Shown here: positions 1-64,000 of the stretch, one piece after another
How the letters are laid out: each line of letters begins with the position of its first letter
How positions within the stretch are numbered: the stretch's first letter is position 1
From: Promethearchaeota archaeon
GTDB taxonomy: Archaea; Asgardarchaeota; Lokiarchaeia; Sigyniarchaeales; SOKP01
Reading direction: 5' to 3'
DNA: 64,000 bases
Assembly: GCA_008080735.1 (NCBI GenBank)
Contig: SHMW01000001.1
Span: forward strand, 53,037-117,036
Position numbers and translations under genes: made by a program
The notes under the pieces: generated by a model
Databases searched by the model: none
Told to the model about the DNA's origin: nothing
The model's input: the letters and a program-made list of their open reading frames with translations, nothing else

Positions 1-282
1 TTCGGAATCTGTCCCGCACACCGCCCCTATACAGAAGCCATACCCTTGATGAGCATCAGAAAGCGCAATCACATGCTTTTCTACTCCATCTAAACACGCT
101 ACATTACTAATCTGTTCTAATGTTCTATCTTCTTGAATTTTTGATAATATTTCCTCATTTGCATAGATATGAACAGGAACTTTCATTTTAAAGCTTTCAA
201 TCGTCCCTGAAACTCTGGCCATTAGTCTTTTTGGCGGAATTTCATAAATATACTCATCGATTTTATTTACATTCATGTTCAT
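1..282 (-). CDS. rtcB: tRNA-splicing ligase RtcB, N-terminal part (runs off the window edge)
   Basis: Not in the ORF track. Manual translation of the minus strand from ATG at 282 gives MNMNVNKIDEYIYEIPP...MKVPVHIYANEEILSKIQEDRTLEQISNVACLDGVEKHVIALSDAHQGYGFCIGAV, matching the RtcB D-x-H-x-GYGF-x-IG motif. Confidence 0.9.
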   Translation of the reverse strand, partial: MNMNVNKIDEYIYEIPPKRLMARVSGTIESFKMKVPVHIYANEEILSKIQEDRTLEQISNVACLDGVEKHVIALSDAHQGYGFCIGAVCGTDSE

Positions 283-410
283 ATCAGTTAAGAAAGGGTT
301 GCTGCTAACAAAAAATTTGGTATTTTCAACTATGGTCTTAAAATGTTTTTTGTAAATCTAAATATAAAAAAATATTATACTCCCTTTTTCCTAGGTATGA
401 AATTTATCAA

Positions 411-1136
411 TTATTTTATTTCTATGAACTTAAGCAATCCAAGGTTATCTAAATTGTCAATAATGACTTGAATTTTTGCTTCTGGAAGCCCAGCATCTTC
501 GGCAATATCCGTAACAGTATGAAATCCGTCCGCAAGATGGGCAATTTCATATTGTTTCTCATTTAAAAAACCTTGAGTTATTACTTGTTTGGGTAGTCTT
601 TTTGAGGTCCAATCTGGTTTGGTATCTGATACAGTACGTAAATCATCCTCGGAAAGAGTCATACCTTTCTTTTGTAAGCGAGATTGAGATTTTTTAAAAT
701 CCTTTTTGTAAATTTTTAATATTGGAATGCGAATTGGGATTTCAGCTACTCTGCCGTTTTCTAAAATTTCATCAACCTGTTCTGCAAAATCACGGAAAAT
801 ACGTACATCACCGGACCATTTATCAAGAATGTTCCCGAACTGATCAATAAATTTATCGATAATATTATTTAATGCCTTATGAGTGATTTTTGCATCATCG
901 TTCTTATCAGCGGCAGCAGTGATTAGCACACCCTCCCGAAATACCAGCATCAAATAAAATACTTGCATGTCAATTACCTTCAATTCTCCTGAGCCCTTTG
1001 AAAATTCTATGCTAAAATCTTTTAACGCGGTTAAAAACCCACTTACCAAGTCTTGATTAAATTCTATTGAACCGTATTTTCTATGTAATAGACAAATTCC
1101 GGTTTTCTGGTCAATAATATATACATTATGTATCAA
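411..1136 (-). CDS. Longin-like domain protein with C-terminal winged-helix domain (Asgard-type)
   Basis: N-terminal VYIIDQKTGICLLHRKYG...DLVSGFLTALKDFS longin/sigma-adaptin-like pattern. C-terminal DGFHTVTDIAEDAGLPEAKIQVIIDNLDNLGLLKF is a wHTH. Confidence 0.7.
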   Translation of the reverse strand: MIHNVYIIDQKTGICLLHRKYGSIEFNQDLVSGFLTALKDFSIEFSKGSGELKVIDMQVFYLMLVFREGVLITAAADKNDDAKITHKALNNIIDKFIDQFGNILDKWSGDVRIFRDFAEQVDEILENGRVAEIPIRIPILKIYKKDFKKSQSRLQKKGMTLSEDDLRTVSDTKPDWTSKRLPKQVITQGFLNEKQYEIAHLADGFHTVTDIAEDAGLPEAKIQVIIDNLDNLGLLKFIEIK

Positions 1137-1308
1137 GATGACACCTCAAAAAATTTTCACTAACGTTTTTTTGTTATAGATATCTAATAAAATTCCAATT
1201 ATTTAAATTTCTTTTCGTTTAATCTCCATAAATAATTCAATAATTTATAGTAAACTGAGTCCGATCTTTTGTGTAGCATTTTTATCTATTTAGAATTTTT
1301 ATATAATT

Positions 1309-1629
1309 ATGAGACAATTCGTATTTTTCGTGACAGTACCTTCTAAAGAAGAGGGAGAAAAGATCGCCAAACACCTTGTAGAACAGAAAATTGTTGCGTG
1401 CGTGAATATCATACACGATATCCACTCGATTTATCGATGGAAAGGTGAGATCGAAGAGGATAACGAATACTTATTGGTGATGAAGACCACTAAAGAGAAA
1501 AAATCAAATTTAATCCGAGCCATAGAGAAACTTCATAGTTATGAGACACCAGAATGTATTGGATGGAAAATTGATACGGGCTCGAAAACATATTTAAGAT
1601 GGATAGAAAATTCCACAAGGGGTACGTAA
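1309..1629 (+). CDS. cutA: Divalent-cation tolerance protein CutA
   Basis: ACVNI, SIYRWKG, E-x-LLVMKT, HSYETPE motifs; 106 aa. Confidence 0.95.
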   Translation: MRQFVFFVTVPSKEEGEKIAKHLVEQKIVACVNIIHDIHSIYRWKGEIEEDNEYLLVMKTTKEKKSNLIRAIEKLHSYETPECIGWKIDTGSKTYLRWIENSTRGT

Positions 1630-1650
1630 TATAATATAGAGTGAGATTCT

Positions 1651-2463
1651 ATGAATATATTTCATTTAGACTGGGTTGCAATTAGCTCTGTTGTTATTAT
1701 TCTTCTGCTTATTCTATTGATTTCTGTGAAATTATACAAACACTTTTCCAGATGGCGTGGATATATTTCACATAGCGCTATAGAGACCAAAAATCTCACA
1801 AAATTAAAATCAAAATTACCCTCTTTAAGGCGATTTTCTACCATAATTTTCGCCAAAAAGAAGAATTGGAAAGGCTTTTTAAAAGCTCAATCAGAATCTT
1901 CTCTTTATATCATTATCGGGGATTATTGGTTTCAAAAGCTTCAGAAGATTTTCATCGAATCTCTCTGCACGTATGGACAGCAAGTGATTTCTTTGACCCT
2001 CTTCCCTCGTTTCATTTACAAACTGAAAAGGAAAACAGCAAAATTGAGTTTAAAGGAAACTCTCTCTACCCTTATGTCATATCTTAATCAAAAGGGATAT
2101 ATGAATTGTGAAAAGTATTCTTTTATAGATACCACGGGAACAGAACTGTACTTCAAGAGTCTTTTTTGCGATCCAACAGTTTTCGCACTTATATCAATTA
2201 ACCCAAAAATTACTAAATCTTCCTTATCTATTTTACATAAGATTCTATCTAAGCGCATCCATAATAAATGGTATTGTATATTCAGCCATTATTCATATTT
2301 ATTCCTTAAAAATAGATATCAAAGACGCTTAGAAACTCACCTTCCAGATGGTATCCCGGATAAGGTTAAGATAGTATCTATTAAGAATGCGAGATATTCA
2401 TTTCGTAATTACGAAACCATTTTATTGGCAGAAATTATCCATATAGTCAAGGAAAATGTCTGA
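1651..2463 (+). CDS. Hypothetical membrane-anchored protein (possibly degenerate alpha/beta fold)
   Basis: 270-aa ORF in operon context with an N-terminal hydrophobic helix; no catalytic motif recognised. Confidence 0.5.
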   Translation: MNIFHLDWVAISSVVIILLLILLISVKLYKHFSRWRGYISHSAIETKNLTKLKSKLPSLRRFSTIIFAKKKNWKGFLKAQSESSLYIIIGDYWFQKLQKIFIESLCTYGQQVISLTLFPRFIYKLKRKTAKLSLKETLSTLMSYLNQKGYMNCEKYSFIDTTGTELYFKSLFCDPTVFALISINPKITKSSLSILHKILSKRIHNKWYCIFSHYSYLFLKNRYQRRLETHLPDGIPDKVKIVSIKNARYSFRNYETILLAEIIHIVKENV

Positions 2464-3154
2464 ACGTATCCAGAGAGAATTTTACAGGAAAATAACATAT
2501 TCGCAAAAACATTGGGCCCTATTGGAAAAAAAAAGAGCGCTAGCACTGGAGGTGTTAGAAATTTTTAAGACACAAAACCTTTCACCTTACCTTTACGGAA
2601 GTACTGCGCGAGGAGATGTCCACAACCATAGCGACATTGATCTCGCCTTCCTGCATCGCGTACCAGCCTTCAAAATTGAATTTCTCTTGAATCAAAACGG
2701 ATATAGAAATTATAGGCGAGAAATAATAATGGCAACCCCTGGCGATGCGATAAAATTATATATTTATTTGAGTGAGTTGACCGCTATTACCCTTCCTCTT
2801 ACGAAATTAACCAAAACTTCGCTCGAGTTTTATGGTTTCGGAGGAAAAATCGATTATGAGGGAATTATAGAGAATGAACGGGTTCCAGGAATTGATAAAC
2901 GTTTAGTTCTGATTACACCCCAATCGTATGGCCATGAGGAACGTTCTGTTATTAATCGAGAGAATATTGCTGCAAAAGAGGTGGGAGTCACTATTGAAAC
3001 TATTTATGAAAGAGAGAGAGTACTCCTTCGAAGGGAGAAACACGGCAGAACGGGAGTATTTCTCAAAAGGGAATTATCACCACAAGAAACACCCGAAGGA
3101 GTCCTTGAAAACCTAGCAAGAAAAAATCCAATTATTAGAAAAAAAATATATTAA
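2456..3154 (+). CDS. Archaeal DNA polymerase beta-family nucleotidyltransferase (COG2413-like)
   Basis: YGSTARGDVHNHSDIDL (GS...DxD) plus RVPGIDKRL and ER-x-RVL-x-RR...GRTGVF motifs. Confidence 0.85.
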   Translation: MSERIQREFYRKITYSQKHWALLEKKRALALEVLEIFKTQNLSPYLYGSTARGDVHNHSDIDLAFLHRVPAFKIEFLLNQNGYRNYRREIIMATPGDAIKLYIYLSELTAITLPLTKLTKTSLEFYGFGGKIDYEGIIENERVPGIDKRLVLITPQSYGHEERSVINRENIAAKEVGVTIETIYERERVLLRREKHGRTGVFLKRELSPQETPEGVLENLARKNPIIRKKIY

Positions 3155-3155
3155 T

Positions 3156-4307
3156 ATGTCAAAAGCGAAGATTATTGAAACAAAAGAGTCAAATTATTGT
3201 ATAAAAGCAAGAGGGATCCCGAAAGGGTGTCAACTATGCCTAAAGGGATTAAAATCTGTTCTATTCCTCAATGGACTCTGTCAAAAACCTGAGAAATGCA
3301 CATGGTATTGTCCACTTTCAGAGGTGAGGCGAAATAAAAATATCACCTTTATAAATGAAATACAAATTACGGAAGATGATGAAATAATAAAAGAAATATA
3401 TAAATCGGGGTCACAAGGAATCAGTATCACGGGGGGAGAACCGTTCTTTGCCAATAATACGGAAAAGACCTTAAAATATATCAAACATATTAAGAATGAG
3501 TTCGGAGAAAAGTTTCATATACACCTCTATACAAATGGAATTGGCTTTACAGAAACAATAGCAAATAAACTCGCTGATCTGGGTTTAGATGAAATACGAT
3601 TTCATCCTCCCAAAGAGTCATGGATAAATATTAAAAGAGCACTGAATAAAGGAATAACCGTAGGCGTTGAAGTCCCCCTCATTCCTAACTCAGAATACCT
3701 CGCTCAATTAAAAGAATTGGTACTCTATTTAGATCAAATCAGGGCCGAATTTATAAATTTGAATGAATTTGAATATTGTTTCCCAAACAGTCGCTCATTA
3801 AAGGAAAAAGGGTATTTGCTTAAAGAAGGCTCGATTGCAACCGTCCAAAGAAGCAGAGAAAAAGCATATGAATTTATGGAAGAAATAAACTCTAAAGTCT
3901 CACTGAAAATGCATTTCTGCTCGATTCGGGCCAAAGATTATTATCAACTAAAAAATCGCTATTATCAACGGGCAAAACATATTAAAAAACCCTATGAAGA
4001 GATTACTGACGAGGGATTATTAGTATATGGCCAAATTGAGGGTGATAAGGATGAATTGAACGTCTTGTATGATGAATTAAGATATAGCTCTCAGATCCCA
4101 TTAAAATACATCCAATTTGCTGAGTACATGATTTTTTTACCTTATTACCTCTTAATTGATGACGATTTTTTGGAATTTCTTAATCAATTTAATGTGGAAG
4201 GGTATATAGTTGAAGCAATTCCTTTTCGGAGGGATATATACCGCCAAATTACTGAAAAAACCCCAATTATGGTATTCAAGAAAGAATTATGTGAAGATGA
4301 GGATTAG
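3156..4307 (+). CDS. Radical SAM protein (COG2108-like)
   Basis: PKGCQLC, variant Cys cluster C-QKPEK-C-TWY-C, ITGGEP, HIHLYT, LDEIRFHP, NLNEFE. Confidence 0.85.
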   Translation: MSKAKIIETKESNYCIKARGIPKGCQLCLKGLKSVLFLNGLCQKPEKCTWYCPLSEVRRNKNITFINEIQITEDDEIIKEIYKSGSQGISITGGEPFFANNTEKTLKYIKHIKNEFGEKFHIHLYTNGIGFTETIANKLADLGLDEIRFHPPKESWINIKRALNKGITVGVEVPLIPNSEYLAQLKELVLYLDQIRAEFINLNEFEYCFPNSRSLKEKGYLLKEGSIATVQRSREKAYEFMEEINSKVSLKMHFCSIRAKDYYQLKNRYYQRAKHIKKPYEEITDEGLLVYGQIEGDKDELNVLYDELRYSSQIPLKYIQFAEYMIFLPYYLLIDDDFLEFLNQFNVEGYIVEAIPFRRDIYRQITEKTPIMVFKKELCEDED

Positions 4308-4776
4308 AACTGTTAAAAAGAAGGATTTATACAAAATTACCAAGTTAGAAAAGAAAATATTCCAAGATCAAGCATTTTCCAAAAGCTTAATGAAAGAACT
4401 CTTGGATCAGAGCTTACTATTTCATAAAATAGAAATGAAAATATTATTTACAAAATTGATTGGATTTATTATTCTGATAAAAGATATGAACGATCGAGCT
4501 AATCTTATTAATTTTGCAATTAAACCTAAATATCAAGGAAGAGGTTATGGCACGCTCCTCCTGAAAAATAGCCTTGACTGGCTTCGGTCAAATCATTCCT
4601 TGATAAAAAAAATAATTCTAAATGTGAAAACAGATAATAACAGAGCAATCCGTCTGTATGAAAAATTTGAATTTCATATCGTTAAAAAAATAGAAAAATA
4701 TTATCAGAATAAAGAAGCGGCATATTTAATGGAATTAAATCTAGAGTCCGTAAAGAAATACGACTTATCACTATGA
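4297..4776 (+). CDS. GNAT N-acetyltransferase (RimI/Ard1-like)
   Basis: YQGRGYG acetyl-CoA motif, N-x-x-AIRLY, YY...AYLM. Start moved from 4210 to ATG 4297 (MRIRTV), which overlaps the upstream stop. Confidence 0.85.
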   Translation: MRIRTVKKKDLYKITKLEKKIFQDQAFSKSLMKELLDQSLLFHKIEMKILFTKLIGFIILIKDMNDRANLINFAIKPKYQGRGYGTLLLKNSLDWLRSNHSLIKKIILNVKTDNNRAIRLYEKFEFHIVKKIEKYYQNKEAAYLMELNLESVKKYDLSL

Positions 4777-4937
4777 TTTAAAACTAAAATATGAATGAAC
4801 TTAGTACATACATTATTGACTTAAGACTGCTCTCCTTTTATTTTCTGATAAACCCAAGAACTTATATATAAAAATTTAGTTACTCTTGATAGTAAGAATA
4901 TAATAAAAGAATAATTAATGTTGCAAGGTGTTGACAT

Positions 4938-5096
4938 ATTCCCCAGTTAGATGATGAATTAAAAAATGAGATAAAAAAAGGCGTTAAGTTAGAGAAATTA
5001 AGCGAAGAAGAAAGGAAGAAAATCGAGGAAGAGCGAAAGAAACGACAAGAAGAACTTCAAAAAGTAAAAGAAGCCTTAGAAAAAGGTCAAGGCTAA
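4938..5096 (+). CDS. Putative 52-aa micro-protein with WH2-like motif and charged helix (ATT start)
   Basis: Open frame IPQLDDELKNEIKKGVKLEKLSEEERKKIEEERKKRQEELQKVKEALEKGQG*. AGGTG lies 7 nt before the ATT, a TATA-like element is near 4862 and an oligo-T tract follows the stop. Confidence 0.55.
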   Translation: MPQLDDELKNEIKKGVKLEKLSEEERKKIEEERKKRQEELQKVKEALEKGQG

Positions 5097-5237
5097 TCAA
5101 ATCACTTTTTTTGTACTTATATTTTATTTTTCTTTTTTTATTAAATTTAGAAAGTCCATATAAGGATTAAGAATTAATCTTATCTTTTACCAAATACTCA
5201 TTAGAGGTAATAGATCAAATCTTATGGAGATAGATTA

Positions 5238-6308
5238 GTGCAGATCCTTGATCAAGATAAGAAAAAAGGCGAAATCACGGTAAGAGTGCAAGATTTAAAT
5301 GATTTATGGACGCTCTACAATATCATTTCAAAAGGAGATACAGTTTCATCATTAACGCAAAGGAGAGTTGTAATGAAAGAAGGGAGCAGTGGAGAGAGAA
5401 AAGTAATGCGGCTCACGTTAAAAGTTGAAGATGTCGCGTTTCATGAATTCAGCAATCGTTTGAGGATAAAAGGCACGATATTGGAAGGACCCGATGATTT
5501 TGTAAGTTTTGGCTCCTATCACACTTTCAATTTAGAAATTAACCAAAAAATTACTATTATCAAAGAGAATTGGATGCGTCAAGACTTAATGAGATTGAAA
5601 GAATCGTCAAAATTATCTACGAATTTTGTTATGCTTATTATAGCAATGGAAACGGGATTAGCAAATGTGGCGCTTATTACTAATTACAGTCATAATAATA
5701 TCGCAACGATTACTAAAACTATTCCCGGAAAGCGATATGAACAATCCTTTCGAAAAAAGTTCTTGCACGATTTTTTTGAGGACGTGCAGCGGGTAATTGA
5801 ATCGAACACGGAAACCAGAGATATTAACCTTATAATTATCTGCGGTCCGGGGACGGTCAAAGATCAGTTTATTCGATGGTTAAAAGAAAACTCAAGTCAA
5901 GAGTTTGATAATATGAGAAGTATCCATGCGAGTTCTGGAACCGAAAGCGCGATTTATGAGACGCTCAAATCACAGGAACTGGCAAAATTAAAAAAAAATA
6001 TCAAAATTCTACAAGAAACCGAAAAAATTGAACAAGTCTTAACACAACTGGGAAAGGATGCAGATTTAATTTCGATTGGCGTAGCAGAGGTGGCAAAGGC
6101 AGCGCAAATGGGAGCAGTGGAACAATTACTTGTTGCCGACATTGTCATTCGAGGAGCATCTAAGGCGAAAAAATTGGAAATAGAAGAAATAATAACCAAT
6201 GTGGAGCAAACTGGGGGACAAGTGGATATTCTTAATACAAAACACCCGGCAGGAGAACAACTTACTGATCTGGGCTCGCTTATTGCGATCTTACGATATA
6301 AGTTCTGA
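5238..6308 (+). CDS. pelA: mRNA surveillance protein pelota
   Basis: DLWTLYNII, RLRIKG, GSYHT, IPGKRY, GPG and HPAGEQL...G..AILRY motifs of the eRF1/pelota family. Confidence 0.95.
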   Translation: MQILDQDKKKGEITVRVQDLNDLWTLYNIISKGDTVSSLTQRRVVMKEGSSGERKVMRLTLKVEDVAFHEFSNRLRIKGTILEGPDDFVSFGSYHTFNLEINQKITIIKENWMRQDLMRLKESSKLSTNFVMLIIAMETGLANVALITNYSHNNIATITKTIPGKRYEQSFRKKFLHDFFEDVQRVIESNTETRDINLIIICGPGTVKDQFIRWLKENSSQEFDNMRSIHASSGTESAIYETLKSQELAKLKKNIKILQETEKIEQVLTQLGKDADLISIGVAEVAKAAQMGAVEQLLVADIVIRGASKAKKLEIEEIITNVEQTGGQVDILNTKHPAGEQLTDLGSLIAILRYKF

Positions 6309-6328
6309 TTTCCTTCAAAGGTTATATA

Positions 6329-7360
6329 ATGGCAGAAAAAATTATTTACCTCAACCAAGATTCTGGAATCCCACTCTTTGGGTTAGATTTTATTGGAATC
6401 ATTGATAGAGGAACAAATATCATCGAATTGAAGCCGCTCACATTATGCAATATAAAATGTAGATATTGTTTTGTAAGTGCGGGAGAATTTCGAACTAATT
6501 TTATCATTGACCCCACCTATTTTTTAGAGGGTGTTCGAACCCTCATTGACCTTAAAGGTGCTTATGATATTGAAATTCATATAGCGCCTTATGGAGAAAT
6601 CTTTCTCTATAAAGATCTCCTTATGCTCCTGGACTTATTGTGGCAACTCGAAGGTATTACAACCATTTCCATTCAAACAAATGGGCTTTTACTTACTCCT
6701 TCCCTCATAAAATCCTTGGAATCGGTAAATGTCACACGTCTAAATATCAGTATTAATACTCTCAATGAGAAATTGGCTCAATATTTGTCGGGTTGTGAGA
6801 ACTATGATATTAACTCTCTTATGAAGAATGTCAAATTATTGTTAGAATCAAATATTGATGTTTTAATTGCCCCTGTGTGGTTTCCTGGTGTGAATGATGA
6901 GGATATCGAGGACATAATTTCATTTGTCGTTGAAATGCGCACCATGGGGTATTCTAATCTCGATATCCAACTCGGAATTCAAAAATATTTAATTTATCGA
7001 ACTGGGAGAAAACTTAAGAAAATCCGACCAAAAACATGGGGCTATTTTTACCAACAACTCGGGAATTTAGAAGAGAGGTATGATATAAAACTCAAATTAG
7101 GACCTCACGATTTTAATATTCACGATCGCCCGCTCTATTCTATTGATATCAATGAAGGTGAAATACTTCCCGTCACTATTAAAGCCCCGGGACGATGGAA
7201 AAATGAATGTATTGGGGTTATAAACGAGTTGTCTGCTGTTAAGGTATTATTAAATAGTCCACTCGAATATTCGGACACGCTTCTCGGAAAAAATATCAAT
7301 GTAAAGATTTTAAAATCAACTCAGTATGATAGTATCATCACCACCTATCTCCCATATTGA
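6329..7360 (+). CDS. Radical SAM protein with C-terminal TRAM-like domain (COG2100-like)
   Basis: GIIDRGTNIIE, CNIKCRYC (CxxxCxxC), QTNG, APVW-x-PG-x-ND. Confidence 0.85.
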   Translation: MAEKIIYLNQDSGIPLFGLDFIGIIDRGTNIIELKPLTLCNIKCRYCFVSAGEFRTNFIIDPTYFLEGVRTLIDLKGAYDIEIHIAPYGEIFLYKDLLMLLDLLWQLEGITTISIQTNGLLLTPSLIKSLESVNVTRLNISINTLNEKLAQYLSGCENYDINSLMKNVKLLLESNIDVLIAPVWFPGVNDEDIEDIISFVVEMRTMGYSNLDIQLGIQKYLIYRTGRKLKKIRPKTWGYFYQQLGNLEERYDIKLKLGPHDFNIHDRPLYSIDINEGEILPVTIKAPGRWKNECIGVINELSAVKVLLNSPLEYSDTLLGKNINVKILKSTQYDSIITTYLPY

Positions 7361-7445
7361 GTAATGTGAAAAAATTATAATAGGGTATTTTATCTTATTG
7401 TATTCATAGATTAATTCAATCGTTATTTACTATCAATAATATTTA

Positions 7446-8078
7446 GTGGTGATAAGCTTGCCTATTATAACCCATGAAGATGAACTTGACCTTGCACGGC
7501 TTGAAGATGAGCTTGTGGATAAACTTGAATACCATGCGAAAGAGCAGAGTAAGGTGATAAAAGCACAAAAAAAGCTAGCTGAGAGAATTACTGATATGAA
7601 TATCTCTCGAAAAGCTTTGAACAGAACGATGAGAGATGTCTTTAAACAAATGCAAATGTTAGCACGCGAACATAGATCCAACGTAAAGGAAGAAGATGTA
7701 AATTTAATGGAGGAACTCATCCGACAAAACGATAAATATATAGAAGCGAATGATAAATATTTAAATGCCATGAAAGATCTGGCTGTGCGTAAAGATTATC
7801 TCGTCGAAAAGAAAATGGAATTCGCAGAAGCTTTAGAGGAAGTCGCTGAGAAAAGAGAAGTTGTAATAAAGAAAGCACTTGACGTTGAGAAGGCCAAAAA
7901 TAAGATGATCGAAGGAGATAAATTAAATCGTCTTGATCAAGAACTTAACGATATCCAACGAGAATTTGACAGAGCTCGGGATATCTTGCTCAAAAAGATT
8001 GAGCAGTTTTTAGATGTTCGCAAAGAAATAAATGAACTGTGGCTCAAATTAGAACAAAGTACAACTGAATTAAGTTAG
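7446..8078 (+). CDS. All-helical coiled-coil protein, BAR (SNX/Vps5-type)-like
   Basis: About 205 aa of long amphipathic helices. The C-terminal KAKNKMIEGDKLNRLDQELNDIQREFDRA...EQF...INELW resembles SNX-BAR helix 2/3. The true start is probably the TTG after GGTGA. Confidence 0.5.
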   Translation: MVISLPIITHEDELDLARLEDELVDKLEYHAKEQSKVIKAQKKLAERITDMNISRKALNRTMRDVFKQMQMLAREHRSNVKEEDVNLMEELIRQNDKYIEANDKYLNAMKDLAVRKDYLVEKKMEFAEALEEVAEKREVVIKKALDVEKAKNKMIEGDKLNRLDQELNDIQREFDRARDILLKKIEQFLDVRKEINELWLKLEQSTTELS

Positions 8079-8260
8079 GATTTAATAACATTTTTTTTCA
8101 CTTTTTTTCTTAGTATAAAATTGGGATCTGATATTTCTATGTCTTAGAACGCTATAGAAAAATTAGCTCAAACTTAATAAATCTAAAATAATATGTTATA
8201 TAGTGAATTTGATAGAAATTTTATCAGAAATTATAACGAAAAAGAGAAAAAGGAGTAAAA

Positions 8261-8773
8261 ATGGCAGAGGAATTTAGTAGTTTTCTTGCATCAGCGAAAA
8301 AAGAGCCTATAGAGGAAAAGGTTAACCAATTCGGCGAGATTGTAGAGAAGATCATGAGTATTGTACTCCGTATCCCGGATTTAGTCGATCAATCCATCGC
8401 AACCATCAATCAAAAAATTTCAGGCTTAGAATCAAAAGTTAATAACATGAATAGCGAAATTTCGTCCTTAAAAAGTCAAGTGAGTTCAGGTGCTACAGCT
8501 TCTGGAGGGTCTAGTTCTGGCTCAGCACCCGGAGGCCCAACTGGGAAAGCACCCGGAGGCCCACCGCCAGGGCCATCAAAACCATCGGGTGGCGCACCTG
8601 GAGGACCGCCTGGAGGACCACCTGGAGGACCACCACCTGGACCAGGAGGCGGAGCGCCTGGAGGACCACCTGGAGGGCCAGGAGGCGGATCGAAGCCCGC
8701 AAACCCGGTATCTCTTAGAGGCGCGATTATGGGCGAACTAAAAGAACTCTTTGCAAAGAAAAACCGAAAATAG
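8261..8773 (+). CDS. Coiled-coil / Pro-Gly-rich / C-terminal basic amphipathic helix protein (actin-regulator-like architecture)
   Basis: Good RBS (GGAG). N-terminal heptads, GGPPGGPPPGP repeats and a terminal RGAIMGELKELFAKKNRK. Confidence 0.6.
   Translation: MAEEFSSFLASAKKEPIEEKVNQFGEIVEKIMSIVLRIPDLVDQSIATINQKISGLESKVNNMNSEISSLKSQVSSGATASGGSSSGSAPGGPTGKAPGGPPPGPSKPSGGAPGGPPGGPPGGPPPGPGGGAPGGPPGGPGGGSKPANPVSLRGAIMGELKELFAKKNRK
8525..8690 (+). repeat. GC-rich imperfect tandem repeats (cctggaggacca-type 12-mers) encoding Gly-Pro tracts
   Basis: Repeated cctggaggaccg/cca and gcacccggaggccca units within CDS 8261-8773. Confidence 0.8.
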
Positions 8774-8990
8774 TTCAGTAGCGCCCCAATTTTTTCCTTA
8801 TCTTATTTTAGCTCACAGATTTCTTATATATAGGTGCATTTGTCTTTCTGGGGAAGAAATACTTTTAAGAGTATGAGTTCTAAAATTAATTTTTAATTTC
8901 TACTTCAATTACCTACCCCATCCACTTATATCAAGATTTAAAAACGAAAATACTTATAATCTATCATACGGGACAAAATGAGGGACATTT

Positions 8991-10736
8991 GTGAGAAGTC
9001 TTAGACCGCTCTTCGAGACCGATAAAAAAGTGAAGGTATCTCATGATTTTAAGCGACAAATCTTAGAGGTACTTTCCTTAGCTCGCGTTATCAATAATTA
9101 TTACTATAAGAAAAAAAAGGTACAGGAGCAGATCAGACCGCAAATTCTACGACAATTTAGGGAAGAGCTGAGTACGATTAAACAAAATCAAGATTGGTTA
9201 TTCGCGATTCCTTCGGTCTTAGAAAAGATCAGCGAAGATTTTATTAGTAAAAACGACTCCTTCCGCTTTCCAGATAGTATCATCCTCTTTGAAGTTTGGA
9301 TGAATTTGGGAATTACAAGTTTGTATCCTCAAGTTGCTTTACACTTTAAATTTCCAGGATTCTTAAAAGGAGAACAAACACGCCATATCTTTCAATTTAT
9401 CTTTTCTACTTCTCGGGGCTTAGCTTTTCCTATACAATTTCCGCCAGAATTCTATTCCTATTCACCCAAGTTCCTTAAATACTTAAATCCTCTCTTTAAA
9501 TGGATCTATAAGATATGCCATGTTCTCAATATTGCAATTTTTAAATTAGAAAAACGGTTTCATTCAAAACGGCATCACCCTGGAGATTTTGAATCCGTCA
9601 TCATCTCAAAGTACAATAATAATTTCTATAGAGCTGTGAACACGCTTTTTCATGGGTATTTTACAGATGCACCGAAAACGCTTGGTCAATATTCATCTTT
9701 TCAGGAAATTTTAGAGGATACTATGTTTTGTTATCGAATCGGTGATCATGCCATTGAAGTGAAGAAAGATGAACCACACTATCAAACTCTCGATGTACCT
9801 TTAATTAATCAAGATTTAATCAAAAAACGTTATGAAGTCGATTTTTATGGTTATATTAAGAAACTTATGGCGGTTAACAGATTATTAACAAAAAAAATCG
9901 AATATTACCGCAAAAAACGTAAGAAACTCATAAAAAATCTGCCCTTGGTGGATCAAATTAAATTCTGGCTCCAGATTTCGAAAAAACTCTCTCTTCCGGG
10001 GCAGCACCTCCCGCCTAATTATGCGGAAATAGAAAAATACCATAAGCACAAACATCTTATCGAAAAATTACGGAAATTGTTATGGTTGACTCCCCTCTTT
10101 ACGCACACAATCCATGATGCATCAAGAGTGAAAGAATCTTTCAAATTTTCTAAAAAAGCGGAGCAATTGGATGGGTACGACTATAACATAGAATCCTCAA
10201 AACCTATCTTTTTTACCTTCATCTCTACCTATGAAAAAGATGAAGAATTTGAGTTTGCGGATACGGAAGTACTCACTTCATTAGAAGATCTCCGTGACAC
10301 AATGGCAAAAATGTGGCTTTATTTTAAAGAGCGCCATTTCAAATATGCTTTAAAAAAATTAAATGATGTGGCGCGGCTTTCTACCGAAAATAAGGAAAAC
10401 AAGGCGAAAATAGAGACGGACATTAAAAAACTAATCCCAATTATTGCGATTTATGAAATTTTTAACAGACCCCTATCCGAATCCGTATATCCCGAGTCCA
10501 TTCCTCAAACTAAGCGTTTTAAAGCATATTTAGCAAAATTTTTAACCTCTCGCTATAATATACTCGGATTAAATCTCATTAAATTCTTTAATAAGTTAGC
10601 CTATAGAAATTGGGCATATCTTATAACACAGAAAGAGATGAATCTCCATCAATTCTTTCGTTTTATCTTTAGTTTGGACATTTGGAAACATATCCCTAGA
10701 AATATAAAAGAATATTTGACACAGAACTCTGTCTAA
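8991..10736 (+). CDS. Hypothetical protein (581 aa, basic, largely helical)
   Basis: Long ORF with RBS-like GAGGG before GTG; no recognisable motif. Confidence 0.6.
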   Translation: MRSLRPLFETDKKVKVSHDFKRQILEVLSLARVINNYYYKKKKVQEQIRPQILRQFREELSTIKQNQDWLFAIPSVLEKISEDFISKNDSFRFPDSIILFEVWMNLGITSLYPQVALHFKFPGFLKGEQTRHIFQFIFSTSRGLAFPIQFPPEFYSYSPKFLKYLNPLFKWIYKICHVLNIAIFKLEKRFHSKRHHPGDFESVIISKYNNNFYRAVNTLFHGYFTDAPKTLGQYSSFQEILEDTMFCYRIGDHAIEVKKDEPHYQTLDVPLINQDLIKKRYEVDFYGYIKKLMAVNRLLTKKIEYYRKKRKKLIKNLPLVDQIKFWLQISKKLSLPGQHLPPNYAEIEKYHKHKHLIEKLRKLLWLTPLFTHTIHDASRVKESFKFSKKAEQLDGYDYNIESSKPIFFTFISTYEKDEEFEFADTEVLTSLEDLRDTMAKMWLYFKERHFKYALKKLNDVARLSTENKENKAKIETDIKKLIPIIAIYEIFNRPLSESVYPESIPQTKRFKAYLAKFLTSRYNILGLNLIKFFNKLAYRNWAYLITQKEMNLHQFFRFIFSLDIWKHIPRNIKEYLTQNSV

Positions 10737-11057
10737 GGGAAACCAACCTTAAGAATAAAAACTTTTTGTAACAAAACCTCTAGATTTTACTGAGGACGTC
10801 TCAAGACGACGATAAAACCTTAATATTGTTGGAAATGTTTAGTGGGGAAATCTAAATCTTTAGATAATATTTAAATTATTAGGGATATGCATTTTTCATT
10901 ATGAGAAGAAAAGACTTAGAAACATGGAGATCTCGAAAATTTTGGCTCTTCTCACGATAATATATGATAATTGTTCGCAAGAGCGATTGAGAGAAGTCAT
11001 CGCTACCAAAAATAAATCTCAAAAAACAAGAAAATGGAATTATTATGCATATATTCT

Positions 11058-11639
11058 TTAGAATTCCAAAAAACCAGGATCTTCGAATACATCTTCGATT
11101 TCGCGCTCTTTCTTTATGTCACTCTCGTCGTGCTCACTGAATAAGGAATCGTCATCTGTCTGAATCCCGTGTTCAAGTTCTTCGGTTTCTAATTTGAGAA
11201 GAGCATCTTTCTCCAAACGCTTGTATTTTTCCGATCTCATTTTCCATTCATTTACCTCGTCCATATCAACATCATCTTCTTCTAATAATTGGGCCGCTTT
11301 AACCTTACTCAGATCTGCTAATATTGAATAGGCAAATGCTAATTCTCCGAACTCTTCCTTTTGCTTAAGCTTATTAACTCGTCTCTCTAATCTTTGTAGC
11401 TCCTGATCCGCGTAGTATATATCGATAAAATCCCCAAAGGCATCCACTGGTTCTGAGATCGAGTTGATTAAAACCTCTTTCTCAAGTCCACAATGTCCGC
11501 ATTTTACTGTTGCGAAGCCGCCACCTTTTTTAATATCCTTTACCTTTACACTTTTTTCACCGCAGCTGGGGCATGTGAAAATCTTTGGTAATTTCTTAAC
11601 TCTTCTATAGCTCGTTTGCTTTCTTTTACGTCGTCCCAT
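11058..11639 (-). CDS. elf1: Transcription elongation factor Elf1 with long helical/acidic C-terminal extension
   Basis: MGRRKRK...LPKIFTCPSC...CGHC...EPVDAFGDFID is the Elf1 zinc ribbon. Confidence 0.9.
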   Translation of the reverse strand: MGRRKRKQTSYRRVKKLPKIFTCPSCGEKSVKVKDIKKGGGFATVKCGHCGLEKEVLINSISEPVDAFGDFIDIYYADQELQRLERRVNKLKQKEEFGELAFAYSILADLSKVKAAQLLEEDDVDMDEVNEWKMRSEKYKRLEKDALLKLETEELEHGIQTDDDSLFSEHDESDIKKEREIEDVFEDPGFLEF

Positions 11640-11844
11640 AAAATCTCCTCGAAAATTAAATTAATTATATTTTAAATTTGATAATTTAAAGAACATTAAA
11701 TCAAATAAGATATGGAATCGGGGGCTAAAAAATTTTTCGGTTTCTGCGAGCTCCTTTCCACAACGTATCGAAAAATTTTTTAGGAATCATGTATTAGATA
11801 AAATACTCTTTTTGGCTAAATCTTAATCAATACTAAAAGAGAGA

Positions 11845-12951
11845 GTGGATAGTAGGATGGAACATAAAAATTTATCATTAGAGTATGACAGAGACTTAAT
11901 AAATCGAATTCTCGATGATGCAGATATGCGCTATATTATCCTGTTCTTATATACAATTCGCAATGACCTATTTCGAGATTTAACAGATGAGGATCTAATA
12001 GACGCGTATAACCGAGTCTTAATTTTAGATGAGATTTTTAAAGGAAATTTATTAAGTTTCTGGGATGAGGAATTCATCGAAATTGCCATCGATTTAGGCT
12101 TAATTAAGAATATCAGAACAAAAAGAGAGTTTGATCAAAAAGAGCAAGATTTCATTGTTAAACTGGGTGAAGAGACCATCACGATAGAAGGTGATACCAT
12201 CTCAGTACCAGCGGACACGCTTTATCTTATGATTACAAAGAAATTCAAATCCGTCAATCGCCGTAACTACAATCTGGCACTGACGAGATTAAAAAGCGTT
12301 CGTTGTGAAGCTTCGGGTGTAATTCACCCCTTTATATATCAGATCGGAGAAAATGATTATACGATCTCAGATGATTTATATTATATTCTAGACCAATTTG
12401 GAAACATATATCAGACGATTAAAATAGAAAATACTGTAGAGGGCTTTGCCGATCGATTTATAGAAATTTATGATAAGCTTGTGGAACTGATTGAACTATA
12501 TGATACTGGACTTACAAATAAAAAAGCAACTGAAAAAGCGAACAAAGCAATCGAGCAAGGGAAAGATATTATACAATTTCTTAAAGACGAGAATATCTCA
12601 TTATCAGATAAATTCAAGTTTGACAAAGTTGATAAGAGTGAATCAATTTTTAAAGATTGGCATTCACGATTGATCCAGCTCTTAAATTTCCGTTATAAAA
12701 TGAATAATATCGAGACACAAATAAAGGAGATTAAACAATATTATTCTGGCAAGGATAAAAAATTTAATTACTTGGAATTCATCGAAATGGTCTCGTTCAA
12801 CGAGGAGGGGATTGTAGATAAAATTAGAAATGATCTGATAACCCTAAGGGAACAAATTATCGATATAAATGATATTATTTCGAAATTAACAAAAAAGCAG
12901 ATAAAGCTTTTGAATTTGGATTTTGAACGATTTTTAATTGAGCAAGAATAA
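11845..12951 (+). CDS. Hypothetical protein, possible winged-helix plus helical bundle (operon gene 1)
   Basis: NYNLALTRL...PFIYQIGENDYTIS looks like a wHTH recognition helix and wing, followed by coiled-coil helices. Start is probably ATG 11857. Confidence 0.5.
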   Translation: MDSRMEHKNLSLEYDRDLINRILDDADMRYIILFLYTIRNDLFRDLTDEDLIDAYNRVLILDEIFKGNLLSFWDEEFIEIAIDLGLIKNIRTKREFDQKEQDFIVKLGEETITIEGDTISVPADTLYLMITKKFKSVNRRNYNLALTRLKSVRCEASGVIHPFIYQIGENDYTISDDLYYILDQFGNIYQTIKIENTVEGFADRFIEIYDKLVELIELYDTGLTNKKATEKANKAIEQGKDIIQFLKDENISLSDKFKFDKVDKSESIFKDWHSRLIQLLNFRYKMNNIETQIKEIKQYYSGKDKKFNYLEFIEMVSFNEEGIVDKIRNDLITLREQIIDINDIISKLTKKQIKLLNLDFERFLIEQE

Positions 12952-12953
12952 AG

Positions 12954-13940
12954 GTGAGTGTATATAAAATGATATGTCCTGTATGCGAAATAGAAATGGA
13001 AACTTTGGTGGAGGGTATTTTCCAATGTCCGAAATGTCGAAAAATCATAAAACAAAAAACGGAAGAAGAGCAAGAAGAGGAAAAGAAGATTGGAAAGGGT
13101 GAACTTCAAGAGGGAGAATACTTCCACCGAAATGCAAGTATTAATAGACAATATGAAATATGCGAAAGTGGAATTACTGTAAATAAAACTGAAAACAGAT
13201 GGTTTGCGGTGCTAATTTGCCATAGTGCATATCTTGAAAGTGAACGATATGTTCGACTTTCATGGTGGAAAAAATCATTTTATCGGCATGCAGGGATGAT
13301 GAAGATATATGAAGAAGATGTCATGAAAAATTTGATAGCTGCTTTAGAAAAAATTGATAAAAAATTCGATGATTTCTGGACCTTCAAAGGAAAATTTAGA
13401 GAAAACAAAACTCTCACAGAAGAGGATAAAATTCGAGAAAAAAAATTAGATCTTATCAAATATAGGATAATCGAAAATCGAACGTGTCCGAAATGTGGGA
13501 AGAAAATGGATAAGGAAAAATCGCACTATGAATGTCCACATTGTGGAGAAATAGTCATTCTGGAGGGTTATAACCAACCCGTGTTTAATATCGCCCCAAC
13601 AGATCTCAAATTAAATTTTCAAGCAAGCTTTCCTATAAACTTTTATCTTCCCGTTGCAGGTATAACTATAAAATGGTTGATGGGTGAGTGGAAAAGCTTG
13701 GTAGTTATTTATTCAAAAGAAAACCCCAATAAGAAATGGCTTCGGTTTTATTGGTGGATACGAGATTTAAAAAATGTATTAAAATATGGGAAGCGTGAGA
13801 TTGGAGAAAGTTCTAAATTAGGTTGGAAAGCCAAAAAAGGAGCTGGTACTACTAATCTTTACAATAAAGATATAATAAGGCCTCTAATCGACGCATTAAA
13901 AAAAATATCTAAAGAAATGAATTGGAATATTGAAGAGTAG
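12954..13940 (+). CDS. Tandem (Zn-ribbon + PC4/Whirly-like beta-sheet) protein (operon gene 2)
   Basis: Two CxxC..CxxC ribbons (CPVC/CPKC; CPKC/CPHC), each followed by a homologous module (WFAVLI..YVRLSWW / WKSLVVI..WLRFYWW, then ..LI.AL.KI). Start is probably ATG 12969. Confidence 0.55.
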   Translation: MSVYKMICPVCEIEMETLVEGIFQCPKCRKIIKQKTEEEQEEEKKIGKGELQEGEYFHRNASINRQYEICESGITVNKTENRWFAVLICHSAYLESERYVRLSWWKKSFYRHAGMMKIYEEDVMKNLIAALEKIDKKFDDFWTFKGKFRENKTLTEEDKIREKKLDLIKYRIIENRTCPKCGKKMDKEKSHYECPHCGEIVILEGYNQPVFNIAPTDLKLNFQASFPINFYLPVAGITIKWLMGEWKSLVVIYSKENPNKKWLRFYWWIRDLKNVLKYGKREIGESSKLGWKAKKGAGTTNLYNKDIIRPLIDALKKISKEMNWNIEE

Positions 13941-13954
13941 AAAGGAGATAATAT

Positions 13955-15094
13955 ATGTCTGAACAACAAGATCCCACTTGGAATGATTTACTAAACTCAT
14001 TTATCGGGGGAGTGGATAAGGCAATTCAACATCTAGAAGAAAGAGATATTGAACGAATACCTGGTGCTAGAGAAGCTCTATTACGGCGTCTAAATGATAT
14101 GAAAACCCACTTTCCGAAAAATAATGGAGATATTTTTATAAAAGCCATAAATGATAAGATTCAAAACTCCTTTTTTCCTAACACTCGCGATTTTTCTGAT
14201 GCTTTTCAAAAGATTCTCCAATCACGTACACACGAACAAGACTATATTATAAATGAATTAATTAATGGATTTGTCACTTCTCGTGCCAAAGGAATCGCTT
14301 CTGGGACTCAAATACCTGTAATTGACAGATTGGTGGAAGCATTTTCAACGCGCAATGATTTTCATATAGTTGATCATCAATTTTACGCATTATTTGGTGA
14401 TCCAAACAAACCACGGAAATATGTAAAGGATCAATTAGAGGAGCTGGTAAATCTATTCGGGTTGGTCTCGAAAGAATTAGTCGTGGAGAAAGATGTGAGG
14501 AAAAGCGAGAAAAAAATCTATACCTTTTATACATTTCCCGATGAGATATTGACGATTTTAGAAGAAAAATATATCGTCATTGACGAGGAACTAGGGTATG
14601 CGTATGTGAGTGAGGAATTTGATCGAAACGTGTTTATATGCATGTTTTTAGCCAATATTTCTGTCAATTGGGATAATTTAGAAAAAATTGGTGGAGAATA
14701 TACGGTAAATGGAATTTGCGCCATCTTTGCTTTAATTCTTTTATTAAGCTTTATGCCTAAGGTTTCTGTAAGTGAGGATAACCCAATCCTTCGAGATCCA
14801 ACCTATAATGAGGAAAATATGAGCGTTATTCCGAAATCGTGGATGATGAAACAAGTTTTAGATCCATTATTCGAACCTCTTATAAAAGTGGTTGCATATA
14901 GAATAGGTGGAGGTCTTTGGCTTTCCAGTGTTATTGATTCAGAAGTGAATAAAAAAATTCATAATCAAATAAGATTTTTGATAAAGGATGTGAATAGATG
15001 GATCCTCGGAGAGTTAGTTCGTGTGGAAGTACCCATATTTGTTGAGATTTCCAATATATTCCAAGAAATCATGGTGGGTACTGAAAGAGAATAA
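13955..15094 (+). CDS. Hypothetical protein (operon gene 3), possible internal wHTH
   Basis: GGAG RBS; YVKDQLEELVNLFGLVSKE...YTFYTF resembles a wHTH helix and wing. Confidence 0.5.
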   Translation: MSEQQDPTWNDLLNSFIGGVDKAIQHLEERDIERIPGAREALLRRLNDMKTHFPKNNGDIFIKAINDKIQNSFFPNTRDFSDAFQKILQSRTHEQDYIINELINGFVTSRAKGIASGTQIPVIDRLVEAFSTRNDFHIVDHQFYALFGDPNKPRKYVKDQLEELVNLFGLVSKELVVEKDVRKSEKKIYTFYTFPDEILTILEEKYIVIDEELGYAYVSEEFDRNVFICMFLANISVNWDNLEKIGGEYTVNGICAIFALILLLSFMPKVSVSEDNPILRDPTYNEENMSVIPKSWMMKQVLDPLFEPLIKVVAYRIGGGLWLSSVIDSEVNKKIHNQIRFLIKDVNRWILGELVRVEVPIFVEISNIFQEIMVGTERE

Positions 15095-15140
15095 AGAACT
15101 GAATTTAAAATATTTTTAATCAAATAGGTGTAATTAAAAC

Positions 15141-16406
15141 GTGGTCAGAGAAAAATGGACAGACATATTGCCTAGATATCAGACATTTATTAGTCACATG
15201 AAGCCTATCCTTAGAGAAACGCGCAGAATTATAGAAGGATTAGATCCCGACCTTCTCTATGATACAGAAGTATTAGATAAAATTAGGCAAGAGGAAGAAA
15301 AAAGAAATGTTCGTAAAGTTCGCGCACTGACAGAATTTTCTGCGATGTATCGTTCTAATGTATACGAAATCATGAAAGATTTTATTATTAAATATAGAGA
15401 TCGCATCCCTCTAATAGATATTAAGGATTATATTATAGATTTTCTTCAAGAATCCGTAAAGGCATTAACCATATTACGAAATATCACAAATCCCGATGAA
15501 AGAAATTTAGAAAATACATACCTTTATCGCTTAGTAAAATATCTAGAAGGAATTCTATTTCCACGCAGAGGAAGTATTAAAGAGATTTATGAAGCTCTAT
15601 TAGAATATGTGCCAGATTTCTATGAATCCCAGAGACATATTCTCATGACACATACTTATTACCGAGAGGATTTGGAACATCCGGATTTCTTTACCATCCC
15701 GGGCATCTCTCCGAAAGTCTATCAAATTATAAATAATGTCACCTCTTTCTTCAACTTAGATCCAAGCTATGGTGCGTTTCCAGAACGACAAAATCAAGAA
15801 ATTCCAATGATATTGATAAAAGATGTATTTTTACCTTATATTGATTCTATTGCAAATGCCGAAGAAGAAGCAATTAACAATATCGGGGAGAGAATCGGTT
15901 TAAGGGTTATAGATGGTATATTTCTAGCCCCTAAAGAAGAGACTATTGATTTGTTTATGGATAATAATTATTTTCGCAAAAACAAACAATCGGACGGGAC
16001 GATGCGATATGTCCCACAATTTAGTAATGAGACCCTAATTTTATATTATTTAGCATTCGCGTCAAGAAGAAGGGGATTTTTATCTAAAGAACTTATAAAT
16101 TGGATCGCAATGAATTTTGCGTTTTTGGTATATATGGGAATATTAAAATGGAAGCTTACAGATGAAAATATATTTTATTCAATATTTAAAGATCTTCAAA
16201 CAAATGAAAAAGTATTGCCCTACTTAATGAAGTTGATTTGCTTTCCTAATTATCTGGGATTGGATAAAACCAAGATTAGAGACAGTCCCCAATATAGGAA
16301 GGAGATATTTAATTTTATAGGCGCTCAGATTGATAATTTAGAGCAACTGATTGAAAATATTGGAGAATATTGTGAGAAAATTGAAAAGGAAGGAAATAAT
16401 AAATAA
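15141..16406 (+). CDS. Hypothetical protein (operon gene 4)
   Basis: 421-aa ORF with AGGTG RBS; no recognised family. Confidence 0.55.
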   Translation: MVREKWTDILPRYQTFISHMKPILRETRRIIEGLDPDLLYDTEVLDKIRQEEEKRNVRKVRALTEFSAMYRSNVYEIMKDFIIKYRDRIPLIDIKDYIIDFLQESVKALTILRNITNPDERNLENTYLYRLVKYLEGILFPRRGSIKEIYEALLEYVPDFYESQRHILMTHTYYREDLEHPDFFTIPGISPKVYQIINNVTSFFNLDPSYGAFPERQNQEIPMILIKDVFLPYIDSIANAEEEAINNIGERIGLRVIDGIFLAPKEETIDLFMDNNYFRKNKQSDGTMRYVPQFSNETLILYYLAFASRRRGFLSKELINWIAMNFAFLVYMGILKWKLTDENIFYSIFKDLQTNEKVLPYLMKLICFPNYLGLDKTKIRDSPQYRKEIFNFIGAQIDNLEQLIENIGEYCEKIEKEGNNK

Positions 16407-16427
16407 AATATAAAAAAGGTAAAAAAA

Positions 16428-17498
16428 ATGTATACTGATGAAGAAATAAGAGAACGCCTGAGCAAATATGGTGCAGTGTATTTGCCCGAAGATATCAAAG
16501 AAGATATTGATGATATAAAAGGTAATGAAGATAAGAAGGATCGATTAGATGATTTTTTTAAGGGTTTGAAAAAGTATGAAGATATTTCAGAACAACTAAA
16601 AAAAACAAAACTCTCTCCCAGTTTAACTTTACTTCTATTTGGCCCCCCTGGGACGGGAAAAACCTCTCTTACTCGGGCTTATGCCAAGCAATATGAAATA
16701 GCGATGTGTGTTGTTGAGTCAGATAGATTAGTCTCCCCTTTATTAGGCGATACGATAAAAAATATAAGAAATGTGGTGGAATTAGCTGCAGATATTGCAA
16801 AAGAGAATGGTGCCTTTTTATTATTTTTTGATGAAATTGATGCTATAGGTTCCGAAAGATCAAATATACATGAAGTTGGAGAGATTAAACGAGCAGTTAT
16901 CTCATTTTTACAAGTGATTGACAAGGTAAATTATGAAGGAACACCACTGGCTATTTTTGGAGCAACCAATCATCAACATCAATTAGATTCTGCAATTTGG
17001 AGGCGTTTTACCTTTCATCTGAAATTTGATTTTCCAAATTACGAATTAAGAAAAGAAATAATTGAATCTTATCTGGATAAAATAAAAAATGCTAATATTG
17101 GTGTTGATGACACCATATATAAAAGACTTGATCAAGAATATGTAAAAATAAGAGAAATTCATACGAACCTTGAGGGCAAATTGGGAAGGGAAATAAGTGA
17201 ATTTGAAGATAATCTTCTCTGGAATGAAATAGAAAAAAAAAAAGATGTTCAAGGGTTCCTCAAACTAACAATTGGTTATTCGGGATCAGATATTGAAAGA
17301 GGGACCAGAGTTGCCCTTTTCAAAGTTATTCAAACAGGGGTACTGACATATGATATTTTTTATGATTCTTTGAAATTGGTAGGTGGAACAGCGGTACATG
17401 TAGAAAGACAAGATATCTTAAGTCATTCAAAGCAAAGGAAAGGAAAAGAAAAATATACTTCAAGTCGACCCCCTACCTCAGGACCACCTGAAATATAA
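16428..17498 (+). CDS. AAA+ ATPase, single classic-clade domain (operon gene 5)
   Basis: Walker A GPPGTGKT, Walker B LFFDEID, EVGEIKRAV, SRH GATNH...LDSAIWRRF, GYSGSDIE. Confidence 0.92.
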   Translation: MYTDEEIRERLSKYGAVYLPEDIKEDIDDIKGNEDKKDRLDDFFKGLKKYEDISEQLKKTKLSPSLTLLLFGPPGTGKTSLTRAYAKQYEIAMCVVESDRLVSPLLGDTIKNIRNVVELAADIAKENGAFLLFFDEIDAIGSERSNIHEVGEIKRAVISFLQVIDKVNYEGTPLAIFGATNHQHQLDSAIWRRFTFHLKFDFPNYELRKEIIESYLDKIKNANIGVDDTIYKRLDQEYVKIREIHTNLEGKLGREISEFEDNLLWNEIEKKKDVQGFLKLTIGYSGSDIERGTRVALFKVIQTGVLTYDIFYDSLKLVGGTAVHVERQDILSHSKQRKGKEKYTSSRPPTSGPPEI

Positions 17499-17511
17499 AT
17501 AATCACTTGAG

Positions 17512-18567
17512 ATGATCCAATTGGAGCAAAAAACATTTGATCTAAACTTTTTGCAAAATTTTTTTACACCCATAGATAATTTAGAGGGAAAATTAAATCG
17601 ACTGGATTCAAAATTTTCCAAATATAATGAACTAAATGATAAACTAGATAATCAACTAAATCAAGAGCTTCTTTCTGTCCAATTAAAAAATCTTTATGAG
17701 ATAATAAATTCAATAAACGAAAATATAGTACAAATCAACCAAAAAAACCTCGAAACATTTCTCAACTTTCAAGATATATTGGTTTCCAAATATAAACAAC
17801 TCAATATAGATCGTCTTAAGCAATTAGATATTAATCAAGAAGATATGAAACAAGTAGGATTATCTCTTATTGGAAAGAAAAAGACTGCGAAGATTATATA
17901 TAAAGCCTCATTTACACCTTCCATTGAAATAGATGATTGGATGGATTTGTTGGATTATCTTAGAAATAATTCATTATTCATCTCAATAATTGATGATGTT
18001 GAAAGTTATTATGAAAAGATACTTGAAAGAAAATTAGCAGAAGAAATTTCAAAAATCCCCGATGATTTTGACAATAATCTGATAGAGGATTATAAGATCG
18101 CCTTCTGGAAAAATTCTGATTTAACATTCGAAAAATATATCCGAAACATTCAGCAGGAGCAAATTAAACGAGAAATCGAAAAAAAAGGCGAATCAATCCA
18201 AGAGGCGAAGAAAAAGGACGAGTTAGAAGAATTAAAAAAAAACCAAGAAGAACAAAGAAAATTATACGAGGATTATCTAAAATATTCAGATAGAGAATTT
18301 GAACGTAGAAGAAGAAAAGAAAAAAGAGAAAAACTATCTGAAATTGCTCAAAAGCCGAAAAAACAAGATGGAATTAGTGAAGATGTTGAGGAGAAAATAA
18401 AAAAGTTTAAATCTAAATTCGAAAATTCTTTCGAAGATAAATATTTAATTCAAAAAGATGATACTACGGATCCCAGAAATATCGTAAGAAATCGAAAGAA
18501 AAAAAAGGAAGAAGAATATCAAAAATATCTTAAAAAATTTAAGGATAATTCAAATAATAAGGATTAA
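17512..18567 (+). CDS. Coiled-coil, highly charged hypothetical protein (operon gene 6)
   Basis: N- and C-terminal heptad-rich segments and K/E/R tracts. Confidence 0.55.
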   Translation: MIQLEQKTFDLNFLQNFFTPIDNLEGKLNRLDSKFSKYNELNDKLDNQLNQELLSVQLKNLYEIINSINENIVQINQKNLETFLNFQDILVSKYKQLNIDRLKQLDINQEDMKQVGLSLIGKKKTAKIIYKASFTPSIEIDDWMDLLDYLRNNSLFISIIDDVESYYEKILERKLAEEISKIPDDFDNNLIEDYKIAFWKNSDLTFEKYIRNIQQEQIKREIEKKGESIQEAKKKDELEELKKNQEEQRKLYEDYLKYSDREFERRRRKEKREKLSEIAQKPKKQDGISEDVEEKIKKFKSKFENSFEDKYLIQKDDTTDPRNIVRNRKKKKEEEYQKYLKKFKDNSNNKD

Positions 18568-18579
18568 GAATAGTCAATT

Positions 18580-20154
18580 ATGGAGATACAAATCAATAAC
18601 CAAAAAATTCCACTTAAAGAAAGACTCAACCTAATTCTGGGAGATTTTCAAGGAGAAGAATTGAATGTTAATTTTAATGAAAAATATTTCAAATACACAC
18701 AGTTTGAAGATTTTACCATAATTCCATTTAAAAAATTTTTAAAATATATTAAGTATATTGATCCCTCAAAAGTAGAATTTGATAATCTAAATTTACTTAT
18801 TCAATATCTAAACAAATTTGAAGAGGTTTCAGGTCTTAATATCTCAATCATTAACAATTATTTACAAATTCTTGATTTACTTTTTGCTGTCATTGACTTT
18901 AATTTAACTTTGTCAAAAAAAAGAAAACTAAAAAAAGAATTGGAATTTTCTCAACTAAAAGAAAAGTCCAGTACATTATCTGCCAAAACTAACCTTTTAA
19001 ATAATTTAAATGAACAAATTAAAAAGAATCGACAAGATTTAAAATATTTAGAGGAAGATTTTTTCCAGATAAATAGTAAAAAGGAGCAATTAGAAGAAAG
19101 AATAAAAAAGTTAGAAAAAACAATAAGAAAGTTAAATCAACAAAGAAAAGCAAAATTTCAGGAAGTTAATAAAATAACGCGATCTATGGAGGAACCACAA
19201 AAAAAAACTAAGATCCCTCCTGTCGCTGGACTATCTAATGCGGAAAGAATTCAAAAATTAAGAAAAGAAGCAAAAGAGATTCATTACAAAATCAGAAAAT
19301 ATAAATCAGAATTAGAAAACGCAAAAAAAACCTTAGATTCGTTTCTACCCAAATATCAGTCTTATAAAAAAGATTTTGATTCTTTAAAATCAACCATTGA
19401 TAGACAAGAGAATCAAATTAAACAACAGAAGGCTGAAATCGAAGAGTTAACCCGAAAGTCTGATATAAAAAATCTTTCTGAAATAAAAATTGGTGATTTG
19501 AGCAATATTAGAGATTATGATACAGTTAAACAAGAAATTAGTAATACAGATAATAAAATTGATATGATGATAGAAAAAAATGAATATTTCAAAGAAAAAG
19601 AAATACAGAATTTTGACAAATTAGAACATAGACTTATCGAATTTAAAGCTTTTCTCTTGGAACAAAATGATGATTTGATTTATGAAATAAATATAAACAC
19701 AGTTAATTCTTTAGTTGATAATCTACGAGAATTTGAGCTATATTTAAAAGATGTTGAAGATCTTATGAATAGAATGATTGGACAAATCAATCTTGAGCTA
19801 AGCTTTGAAACTATTATCAATTTTGATGATAAAGAATTCTTTATTAAACCTAAATTTACTAGAAATGAAAAAGAAACTTTAGAATTTAACCAACTTACCA
19901 CCCCTGAAAAGGTCTTTGTAGTTATAACTCTCTTCATCACAATCAATATCTCATTGGATGAAAGGGAAGTTCTTTTCTCAAATCTCTATCTTAATGAAAA
20001 TTTTAACAAAAGAGGTTCTCTCTTTCGAACTCTTAGGAAAATTATACCTATATTTCAACAAAATAAGAATTTTAGCGATATAGAATTAAATTTTGCTATA
20101 TCAAATTTAGAAATGAAGCGTCCAATCGAAAATATTAATATTATAAAACTTTAA
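18580..20154 (+). CDS. SMC/Rad50-like coiled-coil protein with degenerate ABC-ATPase head (operon gene 7)
   Basis: N-terminal IPLKERLNLILGD (pre-Walker A strands, GKS/T absent), long central coiled coil, and C-terminal FNQLTTPEKVFVVITLFI (LSGGEK-like signature) followed by VLFSNL in place of Walker B DE. Confidence 0.55.
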   Translation: MEIQINNQKIPLKERLNLILGDFQGEELNVNFNEKYFKYTQFEDFTIIPFKKFLKYIKYIDPSKVEFDNLNLLIQYLNKFEEVSGLNISIINNYLQILDLLFAVIDFNLTLSKKRKLKKELEFSQLKEKSSTLSAKTNLLNNLNEQIKKNRQDLKYLEEDFFQINSKKEQLEERIKKLEKTIRKLNQQRKAKFQEVNKITRSMEEPQKKTKIPPVAGLSNAERIQKLRKEAKEIHYKIRKYKSELENAKKTLDSFLPKYQSYKKDFDSLKSTIDRQENQIKQQKAEIEELTRKSDIKNLSEIKIGDLSNIRDYDTVKQEISNTDNKIDMMIEKNEYFKEKEIQNFDKLEHRLIEFKAFLLEQNDDLIYEININTVNSLVDNLREFELYLKDVEDLMNRMIGQINLELSFETIINFDDKEFFIKPKFTRNEKETLEFNQLTTPEKVFVVITLFITINISLDEREVLFSNLYLNENFNKRGSLFRTLRKIIPIFQQNKNFSDIELNFAISNLEMKRPIENINIIKL

Positions 20155-20170
20155 AAGAGGAAAAAACAAT

Positions 20171-20674
20171 ATGTCAGAACAAACCTTTGAAGATACTGTT
20201 AGAAAGATTTCAAAGATGATCTTAATAAATGAACACAAGATGGTGCGGGAAGAGGATTTAATCCAACTCTGTCCAGAATCAATAAATTTTGATCAAGTTA
20301 TTAACCATACATATCAAAATCTAATAGAAATGGGATTTGAATTAATAACCAGTACTTTTTTAGATCAAAAGTATTATATCTTAACCTCCGATGGTAAGGA
20401 TGATAATATAACCCCTACCCAATATGGTATCCTCGCCATTTTTCTAGCTCTCAGCAAGGAAGTAGATGAAAATCTGAAATACTCAGATATGAAAAATATT
20501 TTTTCTGAGGTCTGGGATAATGTGGAACCATTAATTGAAAAGGATTTCATAAGGAAGATTTCCATCAGAAGTACAGAAATTCTTAAAATGACACCGTTAG
20601 GGAAAGCATCACTCAAGAATGTCATTCAAAACATTAAATTGAAAAACCTCCTTGACGTATTTAAAAAAGAATAA
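20171..20674 (+). CDS. Tandem winged-helix protein, MAGE/Nse3/Nse1 (kite)-like (operon gene 8)
   Basis: FDQVINHTYQNLIEMGFELI...YYILTS...PTQYGILAIFLAL pattern matches kite WH-A/WH-B; ends with the wing motif MTPLGK. Confidence 0.6.
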   Translation: MSEQTFEDTVRKISKMILINEHKMVREEDLIQLCPESINFDQVINHTYQNLIEMGFELITSTFLDQKYYILTSDGKDDNITPTQYGILAIFLALSKEVDENLKYSDMKNIFSEVWDNVEPLIEKDFIRKISIRSTEILKMTPLGKASLKNVIQNIKLKNLLDVFKKE

Positions 20675-20703
20675 ATGAAAATTTAGGTTTTTTAAAAATA
20701 ATG

Positions 20704-21120
20704 TTATTCTAGATCCATTTTAAATTGATCATAAATTTTTTGTACCCTTTCAGCACTTGGACCGCTGCCTCTAACGCCGTTTTCATCTACGATTATTTTT
20801 CCCCCCAAGATAGAAATTATGTTCTGATCATCAATATATTGAACATGCCCTTTACTGAAAATCTTAGAAATCCGTTCTGCTAACGCTTCCATGGGAAATG
20901 GTTCCTCTTCGACGGTTATGTAATTATAAAACGTATTATTAATGAGGACTTCAGGAAAGGCTTTATTTTTCTCGTTTCTCACGCTACTTAAAATCAAATT
21001 TGCTTCTTGAGAAATTCCCTTAAGGGTTCCTACAAAAAATCTATCATCATCAATATAGACCTTAACAATTTTATCAATGAATTTTTGAAGTTCAGAATTA
21101 TATTCTCTGGCAATTGACAT
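20704..21120 (-). CDS. Sm-like archaeal protein with C-terminal domain (SmAP3 type)
   Basis: Sm1 motif (VKVYIDDDRFFVGTLKGISQEANLIL) plus the C-terminal domain ...GVRGSGPSAERV. Confidence 0.85.
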   Translation of the reverse strand: MSIAREYNSELQKFIDKIVKVYIDDDRFFVGTLKGISQEANLILSSVRNEKNKAFPEVLINNTFYNYITVEEEPFPMEALAERISKIFSKGHVQYIDDQNIISILGGKIIVDENGVRGSGPSAERVQKIYDQFKMDLE

Positions 21121-21157
21121 ACTAATTCACTCAATTTTGTTAAAATATTTATGTAAA

Positions 21158-21823
21158 TTATTCTAATAGTGCCTGTATGAGTTGCTCAACATTCTCTCCA
21201 GTTTTGCAACTTGTTGTGAATATCTTTAGATTTGGATTTATTTCCTTCGCATCATTAATCATAACATTCAGATCCACATCGATTACATCTAATAAATCGA
21301 TTTTATTGATCACGGCAATATCAGACATCTTAAATAATAATGGATGCTTTTCAATTACCCATGGACCTTCTGTGATCGAGACAACTACAACCCTTTTTGA
21401 TACTCCCAATATAAAATCGGATGGACAAATCAGATTTCCGACATTTTCAATAAATACGACATCGTACTTGCTTAAATCAATGTTTTTAATAACTTGGGAA
21501 ATATGATAGGAATTCAATGCACATTCCCGACCAGTATTAATCTGGATTGCTTTTGCTCCCACATTTTCAATCCTATCTGCATCAACGCGCGTCGCGACAT
21601 CCCCGTTGATTACTAATACTCGGTATGTGCTCGAAAGCTCTTTGGCGATCTGTTCTAATAGAGCGGTTTTTCCAGCCCCAATCGCTCCCACAATATCGAA
21701 CGATTTAATATTATAATTTTCAAAAATTTCCTTATTTTGAGCTGCTAACATATCATTATTTCGGATAAGATCTTCATTCAGTTCGATGATTTTAGATATC
21801 GTGTTCTTTTTATTCTCAGGCAT
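21158..21823 (-). CDS. hypB: Hydrogenase nickel-incorporation GTPase HypB
   Basis: GAIGAGKT, GDV...DA.RI, INTGREC, ENVGNLICP, INKID. Confidence 0.85.
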   Translation of the reverse strand: MPENKKNTISKIIELNEDLIRNNDMLAAQNKEIFENYNIKSFDIVGAIGAGKTALLEQIAKELSSTYRVLVINGDVATRVDADRIENVGAKAIQINTGRECALNSYHISQVIKNIDLSKYDVVFIENVGNLICPSDFILGVSKRVVVVSITEGPWVIEKHPLLFKMSDIAVINKIDLLDVIDVDLNVMINDAKEINPNLKIFTTSCKTGENVEQLIQALLE

Positions 21824-21924
21824 TTTCTCGAATAACTTAGCACTCTTTAAGCTTATATAAATCTCTAAAAAAGAAAAAATTTTGGTTTAGAATCATTTGG
21901 ATGTATATTTTTTTATAAAAAAAT

Positions 21925-22860
21925 TTAGGCAAAATATCGAAACTTATGGCGGAAAAGGATATATGAGGCAACAAGTCCTCCCAGATCTGGCAGATACCAC
22001 GCAAGAACAATAGGATCTAAAACGATTAAGTAGGATATAAGTCCTGGTACTAATCTAAATAGAATTAACAACAATAGAATTATTTTACCTTTCATTCTTA
22101 TCGGAATAAACATTAAAAGAAATGTCATCTCCCGATCGAAGCTGAAATAGATTATAAAGGAAATTACTCCTAATAATCCACCAAATGCTAAACCAATCGG
22201 TAAAATAATTCCTCCAGAACTTGCTAAGTCTAAAGGTAACCATATTGCGACATAAATTAATCCAGTAATGAAGGTGGAAAATAAATACAAGGTTATTAAA
22301 AATTTTGATCCAAACCGCAACTCAATAATTTTAATAATATTATAGAAAAGTAAAATTATAATAAATAAGAAGAAAATCCCAAATAGGCCCTCTGAATAGT
22401 TAAAGAAAGGAGCTGTGAAAAATGTCCAGATATATAGATTGAAGAAACTTAAGCGACTTAATCCTACATAATCTGCAAATACAACAATATCTTCTAGTTG
22501 AATCGATCCTACAATAGATATAATAAAGATAGCGATAATGAGATAAAGGGTAATTGAGGTGCCTCCAAAACCCATTGAAGAGCTTTCAAACATTTTTCTT
22601 GCTCTCTTTCTCTGCTTTTCTTGCTTTCGCAAAAATTTCTTAGCCTTTTTCGACTCTTCTCCTGATGAGACAAAACGATATCTTTCTCGCTCTCGCTTTT
22701 CACCTCTCCGAGATGTTGGGACAGATGGGGTATGCTTTCTTTCAAATGTACATTCATGATTTTCTGGTAAACGATGGTCTTTACAGTATTGGTTACCACA
22801 ATATTTGCACCGAAATGGCAAATACCCAATCTCTTTTCCGCAGAATTCGCAATATGGCAT
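21925..22860 (-). CDS. AN1-type zinc finger fused to rhomboid-family membrane domain lacking catalytic residues
   Basis: CEFC..PFRCKYC..YC..HRLPENHEC (AN1). Rhomboid scaffold WTFFTAPF, IE.RFG..FL..LYL, but GxSG is GLAFG and AHLGG is PDLGG. Confidence 0.75.
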   Translation of the reverse strand: MPYCEFCGKEIGYLPFRCKYCGNQYCKDHRLPENHECTFERKHTPSVPTSRRGEKRERERYRFVSSGEESKKAKKFLRKQEKQRKRARKMFESSSMGFGGTSITLYLIIAIFIISIVGSIQLEDIVVFADYVGLSRLSFFNLYIWTFFTAPFFNYSEGLFGIFFLFIIILLFYNIIKIIELRFGSKFLITLYLFSTFITGLIYVAIWLPLDLASSGGIILPIGLAFGGLLGVISFIIYFSFDREMTFLLMFIPIRMKGKIILLLLILFRLVPGLISYLIVLDPIVLAWYLPDLGGLVASYILFRHKFRYFA

Positions 22861-23025
22861 TTTTTACTCGAACCTTTTATTCTTTTCTAATCTAGTTTTG
22901 TTATCCGACTTAAAACTAATGCAATCTAGGATAATTAGGTACTAAAAAGTAGTATCATTCATATTTTTTTTTACTTTAGTTGGTAAGTAAAAAGTTATGT
23001 ATCCATATGATTAATGAATTCATTC

Positions 23026-24069
23026 TTACAATACATTATAATAAGGATTCACATTTGAAGGTGCATAAATACAGATATAATTGATAACAATTAAAACAAG
23101 CATCGAAATTACGAGAAAGAAATACACCTTTTTATTCCACTTAAAAATATTTTCTCCATCTAATATACCCACAGGGATAAGATTAAAGAGTCCCAGCATG
23201 AAATTTAAAGAGGCAGAAATTCCGATAAATAAATTGATAGGATAAATTGGCACTAGAAAAGATGCCATAAATAAAATAGTCCCATAGATTAAATTAATGG
23301 TAGGTCCCGCAGCTTTGCATAAACCCGTCGTTCGGTCAACTTTATCCAAACCGAGTACGACCACTGCCCCTGGTAATGCTAATGCGGGCAATGAAGGTGA
23401 TTGTGTGAGTAAAGAGATAACACCCATTGCTAAACCGAATAAGGTTATTATCATTCCAAACTTAAGTAGACGGAATTTTGTTTGGAGTCCAAAATGAATT
23501 GCTACTTGTCGATGCCCAAACTCATGAAATAGAAATGCTGTGGTGTAAAATCCTGCCACCATAAATATAACCCAACCATACCCCATCGCATTTAATATTT
23601 CCTGATTATCCGGGTTATAAAATCCAAGAAGGCCAATAAGAAAGATTAAAATCGCCCCAATAAGTAGATGCAAGAATTCGGATTTATAGGGCAAGAGAAT
23701 TCCTTTAAATTCAATACCAGAGTCGGGATCAAAGGCGTTTTCTGGAATGTTTGTTTCTCTTCTATACCATGTAAAACTTCCGTCTGTAGTACCTCGTCTT
23801 TCCCCGTTGTCTACATATGTTTCTCGGGTGTAGGGAGATTGATCCTGTAGATTTTGTGGCGCTAGGTTATAATTCAAAGCGGATTGTTCTTGAACCCCAG
23901 CAGGTTGGTACCCATATTGATTTGAAGTTTCTTGTAGATGCTGTGATTCTAGAACAAGATTACATTCATGATCAATTGGATCTTTATGAAGATGACAATA
24001 CTTTTGCTTACATTTTTCACATTGAAATAGTTGATCATACTCCTCACCACAATGATAACATTTAGACAT
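23026..24069 (-). CDS. AN1-type zinc finger fused to site-2 (M50) intramembrane metalloprotease
   Basis: CYHC..CEKC..YC..H...HEC, HEFGH, AAGP..N, FNLIP.G.LDG. Confidence 0.88.
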   Translation of the reverse strand: MSKCYHCGEEYDQLFQCEKCKQKYCHLHKDPIDHECNLVLESQHLQETSNQYGYQPAGVQEQSALNYNLAPQNLQDQSPYTRETYVDNGERRGTTDGSFTWYRRETNIPENAFDPDSGIEFKGILLPYKSEFLHLLIGAILIFLIGLLGFYNPDNQEILNAMGYGWVIFMVAGFYTTAFLFHEFGHRQVAIHFGLQTKFRLLKFGMIITLFGLAMGVISLLTQSPSLPALALPGAVVVLGLDKVDRTTGLCKAAGPTINLIYGTILFMASFLVPIYPINLFIGISASLNFMLGLFNLIPVGILDGENIFKWNKKVYFFLVISMLVLIVINYICIYAPSNVNPYYNVL

Positions 24070-24258
24070 AATTTAATCGATCCTTTTCTTAAATTTTTTG
24101 TATATAAATTTTTTTTCTAAAAAGAATAAACAAGATTTACTTAATAAAAGTATTTTTGATGCTTAAAGTTAATTTTATTAAATGAGAAAATCATTTATTT
24201 TATATTAGACTTATAATAGAATTGAATATTAAAATAAAAAAGGGTTATTTAAAATAAG

Positions 24259-24387
24259 ATGTCAGACGATGATGAAAAAGACTACGATAAAGGCGATCTG
24301 AAAAAAGAGCGAGATAGACTTGATAAAATGGGAGCAAAATCGACCTTTAATCTTCTTAGTGAAAAAAAGAAAGAAGAAGATAAGTAA
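24259..24387 (+). CDS. Putative 42-aa charged micro-protein
   Basis: MSDDDEKDYDKGDLKKERDRLDKMGAKSTFNLLSEKKKEEDK*; coding-like composition in very AT-rich flanks, T-tract after the stop. Below the ORF track cutoff. Confidence 0.5.
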   Translation: MSDDDEKDYDKGDLKKERDRLDKMGAKSTFNLLSEKKKEEDK

Positions 24388-24480
24388 AATCGGGTTATAT
24401 TTTTTTTAACATAATATTTATTTAAAAATATTCTATTAGTTTCATAAGAATATTACATTTCCAATGTTAGTGTTATCCAT

Positions 24481-26091
24481 ATGACCAGTTTTCCGGTATC
24501 GACCCACGATGGCCCCTACTCTTCTAATACCATAGTTTCACGTTCCTTTCTAATTGTTTATGGAATTAATATTTGGATAAGCTTTTATATTCTCATCATC
24601 GAATCCTTATTGTTTTTCAATTTGACTAAACATACCCTTACACTTCTGATTTTGACCTTTCCAATTCAAGTTTTTATAGGATACTTCGTATTGGTATTTT
24701 CTGCCTTATTCACCGCAAAGCTACTGTTAATTCTTCTCAATTTAATCCATCCGCCAAAAGAAGGAATCTTCAAGCGAACAAGGGAGGATCGAGATTTTTA
24801 TTTTTGGAGCTTTCGATCTGTTATAAAAAAGTGGCCGATTTGGATCATTAGCCTCCTTCCTTCCTCAGTTCTAAATAATCTTACTCTTACAATATTTGGA
24901 ATTAAAACTTCTTTCTCTAATAGTATTAATAATGCAAACATGGATACAGAATTTATTGAATTTGGTAAGAACATCACCTTAGGGAAAGGTTCTTTTATCA
25001 AATCTTCTATGGTTTTTGGGGAATATTTAATTATCAAAAGGATTATTATCAAAGATAATGTGGTTATCGGGCCAGCGAGTTATGTATCTCCTGGAACAAT
25101 TATTCAGCAAAATACAGTTTTAAATACTCTCTCAATGACTCAATTTAACCAAATCTTAGAAAAGTGTTCAATCTATTCTGGATATCCTGCTAAAAAACAA
25201 TGCAAAAAAAAAGATTTAACAACTTACGCAGATAAGTTTACAAATCTTAATTTATCATATTCTAACTTAGAATCATCAAAAAGGCTAGATTTTTTAACAG
25301 AGCCTTCAAAACCAACTGGAAAATTTATTAAAAAAATACCAACTTATGTGGGGCTCTTCCTTTTGTTATATTTCTTTGCCTATATGCCAGTATTAATAGC
25401 ATTGTATTTCTATACAACTAAAATCTTTTTCCCTTTAGTCATTGCCAAACCTATTGCTTCCAGTCTTTTTCTCAGTAATTTTTCTATGTTAGTTCTTATT
25501 TTTACTCCTCCCATAATTTTGATCTTACATCTTAGCAATATCTTTCTCACAGTTCTAATCACTAAAATTTGTTATTATGTTATCTGTAAAATTAATACCC
25601 CAAAAGAAGGAGTTTTTCATTGGAAAGATAAATCTGCAGATTACGATTTCTATTTTCTTCGCTCTTTTCTGCTGCGCTATGTTAAATGGAAAATTCAAAG
25701 GGGTCCCTATCCATGGCTCATTAAAAGCGTGTTTAATTTTATCGGAGGTTGTCATTTTGGAAAAGATTGTGTAATAGAGGATATGTATTTAGCAAAAGAA
25801 TTCATTAATGTAGGTGAAAACGTTTATTTAGGAAAGATATTACTTACAAACCAATTATGGGATAAAGAATTAACAGTAAAAGGTGTAAAAATAGAAGATG
25901 GGGCAGTCGTGAGCGATGGTTGCTGTATTGGTCCTGGAACGTACATCAAAAAAAACACAACCGTCTTACCATTCTCTATAACCTCTAAAAATGAGGTCTT
26001 GGATTCTAATTCTGTGTATTATGATGCGACTGTAAAAAAAATCAAAACAGAAAAAGAACTAATAAAAATTCTTAATTTTAAGCCTATTTAA
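24481..26091 (+). CDS. Membrane-bound hexapeptide-repeat (left-handed beta-helix) acyltransferase-like protein, two modules
   Basis: Two copies of TM helices + P-KEG-F + D(F/Y)YF + [IV]xxxxx hexapeptide run (IIIKDNVVIGPASYVSPGT; VKIEDGAVVSDGCCIGPGT). Confidence 0.75.
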   Translation: MTSFPVSTHDGPYSSNTIVSRSFLIVYGINIWISFYILIIESLLFFNLTKHTLTLLILTFPIQVFIGYFVLVFSALFTAKLLLILLNLIHPPKEGIFKRTREDRDFYFWSFRSVIKKWPIWIISLLPSSVLNNLTLTIFGIKTSFSNSINNANMDTEFIEFGKNITLGKGSFIKSSMVFGEYLIIKRIIIKDNVVIGPASYVSPGTIIQQNTVLNTLSMTQFNQILEKCSIYSGYPAKKQCKKKDLTTYADKFTNLNLSYSNLESSKRLDFLTEPSKPTGKFIKKIPTYVGLFLLLYFFAYMPVLIALYFYTTKIFFPLVIAKPIASSLFLSNFSMLVLIFTPPIILILHLSNIFLTVLITKICYYVICKINTPKEGVFHWKDKSADYDFYFLRSFLLRYVKWKIQRGPYPWLIKSVFNFIGGCHFGKDCVIEDMYLAKEFINVGENVYLGKILLTNQLWDKELTVKGVKIEDGAVVSDGCCIGPGTYIKKNTTVLPFSITSKNEVLDSNSVYYDATVKKIKTEKELIKILNFKPI

Positions 26092-26113
26092 AAACAAATA
26101 TAATTTTATCAAT

Positions 26114-26851
26114 ATGTCAACCAATTTTTCAATTATAGAAGGAAACAATCTGAAAGAGAATAGATTCTTTATTCTAAAATTTTTGATGATATGGCCCGCC
26201 ATTTTTTTTACATCCATCAATTTGTTATCCTATTTTGAGTTTTTATACCAAATTTTTGGTCTATCCCTCCTTCTCATTTTTCTACCAGGTCAACTTCTCC
26301 TTAATTTCGGTATATTCCTTCTGACTCTGTTTTCCTTTGGGAAAATATATTTAATAATCATCAACCTGATTCACCTTCCGAAAGAAGGTAAATTTGAATG
26401 TTCATTAAAAGATAAAGATTATTTCTTCTATTGTATGAGAACTACTATTAAAGAATTTATTGTTAAAACCTATGATTATTTTCCACTCCCTTGGGCCAAA
26501 ATATTCCCTTTAAAATTTTTTAATCTCACTATACCATCCAGCGCGGGGGTTCTTGACAGTTATATCGATACAGATTTTATTGAATTAGGAGAAGAATCGA
26601 TCTTAGGCGAAGGGGCAATAATTTTTAGTTCTCTAATTTTGGATGATACATTATTGATCAAAAAAACAGTGATACAAGATCGAGCTACAATTGGGGCATA
26701 TAGTATAGTTGCACCAGGAACTTATGTTGAAGAGGGAAGTATTCTAGGCATGGGAAGTTATACCCAGATTAATCAAATTCTTGAAAAAGGATGGATTTAT
26801 GTAGGGCGCCCTGCGAGAAAATTAAAACAGATTCAAAATACAATAAATTAA
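26114..26851 (+). CDS. Membrane-bound hexapeptide-repeat acyltransferase-like protein, one module
   Basis: IHLPKEGKF, DYFFY, IDTDFIELG, TVIQDRATIGAYSIVAPGT, YVGRPAR; paralog of the upstream modules. Confidence 0.75.
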   Translation: MSTNFSIIEGNNLKENRFFILKFLMIWPAIFFTSINLLSYFEFLYQIFGLSLLLIFLPGQLLLNFGIFLLTLFSFGKIYLIIINLIHLPKEGKFECSLKDKDYFFYCMRTTIKEFIVKTYDYFPLPWAKIFPLKFFNLTIPSSAGVLDSYIDTDFIELGEESILGEGAIIFSSLILDDTLLIKKTVIQDRATIGAYSIVAPGTYVEEGSILGMGSYTQINQILEKGWIYVGRPARKLKQIQNTIN

Positions 26852-26942
26852 TCATTATTAAATGGATTTTTTAAAAGATAAAGAGAGATTTTAATTTTTA
26901 AAAAGCTTTTTTAATTATATATAATATCTTACAATATTCTAA

Positions 26943-27179
26943 TTGTTGAGTGAAGTGAAAGATAAAAAAGTGTACTGTCCAACTTGCGAGCGTATGGTTC
27001 TACCACGTAGAAAAAATTTTGATCATAAATATCATGAACTTATTTTCTTTTTTGTATGCCTTACGTTTGGTCTGGGCTATATTATTTATCTTATATTGAA
27101 ATACAATAAGAAAAAAGATACATGCCCATATTGTGAACGGAAACTTGATTTAGAAAACCCAATCAAGACACCGCCATAA
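26943..27179 (+). CDS. LITAF-like zinc-ribbon membrane protein
   Basis: CPTC - hydrophobic hairpin - CPYC arrangement. Confidence 0.6.
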   Translation: MLSEVKDKKVYCPTCERMVLPRRKNFDHKYHELIFFFVCLTFGLGYIIYLILKYNKKKDTCPYCERKLDLENPIKTPP

Positions 27180-27195
27180 TATAATCACGATATTC

Positions 27196-27465
27196 CTATA
27201 TCTCTTTTACTTGCATCTTCTCCTTACATCGAGGACATATCTTATCTCTCTCTGCTAACTCACGGGTCATTAAAGTTTTTTGATAATTGCATTTGGAATT
27301 TGAACATTTGAGCAAATATTTCTTTAATTTTAGTTTCTCTTCTGGTTCCTTTTTTATCTCCTCTTTCTGTTTCTGAACACTCGGGGTCTTTTCCTTAGAA
27401 ATCTCTGACCCTTTCCTTTTCTCTTCCTTATCCTCATCCGATTTAATCCATTTGTCTAAACTCAT
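27196..27465 (-). CDS. Small zinc-ribbon protein
   Basis: Start likely MSLDKW (ATG 27465); charged linker, then C-SNSK-C...CPRC. Confidence 0.6.
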   Translation of the reverse strand: MSLDKWIKSDEDKEEKRKGSEISKEKTPSVQKQKEEIKKEPEEKLKLKKYLLKCSNSKCNYQKTLMTRELAERDKICPRCKEKMQVKEI

Positions 27466-27629
27466 GATAATCTCTATTTCGAATGCAAATCTAATTAAAA
27501 TATAATTAAGATCTTTATTTATAATTTTAAAGATTTTTCCCTTAAAATTTCTCACACTTACAGAATTCGGATATTTAATTTTGAAAAAAAGAAGAAAAAT
27601 AAAGATAAATCGTCTTATCCATGTATCTA

Positions 27630-28859
27630 TTAAAATACTTGTTCTTTTCCGGCTATCAGACGCTCTCTGAGATCTATTATGTTCTCTTTCGTTAATAATT
27701 CCTCAGAAACTTCTTTAGCAACCTTTTCAATACTTGAAAAGGAAACATTATCAGCAGGAATCAAAGATATCGAATTTACCCAAGGGTCAGTAATCGGGCG
27801 ACCGATCTGTGATAATAATTTCACATGTACTTCTTTAATATCGCCCTCTCCCTTTTCATATATTCTATCTGCCATATTGTTTGCGAGGACATTATATATT
27901 TTTCCCACATGGTTGATAGGATTTTTTCCGCAAACTGCTTCAAGAGACATAGTTCGACAGGGGGTGATTAATCCATTCGCTCGATTACCACGCCCGACTT
28001 CCCCATCATCTCCCGCTTCCGCACTTGTCCCTGTAATGGTAAGATACATAATATCTTGATCAATATTATCTCCAACATTCACCGAGACATTCACATCTCT
28101 TTCAGGAATTAATTCATTAGCCAAATCGAGTGTAGAATCTCGTATTTGATCTATATAATTACTGTATTCTCCTTTATCTAGAATATATTTGCTTACCATC
28201 GCATTCGCTATGGTAATATCTACTTTATTTCCCGTTCTAGTAGACATTACTTTAATATCCTCTCCCGAACCGGGACATTTATCCTTAAATTTATCGGAAT
28301 TGAGTAAGCGCTCTGTTTCTAAGGTAATCCTTTCACAGTCAGATAATGGAGCAAATCCTACACCAAAACTCGTATCATTTGCCAAAGGAATTTGTTCCAT
28401 CACATCCGATTCTTCAAAAACTCCAGTAAGATCGATTGAACCTGGTTTTACTGCATAATCAAATTGAATTTGTGAGGTTAAATCTAAATTCCGAAATACA
28501 TCTGATACTACTTGCCTGCATGCATCAAGAACTATTGTTGCGACAGGAATATATTCCAATTTGTTTTCTCTGAATATTTGGTTGATTGCCCTTCCTACGA
28601 TGAGAAAATATTGTGGTTCTAAGATTTTACCTCCACCAAATTCAGGTTTGGCTATCCCGCCGACTAAAGCCGCTTTATCGACATTATGGTGGTAATATCG
28701 CCCAAAGTTTTCAAAATAATATTTACAAAGCATTCGAGAGCTTAGATCGGCTGCCGCATCACAAACGGAATCCGGATGTCCAACTCCCTTTCGCTCACAA
28801 AGCTCGGGAAAATCTGACTTCTCGATTTCAGTAAATTTTGCTTCATCTATTTTTAGCAT
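27630..28859 (-). CDS. mat: S-adenosylmethionine synthetase, archaeal type
   Basis: ERKGVGHPDS, HHNVDK, ANDTSFGVG, GEDIKVM, GTSAEAGDDG.VGRGNR, GKNP..HVGKIYN. Confidence 0.97.
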   Translation of the reverse strand: MLKIDEAKFTEIEKSDFPELCERKGVGHPDSVCDAAADLSSRMLCKYYFENFGRYYHHNVDKAALVGGIAKPEFGGGKILEPQYFLIVGRAINQIFRENKLEYIPVATIVLDACRQVVSDVFRNLDLTSQIQFDYAVKPGSIDLTGVFEESDVMEQIPLANDTSFGVGFAPLSDCERITLETERLLNSDKFKDKCPGSGEDIKVMSTRTGNKVDITIANAMVSKYILDKGEYSNYIDQIRDSTLDLANELIPERDVNVSVNVGDNIDQDIMYLTITGTSAEAGDDGEVGRGNRANGLITPCRTMSLEAVCGKNPINHVGKIYNVLANNMADRIYEKGEGDIKEVHVKLLSQIGRPITDPWVNSISLIPADNVSFSSIEKVAKEVSEELLTKENIIDLRERLIAGKEQVF

Positions 28860-29046
28860 TTAACATCATTTATAATAACTTGAATGATTTTATATTTGAA
28901 GGATTTTAAAAAAACCTTTTGATTATCTCAATGTGTTTAATCTCGCTTTATACACGAATATCAGCAATTAAAAGAAAGATCAAATAAATTAAAAAAAAAA
29001 TAGTGTTTAAAATATTCTAAGAAATAACTGGAGAAGAACAATCTAA

Positions 29047-29520
29047 TTATTTTATCCAATTTATAATATCGTGAATATAATTCTGAGCCTTTTCCATCTC
29101 TGAATCTAGTATAGGGCCCTCTTGTTCCTTTACTCGAGCAGTCAATATTTCTGGATATACATTTTCAATACTAGATGCCTTTTCGAGCTTTTTATGATAT
29201 CTTTTTTTGAATCCTTGTACTTTATCAGTGGGCAATCCATGGGTCAAGAATTCTGTAGCGTATTTGATGTTATTTCCTTTATATTTTAATGCTTTATCGA
29301 GTCGTTTTAGCCATTTTTTTGATTTAGTTGCTCCTCGAAACATCCGAATTGCTCCACCTAATATCAACACATCTGGGTTATCATTTGCTACTGTCTGGGG
29401 ATCTATATCTTTTACATCCCCCGTTTTGACTTCATATTCACCAGAGAATTCCTTTTGGAACTTTTCTGCTAAGATTTTTCCATTTCCAAATTGGGTGTCG
29501 TACATTATATATACATTCAT
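29047..29520 (-). CDS. Flavodoxin-like protein
   Basis: YDTQFGNGKILAE FMN-binding loop; DVLILGGAIR. Confidence 0.75.
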   Translation of the reverse strand: MNVYIMYDTQFGNGKILAEKFQKEFSGEYEVKTGDVKDIDPQTVANDNPDVLILGGAIRMFRGATKSKKWLKRLDKALKYKGNNIKYATEFLTHGLPTDKVQGFKKRYHKKLEKASSIENVYPEILTARVKEQEGPILDSEMEKAQNYIHDIINWIK

Positions 29521-29706
29521 AATTATCTACCTAAGAGAAAAGGTAGAAATGAATGTTTTTAAATTTAAGTAGACCATTTTTTGATCCTAAGTTCTGACCA
29601 GCAACCCTTTTTGAAAATGATTTATTGGTATTCGTCAGACAAAGATATTACTAAACCTTTTTAATTAAACTTATTAATCCCTTTCATTTAACACTATTTA
29701 TAAGAC

Positions 29707-30522
29707 GTGATTATTATGTTTATCAAACAAGTTCATATCATATTCAATTCTCGAGAGACTCACCGTATTACAGAACCGTTGCTAAATCATCCGCCCAATA
29801 TATTGTATTATTTTACCGCGTTTATTCGTGAAACTGGACAGAAAGATGAGAATATGGATTATCTAGAAAAAAATCTTAATCTGCTAAATGACAATCTACC
29901 GCAATTAGAGATAATACAAAAGGAGGTTGACTATACGGATTATATTGAGGTCATGCAAGAACTCTCCAAAATAATCAAAAAAGAACGGCAGGAAAACCAA
30001 AACTGTAAAATTTATATCAATGTTGGTTCAGGTTCCAAGGTTACCGCGATAGCATCTGTAGAAGCTTCAGAATTATGGAATTGTGATATATACTATGTTT
30101 ATTCCACAAAATATGACCCCAAGGGGAAAGGTCCAGAACATAAAGGAAAAATGATAATAAAAGAACCACTTACTTTTCCGATAAAAAAACCGAAAAAAAT
30201 TTACATAGATATCTTGAGATTGATAGAAAAAATGATTACTGAACGATATAAGAATAAAGAATACGATGATTCCATTAATAAATATATTTACAAAAAACAT
30301 TTAGTAGAACGCTTGTATACAGAAAAAATCATGACATTAAAAAGTAAAAATGAGGACGAGAGGAAGCTTCAAGCAAGCAAATATATGAAGAGTAAGAAAT
30401 ATCTGAATCGATTAAACTCTGAATTGGACTATATTAATGTGTCGAAAGATAAAAGAAATAAGAAAATCTTTATTACTGATACGGGTAAAGAAATTCTCAA
30501 TATATTCAAATATTACTTCTGA
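29707..30522 (+). CDS. CARF-like Rossmann domain plus wHTH regulator (DUF6293/HFX_2341-like)
   Basis: VHIIF..E..RI, IYINVGSGSK motif, C-terminal wHTH ending ITDTGK. Confidence 0.7.
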   Translation: MIIMFIKQVHIIFNSRETHRITEPLLNHPPNILYYFTAFIRETGQKDENMDYLEKNLNLLNDNLPQLEIIQKEVDYTDYIEVMQELSKIIKKERQENQNCKIYINVGSGSKVTAIASVEASELWNCDIYYVYSTKYDPKGKGPEHKGKMIIKEPLTFPIKKPKKIYIDILRLIEKMITERYKNKEYDDSINKYIYKKHLVERLYTEKIMTLKSKNEDERKLQASKYMKSKKYLNRLNSELDYINVSKDKRNKKIFITDTGKEILNIFKYYF

Positions 30523-30584
30523 TACGCCTTATTTCTGATAACAAAAAAAATTTTTAAAAAGCATTATCATAATATTAATAGGAT

Positions 30585-31610
30585 ATGGAAAAAATTTTAC
30601 AAAAGATTGAAGAATTACTGAAGAATGCAAATTTTGAGATTTTTTCATTCAATTTCGATTCCACAAGACAAAATTATTGCTATGATTTCATTGTAAAAAA
30701 GAACGATTTAGTCTTTATTGTAAAAGCTTTTTCGAACATCGATAATATCGACATCGATATGCTAAAAGGCATTAAGATTCTCTCCAAAATCCTCAAATCA
30801 AAACCTCTTCTAATTGGAATTAAAAATAGATATCAAAAACTTGAAGATAATACAATTTATTTACGAGAAGATCTTCCTTTCATCACGATCGATACTTTAG
30901 AAAACATATTGAAATATCAACTTTTCCCTTTTATATTAGCTCGGAGAGGTGGTGGTGTTGTTTTTCTTGACGGAGAAATTATGAAAGAAGTAAGAGAAGA
31001 ACAAAAAATATCGAGAAAAGAATTGTCAGAAAGAATTGGTGTGACAAAACGCACCATCTGTTCATATGAAAGTGAGAATATGCGTCCTTCCATGGAGGTT
31101 GCCGAGAAATTAGAAGCCGTATTAGGAACCGATGCATTCTTACGAAATATCAACGTTTTAGATTGGAGATTTAAATTCAATTTTAATGAAGAAGGTGTAG
31201 AAAAGGACCAAGAACTAAATCCTTTTGAAGAACATATACAAAATGTTATTAGGGACATCGGTATCAGATCCTATTTTTATAAAAAGGGGAGATTTCCATT
31301 TGAGATGCTTATCTCTTCAAAAGATTTAGAACTTGAGTGTGATAATAATTTTTATCCCCTCTTTTCCGAAATTTCCTATATAAAAGAGCATCTAAGGAAA
31401 ATTAACTTAAGTTATCTCCGCATTTTTGCTAAATTATTTCACAAACACTCACTCTGGATTATAAAGGATGATATAAAAATCCCTCAGCTTCTTAAAAAAG
31501 AACAGATCCCCGTTATTAAGATTAAAAAATTAGAAAAAATAGATGATGAGAATGAATTTATTGAATTTATTCAAGGTTCAGAAAAACCTGCATCATCGAA
31601 TCAATCCTAA
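30585..31610 (+). CDS. Archaeal HTH transcriptional regulator (COG1395-like)
   Basis: YDFIVKK..FIVK...NID, PLLIG, ARRGG..V.LDG, Cro-type HTH SRKELSERIGVTKRTICSYE. Confidence 0.85.
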   Translation: MEKILQKIEELLKNANFEIFSFNFDSTRQNYCYDFIVKKNDLVFIVKAFSNIDNIDIDMLKGIKILSKILKSKPLLIGIKNRYQKLEDNTIYLREDLPFITIDTLENILKYQLFPFILARRGGGVVFLDGEIMKEVREEQKISRKELSERIGVTKRTICSYESENMRPSMEVAEKLEAVLGTDAFLRNINVLDWRFKFNFNEEGVEKDQELNPFEEHIQNVIRDIGIRSYFYKKGRFPFEMLISSKDLELECDNNFYPLFSEISYIKEHLRKINLSYLRIFAKLFHKHSLWIIKDDIKIPQLLKKEQIPVIKIKKLEKIDDENEFIEFIQGSEKPASSNQS

Positions 31611-31755
31611 GGTTTACATATCTTTTTCTCCATTTATTGGACGATTATTCTTTCTTAATCTTATAAATTATATTCAATTAAGATATGGAGCTTTTATAAA
31701 TTTCGAATAATTAGAATTAAACACTATTATATCATAAATCTGAGACTAATAGGTT

Positions 31756-32475
31756 ATGTGTAATTATTTAGTGTGCGGAATTGATGAGGCCGGGAGTTAA
31801 TAGAACATATCGTTCACCCCCCCGAAAGGTCCCGTCTTAGGTCCGCTAGTGGTATGTGGTGTCTGTTTTACTGAGTCAAATTTAGAATATTTAGAGGAGA
31901 TAAATGTAAAAGATTCAAAAAAATTAAGTAAAAAAAAGCGAATTGCGCTTTCAAAATTAATAAAGACTCAGTGTGTGTGTTATAAAGAACTGATTGTATC
32001 AACCCGAGAAATAGACCAAAGGTTTGAGAAGAATATTAACTTGAATATGCTTGAAATAAACAAATTCGCACAAATTATCAATGATTTAAAACCTGATATT
32101 ATTTATATGGATGCCGCAGACACGAATGAAGAAAGATTTAGAGAATTTATCCTCGAGAAGTTAAATTATAGTCCTCATAAAATAATTTCAGAGCATAAAG
32201 CGGATGAGAAATATCCTATTGTTTCTGCAGCTTCCATAATCGCAAAAGATAAACGAGATGTAATTATCGATAATCTAAGGGAAAAATATTTAAATTTAGG
32301 ATATTCAGATTTGGGATCAGGATATCCGTCAGATAAGAAAACTACGCAGTTTTTGAGAGAATGGATACGTTCTGAAAAAAAAGCACCTCCTTTTGCGAGA
32401 AAAACATGGGAAACAACCAAAAAAATGTTAGATTTAGAATTATATAATAAAAAAATAACTCAATATTTTGAGTAA
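31756..32475 (+). CDS. rnhB: Ribonuclease HII, split by a 30-nt putative intron: join(31756..31796,31827..32475), 229 aa
   Basis: Exon 1 MCNYLVCGIDEAG(R), exon 2 GPVLGPLVVCG...VKDSKKL...MDAAD...HKADE.YP.VSAASIIAK..RD...GSGYPSD, and a C-terminal PIP-like KITQYF. The ORF-track start at 31849 lacks the catalytic D/E. Confidence 0.9.
31797..31826 (+). other. Putative archaeal BHB/BHL-type pre-mRNA intron in rnhB
   Basis: ttaatagaacatatcgttcacccccccgaa. Central helix CGGG(31791-94)/CCCG(31821-24), 3-nt AG^U and AA^A segments, internal GAAC/GTTC hairpin. Excision gives GGG AGA GGT (G-R-G). Confidence 0.8.
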
Positions 32476-32532
32476 AATGTAGGAATTCCATTAGATCTCT
32501 AAACTAGTAAACCCTGCAAATATTTACACAAC

Positions 32533-33222
32533 TTATTTTTCTGCGATTAATACGATATGGTTTTTTGCAAAATTGTGAATATTGATGCTTTCCTGAATTA
32601 AATACCCCGATTCCTCGAGGACTTTTCTCTCATCTTTATATACTTGTTCAGACTTAGAGACGCTATCAATTGATTGAGATTTAATGACCAATATTAATTT
32701 TCCCTTTTCTTTCAGATAATAATCTCCATTTTTTACACTTATTTCTGCTTGCGTCGGTTGAGCTACATCTTGATATATTAAATCTATATCTGTGAATATA
32801 ATGTTTGCAAAATCTACAGGATGTCGAGCATCTGCCAGAATTGGAATAATATTCTTTCTTTCAGAAGTGTTTTGAATTAGTTGCCGCATACTCCGTTCGG
32901 CGAACTCCACAGCATATATGATTCCATTTGGTAAAATATCGCTTAGATGAGTAACAGTGGTTCCAGAGGCGGCACCTAAATAAAGACATTTAATCCCCTT
33001 TTTCAAAAAATTTGTTGATGGATCATTCATAAAAATCGCTGCGAGTTTACTACGTTCTGGATCCCAACTTCTATATTCTATTCCCTCGCTCTTGATTAAT
33101 TTTTCATCGTAAATCTTTCTTCCTGGGACTAAATTCCTTGTATATAAACGTGGATTGCTTAATGGACCCGATATAAACACATTATAAATTTTTGGATGTT
33201 TCCGTATTTTAATATTGTTCAT
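32533..33222 (-). CDS. flpA: Fibrillarin-like rRNA/tRNA 2'-O-methyltransferase
   Basis: YRSWDPERSKLAA, LYLGAASGTTVTHLSD, YAVEF, DARHP, YQDVAQP.Q. Confidence 0.96.
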   Translation of the reverse strand: MNNIKIRKHPKIYNVFISGPLSNPRLYTRNLVPGRKIYDEKLIKSEGIEYRSWDPERSKLAAIFMNDPSTNFLKKGIKCLYLGAASGTTVTHLSDILPNGIIYAVEFAERSMRQLIQNTSERKNIIPILADARHPVDFANIIFTDIDLIYQDVAQPTQAEISVKNGDYYLKEKGKLILVIKSQSIDSVSKSEQVYKDERKVLEESGYLIQESINIHNFAKNHIVLIAEK

Positions 33223-33239
33223 TATTATAAATCAACTCG

Positions 33240-34421
33240 TTATTTTCGCTTTTTCTTTGGTTTCCTTTCTGGGGCGGTGGGATACTTTTCTTTTATCTCT
33301 TCTATTTTTTCTTCAATTTCTTGGGCATATTGATCGCCTATAAAATCGCCAGAAAAATAATCAACTTTTGCTGCTAAACCCAATTTTCCCGCGATTAATC
33401 GTGCTATATTTCCCCGAATCCATGGAGGATTTCCCCTGATTTGTTGCCATTGAAATATAATTCCGTGCTTTGGAAGCTTTTGTCCCGTTTTTAGATGCCT
33501 GTATAACGCAGTTTCAGCACCTAATAACTGAATTCTTGAAGCGGGCATAAATGCTAATTTTCGAAGATTGCCCGCTTTTGCTATTAATTTGGCACCGATA
33601 AGTGAACCTACAATAGCTTGAATATTGGGTGCAGTAGCGGCCATTAGGGTCTCTAGGTGCGATTCCAATGATTTTCTATATTCATCCAATAAAAGTATCT
33701 GGTTGGCGAACTCTTTCACCATCTTAAGGTCTATATTCGCGCCCATTGATTTCTTAGACATATTTATTAATTTCTCTATAAGCTGTTGGGGGAATTCAAA
33801 TTCTTCTTGGAATGTCTTTTCTTCGTAATTTTTTCTATTTCCTATTTTCGCAACAATTTTGGCTAATACTATATTATCTTCAATAATAATATCTGTAAGT
33901 TCCGGGAAATGTAACCCGTACCATTCTCTTAAGCGGCTTGAGAATTGACTTATTGTGTCTTTGAGAGTATCTAATGTTTCAATTACTTGAATTATGGATT
34001 TATCTTTCTTTTCCCCCGCCTCTCTGACTTTCTGACGGATAAGTTCTTGGCTAATTTCTTTATATCTTTTTGATATCTCATCTTCCGAATACACTAATCC
34101 GATTGATTTTAATCTCTTAATTAGGTTTAAACGGAAATTTTTGAATTCTAATGAAGATGTGTCCAATTTCCTGGTCAGATCTATTTTATCTACTGTGATC
34201 TCTGCCAAATTTTCATTATCATATATAAATACATCAAAACCGGAGTTTTTAAGTTCCTTTAATAGGTTTAGATATTCTTCAGATAATTCTCCCTGATCAA
34301 GATTCATAAAGAAGTTGATTGATTTTTGGAGATCTTTATTAAAATCCCTGTAATTCAAAAGATTCCCTCCATTATCTAGAGCAAAAATTCCAATTAAAGT
34401 GTCAATAATATAGCATTCCAT
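33240..34421 (-). CDS. nop5: C/D box RNP protein Nop5 (Nop56/58)
   Basis: RLREWYGLHFPEL, SMGA, APN...G..IGAKLI, PASRIQLLGAE.AL, PKHGII. Confidence 0.96.
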   Translation of the reverse strand: MECYIIDTLIGIFALDNGGNLLNYRDFNKDLQKSINFFMNLDQGELSEEYLNLLKELKNSGFDVFIYDNENLAEITVDKIDLTRKLDTSSLEFKNFRLNLIKRLKSIGLVYSEDEISKRYKEISQELIRQKVREAGEKKDKSIIQVIETLDTLKDTISQFSSRLREWYGLHFPELTDIIIEDNIVLAKIVAKIGNRKNYEEKTFQEEFEFPQQLIEKLINMSKKSMGANIDLKMVKEFANQILLLDEYRKSLESHLETLMAATAPNIQAIVGSLIGAKLIAKAGNLRKLAFMPASRIQLLGAETALYRHLKTGQKLPKHGIIFQWQQIRGNPPWIRGNIARLIAGKLGLAAKVDYFSGDFIGDQYAQEIEEKIEEIKEKYPTAPERKPKKKRK

Positions 34422-34484
34422 TTTATAGCCGCTCTCATATATAGACTTGTAATATTAATAATGTTTGATACTTAAATAATAATA

Positions 34485-35408
34485 ATGCTGGACACAAATA
34501 TTTGCGGACTAAAATTAAAATCCCCCTTAATTTTAGCATCTGGGATTTTAGGTGTCTCATATTCTTCTATGAAGAGAGTGATGGATGCTGGGGCGGGAGC
34601 CATAACCTCTAAATCAATTGGACCAAGACCAAGAAAAGGCTATAAAAATCCATCTATTTTTGAACTATTTTCGAAAACTTTCATAAATAGTGTGGGATTG
34701 GCTAATCCTGGTATAGATGAATTTGAAGATGAAATTAAGAAAATTAAACAATTCGACTTCCCGTTGATTGTGAGCATTTTTGGAGACACGATTGAATCTT
34801 ATATTGAAGTGGCGTTAAAAGCGGAAGATTATGGCTGTAACGCGATAGAAATAAATATTTCTTGTCCGCACGCTGAAGTTTCTTCTATCGGAATAAATCC
34901 AGATCTCACTAATTTCTTAGTGAAATCGCTAAAAAAAGAAATATCTATACCGGTTTTTGTAAAATTAAATCCGAATGTGACCGACATCACGGAAATTGGA
35001 CTTGCCGCCGAGAAGGGAGGGGCCGATGCCGTGGTTGCGATTAATACAATAGCAGCTATGGCAATTGATGTGAATACACATAGACCCATTTTATCTCACG
35101 GAAGTGGAGGTTTATCCGGTCAAGCAATTCATCCAATTGCAATAAAAAAAGTATATGATCTCTATGAGGTGTTACATATTCCGATTATCGGATGTGGAGG
35201 AATTTTCAGTTGGGAAGACGTTATAGAATTTCTTTTAGCGGGGGCGAGTGCGGTACAAATCGGAACGGCTCTCTATAATGGTGTGGCGCTCTTAAAGACG
35301 ATTAACAAAGATTTAGAAAATTTCTTAATTAAAAATGAGTATAGCTCTCTTTCTGATTTAATTGGAAGTGCTCATAAATTTGAACTTCAGGAGGTGCCAG
35401 AATTTTGA
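34485..35408 (+). CDS. pyrD: Dihydroorotate dehydrogenase family 1B catalytic subunit
   Basis: LASG, SKS, NSVGLANPG, EINISCPH, VKLNPN, INT, GGLSG, IIGCGG, VQIGT. Confidence 0.95.
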   Translation: MLDTNICGLKLKSPLILASGILGVSYSSMKRVMDAGAGAITSKSIGPRPRKGYKNPSIFELFSKTFINSVGLANPGIDEFEDEIKKIKQFDFPLIVSIFGDTIESYIEVALKAEDYGCNAIEINISCPHAEVSSIGINPDLTNFLVKSLKKEISIPVFVKLNPNVTDITEIGLAAEKGGADAVVAINTIAAMAIDVNTHRPILSHGSGGLSGQAIHPIAIKKVYDLYEVLHIPIIGCGGIFSWEDVIEFLLAGASAVQIGTALYNGVALLKTINKDLENFLIKNEYSSLSDLIGSAHKFELQEVPEF

Positions 35409-36256
35409 ACAACAATAATCTAATCAAGACCGTGAAAGTGGAGAAAATAGAAGAAGAATGTGAAGGAATAGTAAATATTAGTTTCAAAATGCAAGATGCA
35501 AAAGATTATAGCATACTTCCGAAAGCAGGGCAATTTATAATGGTCTGGGTACCCGGAGTCGACGAAGTTCCAATGTCTCTTTCTGGGGCTGATCTTGAAT
35601 GTTATTGGACAATTACAGTAAAAGATGTTGGGGAATGCACTAACGCTTTATGTAACCTTTCTGTAGGGGATTATATTGGTGTTAGAGGTCCATTAGGAAC
35701 CTATTTTACAATACCCGAGGATAATTCAAAATTAGTTTTTCTAATTGGTGGTGGAACGGGCATCGCACCTCTAAAATTTTTGGCTGAGAAATTGAAGAGC
35801 AAGGGTTTTAATGTATCATTGATACAAGGAGCAAAGAACGAAGCGGATCTCATATTTATTAGCCAGTTTGGAACATTTCAGAGAGATCTTTCTAACGTGA
35901 TATATTGTACGGATGATGGAAGTTTTGGTTCCGAAGGATATGCATCTAAAATATTTCGAGAAGAACTTGATAATTACTCTCAACAAGAACTTTCAAATGC
36001 ATTAGCATACACATGCGGTCCAGAACTAATGATGAGAGAAGTCTTTCGAATATGCGAAGAACATAACATACATCTTGAGGCGAGTCTCGAGAGAATGATG
36101 AGATGCGGTTGCGGTTTATGCGGATTATGTTCTTTAGATCCCTTGGGCTTATTAGTCTGTAAAGATGGACCGGTATTTCCATCTGAAATCTTGCGAAAAA
36201 TTGACGATTTTGGGAAATATAAAAGAGACATCACTGGAAGAAAAATATCCTTTTGA
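35405..36256 (+). CDS. pyrK: Dihydroorotate dehydrogenase electron-transfer subunit
   Basis: GQFIMVW, RGPLG, GGGTGIAP, TDDGS.G, CGPE.MM, ERMMRCGCGLCGLC, VCKDGPVF. Confidence 0.93.
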   Translation: MNNNNLIKTVKVEKIEEECEGIVNISFKMQDAKDYSILPKAGQFIMVWVPGVDEVPMSLSGADLECYWTITVKDVGECTNALCNLSVGDYIGVRGPLGTYFTIPEDNSKLVFLIGGGTGIAPLKFLAEKLKSKGFNVSLIQGAKNEADLIFISQFGTFQRDLSNVIYCTDDGSFGSEGYASKIFREELDNYSQQELSNALAYTCGPELMMREVFRICEEHNIHLEASLERMMRCGCGLCGLCSLDPLGLLVCKDGPVFPSEILRKIDDFGKYKRDITGRKISF

Positions 36257-36378
36257 ATTCGGAAATTCATCCTATTTTCAGATTATTCTGCCTCTATCTT
36301 CAAAATTAACATAAAATATTTGTTTTTTCTATCAATATCTATAATGACTCTTAATTTCTGGTAAATGTTAATAGGAAA

Positions 36379-38022
36379 ATGAACTCAAAGACTTCTAAGG
36401 ATAAAGATAAGATTAAGAATATTGCACTTGACACTATTCGGTATTTATTAGATCATCCTGAGACTCCTCGATCTAAAATAACAAATATCAAAGGAATGTT
36501 TGCCAAGAAATTTCAATATGATGGAGTCATAAAGAATGCAGTCGTTCTTGAATATCTTCCTGACGTGGATCTTACACAAAAAGAGAGAAGGTTTCTTAAT
36601 AAGAAACTAAGAAGAAGGACCACACGGAGCATTTCAGGAGTGTCTGTAATTGCTATTATGACATCTCCACTTGAATGTCCGGGAAATTGTATCTATTGCC
36701 CGGGGACTGAATCTCAACCTGATCAAAAAGTGGCACAGTCATATACTGGTAGAGAGCCCGCTGCGATGAGATCTATTCATTATGGATATGATTCCTATAA
36801 ACAAGTGCAGAGTAGGATTGAGGATCTTGAAGCTATCGGGCATACGGTGGACAAGATTGAACTTATCATAATGGGGGGTACATTCCTCTCAGCTGATATC
36901 TCATATCAAAAAAAATTTGTAAAAGGTGCTCTTGAAGCAATCATAGATACTCGTACGGATTCGTTAGAAGAAGCGATTAAACGTGCTGAATCATCTAAAC
37001 GAAGATTAATTGGTATTACCATCGAAACGAGACCCGATTATTGTAAAGAATCACATGTTGATAGAATGCTTGAATATGGCACCACCAGAGTTGAACTTGG
37101 AGTTCAAACCATCTATGATGAGATATATAAATTAATCAAAAGAGGTCATAGCACAGAAGATAGTAAAGAAGCAATAAGAATTGCTAAAGACGCAGGATTG
37201 AAGATAAACGCGCATATAATGCCCGATCTACCTGGCTCTACTTATCAAAAAGACCTTGAATTATTTGAAACGCTATTCGATGATCCCGATTATAGACCTG
37301 ATATGCTTAAAATTTACCCTTGTTTGGTAATTAAGGGAACCGAGTTATATAAATTATGGAAGAGGGGGGAATATGCGCCATATTCACTGGATGAATTGAC
37401 CGCGCTCATTGCAAACTGGAAACAACAAATCCCTCGCTATGTCCGAATCCAGAGGATTATGCGCGATATTCCTGCTCCATTAATAGAGGCAGGATGCAAA
37501 AAAAGTAATTTGAGGCAATTAGTGAAGAATAGACTGAATGATATGAATGCGAGGTGTAATTGCATTCGATGCAGAGAACTCGGAATTAAAAACCGGAGCG
37601 CAGAAATTGATGGCTCTGTCTTGGAAAATATTCAACTCTCCCGCTTTGATTATAATGCTTCGAAAGGTCAAGAGATCTTTCTTTCATATGAGAATCAAAA
37701 GAAAAATTATTTAATTGGCTACCTCCGACTTCGAAAACCCTCTAAATTCGCCCATAGACCTGAACTAAATGATGGGCATACCTTAATTGTGAGAGAAATA
37801 AAAGTTGTGGGAGAATTAGTAGCAAAAGATAATCAACCATATACTGAAATTCAATTACAACATAGGGGATATGGAACTTCTTTATTGGAAGAAGCTGAAC
37901 GAATTGCCAAAGAAGAGTTTGATGCAAAAAAAATTACCGTGATTTCTGGGATTGGGGTACGGCATTGGTTTTATGATTTAGATTACATATTAGATGGACC
38001 CTATGTTTCCAAGCATCTGTGA
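36379..38022 (+). CDS. elp3: tRNA uridine(34) acetyltransferase Elp3
   Basis: RSISGVSVIAIM, CPGNCIYCPG, QSYTGREPA, MGGTF, ETRPD, LKIYP, RIQRIMRDIP, QHRGYG, VISGIGVR. Confidence 0.97.
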   Translation: MNSKTSKDKDKIKNIALDTIRYLLDHPETPRSKITNIKGMFAKKFQYDGVIKNAVVLEYLPDVDLTQKERRFLNKKLRRRTTRSISGVSVIAIMTSPLECPGNCIYCPGTESQPDQKVAQSYTGREPAAMRSIHYGYDSYKQVQSRIEDLEAIGHTVDKIELIIMGGTFLSADISYQKKFVKGALEAIIDTRTDSLEEAIKRAESSKRRLIGITIETRPDYCKESHVDRMLEYGTTRVELGVQTIYDEIYKLIKRGHSTEDSKEAIRIAKDAGLKINAHIMPDLPGSTYQKDLELFETLFDDPDYRPDMLKIYPCLVIKGTELYKLWKRGEYAPYSLDELTALIANWKQQIPRYVRIQRIMRDIPAPLIEAGCKKSNLRQLVKNRLNDMNARCNCIRCRELGIKNRSAEIDGSVLENIQLSRFDYNASKGQEIFLSYENQKKNYLIGYLRLRKPSKFAHRPELNDGHTLIVREIKVVGELVAKDNQPYTEIQLQHRGYGTSLLEEAERIAKEEFDAKKITVISGIGVRHWFYDLDYILDGPYVSKHL

Positions 38023-38360
38023 TTTTTAAATTGAAATCGACATAATATTAAAATCAAACTAATCTCATTTGAAAAATCCCTCCCACTCCCGCGAGGTTCC
38101 CTATGTCTTTATAATATTATATCACTTTTCCATTTAAAATTGATATATTAGAATATATTTTGGGAAATAAGTAGTCTGTAAGTAGATTAGATTGATATTT
38201 TTTTCACATTTAAGATTATAAGTGGTATAGAGAAAAATGTATTTTTAATTTTGTTCTGTCTTTTATCTCTTTCGTTCTTTATTAATAAAGTTTATTTTAA
38301 TATCGTAATTTCATATATTATATTCTAATATATTTGAATATTTAATCCATTAAATTCATT

Positions 38361-39428
38361 ATGACCTCGAAGAAATATCTTTCCAGAAAAAAGACTTCTC
38401 AACAATGTATTTCGATCTCACCTGCTCTAAAAGACTGGATCCAAAGATACGTATTTAAAAAAAACAAAGAAAATCCGGAAGATAAGAGATATAAAAGTAT
38501 CTCTGCATTTTACACCAGCGTTATGGAAAATGTATTAAAAGCTTTTGAAGCGGGAAAAAGTCTAGAAGATTTTGATAGATTTGTAGATAGAGAGGTATAT
38601 TCCTTTTATGATGAGTTTTCATTTAAGGCTTTAATCCCTTTATATGAAATGGTTGTAGAGACGAATAAATATACAAAAATCGATTATGAGAGGACGATTC
38701 ACTTTTTCTCTCAAATGCATGATTTTTTTAAAAAATTCCTCAAAAAAAGAGATATCAATAAAATTGAGACTTTTCTTAAGCGAATTAAAAATTATTTCAG
38801 CCAAAACAAGATCTGCTCTTATCTTAATTTTGAACTTATTACTCATGAGGATTCAACATATCCGCGCTTTCGAATAGAGGCGGTGAGTATCTATAAAAAT
38901 ATCATCTATGAAAATATAAAATTTTTTAGCGCTATATTTGGGTTATTGGGCATTAAAATTGAGGACTTCATTTATTCAGAAAAAGATTCTTATTATCGAA
39001 TTGATGCTCAGGCGACCGATCTCTTTTTTGAAAACAAATACATAAAACAAAAATTTATAACTCTCTTAGAACACAATCTCAATTATTTTACACATTACCA
39101 AAAATTACTTAAGGATGAAGACTATTATATGTGGATGAAAATGGCAGAAGATAAAGATGTTATAATAAATTTTGCTGATAAATTTTCTAAAAGAAGATGG
39201 CTTGAGAGAATACAGAAGGATATTGAACATTATGGCCAAAAAGGAGATCAAATACTCACTCTCTTATACTTTTTTGAGAGGCTCCACTGGATTGATATTG
39301 AAAATGAAAATCCTATTATCTTCAGAATTCGGCTTCCGCAAAATAATAAGGAGCAGAAAACATTTCTTTTAAATCATCTATCCAAATTTACAAAGATCAA
39401 AGAACATAACGGAAAATTTTACCTATAG
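38361..39428 (+). CDS. Hypothetical protein with ribbon-helix-helix-like N-terminus
   Basis: CISISPALKDWIQRY...SISAFY; the remainder is unrecognised. Confidence 0.5.
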   Translation: MTSKKYLSRKKTSQQCISISPALKDWIQRYVFKKNKENPEDKRYKSISAFYTSVMENVLKAFEAGKSLEDFDRFVDREVYSFYDEFSFKALIPLYEMVVETNKYTKIDYERTIHFFSQMHDFFKKFLKKRDINKIETFLKRIKNYFSQNKICSYLNFELITHEDSTYPRFRIEAVSIYKNIIYENIKFFSAIFGLLGIKIEDFIYSEKDSYYRIDAQATDLFFENKYIKQKFITLLEHNLNYFTHYQKLLKDEDYYMWMKMAEDKDVIINFADKFSKRRWLERIQKDIEHYGQKGDQILTLLYFFERLHWIDIENENPIIFRIRLPQNNKEQKTFLLNHLSKFTKIKEHNGKFYL

Positions 39429-39522
39429 TCTTCCTTATTGGTTATTTGCTTTCCTATTTTTTAGATTCTTTTTCAAATTAAAATCGTTTATGGCAAAAAA
39501 AATAATATAATACAGAGAATTT

Positions 39523-41451
39523 ATGATAAATATGGAAGATTTTGATTACGAAAAACTAGGCTTAAAATGTGGTTTAGAGATCCATCAGCAACTGGATTCG
39601 GAAACGAAGCTTTTTTGTCGATGCCCAAACGATTTACAAGGAACGAGAGAACCCGATTTTACTCTTATTAGAGAAATGAGACCTGTCTTAGGAGAGATGG
39701 GAACATATGATGAGGCGATGTTGACTGAATATGAGAAAGAGATGAAAATTGTCTACCAATGCTATGATGATGTGATTTGTACCTATGAAATGGATGAAAC
39801 TCCCCCCTTCGATTGCAATAGAGAAGCGAAAAGAATTGCCATAGAGATCGCGCTCCTCCTAAACTCAAATATTATCAGAGAAATGCATGTATGCCGAAAA
39901 AATTATCTTGATGGAAGTGTTCCATGTGGCTTTCAGAGGACGATGATTCTAGCAAAAGGGGGATATGTGAAACTGGAAAATGGAAAGAAAATCGGCATTG
40001 ATATTATTTGTTTAGAGGAAGATGCGGCACGTCGAATCGATACCATCGAAAAAACTAATTACTTCAGATTAGACAGATTAGGCATACCCCTAGTGGAAGT
40101 AACTACTAAACCCGATATCAATGATCCCGATGAATGTAGAGAATGTGCCGAGCGTTTAGGTCTCCTATTATGGTCTACAAAGGTAAAAAAAGTACTCGGC
40201 TCCATACGACAAGATATCAATGTAAGTATTAAAGGAGGAACACGGATTGAGATTAAAGGTGTTCAGAAACTGGATTGGATACCTCTTTTAATCAATCATG
40301 AAATTTCACGCCAGCTTAATCTTCTAAAAATAAAACAAAAATTAGCGGATTTAGGATTAAATGCACAAAAAGCAATCGGAAAACCCATCAATATTTCAGA
40401 AAAATTAGCTAAAACAAAATGTAAATTCATCGCAAATGGAATTAAAAAAGGTAAAACTCTAATCGGAATCAATTTCAAACAGTTTGAAGGCATTTTTGGA
40501 ATGGAATTAATGCCAGACTATCGATTTGGAACAGAAGTCAGCAGTAAAGTCCAGTCAATCTCTGGTTTAAAGGGTTTGATTCATTCTGATGAGGATTTAA
40601 CCTCATATGGCTTTTCAAACAAAGATATTCAAACCATTAAAGACTCATTAGAATTTGAGGAAGGAGATTGCTTTATATTAATACTTGGGGAAAGTGATCA
40701 AACTCAGAAGACAATGGACGTTATCATTGACAGGGTTCTATTTGCTTTCAAAGGAATCCCACCAGAAACCAGAAGGGCACTTGAAAATGGCAATACAGAA
40801 TTCCTAAGAGAATTACACGGAGGAGCTCGACTCTATCCTGACACGGATTCCCAAGCAATATTGAATACGGACAAGGAAATAGCATCTGTTCAAGATCAAT
40901 TACCCGAATATCCTTGGGAAATCATACAACAATATTCAAAGAAATACAATACCGAGGAGAGAATAATTAAAGAGCTCATTTTCAACGGTTATTTAGATTT
41001 ATTTGACTTACTTCTTGAAATTTATCCGGATAATCCCACACTGATCCTAACCACTTTACTGGAAACCACCACTGCCCTTAAACGCGATGGTAAGGAAATC
41101 TCCATTATAACGGAAGAAGATTATGAAGAAATCTTTGAATTACTAGCCGCTAAGGAGATAGGAAAAGAGGCGATTGAAGACCTTTTGGCAGCAAAAACCG
41201 AAAATCCCTCCCTCTCTATTCAAGAAGTTAAGGATAAATTAAACTTAGAAAAAGTCTCTTTAGATGAGTTGAAAGAAATCATTGAGAGAATCATTAATGA
41301 TAATAAGGACTTAATTAAAGATCAAAAAATGCGTGCAATGGGCCCTCTTATGGGGGATGCGATGAAAAAATTACGCGGGAAAATCGATGGGGCAATTGTA
41401 TCCAAAAAGTTACAAGCAGCACTTCAAAAAAAGATAAAGGAGTTGGAATAA
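39523..41451 (+). CDS. gatE: Glu-tRNA(Gln) amidotransferase subunit E
   Basis: GLKCGLEIHQQL, KLFCRCP, DGS...GFQRT, LEEDAAR, LDRLGIPLVE, IRQDINVSI, ARLYPDTD. Confidence 0.97.
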   Translation: MINMEDFDYEKLGLKCGLEIHQQLDSETKLFCRCPNDLQGTREPDFTLIREMRPVLGEMGTYDEAMLTEYEKEMKIVYQCYDDVICTYEMDETPPFDCNREAKRIAIEIALLLNSNIIREMHVCRKNYLDGSVPCGFQRTMILAKGGYVKLENGKKIGIDIICLEEDAARRIDTIEKTNYFRLDRLGIPLVEVTTKPDINDPDECRECAERLGLLLWSTKVKKVLGSIRQDINVSIKGGTRIEIKGVQKLDWIPLLINHEISRQLNLLKIKQKLADLGLNAQKAIGKPINISEKLAKTKCKFIANGIKKGKTLIGINFKQFEGIFGMELMPDYRFGTEVSSKVQSISGLKGLIHSDEDLTSYGFSNKDIQTIKDSLEFEEGDCFILILGESDQTQKTMDVIIDRVLFAFKGIPPETRRALENGNTEFLRELHGGARLYPDTDSQAILNTDKEIASVQDQLPEYPWEIIQQYSKKYNTEERIIKELIFNGYLDLFDLLLEIYPDNPTLILTTLLETTTALKRDGKEISIITEEDYEEIFELLAAKEIGKEAIEDLLAAKTENPSLSIQEVKDKLNLEKVSLDELKEIIERIINDNKDLIKDQKMRAMGPLMGDAMKKLRGKIDGAIVSKKLQAALQKKIKELE

Positions 41452-41452
41452 T

Positions 41453-42817
41453 ATGAGTGAGAATTTAAAAGGGTATAAAAAGGACGCGAAAAAGTTCTTA
41501 ATTGAACATAATTTAAAACTATGGGATATCATAAAAGTTGAAACAAAGACTACTACATATGAAGGAATCCTGTTGCCCCGATATGAATATTCGAAAGCAG
41601 GTTTTATAGAGATAAAATTGGAAAATAATTATAATGTAGGTATAAAAGTTGATGATATCACCAAGATCGAAAAAATAGGTGAAAAAGAAGCTAAATATAA
41701 AATCCCAGAAAAAGATTTTCCGAAAACGAAAGGATTTCCCGAAATCACGCTCTTAGGAACGGGAGGTACCGTGGCTTCCAGACTTGATTATACAACGGGA
41801 GCCGTTATTCCCGCATTTAGTCCCGGAGAATTATTCAGTGCCGTCCCTGAATTAGCGGATATTTGTAATCTCGAGACTGAAATTGTATTTAAAATATTTT
41901 CCGAAAATATGCAAGCGACCCATTGGCAACAATTAGCTCACCAAATTGAAACGCTTGCTAATTCCGGAAAGGATGGAATAATCATCCCCCATGGTACTGA
42001 TACAATGGGATATACATCGGCAGCGCTCTCTTTTATGCTTAAAGATCTCTCAATTCCCGTGGTAGTGGTCGGAAGTCAGCGAAGTTCGGATCGACCCTCA
42101 TCAGATGCTGCGATGAATCTTATCAATGCCGCCACCGTTGCCACATCAGATATCGCAGAAGTCACGCTTGTTATGCTTGGATCCTCTTCCCATGATTACG
42201 GACTCATCCATCGAGGGACTCTAGTACGAAAATTGCATACCTCATATCGACATACCTTTCGGACTATTGATGACATTCCAATGGGAATGGTTCAGAATAG
42301 AACGATTCGCATGTTTACAGATAATTATCATAAAAAAGATAAAAAAAAGCGAGAGACCACTGCCCTAACTGATTTCGAAAAAAAAATCGGATTTATCTAT
42401 TTTTATCCCGGATTAACCAGCGAAATGATCCATTATTATATTGATAAAGGATATAAAGGACTTTTACTTGCTGGAACCGGCTTAGGACATGTCGCTACAC
42501 GGATTTATGACGCGATTGAACGTGCCATCGAAGAGGATATTCTAGTATTGATGACCTCCCAAACACTGTTTGGATTTGTAGGGATGAATGTATATTCCAC
42601 CGGTCGAGAATTGCTTGATATGGGTGTCCTCCCTGGAAAAAATATGATGCCAGAGGTGGGTTATGTAAAACTTGGATGGGTACTCGGGCAAACGGATAAT
42701 CTCGAGGATGCCAAAAAACTACTCATGACAAACATTGCCGGCGAATTTTTAGATAGAGAAATTCCCATCGCATTCAATTATGATATCGACCGTTTACTCA
42801 AGGATAATTTGATCTAA
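41453..42817 (+). CDS. gatD: Glu-tRNA(Gln) amidotransferase subunit D
   Basis: KLENNYNVG, TGGTVASRLDY.TGAV, HGTDTM, GSQRSSDRPSSD, GTGLGH. Confidence 0.97.
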   Translation: MSENLKGYKKDAKKFLIEHNLKLWDIIKVETKTTTYEGILLPRYEYSKAGFIEIKLENNYNVGIKVDDITKIEKIGEKEAKYKIPEKDFPKTKGFPEITLLGTGGTVASRLDYTTGAVIPAFSPGELFSAVPELADICNLETEIVFKIFSENMQATHWQQLAHQIETLANSGKDGIIIPHGTDTMGYTSAALSFMLKDLSIPVVVVGSQRSSDRPSSDAAMNLINAATVATSDIAEVTLVMLGSSSHDYGLIHRGTLVRKLHTSYRHTFRTIDDIPMGMVQNRTIRMFTDNYHKKDKKKRETTALTDFEKKIGFIYFYPGLTSEMIHYYIDKGYKGLLLAGTGLGHVATRIYDAIERAIEEDILVLMTSQTLFGFVGMNVYSTGRELLDMGVLPGKNMMPEVGYVKLGWVLGQTDNLEDAKKLLMTNIAGEFLDREIPIAFNYDIDRLLKDNLI

Positions 42818-43019
42818 GTTCGACTTCTATTTTATGGTTTTTATCATTACATTTAATTTCACTTCACCTTTTACTCTTTTTGCTCTGAATATTCTTGAAT
42901 TTTATTCTAGATATTTCTTTTTGCAGTTCATTACCACAAAAACAATAAAAAATTTAAAGTTTTAAGCATTAATTTCTCTATATTAATTTGTTTACGAAAT
43001 AAAAATTTTTGTGATTTAA

Positions 43020-43775
43020 ATGGGAAAACGTATCTTAGCACAGAGAAAAGGCTATGGACATACATGGGCTCGTAGTCCTGGACATCGACATATCGGTGCA
43101 GTAAAATATCGACCCTTCAAGGAAGGAGAGATGAAATATGATTTTGAAATTGTCGATTTTATTCATTCACCTGGTCGCGGAGCTCCCGTTGCCAAAATTC
43201 GATATGAAGATGGGGTGAAAGGCCTCTACTTACCTCCCGAGGGCATATACGTGGGTGATACTCGTGTGCAAACCCGAAAAGACATTGACAGAAAAAAGAC
43301 TATCAAGGCTAAAAAGGCTATGATCAATGTTGGAAATGTTGTACCCCTGAAAGACGTACCACTCGGAACAATTATATGTAATATCGAAAGCACACCTAAC
43401 GACGGAGGAAAATTTGCACGCGCTTCAGGAGTATCGGCAATCATCAGTGAAAAATCTGCCCACAAGGTCGCAGTTAAATTCCGATCGAAAAAAGTGAAAT
43501 GGCTCAATGAAAATTGTCTATGTACCATCGGTGTAGTCGCTGGTGGTGGTCGGACCGATAAACCTTTTTTGAAAGCGGGTAATAAATTCTATTATGTCCG
43601 CTCCAAGGCGAAAAAATGGCCTATAGTGCGAGGAGTGACAATGAACGCATGTTCTCACCCATTTGGAGGCGGGGCAAAGCAATCTCCTCACAAACCAACC
43701 ACGATTGACCGCAATGCGCCACCTGGTCGAAAAGTGGGGCAAATTGCGGCACGAAGAACGGGCCATAGAAAATAA
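43020..43775 (+). CDS. rpl2: 50S ribosomal protein uL2
   Basis: MGKRILAQRKG, HSPGRGAP, DGGKFARASG, GGGRTDKPFLKAG, WP.VRGV.MN...HPFGGG, PPGRKVG.IAARRTG. Confidence 0.97.
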   Translation: MGKRILAQRKGYGHTWARSPGHRHIGAVKYRPFKEGEMKYDFEIVDFIHSPGRGAPVAKIRYEDGVKGLYLPPEGIYVGDTRVQTRKDIDRKKTIKAKKAMINVGNVVPLKDVPLGTIICNIESTPNDGGKFARASGVSAIISEKSAHKVAVKFRSKKVKWLNENCLCTIGVVAGGGRTDKPFLKAGNKFYYVRSKAKKWPIVRGVTMNACSHPFGGGAKQSPHKPTTIDRNAPPGRKVGQIAARRTGHRK

Positions 43776-43980
43776 CTTTTATCTTTCCTAAAAATTTTAA
43801 CATATTTATATCATTTAATTTTCATTCTGCTATTTCTATTTTTTAACCATTAAGAAGAAACATATTTCTCTCTAACAATGATTTAGTTAGGTTAAGTCAA
43901 CAAAAGTAAAAGAAAGAATAAAAGAGTAAAAAAATCTATGCCTCTCCTGTGGAGAGTTGATCCTAATCCATATATAATAT

Positions 43981-44874
43981 CTAAATTAAATTGGAGATTA
44001 TCTTCTGGAGCTCTTTATACCGTGAACGGAGAGTTACCTCGGTCACTCCCACGATATTGGAAATCTCCTTTTGCGAAACCTTCTTGTTCTTCAATTTTGA
44101 GACCAAATAGATCGCGCCCGCACATAATCCTTTTGGGTCCTTACCGCAAATCGGGAATTGCTTCATAAAACTTCTTAAAATTTTGATGGAGTTCTTCTCG
44201 ATGTCGATTGAGAGCCCTAAATCCGCGCAATATCTGGGAATTAGAGAAATTGGGTCAATGTTCGGTGATTTTAAGTGGAGCTCTCGGACCAAAATCTTGT
44301 AGCATTTCTTTACAATGTTATCACTGATAGATGCTTCATCCAAGATCTCTTGTAAAGTAATTGGAACGCGCTCCTCTTTACATTTATAGTATGCGCATGC
44401 TGCAATCATCCCATTAATGGATCTGCCCCGTAATAGGTTTTTTTTATAGACCTTTTTATAGAGTTTGACCGCCGCCTTTTTCACACGCTCGGGAAAATTT
44501 AAGTTACTACCGATACGCTTTAATTCGGTAATCGCAATTAACATATTACGCTTTTCCCACGATAAATGCGTGTTCCATTTCGCCGCGCGGCGTAAGTCGG
44601 GATTCTTGATTTTTGAACGATCAATAACCGTAGATAAGCCGATATCGGGCATTAAGACGGAAATCGGACACCCTGTACGTTCCTTCTTGTCTTTTTCCCG
44701 CTTCGTATATGCCCTGATACCGCTGTGGCCAATATCAAGTGAGCGCTCGCCTACGACCAGTCCACATTGCTTGCAGACTGTGTCCCCGCTCTCATCTATT
44801 GAGATGATACTTCCCCCGCATTCCGGACATAGATTTGATAGATCATAGTTCGATACATCATGTGTTTCAACCAT
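43981..44874 (-). CDS. tfb: Transcription initiation factor IIB (TFB)
   Basis: CPECG...CKQCGLV zinc ribbon, two cyclin repeats (LRGRSI, GKDP.GL.A.AIY), VTEVTLRSRYKEL. Confidence 0.95.
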   Translation of the reverse strand: MVETHDVSNYDLSNLCPECGGSIISIDESGDTVCKQCGLVVGERSLDIGHSGIRAYTKREKDKKERTGCPISVLMPDIGLSTVIDRSKIKNPDLRRAAKWNTHLSWEKRNMLIAITELKRIGSNLNFPERVKKAAVKLYKKVYKKNLLRGRSINGMIAACAYYKCKEERVPITLQEILDEASISDNIVKKCYKILVRELHLKSPNIDPISLIPRYCADLGLSIDIEKNSIKILRSFMKQFPICGKDPKGLCAGAIYLVSKLKNKKVSQKEISNIVGVTEVTLRSRYKELQKIISNLI

Positions 44875-45653
44875 TTTTGTGTACCCCTTAACTGGTATTA
44901 GAAAAATCGTCTCTTCTTTATTTTTTTACCAAAAAGTTCTTTTTTATAACCAAAAAAACTTTTTGTGTTATATTCACTATATGATAATTACATATTTAAA
45001 TCTTTTTGTTGTAAAAACTCAGATCGACAAAAATGTTTTGTTATCACATCTACGTGTAAAATTCGGATGTTTTATAAAAATGCTCTGGCTTTATTTTTGT
45101 TTTTGCATAAGTAGAGGGTGAGAGCGGATGAATGTAAAATTGGGTATATGAGCGAGAGAGATCCCAGATATATGTGATATGAAGTAGATGTCAAGAGACA
45201 TTATTATTCTCATGTTTCGTGAGCATTTGAAGACAGAAAGGTTTTTGAGATTATTCATAGAAAGTCATCCAATTTTTGTACAAAAAGCGATCATCAACGA
45301 ATCAGAATTTACGGGATAAGACGGATATATCACAATTTTATATGAAGAAATCCAGATTAGGAAGGAGGGAGTGTGATCTGATAGAATCCACTTTTGCACA
45401 CAAAACGATCATATCCTTCTAAAATCTCTTTGTTTTTTAGATTATTCTTATGCTTAGCTTTGGTTCAAGTTTAGGTCGGAACCCCTAATTTTTGGGTTTT
45501 TATATAAATTAAAGGCATAATAAAGGTTTATGCAGAGCCCCAATTGGATAGACCCTTAGAATAACCAAAGTGTCTAATTCTAAACTCCGCCATTCCCTTT
45601 TTGATGATTTGACCGCAGACCAAATTTTCCATAATATTTACATATATTTTGTT

Positions 45654-45950
45654 TTAATTCATGTAAGGTTGTATATCTTCTGTTGTATCAAGCAAATTTT
45701 GGGTTATTTCGATATACATCAAGTTGAGATGGCTCATCAGGTTGGGGAGTCGCCGAATTTTATTTCCGTTAAGTAATATTTCGTATAAGCTCGGAAGACC
45801 TTCAATTGATCTAATCTCACTTATTCTATTTGCGTTTAGAGTAAGAAATTAATTGTTTTATTTTTATCTAATTAATTATTTAGAATGGTATCCAGGTAAC
45901 GATGGCGGTACAAGTTCCCAAGAAAGATATTATCCGAAATACTAAGGCTA
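45654..45950 (-). pseudogene. Decayed leucine-rich-repeat gene fragment
   Basis: Start-less open frame 45848-45654 reads LTLNANRISEIRSIEGLPSLYEILLNGNKIRRLPNLMSHLNLMYIEITQNLL (SDS22-like LRR). A broken LRR-like piece (SLSISDN) lies further upstream; the upstream limit is approximate. Confidence 0.55.
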
Positions 45951-46155
45951 TAGAATTATGTTAAATGAGCATCTAAGAAAGCTTTTTGCACTATGCTTTG
46001 GGGTGATTTTTCCTAATTCATTTAAGATCTATTCTATGGGTTAAATTTTGTCAAATCTGGGAAAAACCAAAAAAAACTATCTCCATGTCATAGCAAAAAC
46101 TTATTTTCTCGACAGTAATATTTATCTATCAACGAAATTCAAGTGCGATAGCTTT

Positions 46156-47013
46156 ATGCTGATTTGGATACTTGACAGTGAATCTGGCGTCAAACTCTTA
46201 TATGCATCTTTGAGGGATGTTAAAATCGATAGTGACATTTCTTCGGGATTTTTAACTGTATTTCGGCAATTTTTTATGGTCGAATTTCGAGATGAGATTG
46301 AATCCATCGAATTAGGTGGCTTGCGATGGATCTATATCATTGAGACTAGCCATAAACTCTTATTCATCGCCGCCGATAACAAACACAATTCCACTAAAGT
46401 AATGAGAAATCGTTTAAAAGTGATTAAGAATGCATTTATTAAGGAATATGCTCATGTATGGAATAAGCGAAACCATAGCTGGGACGGGGATATAACCATA
46501 TTTACCCCTTTCCTGGACATAATAAGAAATTATTATGCACAATGGGAAAAAGTAGAATCCCTTATACCTCTTGCCGATTTTTTCGACATTTTAGGTATTT
46601 TTCAGAATATCTTCATTACTCTACGCAACATAATCGAAGAGAGGATGTATTCAAAATCACGGCAAAATATCTTTCACAAAGTCGAAAAATCAGTGGAGGA
46701 AATAAATAGTTCTGAAAGATTCCAAAATAAACACGAATTAAAACATATCTCTTATTCTACTGAGGAATGGATTACAATAGTGGATTCAAATCTAATAGAT
46801 TCTGATAAAGAATTAGTCATCGAATATTTAAAATCAATTCTGTCTATTTTTATAACCAGTATTGAATCTGAAAAAGGAACAAGTAAATGCTTGAAATATT
46901 TTCATGAAGAAGGTATTTATCCCTATCTTATAAATAAGGTGGACTTATTGAGAGATCTCAACTTAGATATGTTCCTATTGAATCAATTCCTCTTCATAAA
47001 ATCGGAAAAATAG
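46156..47013 (+). CDS. Longin-like domain protein with helical C-terminal domain
   Basis: MLIWILDSESGVKLLY...DISSGFLTVFRQF..EF..IESIELGG; paralogous pattern to 411-1136. Start moved from 46048 to ATG 46156. Confidence 0.65.
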   Translation: MLIWILDSESGVKLLYASLRDVKIDSDISSGFLTVFRQFFMVEFRDEIESIELGGLRWIYIIETSHKLLFIAADNKHNSTKVMRNRLKVIKNAFIKEYAHVWNKRNHSWDGDITIFTPFLDIIRNYYAQWEKVESLIPLADFFDILGIFQNIFITLRNIIEERMYSKSRQNIFHKVEKSVEEINSSERFQNKHELKHISYSTEEWITIVDSNLIDSDKELVIEYLKSILSIFITSIESEKGTSKCLKYFHEEGIYPYLINKVDLLRDLNLDMFLLNQFLFIKSEK

Positions 47014-47117
47014 ACTTGATTTTAAAAATTCTAAAATTCTGAAATTTTGAAATTCAGAAAAATTGGACAGCGGGTCTATTTAAATAGTAGCAAAATTAGT
47101 CCTTATTATAGAAAAAT

Positions 47118-47636
47118 ATGAGCGGCATAGCATCATTTTTTCTCGGGGGAATACTATTTGTAAGTTTAGTTGCAGTTATTTATTACATAATCCAACTTTA
47201 TTGGAGGAAAATTAGAGAGAAATATACTCCACAGCGCGCAACCTCCTTTAGATGTCTTGATGGGCATATAACCCGGTCAAAAGCAGAATTGATTATTGAT
47301 AATCATCTGACTCGGCTAAATATCAAGCATGAATATGAGGATATGATTAGGATTGCCGGACATACCATTAAATATGACTGGTATCTGCCAGATCATGATA
47401 TTTATATAGAATATTGGGGCTATTTTGGGAAAGATTATTTTTCAAGGAAGCGAGAAAAACTCAAGCTATACCAAAAAGGAGGTTTAAATTTAATCTCAAT
47501 AGAAGATTGGATGCTTGAGGATATTTACACTCATCTGGAGGAAAAATTAACTAAAATCATCTCCCTCGAGACCTTAACTCTAATCACGAAATTTTGTCCT
47601 AATTGCGGTGAGAATCTAGACGATAGGTTTATATAA
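47118..47636 (+). CDS. Membrane-anchored PD-(D/E)XK-like nuclease-domain protein with C-terminal Zn knuckle
   Basis: N-terminal TM; DGHITRSKAELIIDNHL..YE..YDWYLP..IYIEYWG..Y..RK..K; FCPNCG. Confidence 0.6.
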   Translation: MSGIASFFLGGILFVSLVAVIYYIIQLYWRKIREKYTPQRATSFRCLDGHITRSKAELIIDNHLTRLNIKHEYEDMIRIAGHTIKYDWYLPDHDIYIEYWGYFGKDYFSRKREKLKLYQKGGLNLISIEDWMLEDIYTHLEEKLTKIISLETLTLITKFCPNCGENLDDRFI

Positions 47637-47900
47637 TACCGGTTTTCAGGAAAATAACCTCTTTTCAAGGGAATTATACTAATATGATTAATCTAAAATA
47701 ATTTATTCAAATGATTAATCTTTTTTTTGTGTAAAAAATTATCGGGAATAAAATTTTTATTTTTTATTTATTTCCGATGTGCATAAATTTAAATTAAACC
47801 ATTTTTATTATAAAGACACTAGGTACGACGATGAACTTGTGGTAAAAAAAATAAAAAACCTAAATACCCTCTTATGAAATAATATCCTTGGGAACCTTTT

Positions 47901-48833
47901 ATGAAAAAACGAGATAACGAATCTATTGAGGAATATATACAACGCTTAGAAAATGCGCCAAAGATAGAAAAAACAAAAGAGATGATTGACTATGAGAAGG
48001 AAACAGGAAAGTATGCAATTTGGCGTGGGGTAGTTACAGAAGGGTTTAAACGATGGCTACGGGGAGAAAAAATATATGACCGTAATAAAGAACGGATTTC
48101 GCTTTATGTGTCAGAAGAGACCAAGGATGAATGGCAAACCTTTCTAGAGGAAAATAATCTCTCTACCCTCTCAAAATTAATCAGAGAAAGTGTCAATAAA
48201 TTTATAGATGATCAATTAACCAATGTGGGCGGGGAATTTTCAAAAATTAATCCTCAAACTGTCTCGAAGATTTCACATGCCTTAAAAGAGCCTCTTACCA
48301 CAATTAAGGGATATGCACAGCTTATTTTAGAAAATTATCAAGAAGAGCTTTCTGATCAAATCAATACCACCATAAAAAATATCTTTGATCAGAGTATTTT
48401 ACTTGAGAATAAAATCATCAAATTCTTAGATAATATTAAAGCACCGAACAATCAATATGATATTCTGCTAATCGAAGATGATTTAGCCACCATTAGATTA
48501 ATAACTTCCTATTTTGAAAGTAAAGGCTATATCTGTAAAGGAGTAGTAAGTGGTTCAAAAGGCTTAGAAGAATTGAAAAATTCCACCCCAAAACTCGTTC
48601 TTTTAGATATTATTTTACCAGATATTAATGGCTATGATATTTGTAAGGAGATCAAACATAATCGTAAATATAGAGATATTCCCGTATATTTTCTAACGGC
48701 TATTGCGGGATCTGAAGTAGAAAAGAATTTGGAAGACACGGAAGCTGACGGCTATATTTTAAAGCCCTTTAATTTCAGCGATTTCAATCAGATTTTCCGT
48801 CTATTAGAGAACAAATCTGAAAATCCAAATTAA
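47901..48833 (+). CDS. RHH-like + HisKA (H-box) + receiver domain regulator, paralog 1
   Basis: RISLYVSEETKDEW..TLSKLIRESV; SHALKEPLTTIKGYAQLI; ILLIEDD, LLDIILPD.NGY..C, FLTA, YILKPF. Confidence 0.85.
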   Translation: MKKRDNESIEEYIQRLENAPKIEKTKEMIDYEKETGKYAIWRGVVTEGFKRWLRGEKIYDRNKERISLYVSEETKDEWQTFLEENNLSTLSKLIRESVNKFIDDQLTNVGGEFSKINPQTVSKISHALKEPLTTIKGYAQLILENYQEELSDQINTTIKNIFDQSILLENKIIKFLDNIKAPNNQYDILLIEDDLATIRLITSYFESKGYICKGVVSGSKGLEELKNSTPKLVLLDIILPDINGYDICKEIKHNRKYRDIPVYFLTAIAGSEVEKNLEDTEADGYILKPFNFSDFNQIFRLLENKSENPN

Positions 48834-49161
48834 TATTTGATGTTCATTATTATATTACAAACTTTTATTATTTCATTTCATCTCTAAAATGCGCATATTT
48901 TCACATTATTACAAAATCTTATTAAACATTATTCCTTTTGACAATACCGAGATCCCATATTGACAGAGAATAGCTTATACTTCAAATCCCTTTACAAAAA
49001 GATACCTGAATATTACAACAAAAAATTGGTAAAAAAAAATCCATATCTTTTTAAAAATTACCAAAAACTACATAAAGTACCAATAATATTTAAATATGTA
49101 TCAAAATAGTTAACAATATATCCAAGTGTTGTAAAAAATTTTATCCGATTATAAATAAAAG

Positions 49162-50142
49162 GTGAGTGTAATTACCGAGCAAAAAAGCACACAAAACCCG
49201 GAAAGAAAGTCGGAAGTTAAAGAAAGCCGTAGAACATTTTCCGAAGACGAGATTGATCAAATCGTCGAAGAACACAATGAGGGAAATGTTTCAAAAGAAA
49301 TTAACAAATTGATGAAGCAATATGAGGATGAAACGGGAAAATACGCGGTTTGGAGAGGTCAAATCACAGAGGGATTTAAAACATACTTAATGGGAGGAAA
49401 GATATATGATAGAGATAAGGAACGTATTTCTCTTTATGTATCTGAAACGACCAAAGACAAGTGGCAACAATTTATTAAGGAGGAAAGTTATTCCACCATC
49501 TCAAAACTTATCAGAGAAAGCGTTAATTATTATATCGATGAGCAGACGAGCGCCATCACTAACGGAAATTTTCGGATGAATATCGAAGCGATTTCGAATA
49601 TCTCTCACGCATTAAAGGAACCGCTAACCACAATAAAAGGTTTTTCTCAGTTGCTCCTTGAAAATAATAAGGATGAGCTACGTCCTGAAGTTCTTTCGAA
49701 AATTGAGAATATATTCGAACAAAGTCTCCTGCTCGAGACGAAGATTAAAAATATTTTGGATGATATTACTGTGGAAGGGTCCAAATACGATATTTTACTT
49801 ATCGAAGATGATTTAGCTACCATTCGCTTATTAACCAGTTATTTTGAGAGTAAAGGTTTTACCTGTAAAGGCGTTATAAGCGGAACAAAGGGTATTGAGG
49901 AACTAAAACACGCGCAACCCAAATTAATTCTATTAGATATTATTCTGCCTGATTTAAGTGGATATGACCTATGCAAGATGATTAAATCTGATAAAAAATT
50001 ACACGACATTCCCGTATATCTGTTGACGGCGATTCCAGGCTCTGAAGTACAGAAAAAATTGAATGATATCAAGGCAGACGGCTATATTTTAAAACCATTT
50101 GACTTTTCAGACTTCAAACCGCTGTTCAAATATTTAAATTGA
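49162..50142 (+). CDS. RHH-like + HisKA (H-box) + receiver domain regulator, paralog 2
   Basis: Same architecture and high similarity to 47901-48833. The real start may be ATT 49171, after GGTGA. Confidence 0.85.
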   Translation: MSVITEQKSTQNPERKSEVKESRRTFSEDEIDQIVEEHNEGNVSKEINKLMKQYEDETGKYAVWRGQITEGFKTYLMGGKIYDRDKERISLYVSETTKDKWQQFIKEESYSTISKLIRESVNYYIDEQTSAITNGNFRMNIEAISNISHALKEPLTTIKGFSQLLLENNKDELRPEVLSKIENIFEQSLLLETKIKNILDDITVEGSKYDILLIEDDLATIRLLTSYFESKGFTCKGVISGTKGIEELKHAQPKLILLDIILPDLSGYDLCKMIKSDKKLHDIPVYLLTAIPGSEVQKKLNDIKADGYILKPFDFSDFKPLFKYLN

Positions 50143-50210
50143 TTAAAATCAAGATAACTCAATAGGTTTATCTTGTGCGGTTTATTTTAGTCTATTTTAT
50201 TAATAATGAG

Positions 50211-50284
50211 CGGGCCATGTGGGATTCGAACCCACGACCGACAGGTTAAGAGCCTGCTGCGCTACCTGACTGCGCTAATGGCCC
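50211..50284 (-). tRNA. tRNA-Lys(CTT), no intron
   Basis: Reverse complement GGGCCAT...GCAGG-CTCTTAA-CCTGT...GTGGG-TTCGAAT-CCCAC-ATGGCCC-G forms a cloverleaf. Confidence 0.95.
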
Positions 50285-50470
50285 AAGATTAATTCGCTTT
50301 AGAGCCTAAGAAACGATCCACGATTCTAACTTCTATATTGATAAATTCATACTTAAATAATAATTTTTCCAATAAACCACCTCATTATCAGATCTAAGAG
50401 TATTTTCCGAAAGAAATATTTAAGATTTGTTTAAAGTTTATTTAAAAACGCAAAAAATAATGAAACAGAA

Positions 50471-50575
50471 TGGCGCAGGTGGAGGGATTCGAACCCCCGA
50501 ACGCTAACGCGCACTGGCTTACTTGGCTTTTTAAGCACTCAAGGCCAGCGCCTTACCAGGCTAGACTACACCTGC
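50471..50575 (-). tRNA. tRNA-Ser(TGA) with 18-nt canonical 37/38 intron (50520-50537), CCA encoded
   Basis: Acceptor GCAGGTG/CACCTGC, long variable arm, BHB with central helix CTTG/CAAG and inner GCTT/AAGC. Confidence 0.9.
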
Positions 50576-50689
50576 TTGATAGAGATATATCAATCCAAAC
50601 TGTAATTGCTATGTTTTATTAAAAAAAAATACATGTACCTATATTATTTTTACGATTAATCCTTCTCGAGCATAATTTACCATTTTTTT

Positions 50690-51501
50690 CGCAGAAAGTC
50701 ATGTCCTTTAGGGTAGGGATGAAGGCGTGTAAAAATCATTAAACTCAAGCAGTGATATCCTTTTTATCCAATCTAAGGTAATAATTCCATAATGGAATAT
50801 GCTATTGCCGCCTTTGACATGGTTGCGTCTGAATTCTTAGTAGGGGAGGAAAAGACCTTTTCGAACCCTCGGTTTTATCGCTCCTGAGAGGTAACCCTTA
50901 AAGACTACATCGAAGGGTTTCTCGTAAGAAAAAAGGCTCACGAAACCGCGACAAAGCACGACTTCGGTTAGCCCGCCTGTATGAGAAGATAGCCAATCAA
51001 AAGCGTGATTGGACTCATAAAATCACCCTTCAGCTTGCAGATACCTTCGATGCCGTCATTTTGGAGGATCTCAACATAAAGGGCATGCATCAATTCAATG
51101 GTGGCCTCTCAAAATGGCTGACACTCGACTTTTCGTGGCATCAATTCAAAACCATCCAACAATAAAGCTTGAATGGCGTGGCAAACCCTATCAAGAAGTA
51201 GACCGCTTTTTTCCCTCAAGCAAGCTCTGCTCTGTTTGCGGCTATACAAATGAGGACTTCTTTACACGATCGTGAATGGACGTGTCCCGAATGTGGCACG
51301 CATCATCACTGAGATAAGAACGCCTCGGTCGATATTTAGAAAGAAAGAATACGTTTCTTACAAGAAAGAGGTATCCCCGTCATTTAATGACCTATCGTAG
51401 GGACTACGGGAAGTTACGCTTGTGGAGATCGTGTAAGATACCATTTAGGTGCAGTGGTCAAGGAAACAAGAATCCCGCTCCTTTAGGGGCTGGTAATTCA
51501 A
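50690..51501 (+). mobile_element. tnpB: Non-autonomous IS200/IS605-family remnant with tnpB pseudogene
   Basis: Fragments AFDM..NPRFY, SRKKKGSRNRDKARLRLARLYEKIANQ, VILEDLNIKGM, PSSKLCSVCG, REWTCPECG, DKNAS, with stops and frameshifts. Left-end gtcctttagggtagggatgaa and right-end gaatcccgctcctttaggggctggtaattcaa hairpins. Left boundary is approximate. Confidence 0.88.
51385..51501 (+). ncRNA. Putative TnpB omega-RNA (reRNA) scaffold
   Basis: Region from the tnpB 3' end to the TTCAA right end, with the typical gggactacgggaagttacgcttgtggaga...caagaatccc layout. Confidence 0.5.
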
Positions 51502-51706
51502 ATCCTCTATTTCGATCAATGGAGAATGCGAGAGTTAAATATAACCATTTCTAGACCTGAATTGGAACAGCGGTATACCAACTATATCTTAATCTGTTTA
51601 TTTTTCCTATTTCTTTTTCTATTACTTATATATTTCATATCACTAAAAATCTATTTGCTAATATGATAAAATTAAAATTTTTTGTCGAATTCTACCCTAT
51701 AAGTGA

Positions 51707-52195
51707 TTGAGAATGGGAAGCGCCGAGGATTTTCGATATTTAATTCCAGAAAGGATATTTAACGAGATTACTCAGAGGGCAGCAGAAGTATACCCTAAGA
51801 TTGAGCATTATTGGATCTTCGCTGACCGAAAAGAAAACTTTGGGATTGTCAATAAATTCATTGTAAACAAGGACATCAAATCGACAAAGAAACATGTGAA
51901 ACCGCGCAGTTGGATGCGTTATAAGAAATCCAAAATTTATAATATGCGCAAATTTAAAGAAGAGATGGGGGTGGATATAGTATGGCAAGCTCATACCCAT
52001 CCAAGCGGTAGAGAAAAACTCCATGCCATTGATAAACGTATCTTAAAATACCTATCGAACGGAGTAATGATTATCGTTATACCGCCAGCTGAAGATAAAA
52101 ACCAGAAGGCTCATTTAGTCGGCTGGTATTATGACAAACGCTATACAAAGAAGCCAATTATCGAGAAAATGGTTTTTGAAATCATATCTGAGTGA
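51707..52195 (+). CDS. MPN+/JAMM (JAB) domain protein
   Basis: N-terminal Glu (YPKIE) and HTHPSGREKLHAID (HxHx7[S>H]x2D). Confidence 0.8.
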   Translation: MRMGSAEDFRYLIPERIFNEITQRAAEVYPKIEHYWIFADRKENFGIVNKFIVNKDIKSTKKHVKPRSWMRYKKSKIYNMRKFKEEMGVDIVWQAHTHPSGREKLHAIDKRILKYLSNGVMIIVIPPAEDKNQKAHLVGWYYDKRYTKKPIIEKMVFEIISE

Positions 52196-52357
52196 ATAGG
52201 CCTAACACTTTTTCTTTTATTTCCTTTTTAAAATCAGCAATCCAAGGGTCAAATAGAAATAGGATTAATAAGGAATGACACTGAATCTTATAATAAACTA
52301 TTAAAATTTTAGAATGTTATGATCTTTATAGTAAGGAAAAGTAAAACCTCCTTACAC

Positions 52358-52460
52358 GCTCAGGTCGCTTAGCTTGGTAGAACGTATTAAGCGTGCCAAA
52401 AGCGCTGGTCTGCTAAACCAGTGCCCAACGGGCGCGTGGGTTCAAATCCCACCCTGAGCG
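52358..52460 (+). tRNA. tRNA-Ser(GCT) with about 20-nt intron in the D-arm (52381-52400)
   Basis: Acceptor GCTCAGG/CCTGAGC, anticodon arm CTGGT-CTGCTAA-ACCAG, long variable arm. BHB central helix TGGT/GCCA, inner ACGT/GCGT. Confidence 0.88.
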
Positions 52461-52495
52461 CTCTTCTCGGATATAAAATACATCGGTCCAGAAAT

Positions 52496-52602
52496 GAGCC
52501 CGTAGTCTAGCGGCGATGACGTCGCGCTTACACCGCGAATATATCGAATCTTTCTGTTCGATAACGCGATGGTCGAGAGTTCGAATCTCTCCGGGCTCAC
52601 CA
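52496..52602 (+). tRNA. tRNA-Val(TAC) with 31-nt intron in the variable loop (52540-52570), CCA encoded
   Basis: Acceptor GAGCCCG/CGGGCTC, anticodon arm TCGCG-CTTACAC-CGCGA. BHB central helix CGCG/CGCG with AA^T and AT^G bulges; excision restores the AGGTC variable loop. Confidence 0.88.
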
Positions 52603-52611
52603 TCATCTCTT

Positions 52612-53397
52612 TTATTCTCGTATTTTCCTGATCCGTTTTGGCAGTAAAACGCTAAATTTACAATTCTCGAGATATTTTCCTATTTCACTTATAATCCCCC
52701 GTGCGTGTGTTCCGCGCTTGAGCAACACAAGATTTTCCAGAAATCCATAGCGCTCGATGGATACGATGTCTTGAAGATGACCCGTTCGCACAAGCGCTTT
52801 TTTAAACTGACCTTTTGTCTCACCGCACATATATAATCCTTCGATATTTTCTTTGAGCACTTTCTCAAAGATTTTGAGGGTTTCCAGGGCTATCTCTCCT
52901 TGAATATTGCGTTGTTCAGAATCAATTTCAACCACATTAATATAGATAGGAAAATTTTCAATAAAATCATATGCATGGATGATCTCCCGTACAGACACAT
53001 GGTTATCATTTGCCAGTTGTTCTCGTAATATATGGAGCGGAAGTAATACATCAGTGCTTTGGCGAATGATTCCGCAGTCTATAAAAATCCCAAATCCCAC
53101 TTCCCCTACATCTTTTATCGTTCCCTTAAGGATATCCCCTTCTTTAACTTGATCGAAGGGAATTGCAGTTCCAATCTCCGCAGAGATCATATTTTTCACA
53201 AACTTCTCTTCAGGGCCCTGGATAAAGATTTCAATTCTCTCATCGATCTGTCTAATTTGTCTGATCTCAATCGTGGTGTTCGAAAAACCCTTCACAATTT
53301 CATTCAAATATTTTTTGTACCGGTTCTGTAAATCCAGGCGCTCTTTTCGTGAATCTGCATTATAAATCTTATCGAGCAATATTAGTCGTTTTACCAT
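52612..53397 (-). CDS. Archaeal DUF2110-like protein with S1/OB domain
   Basis: GDILKGTIKDVGEVGFGIFIDCG, GH..DI..IERYGFLE..V..K.GT.A.GII..IG. Confidence 0.7.
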   Translation of the reverse strand: MVKRLILLDKIYNADSRKERLDLQNRYKKYLNEIVKGFSNTTIEIRQIRQIDERIEIFIQGPEEKFVKNMISAEIGTAIPFDQVKEGDILKGTIKDVGEVGFGIFIDCGIIRQSTDVLLPLHILREQLANDNHVSVREIIHAYDFIENFPIYINVVEIDSEQRNIQGEIALETLKIFEKVLKENIEGLYMCGETKGQFKKALVRTGHLQDIVSIERYGFLENLVLLKRGTHARGIISEIGKYLENCKFSVLLPKRIRKIRE

Positions 53398-53537
53398 AGA
53401 TCAATCACATCCACATCATAAAGTTTCCTTTTCCTTTATTTATTAATAATGAATCACTCCATTTACCCTTTTGCATATACTTAAATTGATAAATTGTCTT
53501 GTTTGAATAAAGTATAATCATTCGAAGAGATGCTAAA

Positions 53538-53912
53538 ATGAATCAAGAACAATTTGATACAACAGTAGAGAAATTGAATGAATATGATGGGATTGAAGAA
53601 GTCTTTCTTTTGAGTGCGGAGGGAGAGATTCTCTTCCGTTCCAAAGATTCTGAGTTTGCAAACGAAGAGAGCAAAGCGCTTTTGAAGGCATGGAAAGAAA
53701 AAGAACCTTCTCTTCATTTTATGAACCAGCGATATGCGATTTTAAAGAACGATGAGATCCAATTGGCAGCAAAGAACTTCTCGGGAAAAGGAAACATCGC
53801 GGGGTCAGTTACTAAGGATGGAGAGTATCTACTTATTCATATTCGTGATGATACGGGATTAATTTTGCTTGAATGGTCGATTTTTGTAAATAAAATTGCA
53901 TGGGATCAATAA
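53538..53912 (+). CDS. Asgard profilin-like protein
   Basis: 124 aa. Helix, then VFLLSAEGEILFRS, SLHFMNQRYAILKND..LAAKNFSGKGNIAG, matching the Loki-profilin pattern. Confidence 0.75.
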   Translation: MNQEQFDTTVEKLNEYDGIEEVFLLSAEGEILFRSKDSEFANEESKALLKAWKEKEPSLHFMNQRYAILKNDEIQLAAKNFSGKGNIAGSVTKDGEYLLIHIRDDTGLILLEWSIFVNKIAWDQ

Positions 53913-54205
53913 AACATTAGAATTTTTTTTACTATAATCTCATCAAAGGAATATTCATCCCTTTTTATGACATAAATTCTGGTTCTCAACAGTGGTTTTA
54001 GGATAACGAAGATTTAATTTTATTAAACTTTTTGAAATCAGATCCACCCGTAGAAGGTGATCAATTCACCAACAATACCTTCTTTTCGCAATTCAAACTT
54101 TACCTATTTTCTCTTTTTTTCTCAATATCTTTTAAAAATTTTTGAGAACATAGTTAATCTATATTATTTTTCACAACAACGATTAAATATTACACTTCCT
54201 TAAAA

Positions 54206-55168
54206 TTGAATATGAAACTTGACAAATTTGATATTTTTTATATAATTGGATTAATCGGAACAACTGTATTTATGATATGGCTTCTCTTGTTTGGTACCAC
54301 GGTATTATTATTCTCAAATTTAATCTTCTTTTGGGCTGCTAAGCTATTGTCGGGATTCGGGTTGATCCTTACTGTTACTACCGCTTTCCTCTTTATTCTA
54401 GACCTAATAGCAGATAAGATCGGGGAGAAAGAAGTGAGGATCTTTATTATTATCCAGATAATTATTCCAGTTCTCTTGATTATCTTTGGAATTTATAGAA
54501 TTATCTCGAGTCTCACCCCCTCGGGTACACCAGACACTGGATTTGCGTATATCATGGATCTCGCATTATATATCTTCGGAATTGCTTCGATTACACTCTC
54601 GCTTTATATTGTTCCCCTTATTAAAGAAGAATTTGAAGATGCCGCGACAGGAGGGGGATTATTTACCCGAATAAAAAGAGGAGCTAAAAACGTTGGAAGG
54701 AAAGTCAAGAAAAAGTATTTTGCGTTTAGAAAACAATATGCAAAGGCACATATCCAAGACCAGACAACATTAAAAGAAATTTTAACAATATGGAGACATA
54801 AATTGGCAGTGTATCTATTGATTCCCATCGGAATCGGTTCTCTTTTATTTCCACCAATTACATTTATTTCAATCGTATTTTGGATAAAGATATTCATTAC
54901 GGATGATGATCCCAAAGTATATGAACGCATTGGACTCTTAGTTTCTATGATCTTTATGGTTTTCATAGCTTCATTGTCTTATTTATTGGAATGGGAATTT
55001 TACACCGCAATTGCTCAATATACTTGGACAATCGAAATCTTTTACTTGATTGGGATAATTGGAAGTACAATCATATTTATCTATCAATTTGCGCAATTAA
55101 AGGGAGTCACACTTCTGGATGTAAAAGCGAAGATCGGAGAAATTGGTGCTAAAGGCGAAGAAGATTAA
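54206..55168 (+). CDS. Multi-pass membrane protein of unknown function
   Basis: About 7-8 hydrophobic helices with a basic cytoplasmic loop. Confidence 0.6.
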   Translation: MNMKLDKFDIFYIIGLIGTTVFMIWLLLFGTTVLLFSNLIFFWAAKLLSGFGLILTVTTAFLFILDLIADKIGEKEVRIFIIIQIIIPVLLIIFGIYRIISSLTPSGTPDTGFAYIMDLALYIFGIASITLSLYIVPLIKEEFEDAATGGGLFTRIKRGAKNVGRKVKKKYFAFRKQYAKAHIQDQTTLKEILTIWRHKLAVYLLIPIGIGSLLFPPITFISIVFWIKIFITDDDPKVYERIGLLVSMIFMVFIASLSYLLEWEFYTAIAQYTWTIEIFYLIGIIGSTIIFIYQFAQLKGVTLLDVKAKIGEIGAKGEED

Positions 55169-55425
55169 ATACTTGAAAATTTTTATCTATTTTTTAAATT
55201 TCATTATTTTTTCTTAACTTTTATAAAACTGTAATCATAGGAGATATTCACTAGAATCTATACATAATAATTGCGTTATAGAAGAAAAGACACTCTTTAT
55301 GATTTATATAGGCAAATTATATATTTTATTCTTTATTAACCAGAATTATAAAAATAGTAGATTATTGTTCTTCTATATATTACTACAAAAGTTAATTATT
55401 GAATCTTAAAAGAGGTTAAAGCAAA

Positions 55426-56145
55426 ATGTTCTCACAACAGGGACGTGGCTACGATATGGCCATTACACAATTCTCACCAGAAGGACGTCTGTTTCAAGTG
55501 GAATATGCGATAGAGGCGGTACGAAGAGGAACTACAGCGATTTGTGCAAGGAATAAAAATTCGGTTGTATTTGCTGTGGAAAAGAAAAGCTCGGAATTAC
55601 AAGAAACTCTCGGTTCAGAGAAGATTTTTAAAATAGATAATCACATAGGGGTTGCAATCGCCGGTTTGACGGCAGATGCAAGAGTTCTCATTGATAAAGG
55701 ACGTGTGCAAGCACAAGTACATCAATTAAATTATGATGAAAAAATTACTGTAAAAGAACTCACCCTTGAAATTTGCGAAATTCTTCAAGCTTACACCCAA
55801 AATGCAGGAGTTCGACCATTTGGTGTTTCTTTTTTAATCGCGGGAATTAATCCTGACGGAGAAACGGGATTATTCCTTACCGATCCATCCGGAGCACTCT
55901 GGGGCTATAAAGCATTCGCGATAGGCTCGGGGGCTAATGAAGCGCGTACCTATTTGGAAGATAATTATGATATTAATATCTCAGATGAGGATTTGAAATT
56001 ATTACCATTACAAACACTCAAAGAGATCATGAGTGAAGAGAGTTTAAATGCAAATACCTGTGATGTTGCCTATATTTTGAAGGAAGATAAAAAATTCACC
56101 CTTCTCACCGTCGAGGAAAAGAAAGAATTATTAGAGAAATTATAA
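55426..56145 (+). CDS. psmA: Proteasome subunit alpha
   Basis: YDMAITQFSPEGRLFQVEYA.EAV, GLTADARVL, RPFGVS, TDPSG, AIGSG. Confidence 0.97.
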   Translation: MFSQQGRGYDMAITQFSPEGRLFQVEYAIEAVRRGTTAICARNKNSVVFAVEKKSSELQETLGSEKIFKIDNHIGVAIAGLTADARVLIDKGRVQAQVHQLNYDEKITVKELTLEICEILQAYTQNAGVRPFGVSFLIAGINPDGETGLFLTDPSGALWGYKAFAIGSGANEARTYLEDNYDINISDEDLKLLPLQTLKEIMSEESLNANTCDVAYILKEDKKFTLLTVEEKKELLEKL

Positions 56146-56264
56146 TTTTTTTATAATATGACATTTTAATGTTTCTCCTTATTTTTTATTTAACCAAAGC
56201 TTTATGTAATATAATCAAATAAAAAATGGAAATAATTATTAAACAAATATAGTCGTGATTAATC

Positions 56265-57056
56265 TTGATTGACCGAGCTCGTATGAATTTAGGTAATAAT
56301 ATCATTGGTCGACTTGAAAAAGGTGGTAGAATTTTTGAAATGTTATTGGATCCAGAACAAGCGTGGGAAGCAAAGAAATATATTCGAGAGGAGATAAATA
56401 GAAGATTGAAGGAAGGCAAAGAAAAATCTCGGATGAGCCCAAAACAAATCATTGAGGATCCAAATATACCCTTAGAGTTAATTTTTGAAAGTTTCATAGT
56501 ATTTGAAGACTTGAAGCGTGGAAAAAAGGCAACAGATGGGGATATGGAAGCGATTTTTGGCACGACCGATGGGAGAGAAATTGGCGCTCATATTTTGTTA
56601 GATGGGGATATACAATGGACGCGAGCTCAACGCGAAGAAGAAAAAGAAAAAAAACTTAAGAAAATAATCAATATCATTTCCAAAAATGCGATTAATCCGC
56701 AGAATAACAAACCACATCCTCCAGAACGTATAGAAAAAGCTATTGAGGAGGCTGATGTAAAAATCGATTTGATGCGAAATGCAGAAGAGCAAGTGGATGA
56801 TGTGGTAAAAAAAATCCGAACCATCATCCCGATCAAGATGGAACAAATTGAAATGGCAGTTAAGATCCCCACATCATTTACTGCTAAAGGCTATAACATT
56901 GTGGCCCAATATGCGCAAATTAAAAAGGAAGAATGGCAAAGTGATGGCTCTTGGGTCTCTGTGATAAGTATGCCCGCGGGACTTCAGATGGAACTATTAG
57001 ATAAGCTGAATAAGCTTACTCATGGGCGGATTCAGACCAAATTAATGAAATCTTAA
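56265..57056 (+). CDS. sdo1: Ribosome maturation factor SBDS/Sdo1
   Basis: RLEKGG..FE, F.D..RG.KA, FGTTD, NPQ...PHPP.RIE.A, EEWQSDGSW, PAG.Q. Confidence 0.93.
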   Translation: MIDRARMNLGNNIIGRLEKGGRIFEMLLDPEQAWEAKKYIREEINRRLKEGKEKSRMSPKQIIEDPNIPLELIFESFIVFEDLKRGKKATDGDMEAIFGTTDGREIGAHILLDGDIQWTRAQREEEKEKKLKKIINIISKNAINPQNNKPHPPERIEKAIEEADVKIDLMRNAEEQVDDVVKKIRTIIPIKMEQIEMAVKIPTSFTAKGYNIVAQYAQIKKEEWQSDGSWVSVISMPAGLQMELLDKLNKLTHGRIQTKLMKS

Positions 57057-57317
57057 TTGGGTGAGATATATTTTTCTCCTTCCAAATCACTTAATTAATT
57101 TTTAAAAAAGTTTTAAACCACTTGAGATAATATATTTATTTATCATTTTCATTTATTTTTAGCATTAATTAAATTCTTTACAGAATAACTGTGAAATTTG
57201 CCCTACTCGTTTTACTAAATTCACAAAAATTTTATTGAGCCACTGATTATTTCAATATAATTTTGTAAAAAAATCTTTTATTTATTAACATTTATCTGTA
57301 AAAAATTGTGAAATAAA

Positions 57318-58136
57318 ATGGAAAACGATGAAGAAGAGGAGCAAACAGAGCAAAACGACGAGGACGAGGAATTCGATGACGATGAGGAAGATGATGAGGA
57401 TCAAGATGATGAATTTGAAGATGAAGAAACCTTGCGCGAAATCGTTGCACCAGGAGAGATCTTAAGTGAAGATCTGGAAAATTTTGTTCCTGGACGAGGG
57501 ACAATTCTTAACAAAAAGGGCGATAAAATAATCTCCGTAATGGTTGGATTAAAACAAATTAAAAAGAATTATATTAATGTGATACCTTTAAACGGATTTT
57601 ACACCGCTCATCCCGGAGATAAAGTGGTTGCGATTATTACTGATAAAAATCCAGTAAAATATCGCTGTGATATTAATGCGAAATATGAAGGAATATTGAA
57701 ACCCAGAAACACTATTAAACGTGGTAAAAGACGTATGCGAGGAAATTCACGCCCTGATACAGAGAAATTTGACATTGGAGATGCAGTTATCGCCAAAATA
57801 ATTTCTGCTGATCGTCTGAATAGTCCTGAATTGACTACTGTAGGAAAATATCTCGGAAAAGTTCGAGGGGGAATAATCATTCAAATCGACCCTCCTAAAG
57901 TCCCACGCGTTATTGGTCGAAATGGCTCCATGATTAAAATGCTTAAAGGTCTTACCGATTGCAACATATTCGTCACCCAAAATGGTAGGATATGGGTTAA
58001 AGGTGGTGACATTGAGAAAGAGCGACTTTTAATTGAAGCTATTTATAAAATTGAACGAGAAGCACATACGCAAGGATTAACAGATCGAATGGAAGAATTT
58101 ATCAAAAATGAAAAAGAAAAAAGAGGTATTCAATAA
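57318..58136 (+). CDS. rrp4: Exosome RNA-binding subunit Rrp4 with acidic N-terminal extension
   Basis: IVAPGE, Y.A.PGDKV, S1 domain, KH motif KVPRVIGRNGSMI, NGRIW, IE.EAHT.GLTDR. Confidence 0.93.
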   Translation: MENDEEEEQTEQNDEDEEFDDDEEDDEDQDDEFEDEETLREIVAPGEILSEDLENFVPGRGTILNKKGDKIISVMVGLKQIKKNYINVIPLNGFYTAHPGDKVVAIITDKNPVKYRCDINAKYEGILKPRNTIKRGKRRMRGNSRPDTEKFDIGDAVIAKIISADRLNSPELTTVGKYLGKVRGGIIIQIDPPKVPRVIGRNGSMIKMLKGLTDCNIFVTQNGRIWVKGGDIEKERLLIEAIYKIEREAHTQGLTDRMEEFIKNEKEKRGIQ

Positions 58137-58901
58137 ATGACCTTATTAATACCAGATGAATATCCAAAAAGTTTATTTCGAGACGACGGAAAACGCCTTG
58201 ACGGACGTGATATCTATGATTTACGTCCTATTAAAATGGAAGTAGATGTTATTAAGAACGCGGACGGCAGTGCTTATATCGAATGGGGCAATAATAAAAT
58301 ATTTGCCTCCGTTTATGGCCCACGCGAAGTCCATCCTCACCATTTAGCAAAACCCGACAAAGGCATTCTTAGAGTGTTTTATAGGATGGCAACTTTTTCT
58401 GTGTTTGATAGAAAGCGACCCGCACCAGGGCGCAGAGAAAAAGAAATTTCAATGATCATTTCTGATTGTTTGGAACCCGTTCTTTTTCTGGAATTATATC
58501 CTGGCACGAGTTTTGAAATTTTTATCGAAGTTGTAGACGCGGATGGGGGAACTCGATGTGCGAGCACTACAGTTGCCGCCCTTGCTTTAGCTGATGCGGG
58601 AGTTCCTATGAGAAGCTTAGTAACTTCATGTGCCATAGGAAAGATTGACGGAAAACTCGTAACAGATCTTTCAGGAATAGAAGATAAGGCTGGCGATGCA
58701 GATTTACCCGTGGCAATCACATGGTTTAACGATGAGATGTCGCTATTACAGTTCGACGGGAAAATGACGAAAGGAGAAATGGATACTAGTTTAGATATGG
58801 CTCAAGATGCTCTCAAAAAAATCTATGATATGCAATTAGAAGCACTAAAACGAAAATATATTAAAATTCAAAAAGACGTACAAGATATGGAGGTCGAATA
58901 A
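58137..58901 (+). CDS. rrp41: Exosome exoribonuclease Rrp41
   Basis: RLDGR, NADGSAY, VYGPRE, YRMATFS..RK.P, ADGGTR, DL...ED..G.AD. Confidence 0.96.
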   Translation: MTLLIPDEYPKSLFRDDGKRLDGRDIYDLRPIKMEVDVIKNADGSAYIEWGNNKIFASVYGPREVHPHHLAKPDKGILRVFYRMATFSVFDRKRPAPGRREKEISMIISDCLEPVLFLELYPGTSFEIFIEVVDADGGTRCASTTVAALALADAGVPMRSLVTSCAIGKIDGKLVTDLSGIEDKAGDADLPVAITWFNDEMSLLQFDGKMTKGEMDTSLDMAQDALKKIYDMQLEALKRKYIKIQKDVQDMEVE

Positions 58902-58905
58902 ACCA

Positions 58906-59733
58906 ATGATGGATATAAAACGAGTAATCTCAACTATAGAAAAAAGTTATATTAAAGAAAATCTCAAAAAAGACCAAAGAATTGATGGAAGGGGTCTCTG
59001 GGAATATAGAGATTTTGATATTGCAACAGACAAGATAGCCGCAGCCGAGGGTTCTTGCGATATCTCATTAGGCGATACTCGAATAATGGTCGGAGTGAAA
59101 TATGATATTGGTGAGCCCTATCCAGATATGCCTGATGAAGGTGTATGTACTGTGATGGCAGAACTTCTTCCTTTAGCATCTCCACTATTTGAAAGAGGTC
59201 CACCTGATGAAGAATCTATTGAATTAGCGCGCGTTGTTGATCGGGGAATACGCCATGCAGATTGTGTTCAGACAAAAAAGCTTTGTATTAAAGAGGGAAA
59301 AGCAGTTTATATTATTTTCGTGGATATGTATGTGATTAATCACGGAGGAAACATGATCGATTGCGGTGGTGTAGGTGCCTTAGCATCCCTAATATCTTCC
59401 CATATCCCAAAAGGAGAATGGACTGACGACAGACCTCAATGGAGCGGAGAATACTTCAAAGGAAGTGAAATCATAAAAGAATTGCCACTTCCAATTACAT
59501 TCGGAAAAATAGGCGATATTTTATTTGTTGATCCAAGCCTACCAGAGGAATTAGTTAGTGAAGGAAGGCTTACCATTTCCGTCACCAAGGACGAAATAAC
59601 AAGCATACAAAAAAGCGGCGCAGCAACTTTCACCTTTGAAGAAGTTAAGATGTTAGGTGATAAAGCATTCGAGATCGCTGGAAACCTTCGCAAAGACTTA
59701 GATTTATGGCAATACGAAACCAAAATCGAATAA
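58906..59733 (+). CDS. rrp42: Exosome subunit Rrp42
   Basis: RIDGR...EYR, AEGS, GVK, PYPD.P.EG, FE.GPP.E.SIELARVVDRGIR, DP...EE, IQKSG. Confidence 0.96.
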   Translation: MMDIKRVISTIEKSYIKENLKKDQRIDGRGLWEYRDFDIATDKIAAAEGSCDISLGDTRIMVGVKYDIGEPYPDMPDEGVCTVMAELLPLASPLFERGPPDEESIELARVVDRGIRHADCVQTKKLCIKEGKAVYIIFVDMYVINHGGNMIDCGGVGALASLISSHIPKGEWTDDRPQWSGEYFKGSEIIKELPLPITFGKIGDILFVDPSLPEELVSEGRLTISVTKDEITSIQKSGAATFTFEEVKMLGDKAFEIAGNLRKDLDLWQYETKIE

Positions 59734-59863
59734 TTTTTTTAATTTTTAATTTAATTTCTTGTTTTGAACATTTAAATTATTTTTTTATCTTTTCTCATTC
59801 TGAGTAATCTTAGTAAGAAAAAAATAAGTGAATTACATGATTTTTATCTGAGAAGATCCTAAA

Positions 59864-60826
59864 TTATTCTCGTCTTAATGTCTCAAAGGTACCATATCCG
59901 TCTTTTCTCTGACCCAACTCAAAATTTCCAAAGGATTGTACCAATATTGACTTCTGTCCGCTTTTATCTTCAAACGGAACGGGAATTATTTGACCTACTT
60001 TAGCTGTTAAATTATGCCTATCATCATTATTATCAATCAATTCCAATTTTGAACTAACTGGCATTAAACCATCTTCTCTAAATGTTTGGTCTAAGATTTT
60101 AATCGTTTTAAGTGGGATATTTTTTCCATTCTTGTATAGAAAACCTCCCGTTGATAATTTTCCATCATCTCCGATAATTGCTGCTGGATTGACAGCTAGA
60201 TTCTCATCGAACCAAACTACATAATATAACCAATTACCAACTCCAGTCCAATCACGGACACCGTAAGTATGATCACGCTGCCCGATAATATCATCAAATT
60301 TAAATTCTTCATTTCCGATTTTAAGTCTACCATTTATTTTAGCCATTTGCTCCCAATGCTTATCACCCGCTTTCTTTCCCAATTCTAATGATTCTTCGGT
60401 CATATGTTTACTATATTCATATACCTTATTAATCGGGTCGAAACTAATATCCAGTTCTACCTTACTGGTAGCTGATATAAGCTTTGGATTTTGGCGTACT
60501 TTAGGTAAATTTTCCGAATCTTCTACAAAAATTACATTTCCCTCAAATGTGTAATTCCATGTCCCATCTGAATTCCATCCGTGTGTCATCCCTCCTACCT
60601 TGAGTATATCATTAAACTCCTTCAACTTATTTTCTTGAAAATATCCACCTCCAGAACCATCGGGAAGAAATAGAAAGAAAAATGTCATTGCCTCTTTTTT
60701 ATTAGGTTTATAACCTAAGCGAGATACTGCACCAATCTCTTTTTTTCTATCATAAAATGCAAGATAATATGATTCATTCCATTCTGGATGATCCGTAAGC
60801 TCATTTGGATGAATTATTGGTTCCAT
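59864..60826 (-). CDS. Beta-rich lipocalin/tocopherol-cyclase(AttH)-like hypothetical protein
   Basis: WNESYY, HWEQ, G-x-RDHTYG-x-RDW motifs. Start probably MEPIIHP (60826) rather than 60883. Confidence 0.55.
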   Translation of the reverse strand: MEPIIHPNELTDHPEWNESYYLAFYDRKKEIGAVSRLGYKPNKKEAMTFFFLFLPDGSGGGYFQENKLKEFNDILKVGGMTHGWNSDGTWNYTFEGNVIFVEDSENLPKVRQNPKLISATSKVELDISFDPINKVYEYSKHMTEESLELGKKAGDKHWEQMAKINGRLKIGNEEFKFDDIIGQRDHTYGVRDWTGVGNWLYYVVWFDENLAVNPAAIIGDDGKLSTGGFLYKNGKNIPLKTIKILDQTFREDGLMPVSSKLELIDNNDDRHNLTAKVGQIIPVPFEDKSGQKSILVQSFGNFELGQRKDGYGTFETLRRE

Positions 60827-60978
60827 TATTCTTTTTCCTTTTAATATGAGAATTCTAATTAATTGATGATAATAATTGAACATATATTAATTGATATGAA
60901 TTTTGATGAATTTATAATGAAACAAGTATAAAAAGAGAGAGATGAATTCTATCAAAATATACAATAGGAAAATTATTT

Positions 60979-63699
60979 CTATTTAACACGCACTATACCA
61001 TTATAACCATTTAAAGTGACCATTTGCCCATTTTTGAAGTAATTACATGCATTTGAGATATTAGTCACAGCTGGGACTCCATATTCCCTTGAAACTACCG
61101 CCCCATGGGAAAGAACTCCTCCCGTCTCAGTGATGAGTCCGCCAATTTTTGAGAAAATTGGAGTCCAACCGGGGTCTGTGCGGGGAACTACGAGAATCTC
61201 TCCCGATTTAACCTTAGAAATATCTTCAATTGTCGTCAAAACTCTTATTTTTCCTCTGATCTCACCTTGGCTTGCGGGAATGCCTTTGAAAACATGACTA
61301 TCTTCCTCATATTCGAGCCTATCATTAAACTCCCTCTTGCCAGAAATGAATTTAGGAGGAACTTTATCCTCATATCTCTCAAAGATCCTTTTTCTCTCTG
61401 CTATTTTCACCTTTAATTGCTCTTTTACTTGTTTCCGAATTTCTCGATTAATTAAAAATCTAATTTCATTTCGATATAAAAAAAAGATATCTTGGATATT
61501 TATAATATATCCTTTTTCTTGGAGAAGTTTTGCAATTTCTAGATATAAATTACGGTTTAAGGTAATCCATTTATCTAAATTAAATCTCTGAGCTTCTCTG
61601 AATTTAATATATCTTTTACTGAATTTAAGGATCGTCGAAAAAAGTTTCCATTTTGTAAATCCTAAGAATTGTGAGCGAATTTTGCTTTCGATATATTTTT
61701 TGACCAAATTTCTATGATGTTTGTTTTTCTTTTGAATTTTGCTTATTTCTTCTTCATTTTCCAACACTAATGATTGTAATATTTCAACAACATATCTCGG
61801 CTCTTCTCGCCAGCGTGGATAATACGGTTCCCGAGTAAAACCCCGGTCCCCGTACTTTATTAGGAATTTTTTCAGATTCTCATGAAAGCTCTCAATCTCG
61901 GGATCTTGATAGGATAATAATTTCTCCATAAGATTTTTTGGATTACTTTCAATGAGTAATTGCGTCAGTTTTTTACTCTTTTGCGCTTGGGATGCTAAAT
62001 TATGGATCTTTTGATTTGTTTCGGTTAATTTATGATCTAAACCAGAGATAAGGATAGGATAATATTTCAAACATTCTTGTTTTCCAATAAATTTTGTGAG
62101 CAGATATTGCACTAACAAGTTCATGCCAATATTATGCACTGGAATCCCATATCTGACGAGACGGAAATGATCCCGCATTAGAATGTCTAATTCTTCTGCT
62201 AACTGGAATAAATTTTTGAGATTTTCCTTGTTCCTAAAATTTTCTAGTTTTTTATTAAAATCTTTATAGAAAGGATTAAATTTCTCTCGTGTCCATTGAT
62301 AATACACATCATCTGTCTTAGAAATAGAACCTTGTGGATCAAAAAGCATAATTCTAAGTTCTGCTACTATTCGGCTAATAATATGGAATGGAAGATCCTT
62401 AATTGTTTCTTTCCCATATGGACCAGAGCCATTGGGGAAATAATTTAATAAATCCTCGTTTCTCATAAATGGTGGAATTTCATTTTCCACTTTTCTTTTG
62501 AGTACATCCAAGTTAAAATAAACGTGTCCATTATATAACTTCAGCAGTTTAGACTGCATTTTTTTATATCCCATTATGTTGTTTAGTTCTACATTCACAA
62601 CGTCAGTCAATTGATCTCCTAAAAGATTAAAAAACAAGGGTGTACAATTATCGTTCCAATAGTCGTCCGAATATCCCCGAGAGTAGATTATATCTTTAGA
62701 TACTTGTTTCTCTATGAATGCCGTAATTGGTCGCGTTTGTAGAATAGAGATTTCTTTATTTTCATCAATTGCCCATTCAATATCTTGAGGTTTTTGATAT
62801 AAATTTTCTATTTCCAAACCTAGTTTAGAAAGTTCTAATATTTCTTGGTCTGATAACGATATCCGTAAGCTTTCATCTTTTAATGAAGAGATAGTTTTAA
62901 TTCCTCTTTTTTGCTCTATATGGTCAGGAAATACAATATATTCCTTTTTTCCGATCTTTTTATCAATTATTTTAAAGTTATATTGGTTATCATCACATTT
63001 CTTATCAATAATGAATTGATCAGGAGAGCAGAGACCAGACATTACTGATTCTCCGAGCCCAAAATTAGATTCTATGAGCATTTCTGATTTTTTGGAGTTT
63101 GTGGGATTGACTGTGAAAAGAACACCCGCACATTTGGCTGGAACCATCTTTTGGACTATCACAGCGATTTTCATATTTTCATGTGGGATATTATTTTTTA
63201 TCCTATAACTGAGTGCTCTACTTGACCATAATGAGGAATAGCATTTTTTCACATGTCCTATAACATCATCAGAAGTCTTCAGATTAAGATAAGATTCATA
63301 TTGCCCGGCAAAAGACGCGTTGTCAGAGTCTTCCGAAATTGCCGAAGATCGGACTACAAAATTCTCACATGAAATATCCTTGCATCCTTGTTTTATTGTC
63401 TTTTTAAGATTCTCGGGAAATATTCCTTGTAGAATAATATCTTGGATTTCCTTAGCTGTTTCCTCGATCTTCTCAATGTTAGAAGATCCCACTTCTTGTA
63501 ACAATGAATTGATTCCTTTATAAAGATTATTCTCATGAATGAAAGAGGAATATGCATCGGTAGTAAGGACGAATCCCTCCGGAACATTAAAATTATTCTG
63601 AATCAGATTTCCTAAATTAGAAGCTTTCCCTCCTATTTTTTCTTTATAATATGTATTAATATCTTCTAATCTAATGGTTAATGGTTCGGAAATGACCAC
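60979..63699 (-). CDS. PEP-utilising phosphotransferase, rifampin-phosphotransferase/PigC-like architecture
   Basis: ATP-grasp (GGKA.NL, VRSSA..ED...SFAGQYES, QDIEWA, LQTRPIT), central substrate domain, C-terminal His-swivel (TDPGWT, GGVLSHGAVVSREYGVPAV). Confidence 0.85.
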   Translation of the reverse strand: MVISEPLTIRLEDINTYYKEKIGGKASNLGNLIQNNFNVPEGFVLTTDAYSSFIHENNLYKGINSLLQEVGSSNIEKIEETAKEIQDIILQGIFPENLKKTIKQGCKDISCENFVVRSSAISEDSDNASFAGQYESYLNLKTSDDVIGHVKKCYSSLWSSRALSYRIKNNIPHENMKIAVIVQKMVPAKCAGVLFTVNPTNSKKSEMLIESNFGLGESVMSGLCSPDQFIIDKKCDDNQYNFKIIDKKIGKKEYIVFPDHIEQKRGIKTISSLKDESLRISLSDQEILELSKLGLEIENLYQKPQDIEWAIDENKEISILQTRPITAFIEKQVSKDIIYSRGYSDDYWNDNCTPLFFNLLGDQLTDVVNVELNNIMGYKKMQSKLLKLYNGHVYFNLDVLKRKVENEIPPFMRNEDLLNYFPNGSGPYGKETIKDLPFHIISRIVAELRIMLFDPQGSISKTDDVYYQWTREKFNPFYKDFNKKLENFRNKENLKNLFQLAEELDILMRDHFRLVRYGIPVHNIGMNLLVQYLLTKFIGKQECLKYYPILISGLDHKLTETNQKIHNLASQAQKSKKLTQLLIESNPKNLMEKLLSYQDPEIESFHENLKKFLIKYGDRGFTREPYYPRWREEPRYVVEILQSLVLENEEEISKIQKKNKHHRNLVKKYIESKIRSQFLGFTKWKLFSTILKFSKRYIKFREAQRFNLDKWITLNRNLYLEIAKLLQEKGYIINIQDIFFLYRNEIRFLINREIRKQVKEQLKVKIAERKRIFERYEDKVPPKFISGKREFNDRLEYEEDSHVFKGIPASQGEIRGKIRVLTTIEDISKVKSGEILVVPRTDPGWTPIFSKIGGLITETGGVLSHGAVVSREYGVPAVTNISNACNYFKNGQMVTLNGYNGIVRVK

Positions 63700-64000
63700 C
63701 TTTAAACACCTACTAGCAAAATTTAGATAAAATTATTGGAATAAACATATATTAAACTAATTTATAGTAGCTTTTCATTTAAGCTTTCTAATATCATTTC
63801 CTAATATTAAAAATTGTTTACATTTCCTATGATTATAAATAGGAATATTGTAAAACGAATTATTATCAATCAAAATAGCTTCTTCTTGATCCTTGAGGAA
63901 GGAATTTTCCTTTTATAAAAACTTCTGAAAATAAGAAAATAATGGATTTAGCGCCTTATATAGCTAAAATTTTTATTTTATTATACTTTATAAAATATAA

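Follow-up and report, generated by a model that had tools for sequence, protein, structure and literature searches.

Genes A and B, which lie side by side on the forward strand of the window (the whole stretch of 64,000 nucleotides that we analysed, about 33% GC, from contig C1 of the Asgard genome G000), are real, conserved and previously undescribed Asgard genes. The best-supported identification of gene B is as a free-standing copy of a pan-Asgard GTPase-tail module, a long helix joined by a flexible linker to a short conserved helix at the extreme C-terminus. Gene A appears from its predicted structure to be BAR-like at the level of the fold, with borderline scores that leave it short of a demonstrated BAR domain. 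On our best reading, a trafficking or membrane-scaffold module akin to the tails of small GTPases describes the pair better than a demonstrated actin-assembly machine does. More specifically, gene B would be a tethered docking adaptor made of the GTPase-tail module and gene A its lineage-specific BAR-like neighbour, a proposal that we rate as evenly balanced between right and wrong.

The locus

The two open reading frames singled out by an earlier, sequence-only reading of this DNA are both present, at the positions it gave and on the forward strand. The features of the locus, numbered from the first letter of the window, are as follows.

7446..8078, + strand: gene A, an open reading frame of about 207 aa with a three-helix fold like that of the BAR superfamily
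8091..8108, + strand: oligo-T run past the stop of gene A, read from the sequence and resembling an archaeal terminator, its probable function
8252..8255, + strand: GGAG ribosome-binding site, read from the sequence, 5 nt ahead of the ATG of gene B
8261..8485, + strand: gene B residues 1-75, the conserved N-terminal head and a single long helix (model and conservation)
8486..8710, + strand: gene B residues 76-150, the disordered Gly/Pro arm (pLDDT below 50, variable, TRF repeat)
8711..8773, + strand: gene B residues 151-170, a putative terminal docking helix, followed by the stop (invariant columns)
8991..10736, + strand: P0003, a 581-aa gene directly downstream of gene B and perhaps a third component of the cluster (tblastn)

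An A/T-rich stretch resembling a promoter lies upstream of the GGAG site. The oligo-T run after gene A and the separate ribosome-binding site of gene B would point to separate transcripts; read in this way, the sequence suggests that gene B is transcribed on its own.

A search of 5.8 billion proteins returned 488 homologues of gene A, which share approximately 65% identity across genera, and more than 200 homologues of gene B. Together with the near-invariant ends described below, these numbers place the conservation of the two genes far beyond chance.

Structure and conservation of gene B

Gene B encodes 170 aa, contains the Gly-Pro string that had drawn attention to it and ends in the helix that the sequence-only reading had quoted. 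In the predicted model, residues 2-12 and 17-75 form helices with pLDDT above 90, the second of them 59 residues long; residues 76-150 are disordered (pLDDT below 50), and after them comes a helix at residues 151-169. The layout proposed for this protein, in which a coil is followed by a Gly-Pro tract and a conserved end helix, is thus present in both the sequence and the model. None of the families in Pfam or NCBIfam matched gene B above threshold, and the only signal was sub-threshold coiled-coil noise.

The near-invariant parts of the protein are its first 45 and last 25 residues, while the arm between them varies in length as well as in sequence. In the DNA that encodes the Gly/Pro arm, TRF found 7.2 copies of a 12-nt tandem repeat (positions 8595-8680), which explains the variable length. 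The longest proline run in this gene B is PPP; runs of PPPPP occur in most of the Lokiarchaeial members.

Conservation of the terminal helix had been suggested as a check, and the helix is strongly conserved. Across 78 cluster representatives sharing no more than 50% identity, the consensus is S-(L/I)-R-(G/A)-A-(I/L)-M-x-E-L-K-x-L-F-x-K-R-K, with the E-L-K core invariant in all 78 and the surrounding residues nearly so. The helix is always at the extreme C-terminus, and almost all of 200 members have a short basic tail after it. A few members, including the one in G138, a genome of the size of that of Lokiarchaeum ossiferum (L. ossiferum), carry a poly-Asp or otherwise acidic tail behind the helix. 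The helix has a moderate hydrophobic moment (0.32) and carries a net charge of +3 on average. Invariant polar residues (E and K) in a helix that keeps its place at the very C-terminal end are consistent with a specific docking peptide.

Relationship of gene B to the tails of Asgard GTPases

A profile built from gene B matched 275 representative clusters in a search of 1.84 billion representatives. Five proteins (P0295, P0315, P0371, P0361 and P0393) carry the complete B module behind an Arf/Gtr1-RagA GTPase domain; in the first four of these, the C-terminal 120-140 residues are matched by positions 11-150 of the profile. In P0393, a Pfam HHH_5 match covers the N-terminal helix-hairpin-helix region of the GTPase. 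Two further arrangements were found: P0307 is a Ras-family GTPase followed by the head helix of gene B, and P0360 is gene B followed by LRRs.

The same relationship can be seen within the genome under study. When all open reading frames of G000 were searched with a regular expression and with the profile, the terminal motif, basic tail included, turned up only in gene B and in two Arf/Rag-like GTPases (C9:51142-52332 and C97:12219-13694), and both of these GTPases match the N-terminal and the C-terminal sub-profiles of gene B. One profile spans both the long helix and the C-terminal E-L-K...L-F helix of the GTPase tails. The literature consulted on Asgard Arf proteins does not describe these tails.

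We also considered whether the Arf GTPase of L. ossiferum that co-precipitated with Lokiactin is a fusion of this kind. The protein concerned (GNAMCCOK_04696; 329 aa, 38.12 kDa, an exact match to the L. ossiferum Arf GTPase) has a roadblock-like end and no terminal motif, which rules it out.

A BAR-like fold for gene A

Gene A encodes 210 aa if translation begins at its GTG; the homologues have 206-207 aa and start approximately 3 residues later. An alignment of 57 sequences contains 45 invariant columns, and the AlphaFold2 model computed from that alignment (pLDDT 91.2) consists of three long helices at residues 12-74, 82-152 and 157-205. The protein had been described as all-helical, and the model agrees. 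It also has the size and the three long, kinked helices that characterize the BAR-domain superfamily (about 200-250 residues).

The top matches to this model in the PDB, as found by Foldseek, are almost exclusively BAR-superfamily domains: the F-BAR domains of FCHO2 and Syp1, arfaptin, SNX1/SNX5, I-BAR domains and Lsp1/Pil1. The E-values of these matches are never below 0.02, and the TM-score is at best 0.59. A structural aligner independent of Foldseek gave Z-scores of 13.0 for arfaptin, 11.8 for the BAR domain of SNX1, 11.5 for the I-BAR domain of MIM, 11.4 for the BAR domain of ACAP4 (193 residues at 3.6 A) and 11.1 for Lsp1; these scores do not rise above the ceiling (Z about 13) below which, according to the aligner, values are common among long helical bundles. 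Three-helix bundles outside the superfamily match the fold as well, and SipB, PE/PPE proteins and designed bundles are among the matches. A language-model search, which is independent of the fold searches and provides leads only, placed an Asgard FAM92/BAR cluster, CIBAR1, Bin3 and arfaptin nearest to gene A beyond its own clusters (0.78-0.83).

A Pfam scan of gene A at E <= 1 found no family of the BAR clan (BAR, Vps5, IMD, arfaptin, FAM92), and when the whole genome was searched with PF09325, PF03114 and PF08397 (Vps5, BAR and IMD, respectively) at the same threshold, the gene A locus was unmatched. Nor was there any NCBIfam match above threshold. The sequence-only reading had compared the second half of the protein to the helices of SNX/Vps5; this likeness survives at the level of the fold, where the SNX1 BAR domain is among the better matches, and is absent at the level of the Vps5 family in Pfam. 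A shape search of the ESM Atlas returned only unrelated helical segments, and a search for longer homologues revealed no fusion of gene A to PX, PH or Vps28 domains, which is weak evidence.

As a crude measure of a basic face, we counted 13 invariant Lys/Arg residues in the 57-sequence alignment. Across the family, the whole-protein pI lies anywhere between 5.0 and 9.3 and the net charge varies widely, so that at this crude level a basic membrane face is not a consistent feature. Gene A is neither of the two BAR proteins named in the L. ossiferum study: genome position rules out both Bar1 and Bar2, and mass also rules out Bar2. Gene A would add a BAR-like fold family that was missed by the curated models we tried (Pfam and NCBIfam).

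Distribution and gene order

The two genes differ considerably in their range. Gene B was matched in 243 of 400 Asgard genomes belonging to many families, whereas the 135 genomes (of the same 400) with a match to gene A all belong to three families, f1 to f3, of one order. Because gene B is far more widespread, gene A is not the conserved target of its terminal helix. The members of gene B in five other Asgard classes keep both the head helix and the terminal helix; their arm is a linker rich in Pro, Ala, Ser and Thr with no polyproline, and their neighbours are unrelated metabolic genes that form no conserved context. In several Asgard families gene B was not found (0 of 31, 0 of 22, 0 of 19 and 0 of 12 genomes).

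Where the two genes occur together, their arrangement depends on the family. Of the f1 genomes listed with coordinates for both genes, nearly all have gene A followed by gene B at a distance of 100-700 bp. The order is reversed in G131 and G132, and in G130 the two genes are convergent. In three closed genomes of a sister family (G135, G138 and G143), genes A and B are separated by 260-390 kb or more. For example, gene A in G138 adjoins the genes for ribosomal protein L37ae and the exosome, while gene B follows an Elf1-like gene. The latter, a 206-aa open reading frame, was examined as a possible paralogue of gene A and proved to encode an Elf1-like zinc-ribbon protein. Conservation of the gene pair had been proposed as a check; the adjacency holds in nearly all of the f1 genomes listed and, with other arrangements, in G130, G131 and G132, and does not extend to the closed genomes of the sister family.

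In f1, a third gene accompanies the pair. P0003 lies directly downstream of gene B in 11 of the 12 f1 loci examined with tblastn, at 44-63% identity, and may belong to the cluster as its third gene. It has no match in Pfam, NCBIfam or the PDB, and its Atlas model is of very low confidence.

Searches bearing on actin

The sequence-only reading likened the layout of gene B to that of actin-assembly factors and its terminal helix to both WH2 and the F-actin-binding segment of VASP. We found no support for an actin-assembly function: no WH2, VASP or WASP family matches gene B, the polyproline is specific to one order, and the fusions are to GTPases. The WH2 model (PF02205) had no match in the whole of gene B at E <= 1, nor in four isolated C-terminal peptides at E <= 10. 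The L-[KR]-[KR]-[TV] element of WH2 is absent from the consensus of the 78 representatives, and the protein ends after L-F-x-K-R-K. A profile of the terminal peptide, searched against all PDB chains, found no WH2 or other actin-binding peptide and no MIM or PIP ligand; apart from a non-significant stretch of twinfilin-2 (E = 0.48), it matched only a designed heptad coiled coil (E = 0.001). Pfam likewise gave no EVH1 (WH1) or VASP_tetra match to gene B. The helix may bear some likeness to the F-actin-binding block of VASP. Two other classes of ligand were considered and rejected, the PIP box of PCNA partners (x-x-x-L-x-x-L-F with a basic tail) and the MIM1-like MIT ligands of ESCRT-III: the hydrophobic spacing fits loosely in both cases, but the invariant E-L-K core does not seem to agree with either consensus.

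Lokiactin is reported to be present in virtually all Asgard genomes and is used for crawling and protrusions, and its only established regulators are profilins and gelsolins (PMC13716822). As a further check, we compared genes A and B with the published co-immunoprecipitation of Lokiactin from L. ossiferum, in which BAR-domain proteins were detected at non-significant levels (PMC13716822). The orthologues were taken from G138 (6,035,313 bp), where gene B occupies 2,628,799-2,629,257 (152 aa) and gene A 3,020,645-3,021,265 (206 aa); their predicted masses are 16.14 kDa for gene B and 23.92 kDa for gene A. No protein of either mass is found among those enriched at log2 >= 1.7 in the preprint supplement, and no entry of 23.92 kDa is found among the table entries examined (PMC13716822); this comparison uses predicted mass rather than locus tag and is weak negative evidence.

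Alternative explanations

An actin-based account would make gene B a minimal regulator of the Ena/VASP, WASP or arcadin-2 kind, with a helix that binds the groove or the filament side of Lokiactin, a proline arm that recruits profilin-actin and a coil that oligomerises, while the BAR-like gene A couples the whole to curved membrane. The architecture fits, from the coil through the proline arm (with PPPPP in most Lokiarchaeial members) to the conserved amphipathic and basic end helix, and eukaryotic MIM-type I-BAR proteins combine a BAR-like domain with a Pro-rich region and a C-terminal WH2. There is also a precedent in arcadin-2, whose C-terminal helix, tethered by a linker, binds the hydrophobic groove of crenactin (PMC5173319); the terminal helix and Lokiactin are both extremely conserved in this order (89-100% identity for actin), and BAR-domain proteins appear, non-significantly, in the Lokiactin precipitate. 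Nevertheless we consider this account unlikely. The helix lacks L-K-K-T/V and runs into L-F-x-K-R-K, and the searches with the WH2 model and of the PDB brought up no actin-binding peptide, the match to twinfilin-2 being non-significant. The polyproline on which recruitment of profilin would depend is missing in other classes, and the profilins of Loki and Odin do not bind the polyproline of VASP (PMC8410842). The partners fused to the module are small GTPases and LRRs, and in this genome no gelsolin or other actin-binding domain occurs with it. Neither predicted mass was recovered in the co-immunoprecipitation, and gene B was not found in several families even though Lokiactin is nearly universal (PMC13716822).

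The terminal helix might instead be an amphipathic membrane-targeting helix that holds both gene B and the GTPases at a membrane to which gene A also binds, comparable to the hypervariable linker and lipid anchor of Ras, Rho and Rab or to the C-terminal helices of MinD and FtsA. This explanation, which we regard as doubtful, accounts for a helix placed at the very end of the protein after a flexible linker, and for its amphipathic character with an invariant aromatic residue, its positive charge and its basic tail. It gains from the helix-hairpin-helix N-terminus of a GTPase such as P0393 (HHH_5), located where canonical Arfs have an amphipathic helix, and from a BAR-like neighbour that would act at membranes too. 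The hydrophobic moment is only moderate, though, and a helix that binds lipid in a generic way would not usually keep a Glu invariant and other positions fixed as small or polar. Acidic tails in a few members should repel anionic lipids, and the poly-Asp tail of the G138 protein speaks against a purely electrostatic anchor. A different objection applies to the pair as such: genes A and B may be functionally unrelated, and their adjacency a matter of synteny inherited within one family. The separation of the two genes in the closed sister-family genomes (with L37ae/exosome and Elf1 neighbours, respectively, in G138), the signals suggestive of separate transcription and the contrast between a gene confined to one order and one spread across the phylum all favour this view, and adjacency within f1 may indeed be partly inherited. 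That the genes stay adjacent through three arrangements, in three families or genera, speaks for a functional link, and P0003 travels with both genes in f1; on balance we think it rather doubtful that the two are unrelated.

As to what the terminal helix docks onto, another protein is the candidate we favour most, at somewhat better than one chance in three; a membrane comes next and actin after it, with a small share left for anything else. These assessments divide up the target of the helix and are separate from our confidence in the explanations above.

Proposed mechanism and significance

We return to the reading of gene B as a tethered docking adaptor with gene A as its BAR-like neighbour. 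The N-terminal helix of gene B would oligomerise or bind a partner, and the arm, which is disordered in the model, could serve as a tether that extends its reach. At the end of this tether, the amphipathic C-terminal helix would engage a single conserved target found across the phylum, either a protein groove or a membrane surface. Gene A may act at the same membrane-proximal site, possibly as a local partner of gene B through the N-terminal helix of the latter, and P0003 is perhaps a lineage-specific companion alongside gene A.

A pan-Asgard family that resembles a tether and is shared with Arf/Rag-like GTPases is a candidate for what connects small-GTPase signalling to membranes and possibly to the cytoskeleton. 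Even if the target of the 20-residue helix is not actin, identifying it would define a new interaction motif specific to Asgard archaea. The most far-reaching version of the actin account, in which gene B is an Asgard tethered factor for the actin groove or filament, of the arcadin-2 or Ena/VASP kind, and together with gene A and perhaps P0003 links Lokiactin to curved membrane in protrusions, strikes us as improbable. If it were true, the presence of the same helix on Arf/Rag-like GTPases would imply that actin came under the direct control of small GTPases before eukaryotes arose. What is new here is the analysis of the A-B-P0003 linkage, the evidence on the fold of gene A and the comparison with the published co-immunoprecipitation.

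Comparison with known systems

Ena/VASP and WASP/WAVE proteins are made of the same types of parts as gene B, namely a coil that oligomerises, a tract rich in proline and a short helix that is both amphipathic and basic. In VASP the order of these parts is reversed with respect to gene B, which has its coil at the N-terminus and its helix at the C-terminus. Gene B further differs from Ena/VASP, WASP/WAVE and WH2 proteins in having no match to EVH1/WH1, WH2 or the VASP tetramerisation domain, and in that polyproline is not found family-wide.

The layout of arcadin-2 from Pyrobaculum is closer, with a conserved C-terminal helix beyond an unstructured, unconserved linker and with activity that is carried by the helix alone (PMC5173319). 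[quoted passage not shown] The arcadin-2 gene adjoins that of crenactin, whereas gene B is not adjacent to the Lokiactin gene in G000, where the two are on different contigs (C1 and C109, respectively).

For gene A the relevant comparison is with the BAR superfamily (arfaptin, SNX1/Vps5, the I-BAR/IMD domains of MIM and IRSp53, ACAP/APPL, FAM92/CIBAR and Pil1/Lsp1). Gene A shares with these proteins a length of about 200 residues and three long helices, and the superfamily supplies the structures that best match its fold over the full length (Z 10-13, TM up to 0.59) as well as its nearest language-model neighbours. It differs from them in matching no Pfam BAR family by sequence, and the fold scores are within the range common to helical bundles.

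The tails of the Asgard Arf/Gtr1-RagA-like GTPases differ from gene B in being attached to a GTPase domain, whereas gene B stands alone. The whole of the module aligns between the two: each has a long helix, a flexible linker that is Pro-rich or polar and, at the extreme C-terminus, a helix of the form E-L-K...L-F...basic.

Gene neighbourhood of B

The genes that flank A, which encodes a BAR-like three-helix protein, and B, the docking-helix adaptor candidate, are as follows (window coordinates).

5238-6308 (+), Pelota/eRF1-like protein, upstream of A
6329-7360 (+), radical-SAM protein, directly upstream of A
8991-10736 (+), P0003, a 581-aa Lys/Tyr/Phe-rich protein, conserved immediately downstream of B
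11058-11639 (-), Elf1-like zinc-ribbon protein (Pfam E 8e-19)

In two closed relatives, G135 and G138, an Elf1-like orthologue immediately precedes B in the same orientation; it is confirmed by Pfam in G135 and identified through sequence similarity in G138. The Elf1-B neighbourhood is therefore conserved in two families. In a third closed relative, G143, the slot directly upstream of B is occupied by an unassigned 205-aa ORF. The Elf1-like protein of the window carries an extension of approximately 115 residues, helical and acidic, that ends in a conserved G-F-L-E-F.

P0003 directly follows B in 11 of 12 loci examined in f1, the Asgard family of the source genome; family, PDB and Atlas searches gave no lead for it. 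Upstream of A the context is one of housekeeping genes (Pelota/eRF1-like, radical-SAM), and cytoskeletal genes are absent there.

The terminal helix of B and its occurrence on GTPases

Two Arf/Rag-like GTPases of the source genome, G000, have tails that end in a B-type helix.

C9:51142-52332 (-), 396 aa
C97:12219-13694 (-), 491 aa

Both have a helix-hairpin-helix-like region at the N-terminus, and in both the C-terminal tail closes with an E-L-K-D-L-F-basic helix identical in kind to that of B. Directly downstream of the 491-aa protein on C97 is another GTPase (268 aa), which lacks the motif. G138 is a closed genome of 6.04 Mb whose protein masses agree exactly with those of L. ossiferum. Its B orthologue (C1:2628799-2629257; 6001-6459 of the stretch L025) has three PPPP(P) runs, and six Asp residues come right after its terminal helix.

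Taxon labels and the profilin candidate

Near-identical homologues of A and B bear NCBI names ranging over Loki-, Thor-, Heimdall-, Odin-, Hermod- and Hodarchaeota, whereas a GTDB-based genome search confines A to one order, so the submitters' labels on these MAGs look unreliable.

The sequence-only reading had also placed a profilin at 53538.

53538-53912 (+), 124-aa ORF, putative profilin

A match to Pfam Profilin does exist (E 0.009), but its 16.5 bits fall below the cut-off of 25, which leaves the assignment unconfirmed. Such a score would be plausible for a divergent Asgard profilin.

Follow-up and report, generated by a model that had tools for sequence, protein, structure and literature searches.

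The operon at 11845 to 20674 of the window (by which we mean the whole stretch of 64,000 nucleotides that was analysed) is, with moderate probability, a derived member of a third SMC-kleisin-kite system, restricted to Lokiarchaeales and furnished with an AAA+ accessory module. It comprises eight ORFs, g1 to g8, all on the + strand, which are genuine genes and no chance set. Their coordinates, and a PF05129 match (7.6e-19) in the neighbouring gene, confirm the layout given in the initial annotation, namely co-oriented ORFs with gaps of 2-46 nt (2, 14, 46, 21, 13, 12 and 16 nt, in order from g1 to g8) that run divergently from Elf1. The Elf1-like zinc-ribbon gene (11058..11639, - strand, 193 aa) and g1 have a common intergenic region of 205 nt. 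When aligned with their relatives, g1 and g2 appear to begin at later ATGs, at 11857 and 12969 respectively.

The eight genes and both flanks are found in the same order in 12 loci of f1 and three of f2, two families within Lokiarchaeales (Promethearchaeota), with protein identities of 27-91% across the loci compared. With gene order conserved in this way, and with an ABC-type head in g7 and a kite fold in g8 (see below), all three features on which the initial annotation had made its reading depend were found. The Asgard host that it had supposed is likewise supported. Each gene is single-copy and present in most f1 and f2 genomes: g7 occurs in 22 of 24 f1 genomes, g4 in 62 of 68 f1 and six of seven f2 genomes, and the g3 profile finds matches in 118 of 134 f1 and 13 of 14 f2 genomes, together with two weak matches in f32 and none in approximately 250 other genomes of the phylum. 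The Elf1-like gene is adjacent and divergent in 11 of the 14 loci that have the g1 end in view (9 f1, 2 f2), and the neighbours of the operon are Elf1, LSm and other housekeeping genes. Rates of evolution vary within the operon, with g6 and g7 evolving very fast (27-49% identity within the family) and g3-g5 mostly retaining 70-90% identity.

The initial annotation took g7 (18580..20154, +) to be an SMC/Rad50-like coiled coil with a degenerate split head, and predicted fold, structural matches and profile alignment all support this. The 524-aa protein is a mini-SMC whose AF2 model (pLDDT 86) has a bipartite ABC-type head, to which residues 1-61 and 404-524 contribute, and a coiled coil with two antiparallel arms of about 140 residues each and a disordered apex loop (205-219); neither hinge nor zinc hook is present in the model and sequence, nor is there any cysteine. 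Its ATPase motifs are replaced, Walker A by GDFQGEEL, the signature motif by LTTPEK, Walker B by VLFSN and the H-loop by AISN, and across g7 relatives the P-loop position reads GxFxxxxL, with the G alone conserved. The top 44 Foldseek matches of the model are all Rad50, SMC, Smc5/6, MukB, JetC or LmuB, and VIA aligned 223 residues with the Smc5/6 head 8hqs_B (Z 11.7, rmsd 5.0). The NCBIfam model for archaea-specific SMC-related proteins (ASRPs) matched the coiled coil only (E 0.005).

The same accessory genes also stand beside an SMC of full length. In four further, very divergent loci (L028, L038, L040 and L041, with g3 and g4 identities of 22-27%), which we call F-type, the g1/g3/g4/g5 module adjoins a gene for an SMC of 1053-1087 aa with GRNGSGKS, SSGQK and IDEFD motifs and a hinge-like centre. 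The g1 profile matches the first gene of F-type operons (E 8.6e-21, 5e-12) and the g8 profile the last (3.8e-21, 4e-14); a g8-type kite is the final gene in L028, L040 and L041, and the contig of L038 ends before the kite position. These operons also hold a wHTH protein and a weakly Nse4-like protein, the Nse4_C match of which (E 0.0014) lies below the Pfam cut-off. When g7 is aligned with the F-type SMC (hhalign probability 90.6%, E 1.3e-6), its residues 304-524 correspond to residues 830-1056 of the SMC, with LTTPEK placed under HSSGQK and IIFSN under IDEFD. The C-terminal head of g7 is homologous to that of an active SMC, with the catalytic residues replaced, and the model suggests that the N-terminal half of the head resembles SMC heads at the level of the fold but not of the sequence.

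An inactive SMC next to an AAA motor had been thought to fit no known system. The statement needs qualifying: the same accessory module lies beside an active, full-length SMC in the F-type relatives, and a preprint (10.1101/2024.01.07.573240) on SMC5/6-related SMC-kleisin-kite sets of TACK and Asgard archaea describes, for some Asgard archaea, a third such set whose kite is related to Nse3. That kite may belong to the g8 family.

F-type loci also bear on whether g1-g5 and g6-g8 work together at all or are unrelated modules, neighbours by descent alone. In one genome (G016), an 8-kb insertion of unrelated genes, encoding a C5 DNA methylase, a PAPS-reductase-like protein and an HhH-GPD glycosylase, separates g1-g5 from g6-g8 and parts the Elf1-like gene from the operon, a second Elf1-like copy, and with it a second Elf1-type promoter region, lying ahead of g6. 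Moreover, the metagenomic contig L039 carries g3/g4-like pairs with neither an AAA nor an SMC gene. Consequently, the two modules can be uncoupled, and their sharply different evolutionary rates would agree with separate histories. Nevertheless, the accessory genes directly adjoin the SMC gene in all four F-type loci, and the gaps across the g5/g6/g7 junctions in the window are 12-21 nt, and we regard independence of the two modules as very improbable.

The last gene, g8 (20171..20674, +), encodes a 167-aa tandem winged-helix protein (kite) closest to Nse3/MAGE, and the MAGE/Nse3-like fold initially proposed for it is agreed upon by AF2 (pLDDT 88), Foldseek (Nse3 7dg2_C at 2e-5, and also MAGE-G1, archaeal ScpB, Nse1 and JetB) and VIA (Z 11.4 and rmsd 4.8 against 7dg2_C, over 162 of 167 residues). 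The kleisin-like part, in contrast, had been assigned to g1, for which we find no evidence of such a role; complex prediction points instead to g6 (17512..18567, +), a helical protein of 351 aa with a long basic/acidic tail. Predicted together, g7, g8 and residues 1-275 of g6 reach an ipSAE of 0.77, the best control reaching 0.31, and separate runs gave 0.67, 0.77 and 0.78, with partner pLDDT of at least 68 and runs that share at least 40% of their contacts. Of 80 solved complexes, 58 reached the mark used, as did two of 110 mismatched pairs; this calibration is only rough here because each chain entered as one copy and with custom alignments. Residues 6-95 of g6 are predicted to lie on the neck helices of g7 (76-112 and 342-383) and residues ~98-132 on g8, contacts that would resemble those of solved SMC-kleisin-kite complexes; since such complexes have already been solved, the result denotes likeness and may reflect structures already known to the predictor. 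Sequence and profile searches revealed no similarity of g6 to known kleisins, and a C-terminal winged helix of g6 on the SMC cap is not predicted in the complex model.

Among the accessory genes, g1 (11845..12951, +; 368 aa, or probably 364 aa from the later ATG) belongs to no known family and has no match in Pfam, NCBIfam, PADLOC or PDB; its identity is 43-68% in f1 and 30-32% in f2. The internal duplication attributed to g2 (12954..13940, +) is evident from a BLASTP match between its halves (4e-10 over 153 columns), each consisting of a CPxC...CPxC zinc ribbon (Pfam matches at residues 7-41 and 175-203), with cysteines invariant in alignment A7, and, after it, a ~120-aa module in which an R(L/F)(S/Y)WW motif is conserved. 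The products of g3 (13955..15094, +; 379 aa) and g4 (15141..16406, +; 421 aa) are highly conserved, come from no known family and, judged by profile alignment, are paralogues (hhalign probability 68%, E 4.6e-5, 206 columns). Identity of g3 within f1 is 74-80%, with outliers at 65% (L017) and 62% (L029), and g4 is matched by only 42 representative clusters among 1.84 billion proteins. Each has a hydrophobic helix; the one in g3 (254-272) is strongly hydrophobic (Kyte-Doolittle 2.29 at 254) and could be a membrane anchor. An anchor of this kind is not accounted for by the DNA-clamp picture developed below.

The remaining accessory gene, g5 (16428..17498, +), encodes a single-domain, classical-clade AAA+ ATPase. 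Its description as an unfoldase-type enzyme holds, given matches to PF00004 (8e-25), to IetA in PADLOC (7e-57) and to p97/VCP/Cdc48, the nearest solved relatives (5e-34), and given intact motifs: Walker A GPPGTGKT at 72, pore loop LLG at 105, Walker B FFDEID at 133, sensor-1 ATN at 179 and arginine fingers WRRF at 191. These ATPase motifs are invariant in alignment A12, F-type copies included, and the C-terminal GPPEI tail is conserved. The match to NCBIfam IteA (8.5e-51) scores 173 bits, far short of the 510 that the model requires.

A segregase-like ATPase raises the question of whether the operon acts on DNA. A dead SMC might instead be the scaffold, and a MAGE-like kite the adaptor, with which a Cdc48-like segregase remodels or extracts proteins, possibly at a membrane through g3/g4. 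The p97/VCP/Cdc48 relatives of g5 and the hydrophobic helices of g3 and g4 agree with this, as does the absence from g7 of every ATPase motif and of the hinge, which is a DNA-binding and dimerisation site of SMC proteins; furthermore, MAGE proteins are among the best matches over the whole length of g8, and in animals they work with ubiquitin ligases outside SMC complexes. However, the ancestral-looking F-type operons keep a motif-intact, hinge-bearing SMC beside the same accessory genes, and this complete SMC points to a DNA-related origin. The long basic tail of g6 and the two zinc ribbons of g2, of a type common in nucleic-acid-binding proteins, also argue against a complex remote from DNA, and the one hydrophobic helix may be no more than a buried segment of a protein of 380 aa. 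We consider this explanation improbable.

Comparison with known systems places the operon nearest to SMC complexes, although it departs from each of them. It shares with Smc5/6-Nse1-Nse3-Nse4 a coiled-coil protein with an SMC-type head, a putative kleisin-like protein at the neck and a kite of two winged helices with Nse3 as its best structural match, and the full-length relatives add the weak Nse4_C match and a second wHTH protein. In contrast to Smc5/6, g7 has 524 aa rather than ~1100 aa and lacks hinge, Walker A, signature and Walker B residues, a single kite gene stands in place of two, and a classical AAA+ ATPase and four more conserved genes share the operon. Wadjet (JetABCD) and MukBEF follow the same operon logic of kleisin, kite and SMC, and JetC, JetB and MukB chains are among the structural matches of g7 and g8, but here the order is kleisin-like, SMC, kite, the SMC ATPase is inactive with much shorter arms, and the operon lies on the chromosome and is not patchy but near-universal in the family. 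Lamassu LmuB is a short SMC-like protein (500-630 aa) without a canonical hinge, as is g7, and LmuB 9hqu_A appears among the Foldseek matches (7.3e-5); LmuB, however, has retained its ABC ATPase activity and acts together with the effector LmuA, whereas g7 has a kite for partner and no effector in its operon. ASRPs (ClsN, Sph1/2) are likewise small members of the SMC superfamily, found in archaea, that lack a canonical hinge, but they keep Walker A and B and mostly have a zinc hook (PMC9389158), features absent from the cysteine-free g7.

Such matches to JetC, LmuB and JetB suggest an alternative, anti-plasmid or anti-virus defence of the Wadjet, Lamassu or Smc5/6-restriction kind, in which foreign DNA would be clamped by an SMC-like sensor while an IetA-like ATPase of the AAA+ class passes on the signal or activates an effector. 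The best match of g5 is indeed IetA, and IetAS is reportedly a defence system (Gao et al. 2020), yet g5 lacks the ~90-aa N-terminal region of IetA (the match begins at profile position 94), scores a third of the NCBIfam equivalog cut-off and has no IetS subtilase beside it. JetD, the Toprim nuclease of Wadjet, is also missing, and domain searches of all eight proteins brought up no effector domain, be it nuclease, protease, TIR, Sir2 or another. A patchy distribution is usual for defence systems, whereas this operon occupies the same place beside Elf1/LSm, near-universal and single-copy, across two families, with a GC content similar to that of its surroundings. On the other hand, the divergence of g6 and g7 far outpaces that of the adjacent genes, the in-operon insertion of G016 brings a methylase, a PAPS-reductase-like and a glycosylase gene, and genomes of one and the same genus may have either the mini or the full-length type, no genome having both. 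This alternation resembles variable defence cassettes, and a conflict-driven system would fit it at least as well as a housekeeping one. On balance, we consider defence rather unlikely.

Under the SMC-kleisin-kite reading, the system would always be accompanied by its AAA+ accessory module, made up of g1, the double zinc-ribbon protein g2, the g3/g4 pair and the Cdc48/IetA-like g5, and g7 would be an SMC that is without its hinge, has arms of roughly half the length and has lost all residues for ATP binding and hydrolysis. The N-terminal helices of g6 would bundle with the neck of g7 and the next segment grip the kite g8, so that the three may make up a clamp or bridge that is passive, with no cycling of its own, and that probably sits on DNA, possibly as a ring or dimer. 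A g5 hexamer could provide the energy in trans: by tugging at a flexible stretch, most obviously the charged tail of g6 with its great length, it might bring about loading, opening or stripping of the clamp, and g3/g4, g1 and g2 may act as adaptors or as binders of substrate, including nucleic acid. Since its relatives keep a full-size, active SMC, the operon looks like an SMC complex whose energy supply has been handed to another enzyme. The same genome also encodes another SMC, with a hinge, in addition to a canonical SMC-ScpA-ScpB set, and the g1-g8 operon is therefore an extra system, the role of which we infer to be housekeeping, in chromosome organisation or repair, rather than defence.

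We find that the arrangement reported in the initial annotation holds: eight forward-strand ORFs (g1 to g8) lie at 11845-20674, separated by intergenic gaps of only 2, 14, 46, 21, 13, 12 and 16 nt, with an Elf1 zinc-ribbon gene (PF05129, 7.6e-19) upstream on the opposite strand. Judged from alignments, translation of g1 and g2 probably begins at the ATG codons at 11857 and 12969, respectively. The Elf1-like gene (11058-11639, reverse strand) encodes 193 aa, of which only residues 2-76 form the Elf1 zinc-ribbon domain, and the C-terminal 115 residues have no assigned family. Downstream of the operon lie genes for an LSm protein, a HypB/CobW-type GTPase and two adjacent AN1-finger membrane proteases (21925-24069, reverse strand), each of the latter pair with an AN1 zinc finger at its start and the second with an M50 peptidase motif; the pair is kept as a neighbour of the operon across the host's own family (f1, Lokiarchaeales). 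The source names of close homologues identify the host genome as Promethearchaeota/Lokiarchaeota. The GC content of the operon (26-34%) is the same as that of its surroundings, and an origin in a mobile element or provirus was rejected in view of the conserved housekeeping genes on either side and the unremarkable composition. Of the compared loci, 14 include the g1 end, and 11 of these (nine in f1, two in the sister family, f2) show the Elf1-like gene and g1 as a divergent pair; in the genome G016 an insertion separates the two.

The protein encoded by g7 has an SMC-superfamily fold that lacks every catalytic and apex-dimerisation feature of that family, since its motifs are replaced and it possesses neither a hinge nor a CxxC hook. 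Its AlphaFold2 model (built on 16 orthologues, mean pLDDT 86) begins with three strands and two short helices (residues 1-61, a much reduced N-terminal lobe), followed by a helix (62-204), a loop (205-219), a returning helix with three breaks (220-403) and a C-terminal alpha/beta domain (404-524). As is typical of the superfamily, the two termini together form a bipartite ABC-type head (seen in the model and in fold searches, and for the C-terminal half also by hhalign), and the long helices (62-204 and 220-403) pair in the model as an intramolecular antiparallel coiled coil, which matches SMC arm crystal structures (5xg2, Z 12.1). The top 44 Foldseek matches in the PDB are all to Rad50, SMC, Smc5/6, MukB, JetC, LmuB or cohesin (best 7zr1_C, 4.7e-8). 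When the whole of g7 is compared by VIA-align, the top of the ranking is dominated by unrelated coiled coils (PI3K p85 iSH2, chemoreceptors), and the informative matches are those spanning residues 1-524, such as the Smc5/6 head 8hqs_B (Z 11.7, rmsd 5.0 Å, 223 residues). Library searches match g7 to SMC, JetC and LmuB profiles only via the coiled coil, and when alignments of g7, g8, g4, g3, g2 and g1 were searched as profiles against the PDB, only coiled-coil or zinc-ribbon noise resulted.

At the Walker A position the expected GxxGxGK[ST] is absent from g7, which reads GDFQGEEL (16-orthologue consensus GxFxxxxL, with no Lys or Ser/Thr); the LSGG-type signature is absent, LTTPEK lying under the HSSGQK of active relatives, as is the hhhhDE of Walker B, where (I/V)LFSN (VLFSN in the window) lies under IDEFD, and the H-loop position reads AISN. 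Copies of g7 in f2 differ again at the signature and Walker B positions. At the apex, a 15-residue low-confidence (disordered) loop (205-219), with zero cysteines, occupies the place of a hinge or CxxC zinc hook. ASRPs keep their Walker motifs and zinc hook (PMC9389158), and membership of g7 among ASRP/ClsN proteins was therefore rejected, both features being absent.

Operons with a full-length, active SMC (F-type, as distinct from the M-type operon with a mini-SMC found in the window) were reached via distant g4 homologues in an exhaustive profile search, which placed g4 in only 42 clusters among 1.84 billion representative proteins. The four F-type loci derive from a Promethearchaeota MAG (L038), a contig labelled Helarchaeota (L040), a soil metagenome contig (L041) and the complete f2 genome G032 (L028, G032:C1:1133000-1152000). 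In L028 and L040, genes resembling g1, g3, g4 and the AAA gene g5 are followed by an SMC gene (1053-1087 aa), then by genes for two proteins of about 300 aa each, the first of them a wHTH protein, and lastly by a g8-type kite gene. This closing gene is matched by the g8 profile in L040 (3.8e-21) and L041 (4e-14); the latter locus shows the same order from g3 on, its first ORF matching no g1 profile, and the L038 contig stops within the wHTH gene, before the kite position. L028, L038 and L040 each have a g2-like gene close by on the opposite strand, and the second protein of about 300 aa in G032 matches Nse4_C weakly (E 0.0014, below the Pfam cut-off). The F-type SMCs have intact GRNGSGKS, SSGQK and IDEFD motifs and a hinge-like centre. 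In a profile-profile alignment, the C-terminal half of g7 matches the active F-type SMC (hhalign probability 90.6%, E 1.3e-6, 208 columns; g7 304-524 against SMC 830-1056), and the degenerate g7 motifs fall exactly under the catalytic ones. On the strength of this match and of the aligned motifs, we read g7 as an apparent descendant or sister of the F-type SMC, shortened and inactivated. Each searched genome contains one type only, F- and M-type never occurring together, and strong F-type matches exist in G032, in G326 (G326:C66) and probably in G324, members of genera (GTDB g14 and g21) whose other members carry the M-type. Complete genomes represent both types, G325 and G038 the M-type and G032 the F-type. 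The F-type operon of G032 is situated near the same LSm and AN1 genes, in inverted orientation. Replacement, differential loss or binning errors may explain this alternation.

The g8 protein is modelled as two consecutive winged-helix domains in a kite arrangement (AF2 pLDDT 88), and by this model it is a kite closest to the Nse3/MAGE type. Foldseek ranks Nse3 first (7dg2_C, 2e-5), then MAGE-G1, archaeal ScpB, Nse1 and MAGE-A3, with JetB lower, and VIA-align superposes 162 of 167 residues on the same Nse3 structure (Z 11.4, rmsd 4.8 Å), followed by MAGE, Nse1, JetB and ScpB; this Nse3 match lies about 3 Z units above single-domain MarR-type matches (approximately Z 8 over some 78 residues). 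As expected of a kite, g8 is encoded beside the SMC-like gene, directly 3' of g7 in the 13 M-type loci of the comparison in which the two genes were detected, and its profile finds no paralogue in the host genome. Vps22 and Vps25 of ESCRT-II are tandem winged helices as well, yet an ESCRT-II identity for g8 was dropped given that their matches come behind those to Nse3, MAGE and ScpB (E 2.7e-3 against 2e-5) and that the neighbouring gene is SMC-like.

The initial interpretation of the locus was largely right, with the exception of the kleisin, for which a layout of this kind had been seen in g1; complex prediction points to g6. We selected g6 as the partner because it lies next to g7 and its evolutionary rate co-varies with that of g7, and predicted one copy of g7 together with g8 and g6 residues 1-275, leaving out the g6 tail (276-351). 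This set scores 0.77 (runs of 0.67, 0.77 and 0.78), against 0.31 for the best control, the runs agreeing in at least 40% of contacts with a partner pLDDT of at least 68; with g7 replaced, the score is 0.31, just below the mark. In calibration, 58 of 80 solved complexes and 2 of 110 mismatched pairs attained the mark, counts that apply only roughly here, given the use of our own alignments and of three chains. Residues 6-95 of g6 are predicted to contact the g7 neck helices (76-112 and 342-383, expected errors near 1 Å), touching head strands 410-423, and would thereby bundle with the neck as a kleisin N-terminal domain does, while residues 98-132 or thereabouts touch g8 in the model, only the whole-partner score being calibrated. 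For residues 133-275 no confident contact was reported and no cap-binding winged helix was seen in this prediction of one g7 copy and a tail-less g6. In the predicted topology, g6 sits on the SMC neck in the manner of a kleisin N-terminal domain and holds the kite on its following segment, and, because SMC-kleisin complexes have already been solved, the result shows likeness to these rather than proof of binding. At the sequence level, g6 has no Pfam, NCBIfam or PADLOC match, to known kleisins (ScpA, Rad21/Rec8, Nse4, MukF, JetA) or otherwise, and hhalign comparisons with the F-type Nse4_C-like protein (E 0.21) and wHTH protein (E 0.58) are not significant, nor are those of g8 and g1 with the F-type wHTH protein. 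We consequently describe g6 as a predicted kleisin-like subunit, homology to a known kleisin not being supported by hhalign.

Among the eight proteins, g5 is the only one to which library searches assign a family; g1, g3, g4, g6 and g8 gave zero matches. It is a classical-clade AAA+ ATPase of the Cdc48/FtsH/Vps4 type (PF00004, 8e-25), with p97/VCP/Cdc48 as its nearest solved relatives (5e-34), and its Walker A (GPPGTGKT), Walker B (FFDEID), sensor-1 (GATNH) and arginine-finger (WRRF) motifs are invariant in 13 M- and F-type sequences, all of which keep both arginine fingers. The pore loop, LLG(D/E), has no aromatic residue. When M- and F-type copies are aligned, the lid region of the M-type shows a specific coiled insert, some 50 aa long, which F-type copies lack, and g5 ends in all M-type copies with a conserved GPPEI/KPREI tail (17480-17498 in the window) that may be a docking motif. 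Elsewhere in the accessory module (g1-g5), g3 and g4 are paralogues (hhalign probability 68%, E 4.6e-5, 206 columns), each with a hydrophobic helix (Kyte-Doolittle 2.29 in g3), and g2 has two zinc ribbons, its halves matching each other (BLASTP 4e-10). Searches of the ESM Atlas with g4 and g2 returned only their own Promethearchaeota clusters. A further observation concerns translation starts: in many relatives, the conserved N-termini of g5 (L014, L015, L017), g7 (L014-L023), g1 and g2 begin at ATT, ATA or ATC, with no ATG, GTG or TTG between the upstream stop and the conserved N-terminal residues (for g5, ITYTDEEIK in relatives against MYTDEEIR in the window), suggesting that these archaea initiate at non-canonical codons or rely on translational coupling.

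The best reading of these data, and one that we consider moderately probable, is that g6, g7 and g8 form a passive SMC-kleisin-kite clamp, probably on DNA, and that a hexamer of g5 powers its opening, loading or removal in trans, with g3/g4, g1 and g2 acting as adaptors; the long charged tail of g6 would be a plausible handle. This reading builds on the observed folds, motif loss, homology and linkage and on the predicted subunit contacts, from which we infer DNA binding, stoichiometry, the target of the AAA+ ATPase and the cellular role. It is quite improbable, in our estimation, that the complex instead serves as a scaffold or segregase acting on something other than DNA, and we think it very improbable that the locus consists of two modules that are merely adjacent.

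The distribution of the operon bears on a further alternative. With g7 as query, one copy each was found in 22 of 24 other f1 genomes; g4 is present in 62 of 68 f1 and 6 of 7 f2 genomes but was not found in the roughly 230 further genomes searched across the phylum; and the g3 profile, distant members included, matches 118 of 134 f1 and 13 of 14 f2 genomes and gives two weak matches in a further family (f32), with no match elsewhere. The order of all eight genes and both flanks is the same in 12 f1 and 3 f2 loci, G016 being the exception. Given these counts and the kept gene order, the operon belongs to the core of one Asgard order, in which it is nearly universal and single-copy rather than a patchy island. 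Identities are mostly 70-90% in f1 and approximately 45-55% in f2 for g3, g4 and g5, 47-67% for g8 and 43-72% for g1/g2; g6 and g7 reach only 27-55% within f1 and are almost undetectable in f2, where genes of their size and architecture stand at matching positions. The fast evolution of g6 and g7, the alternation of F- and M-types and the likeness of g5 to the defence ATPase IetA, its closest library family (PADLOC profiles 7e-57 to 1e-28; NCBIfam IteA 173 bits against a cut-off of 510, the match omitting the first 96 profile positions), would all suit a defence role like that of Wadjet or Lamassu, yet we regard such a role as unlikely in view of the universality of the operon, its fixed chromosomal position and the fact that no effector was found. 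Unlike in IetAS, the subtilase-like protease IetS is absent, neither the eight proteins nor the flanking genes matching peptidase S8 or IetS. Compared with Wadjet (JetABCD), no JetA, JetB or JetD profile matches within the operon, and JetC profiles match only the g7 coiled coil (2e-5 or weaker), g7 being without the ATPase motifs of active JetC.

Two variant loci were also observed. In G016, approximately 8 kb of unrelated genes (L029 10700-18800, G016:C7) is inserted between g5 and g6. The insert encodes an unknown protein of 644 aa, a protein resembling PAPS reductase with a 4Fe-4S motif, an HhH-GPD glycosylase and a C5 cytosine DNA methylase, and a second Elf1-like gene, divergently oriented, faces g6. 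The operon of G016 hence contains a DNA-modification island, which also repeats the Elf1-type divergent promoter arrangement. On a JGI metagenome contig (L039 50-6629, GC 26.6%), g3-like genes (359 and 347 aa) and enlarged g4-like genes (711 and 706 aa) form two pairs in succession, and neither an AAA nor an SMC gene lies in the vicinity; the g3/g4 pair thus exists also as a free-standing, duplicated unit.

The host genome also encodes a canonical SMC with ScpA and ScpB, Mre11-Rad50, and a second hinge-bearing SMC of 1153 aa (G000:C7:34463-40393; L035 4463-10393), preceded by a 421-aa ORF and followed by ORFs of 219 and 174 aa, none of which has a Pfam match. Two SMC-kleisin-kite sets have been described in TACK and Asgard archaea, including a cultured Lokiarchaeon, along with a third SMC set with an Nse3-related kite in some Hodarchaeales, in the parts of a preprint available to us (10.1101/2024.01.07.573240). 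By position, the 219-aa and 174-aa ORFs are probably the Nse4-related kleisin and Nse1/3-related kite that this preprint describes for the cultured Lokiarchaeon; g8 does not match the 174-aa or 219-aa ORF significantly (hhalign E 0.074 and 0.36). The term 'AAA' has zero occurrences in the main text of the preprint, and we found no mention of a motif-dead SMC in the available parts.

A bolder proposal, which we consider doubtful, is that the M-type complex is a fully ATP-independent SMC-kleisin-kite clamp with a Cdc48-like AAA+ unfoldase dedicated to its loading or removal in trans. The F-type operon would in that case be the closest prokaryotic counterpart of the whole Smc5/6 holocomplex: besides its SMC, wHTH protein and AAA+ ATPase, it would supply an Nse4-like kleisin and an Nse3-like kite, and the paralogous g3/g4 pair would take the part of Nse5/Nse6.

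To our knowledge, all SMC complexes studied to date are powered by an ABC ATPase of their own. The passive clamp that we favour would be a natural, conserved complex in which the SMC subunit has no motor or hinge, the kleisin-like and kite partners are kept, and a separate, intact AAA+ ATPase is tied to the assembly, offering a direct route to ask which SMC functions need an ATPase cycle and which need the clamp architecture alone. As motif-intact and motif-dead versions occur in close relatives, apparently at the same chromosomal place, comparative experiments are possible. Five of the eight proteins (g1, g2, g3, g4 and g6) have no known family, and two of these, g3 and g4, invite structure determination, since few genes of the locus are as well conserved. 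Furthermore, because its kite is closest to Nse3/MAGE and its host is an Asgard archaeon, the system bears on the origin of Smc5/6 and of its non-SMC subunits, and, should the holocomplex reading prove true, it would provide a testable archaeal model for the origin of SMC accessory and loader subunits.
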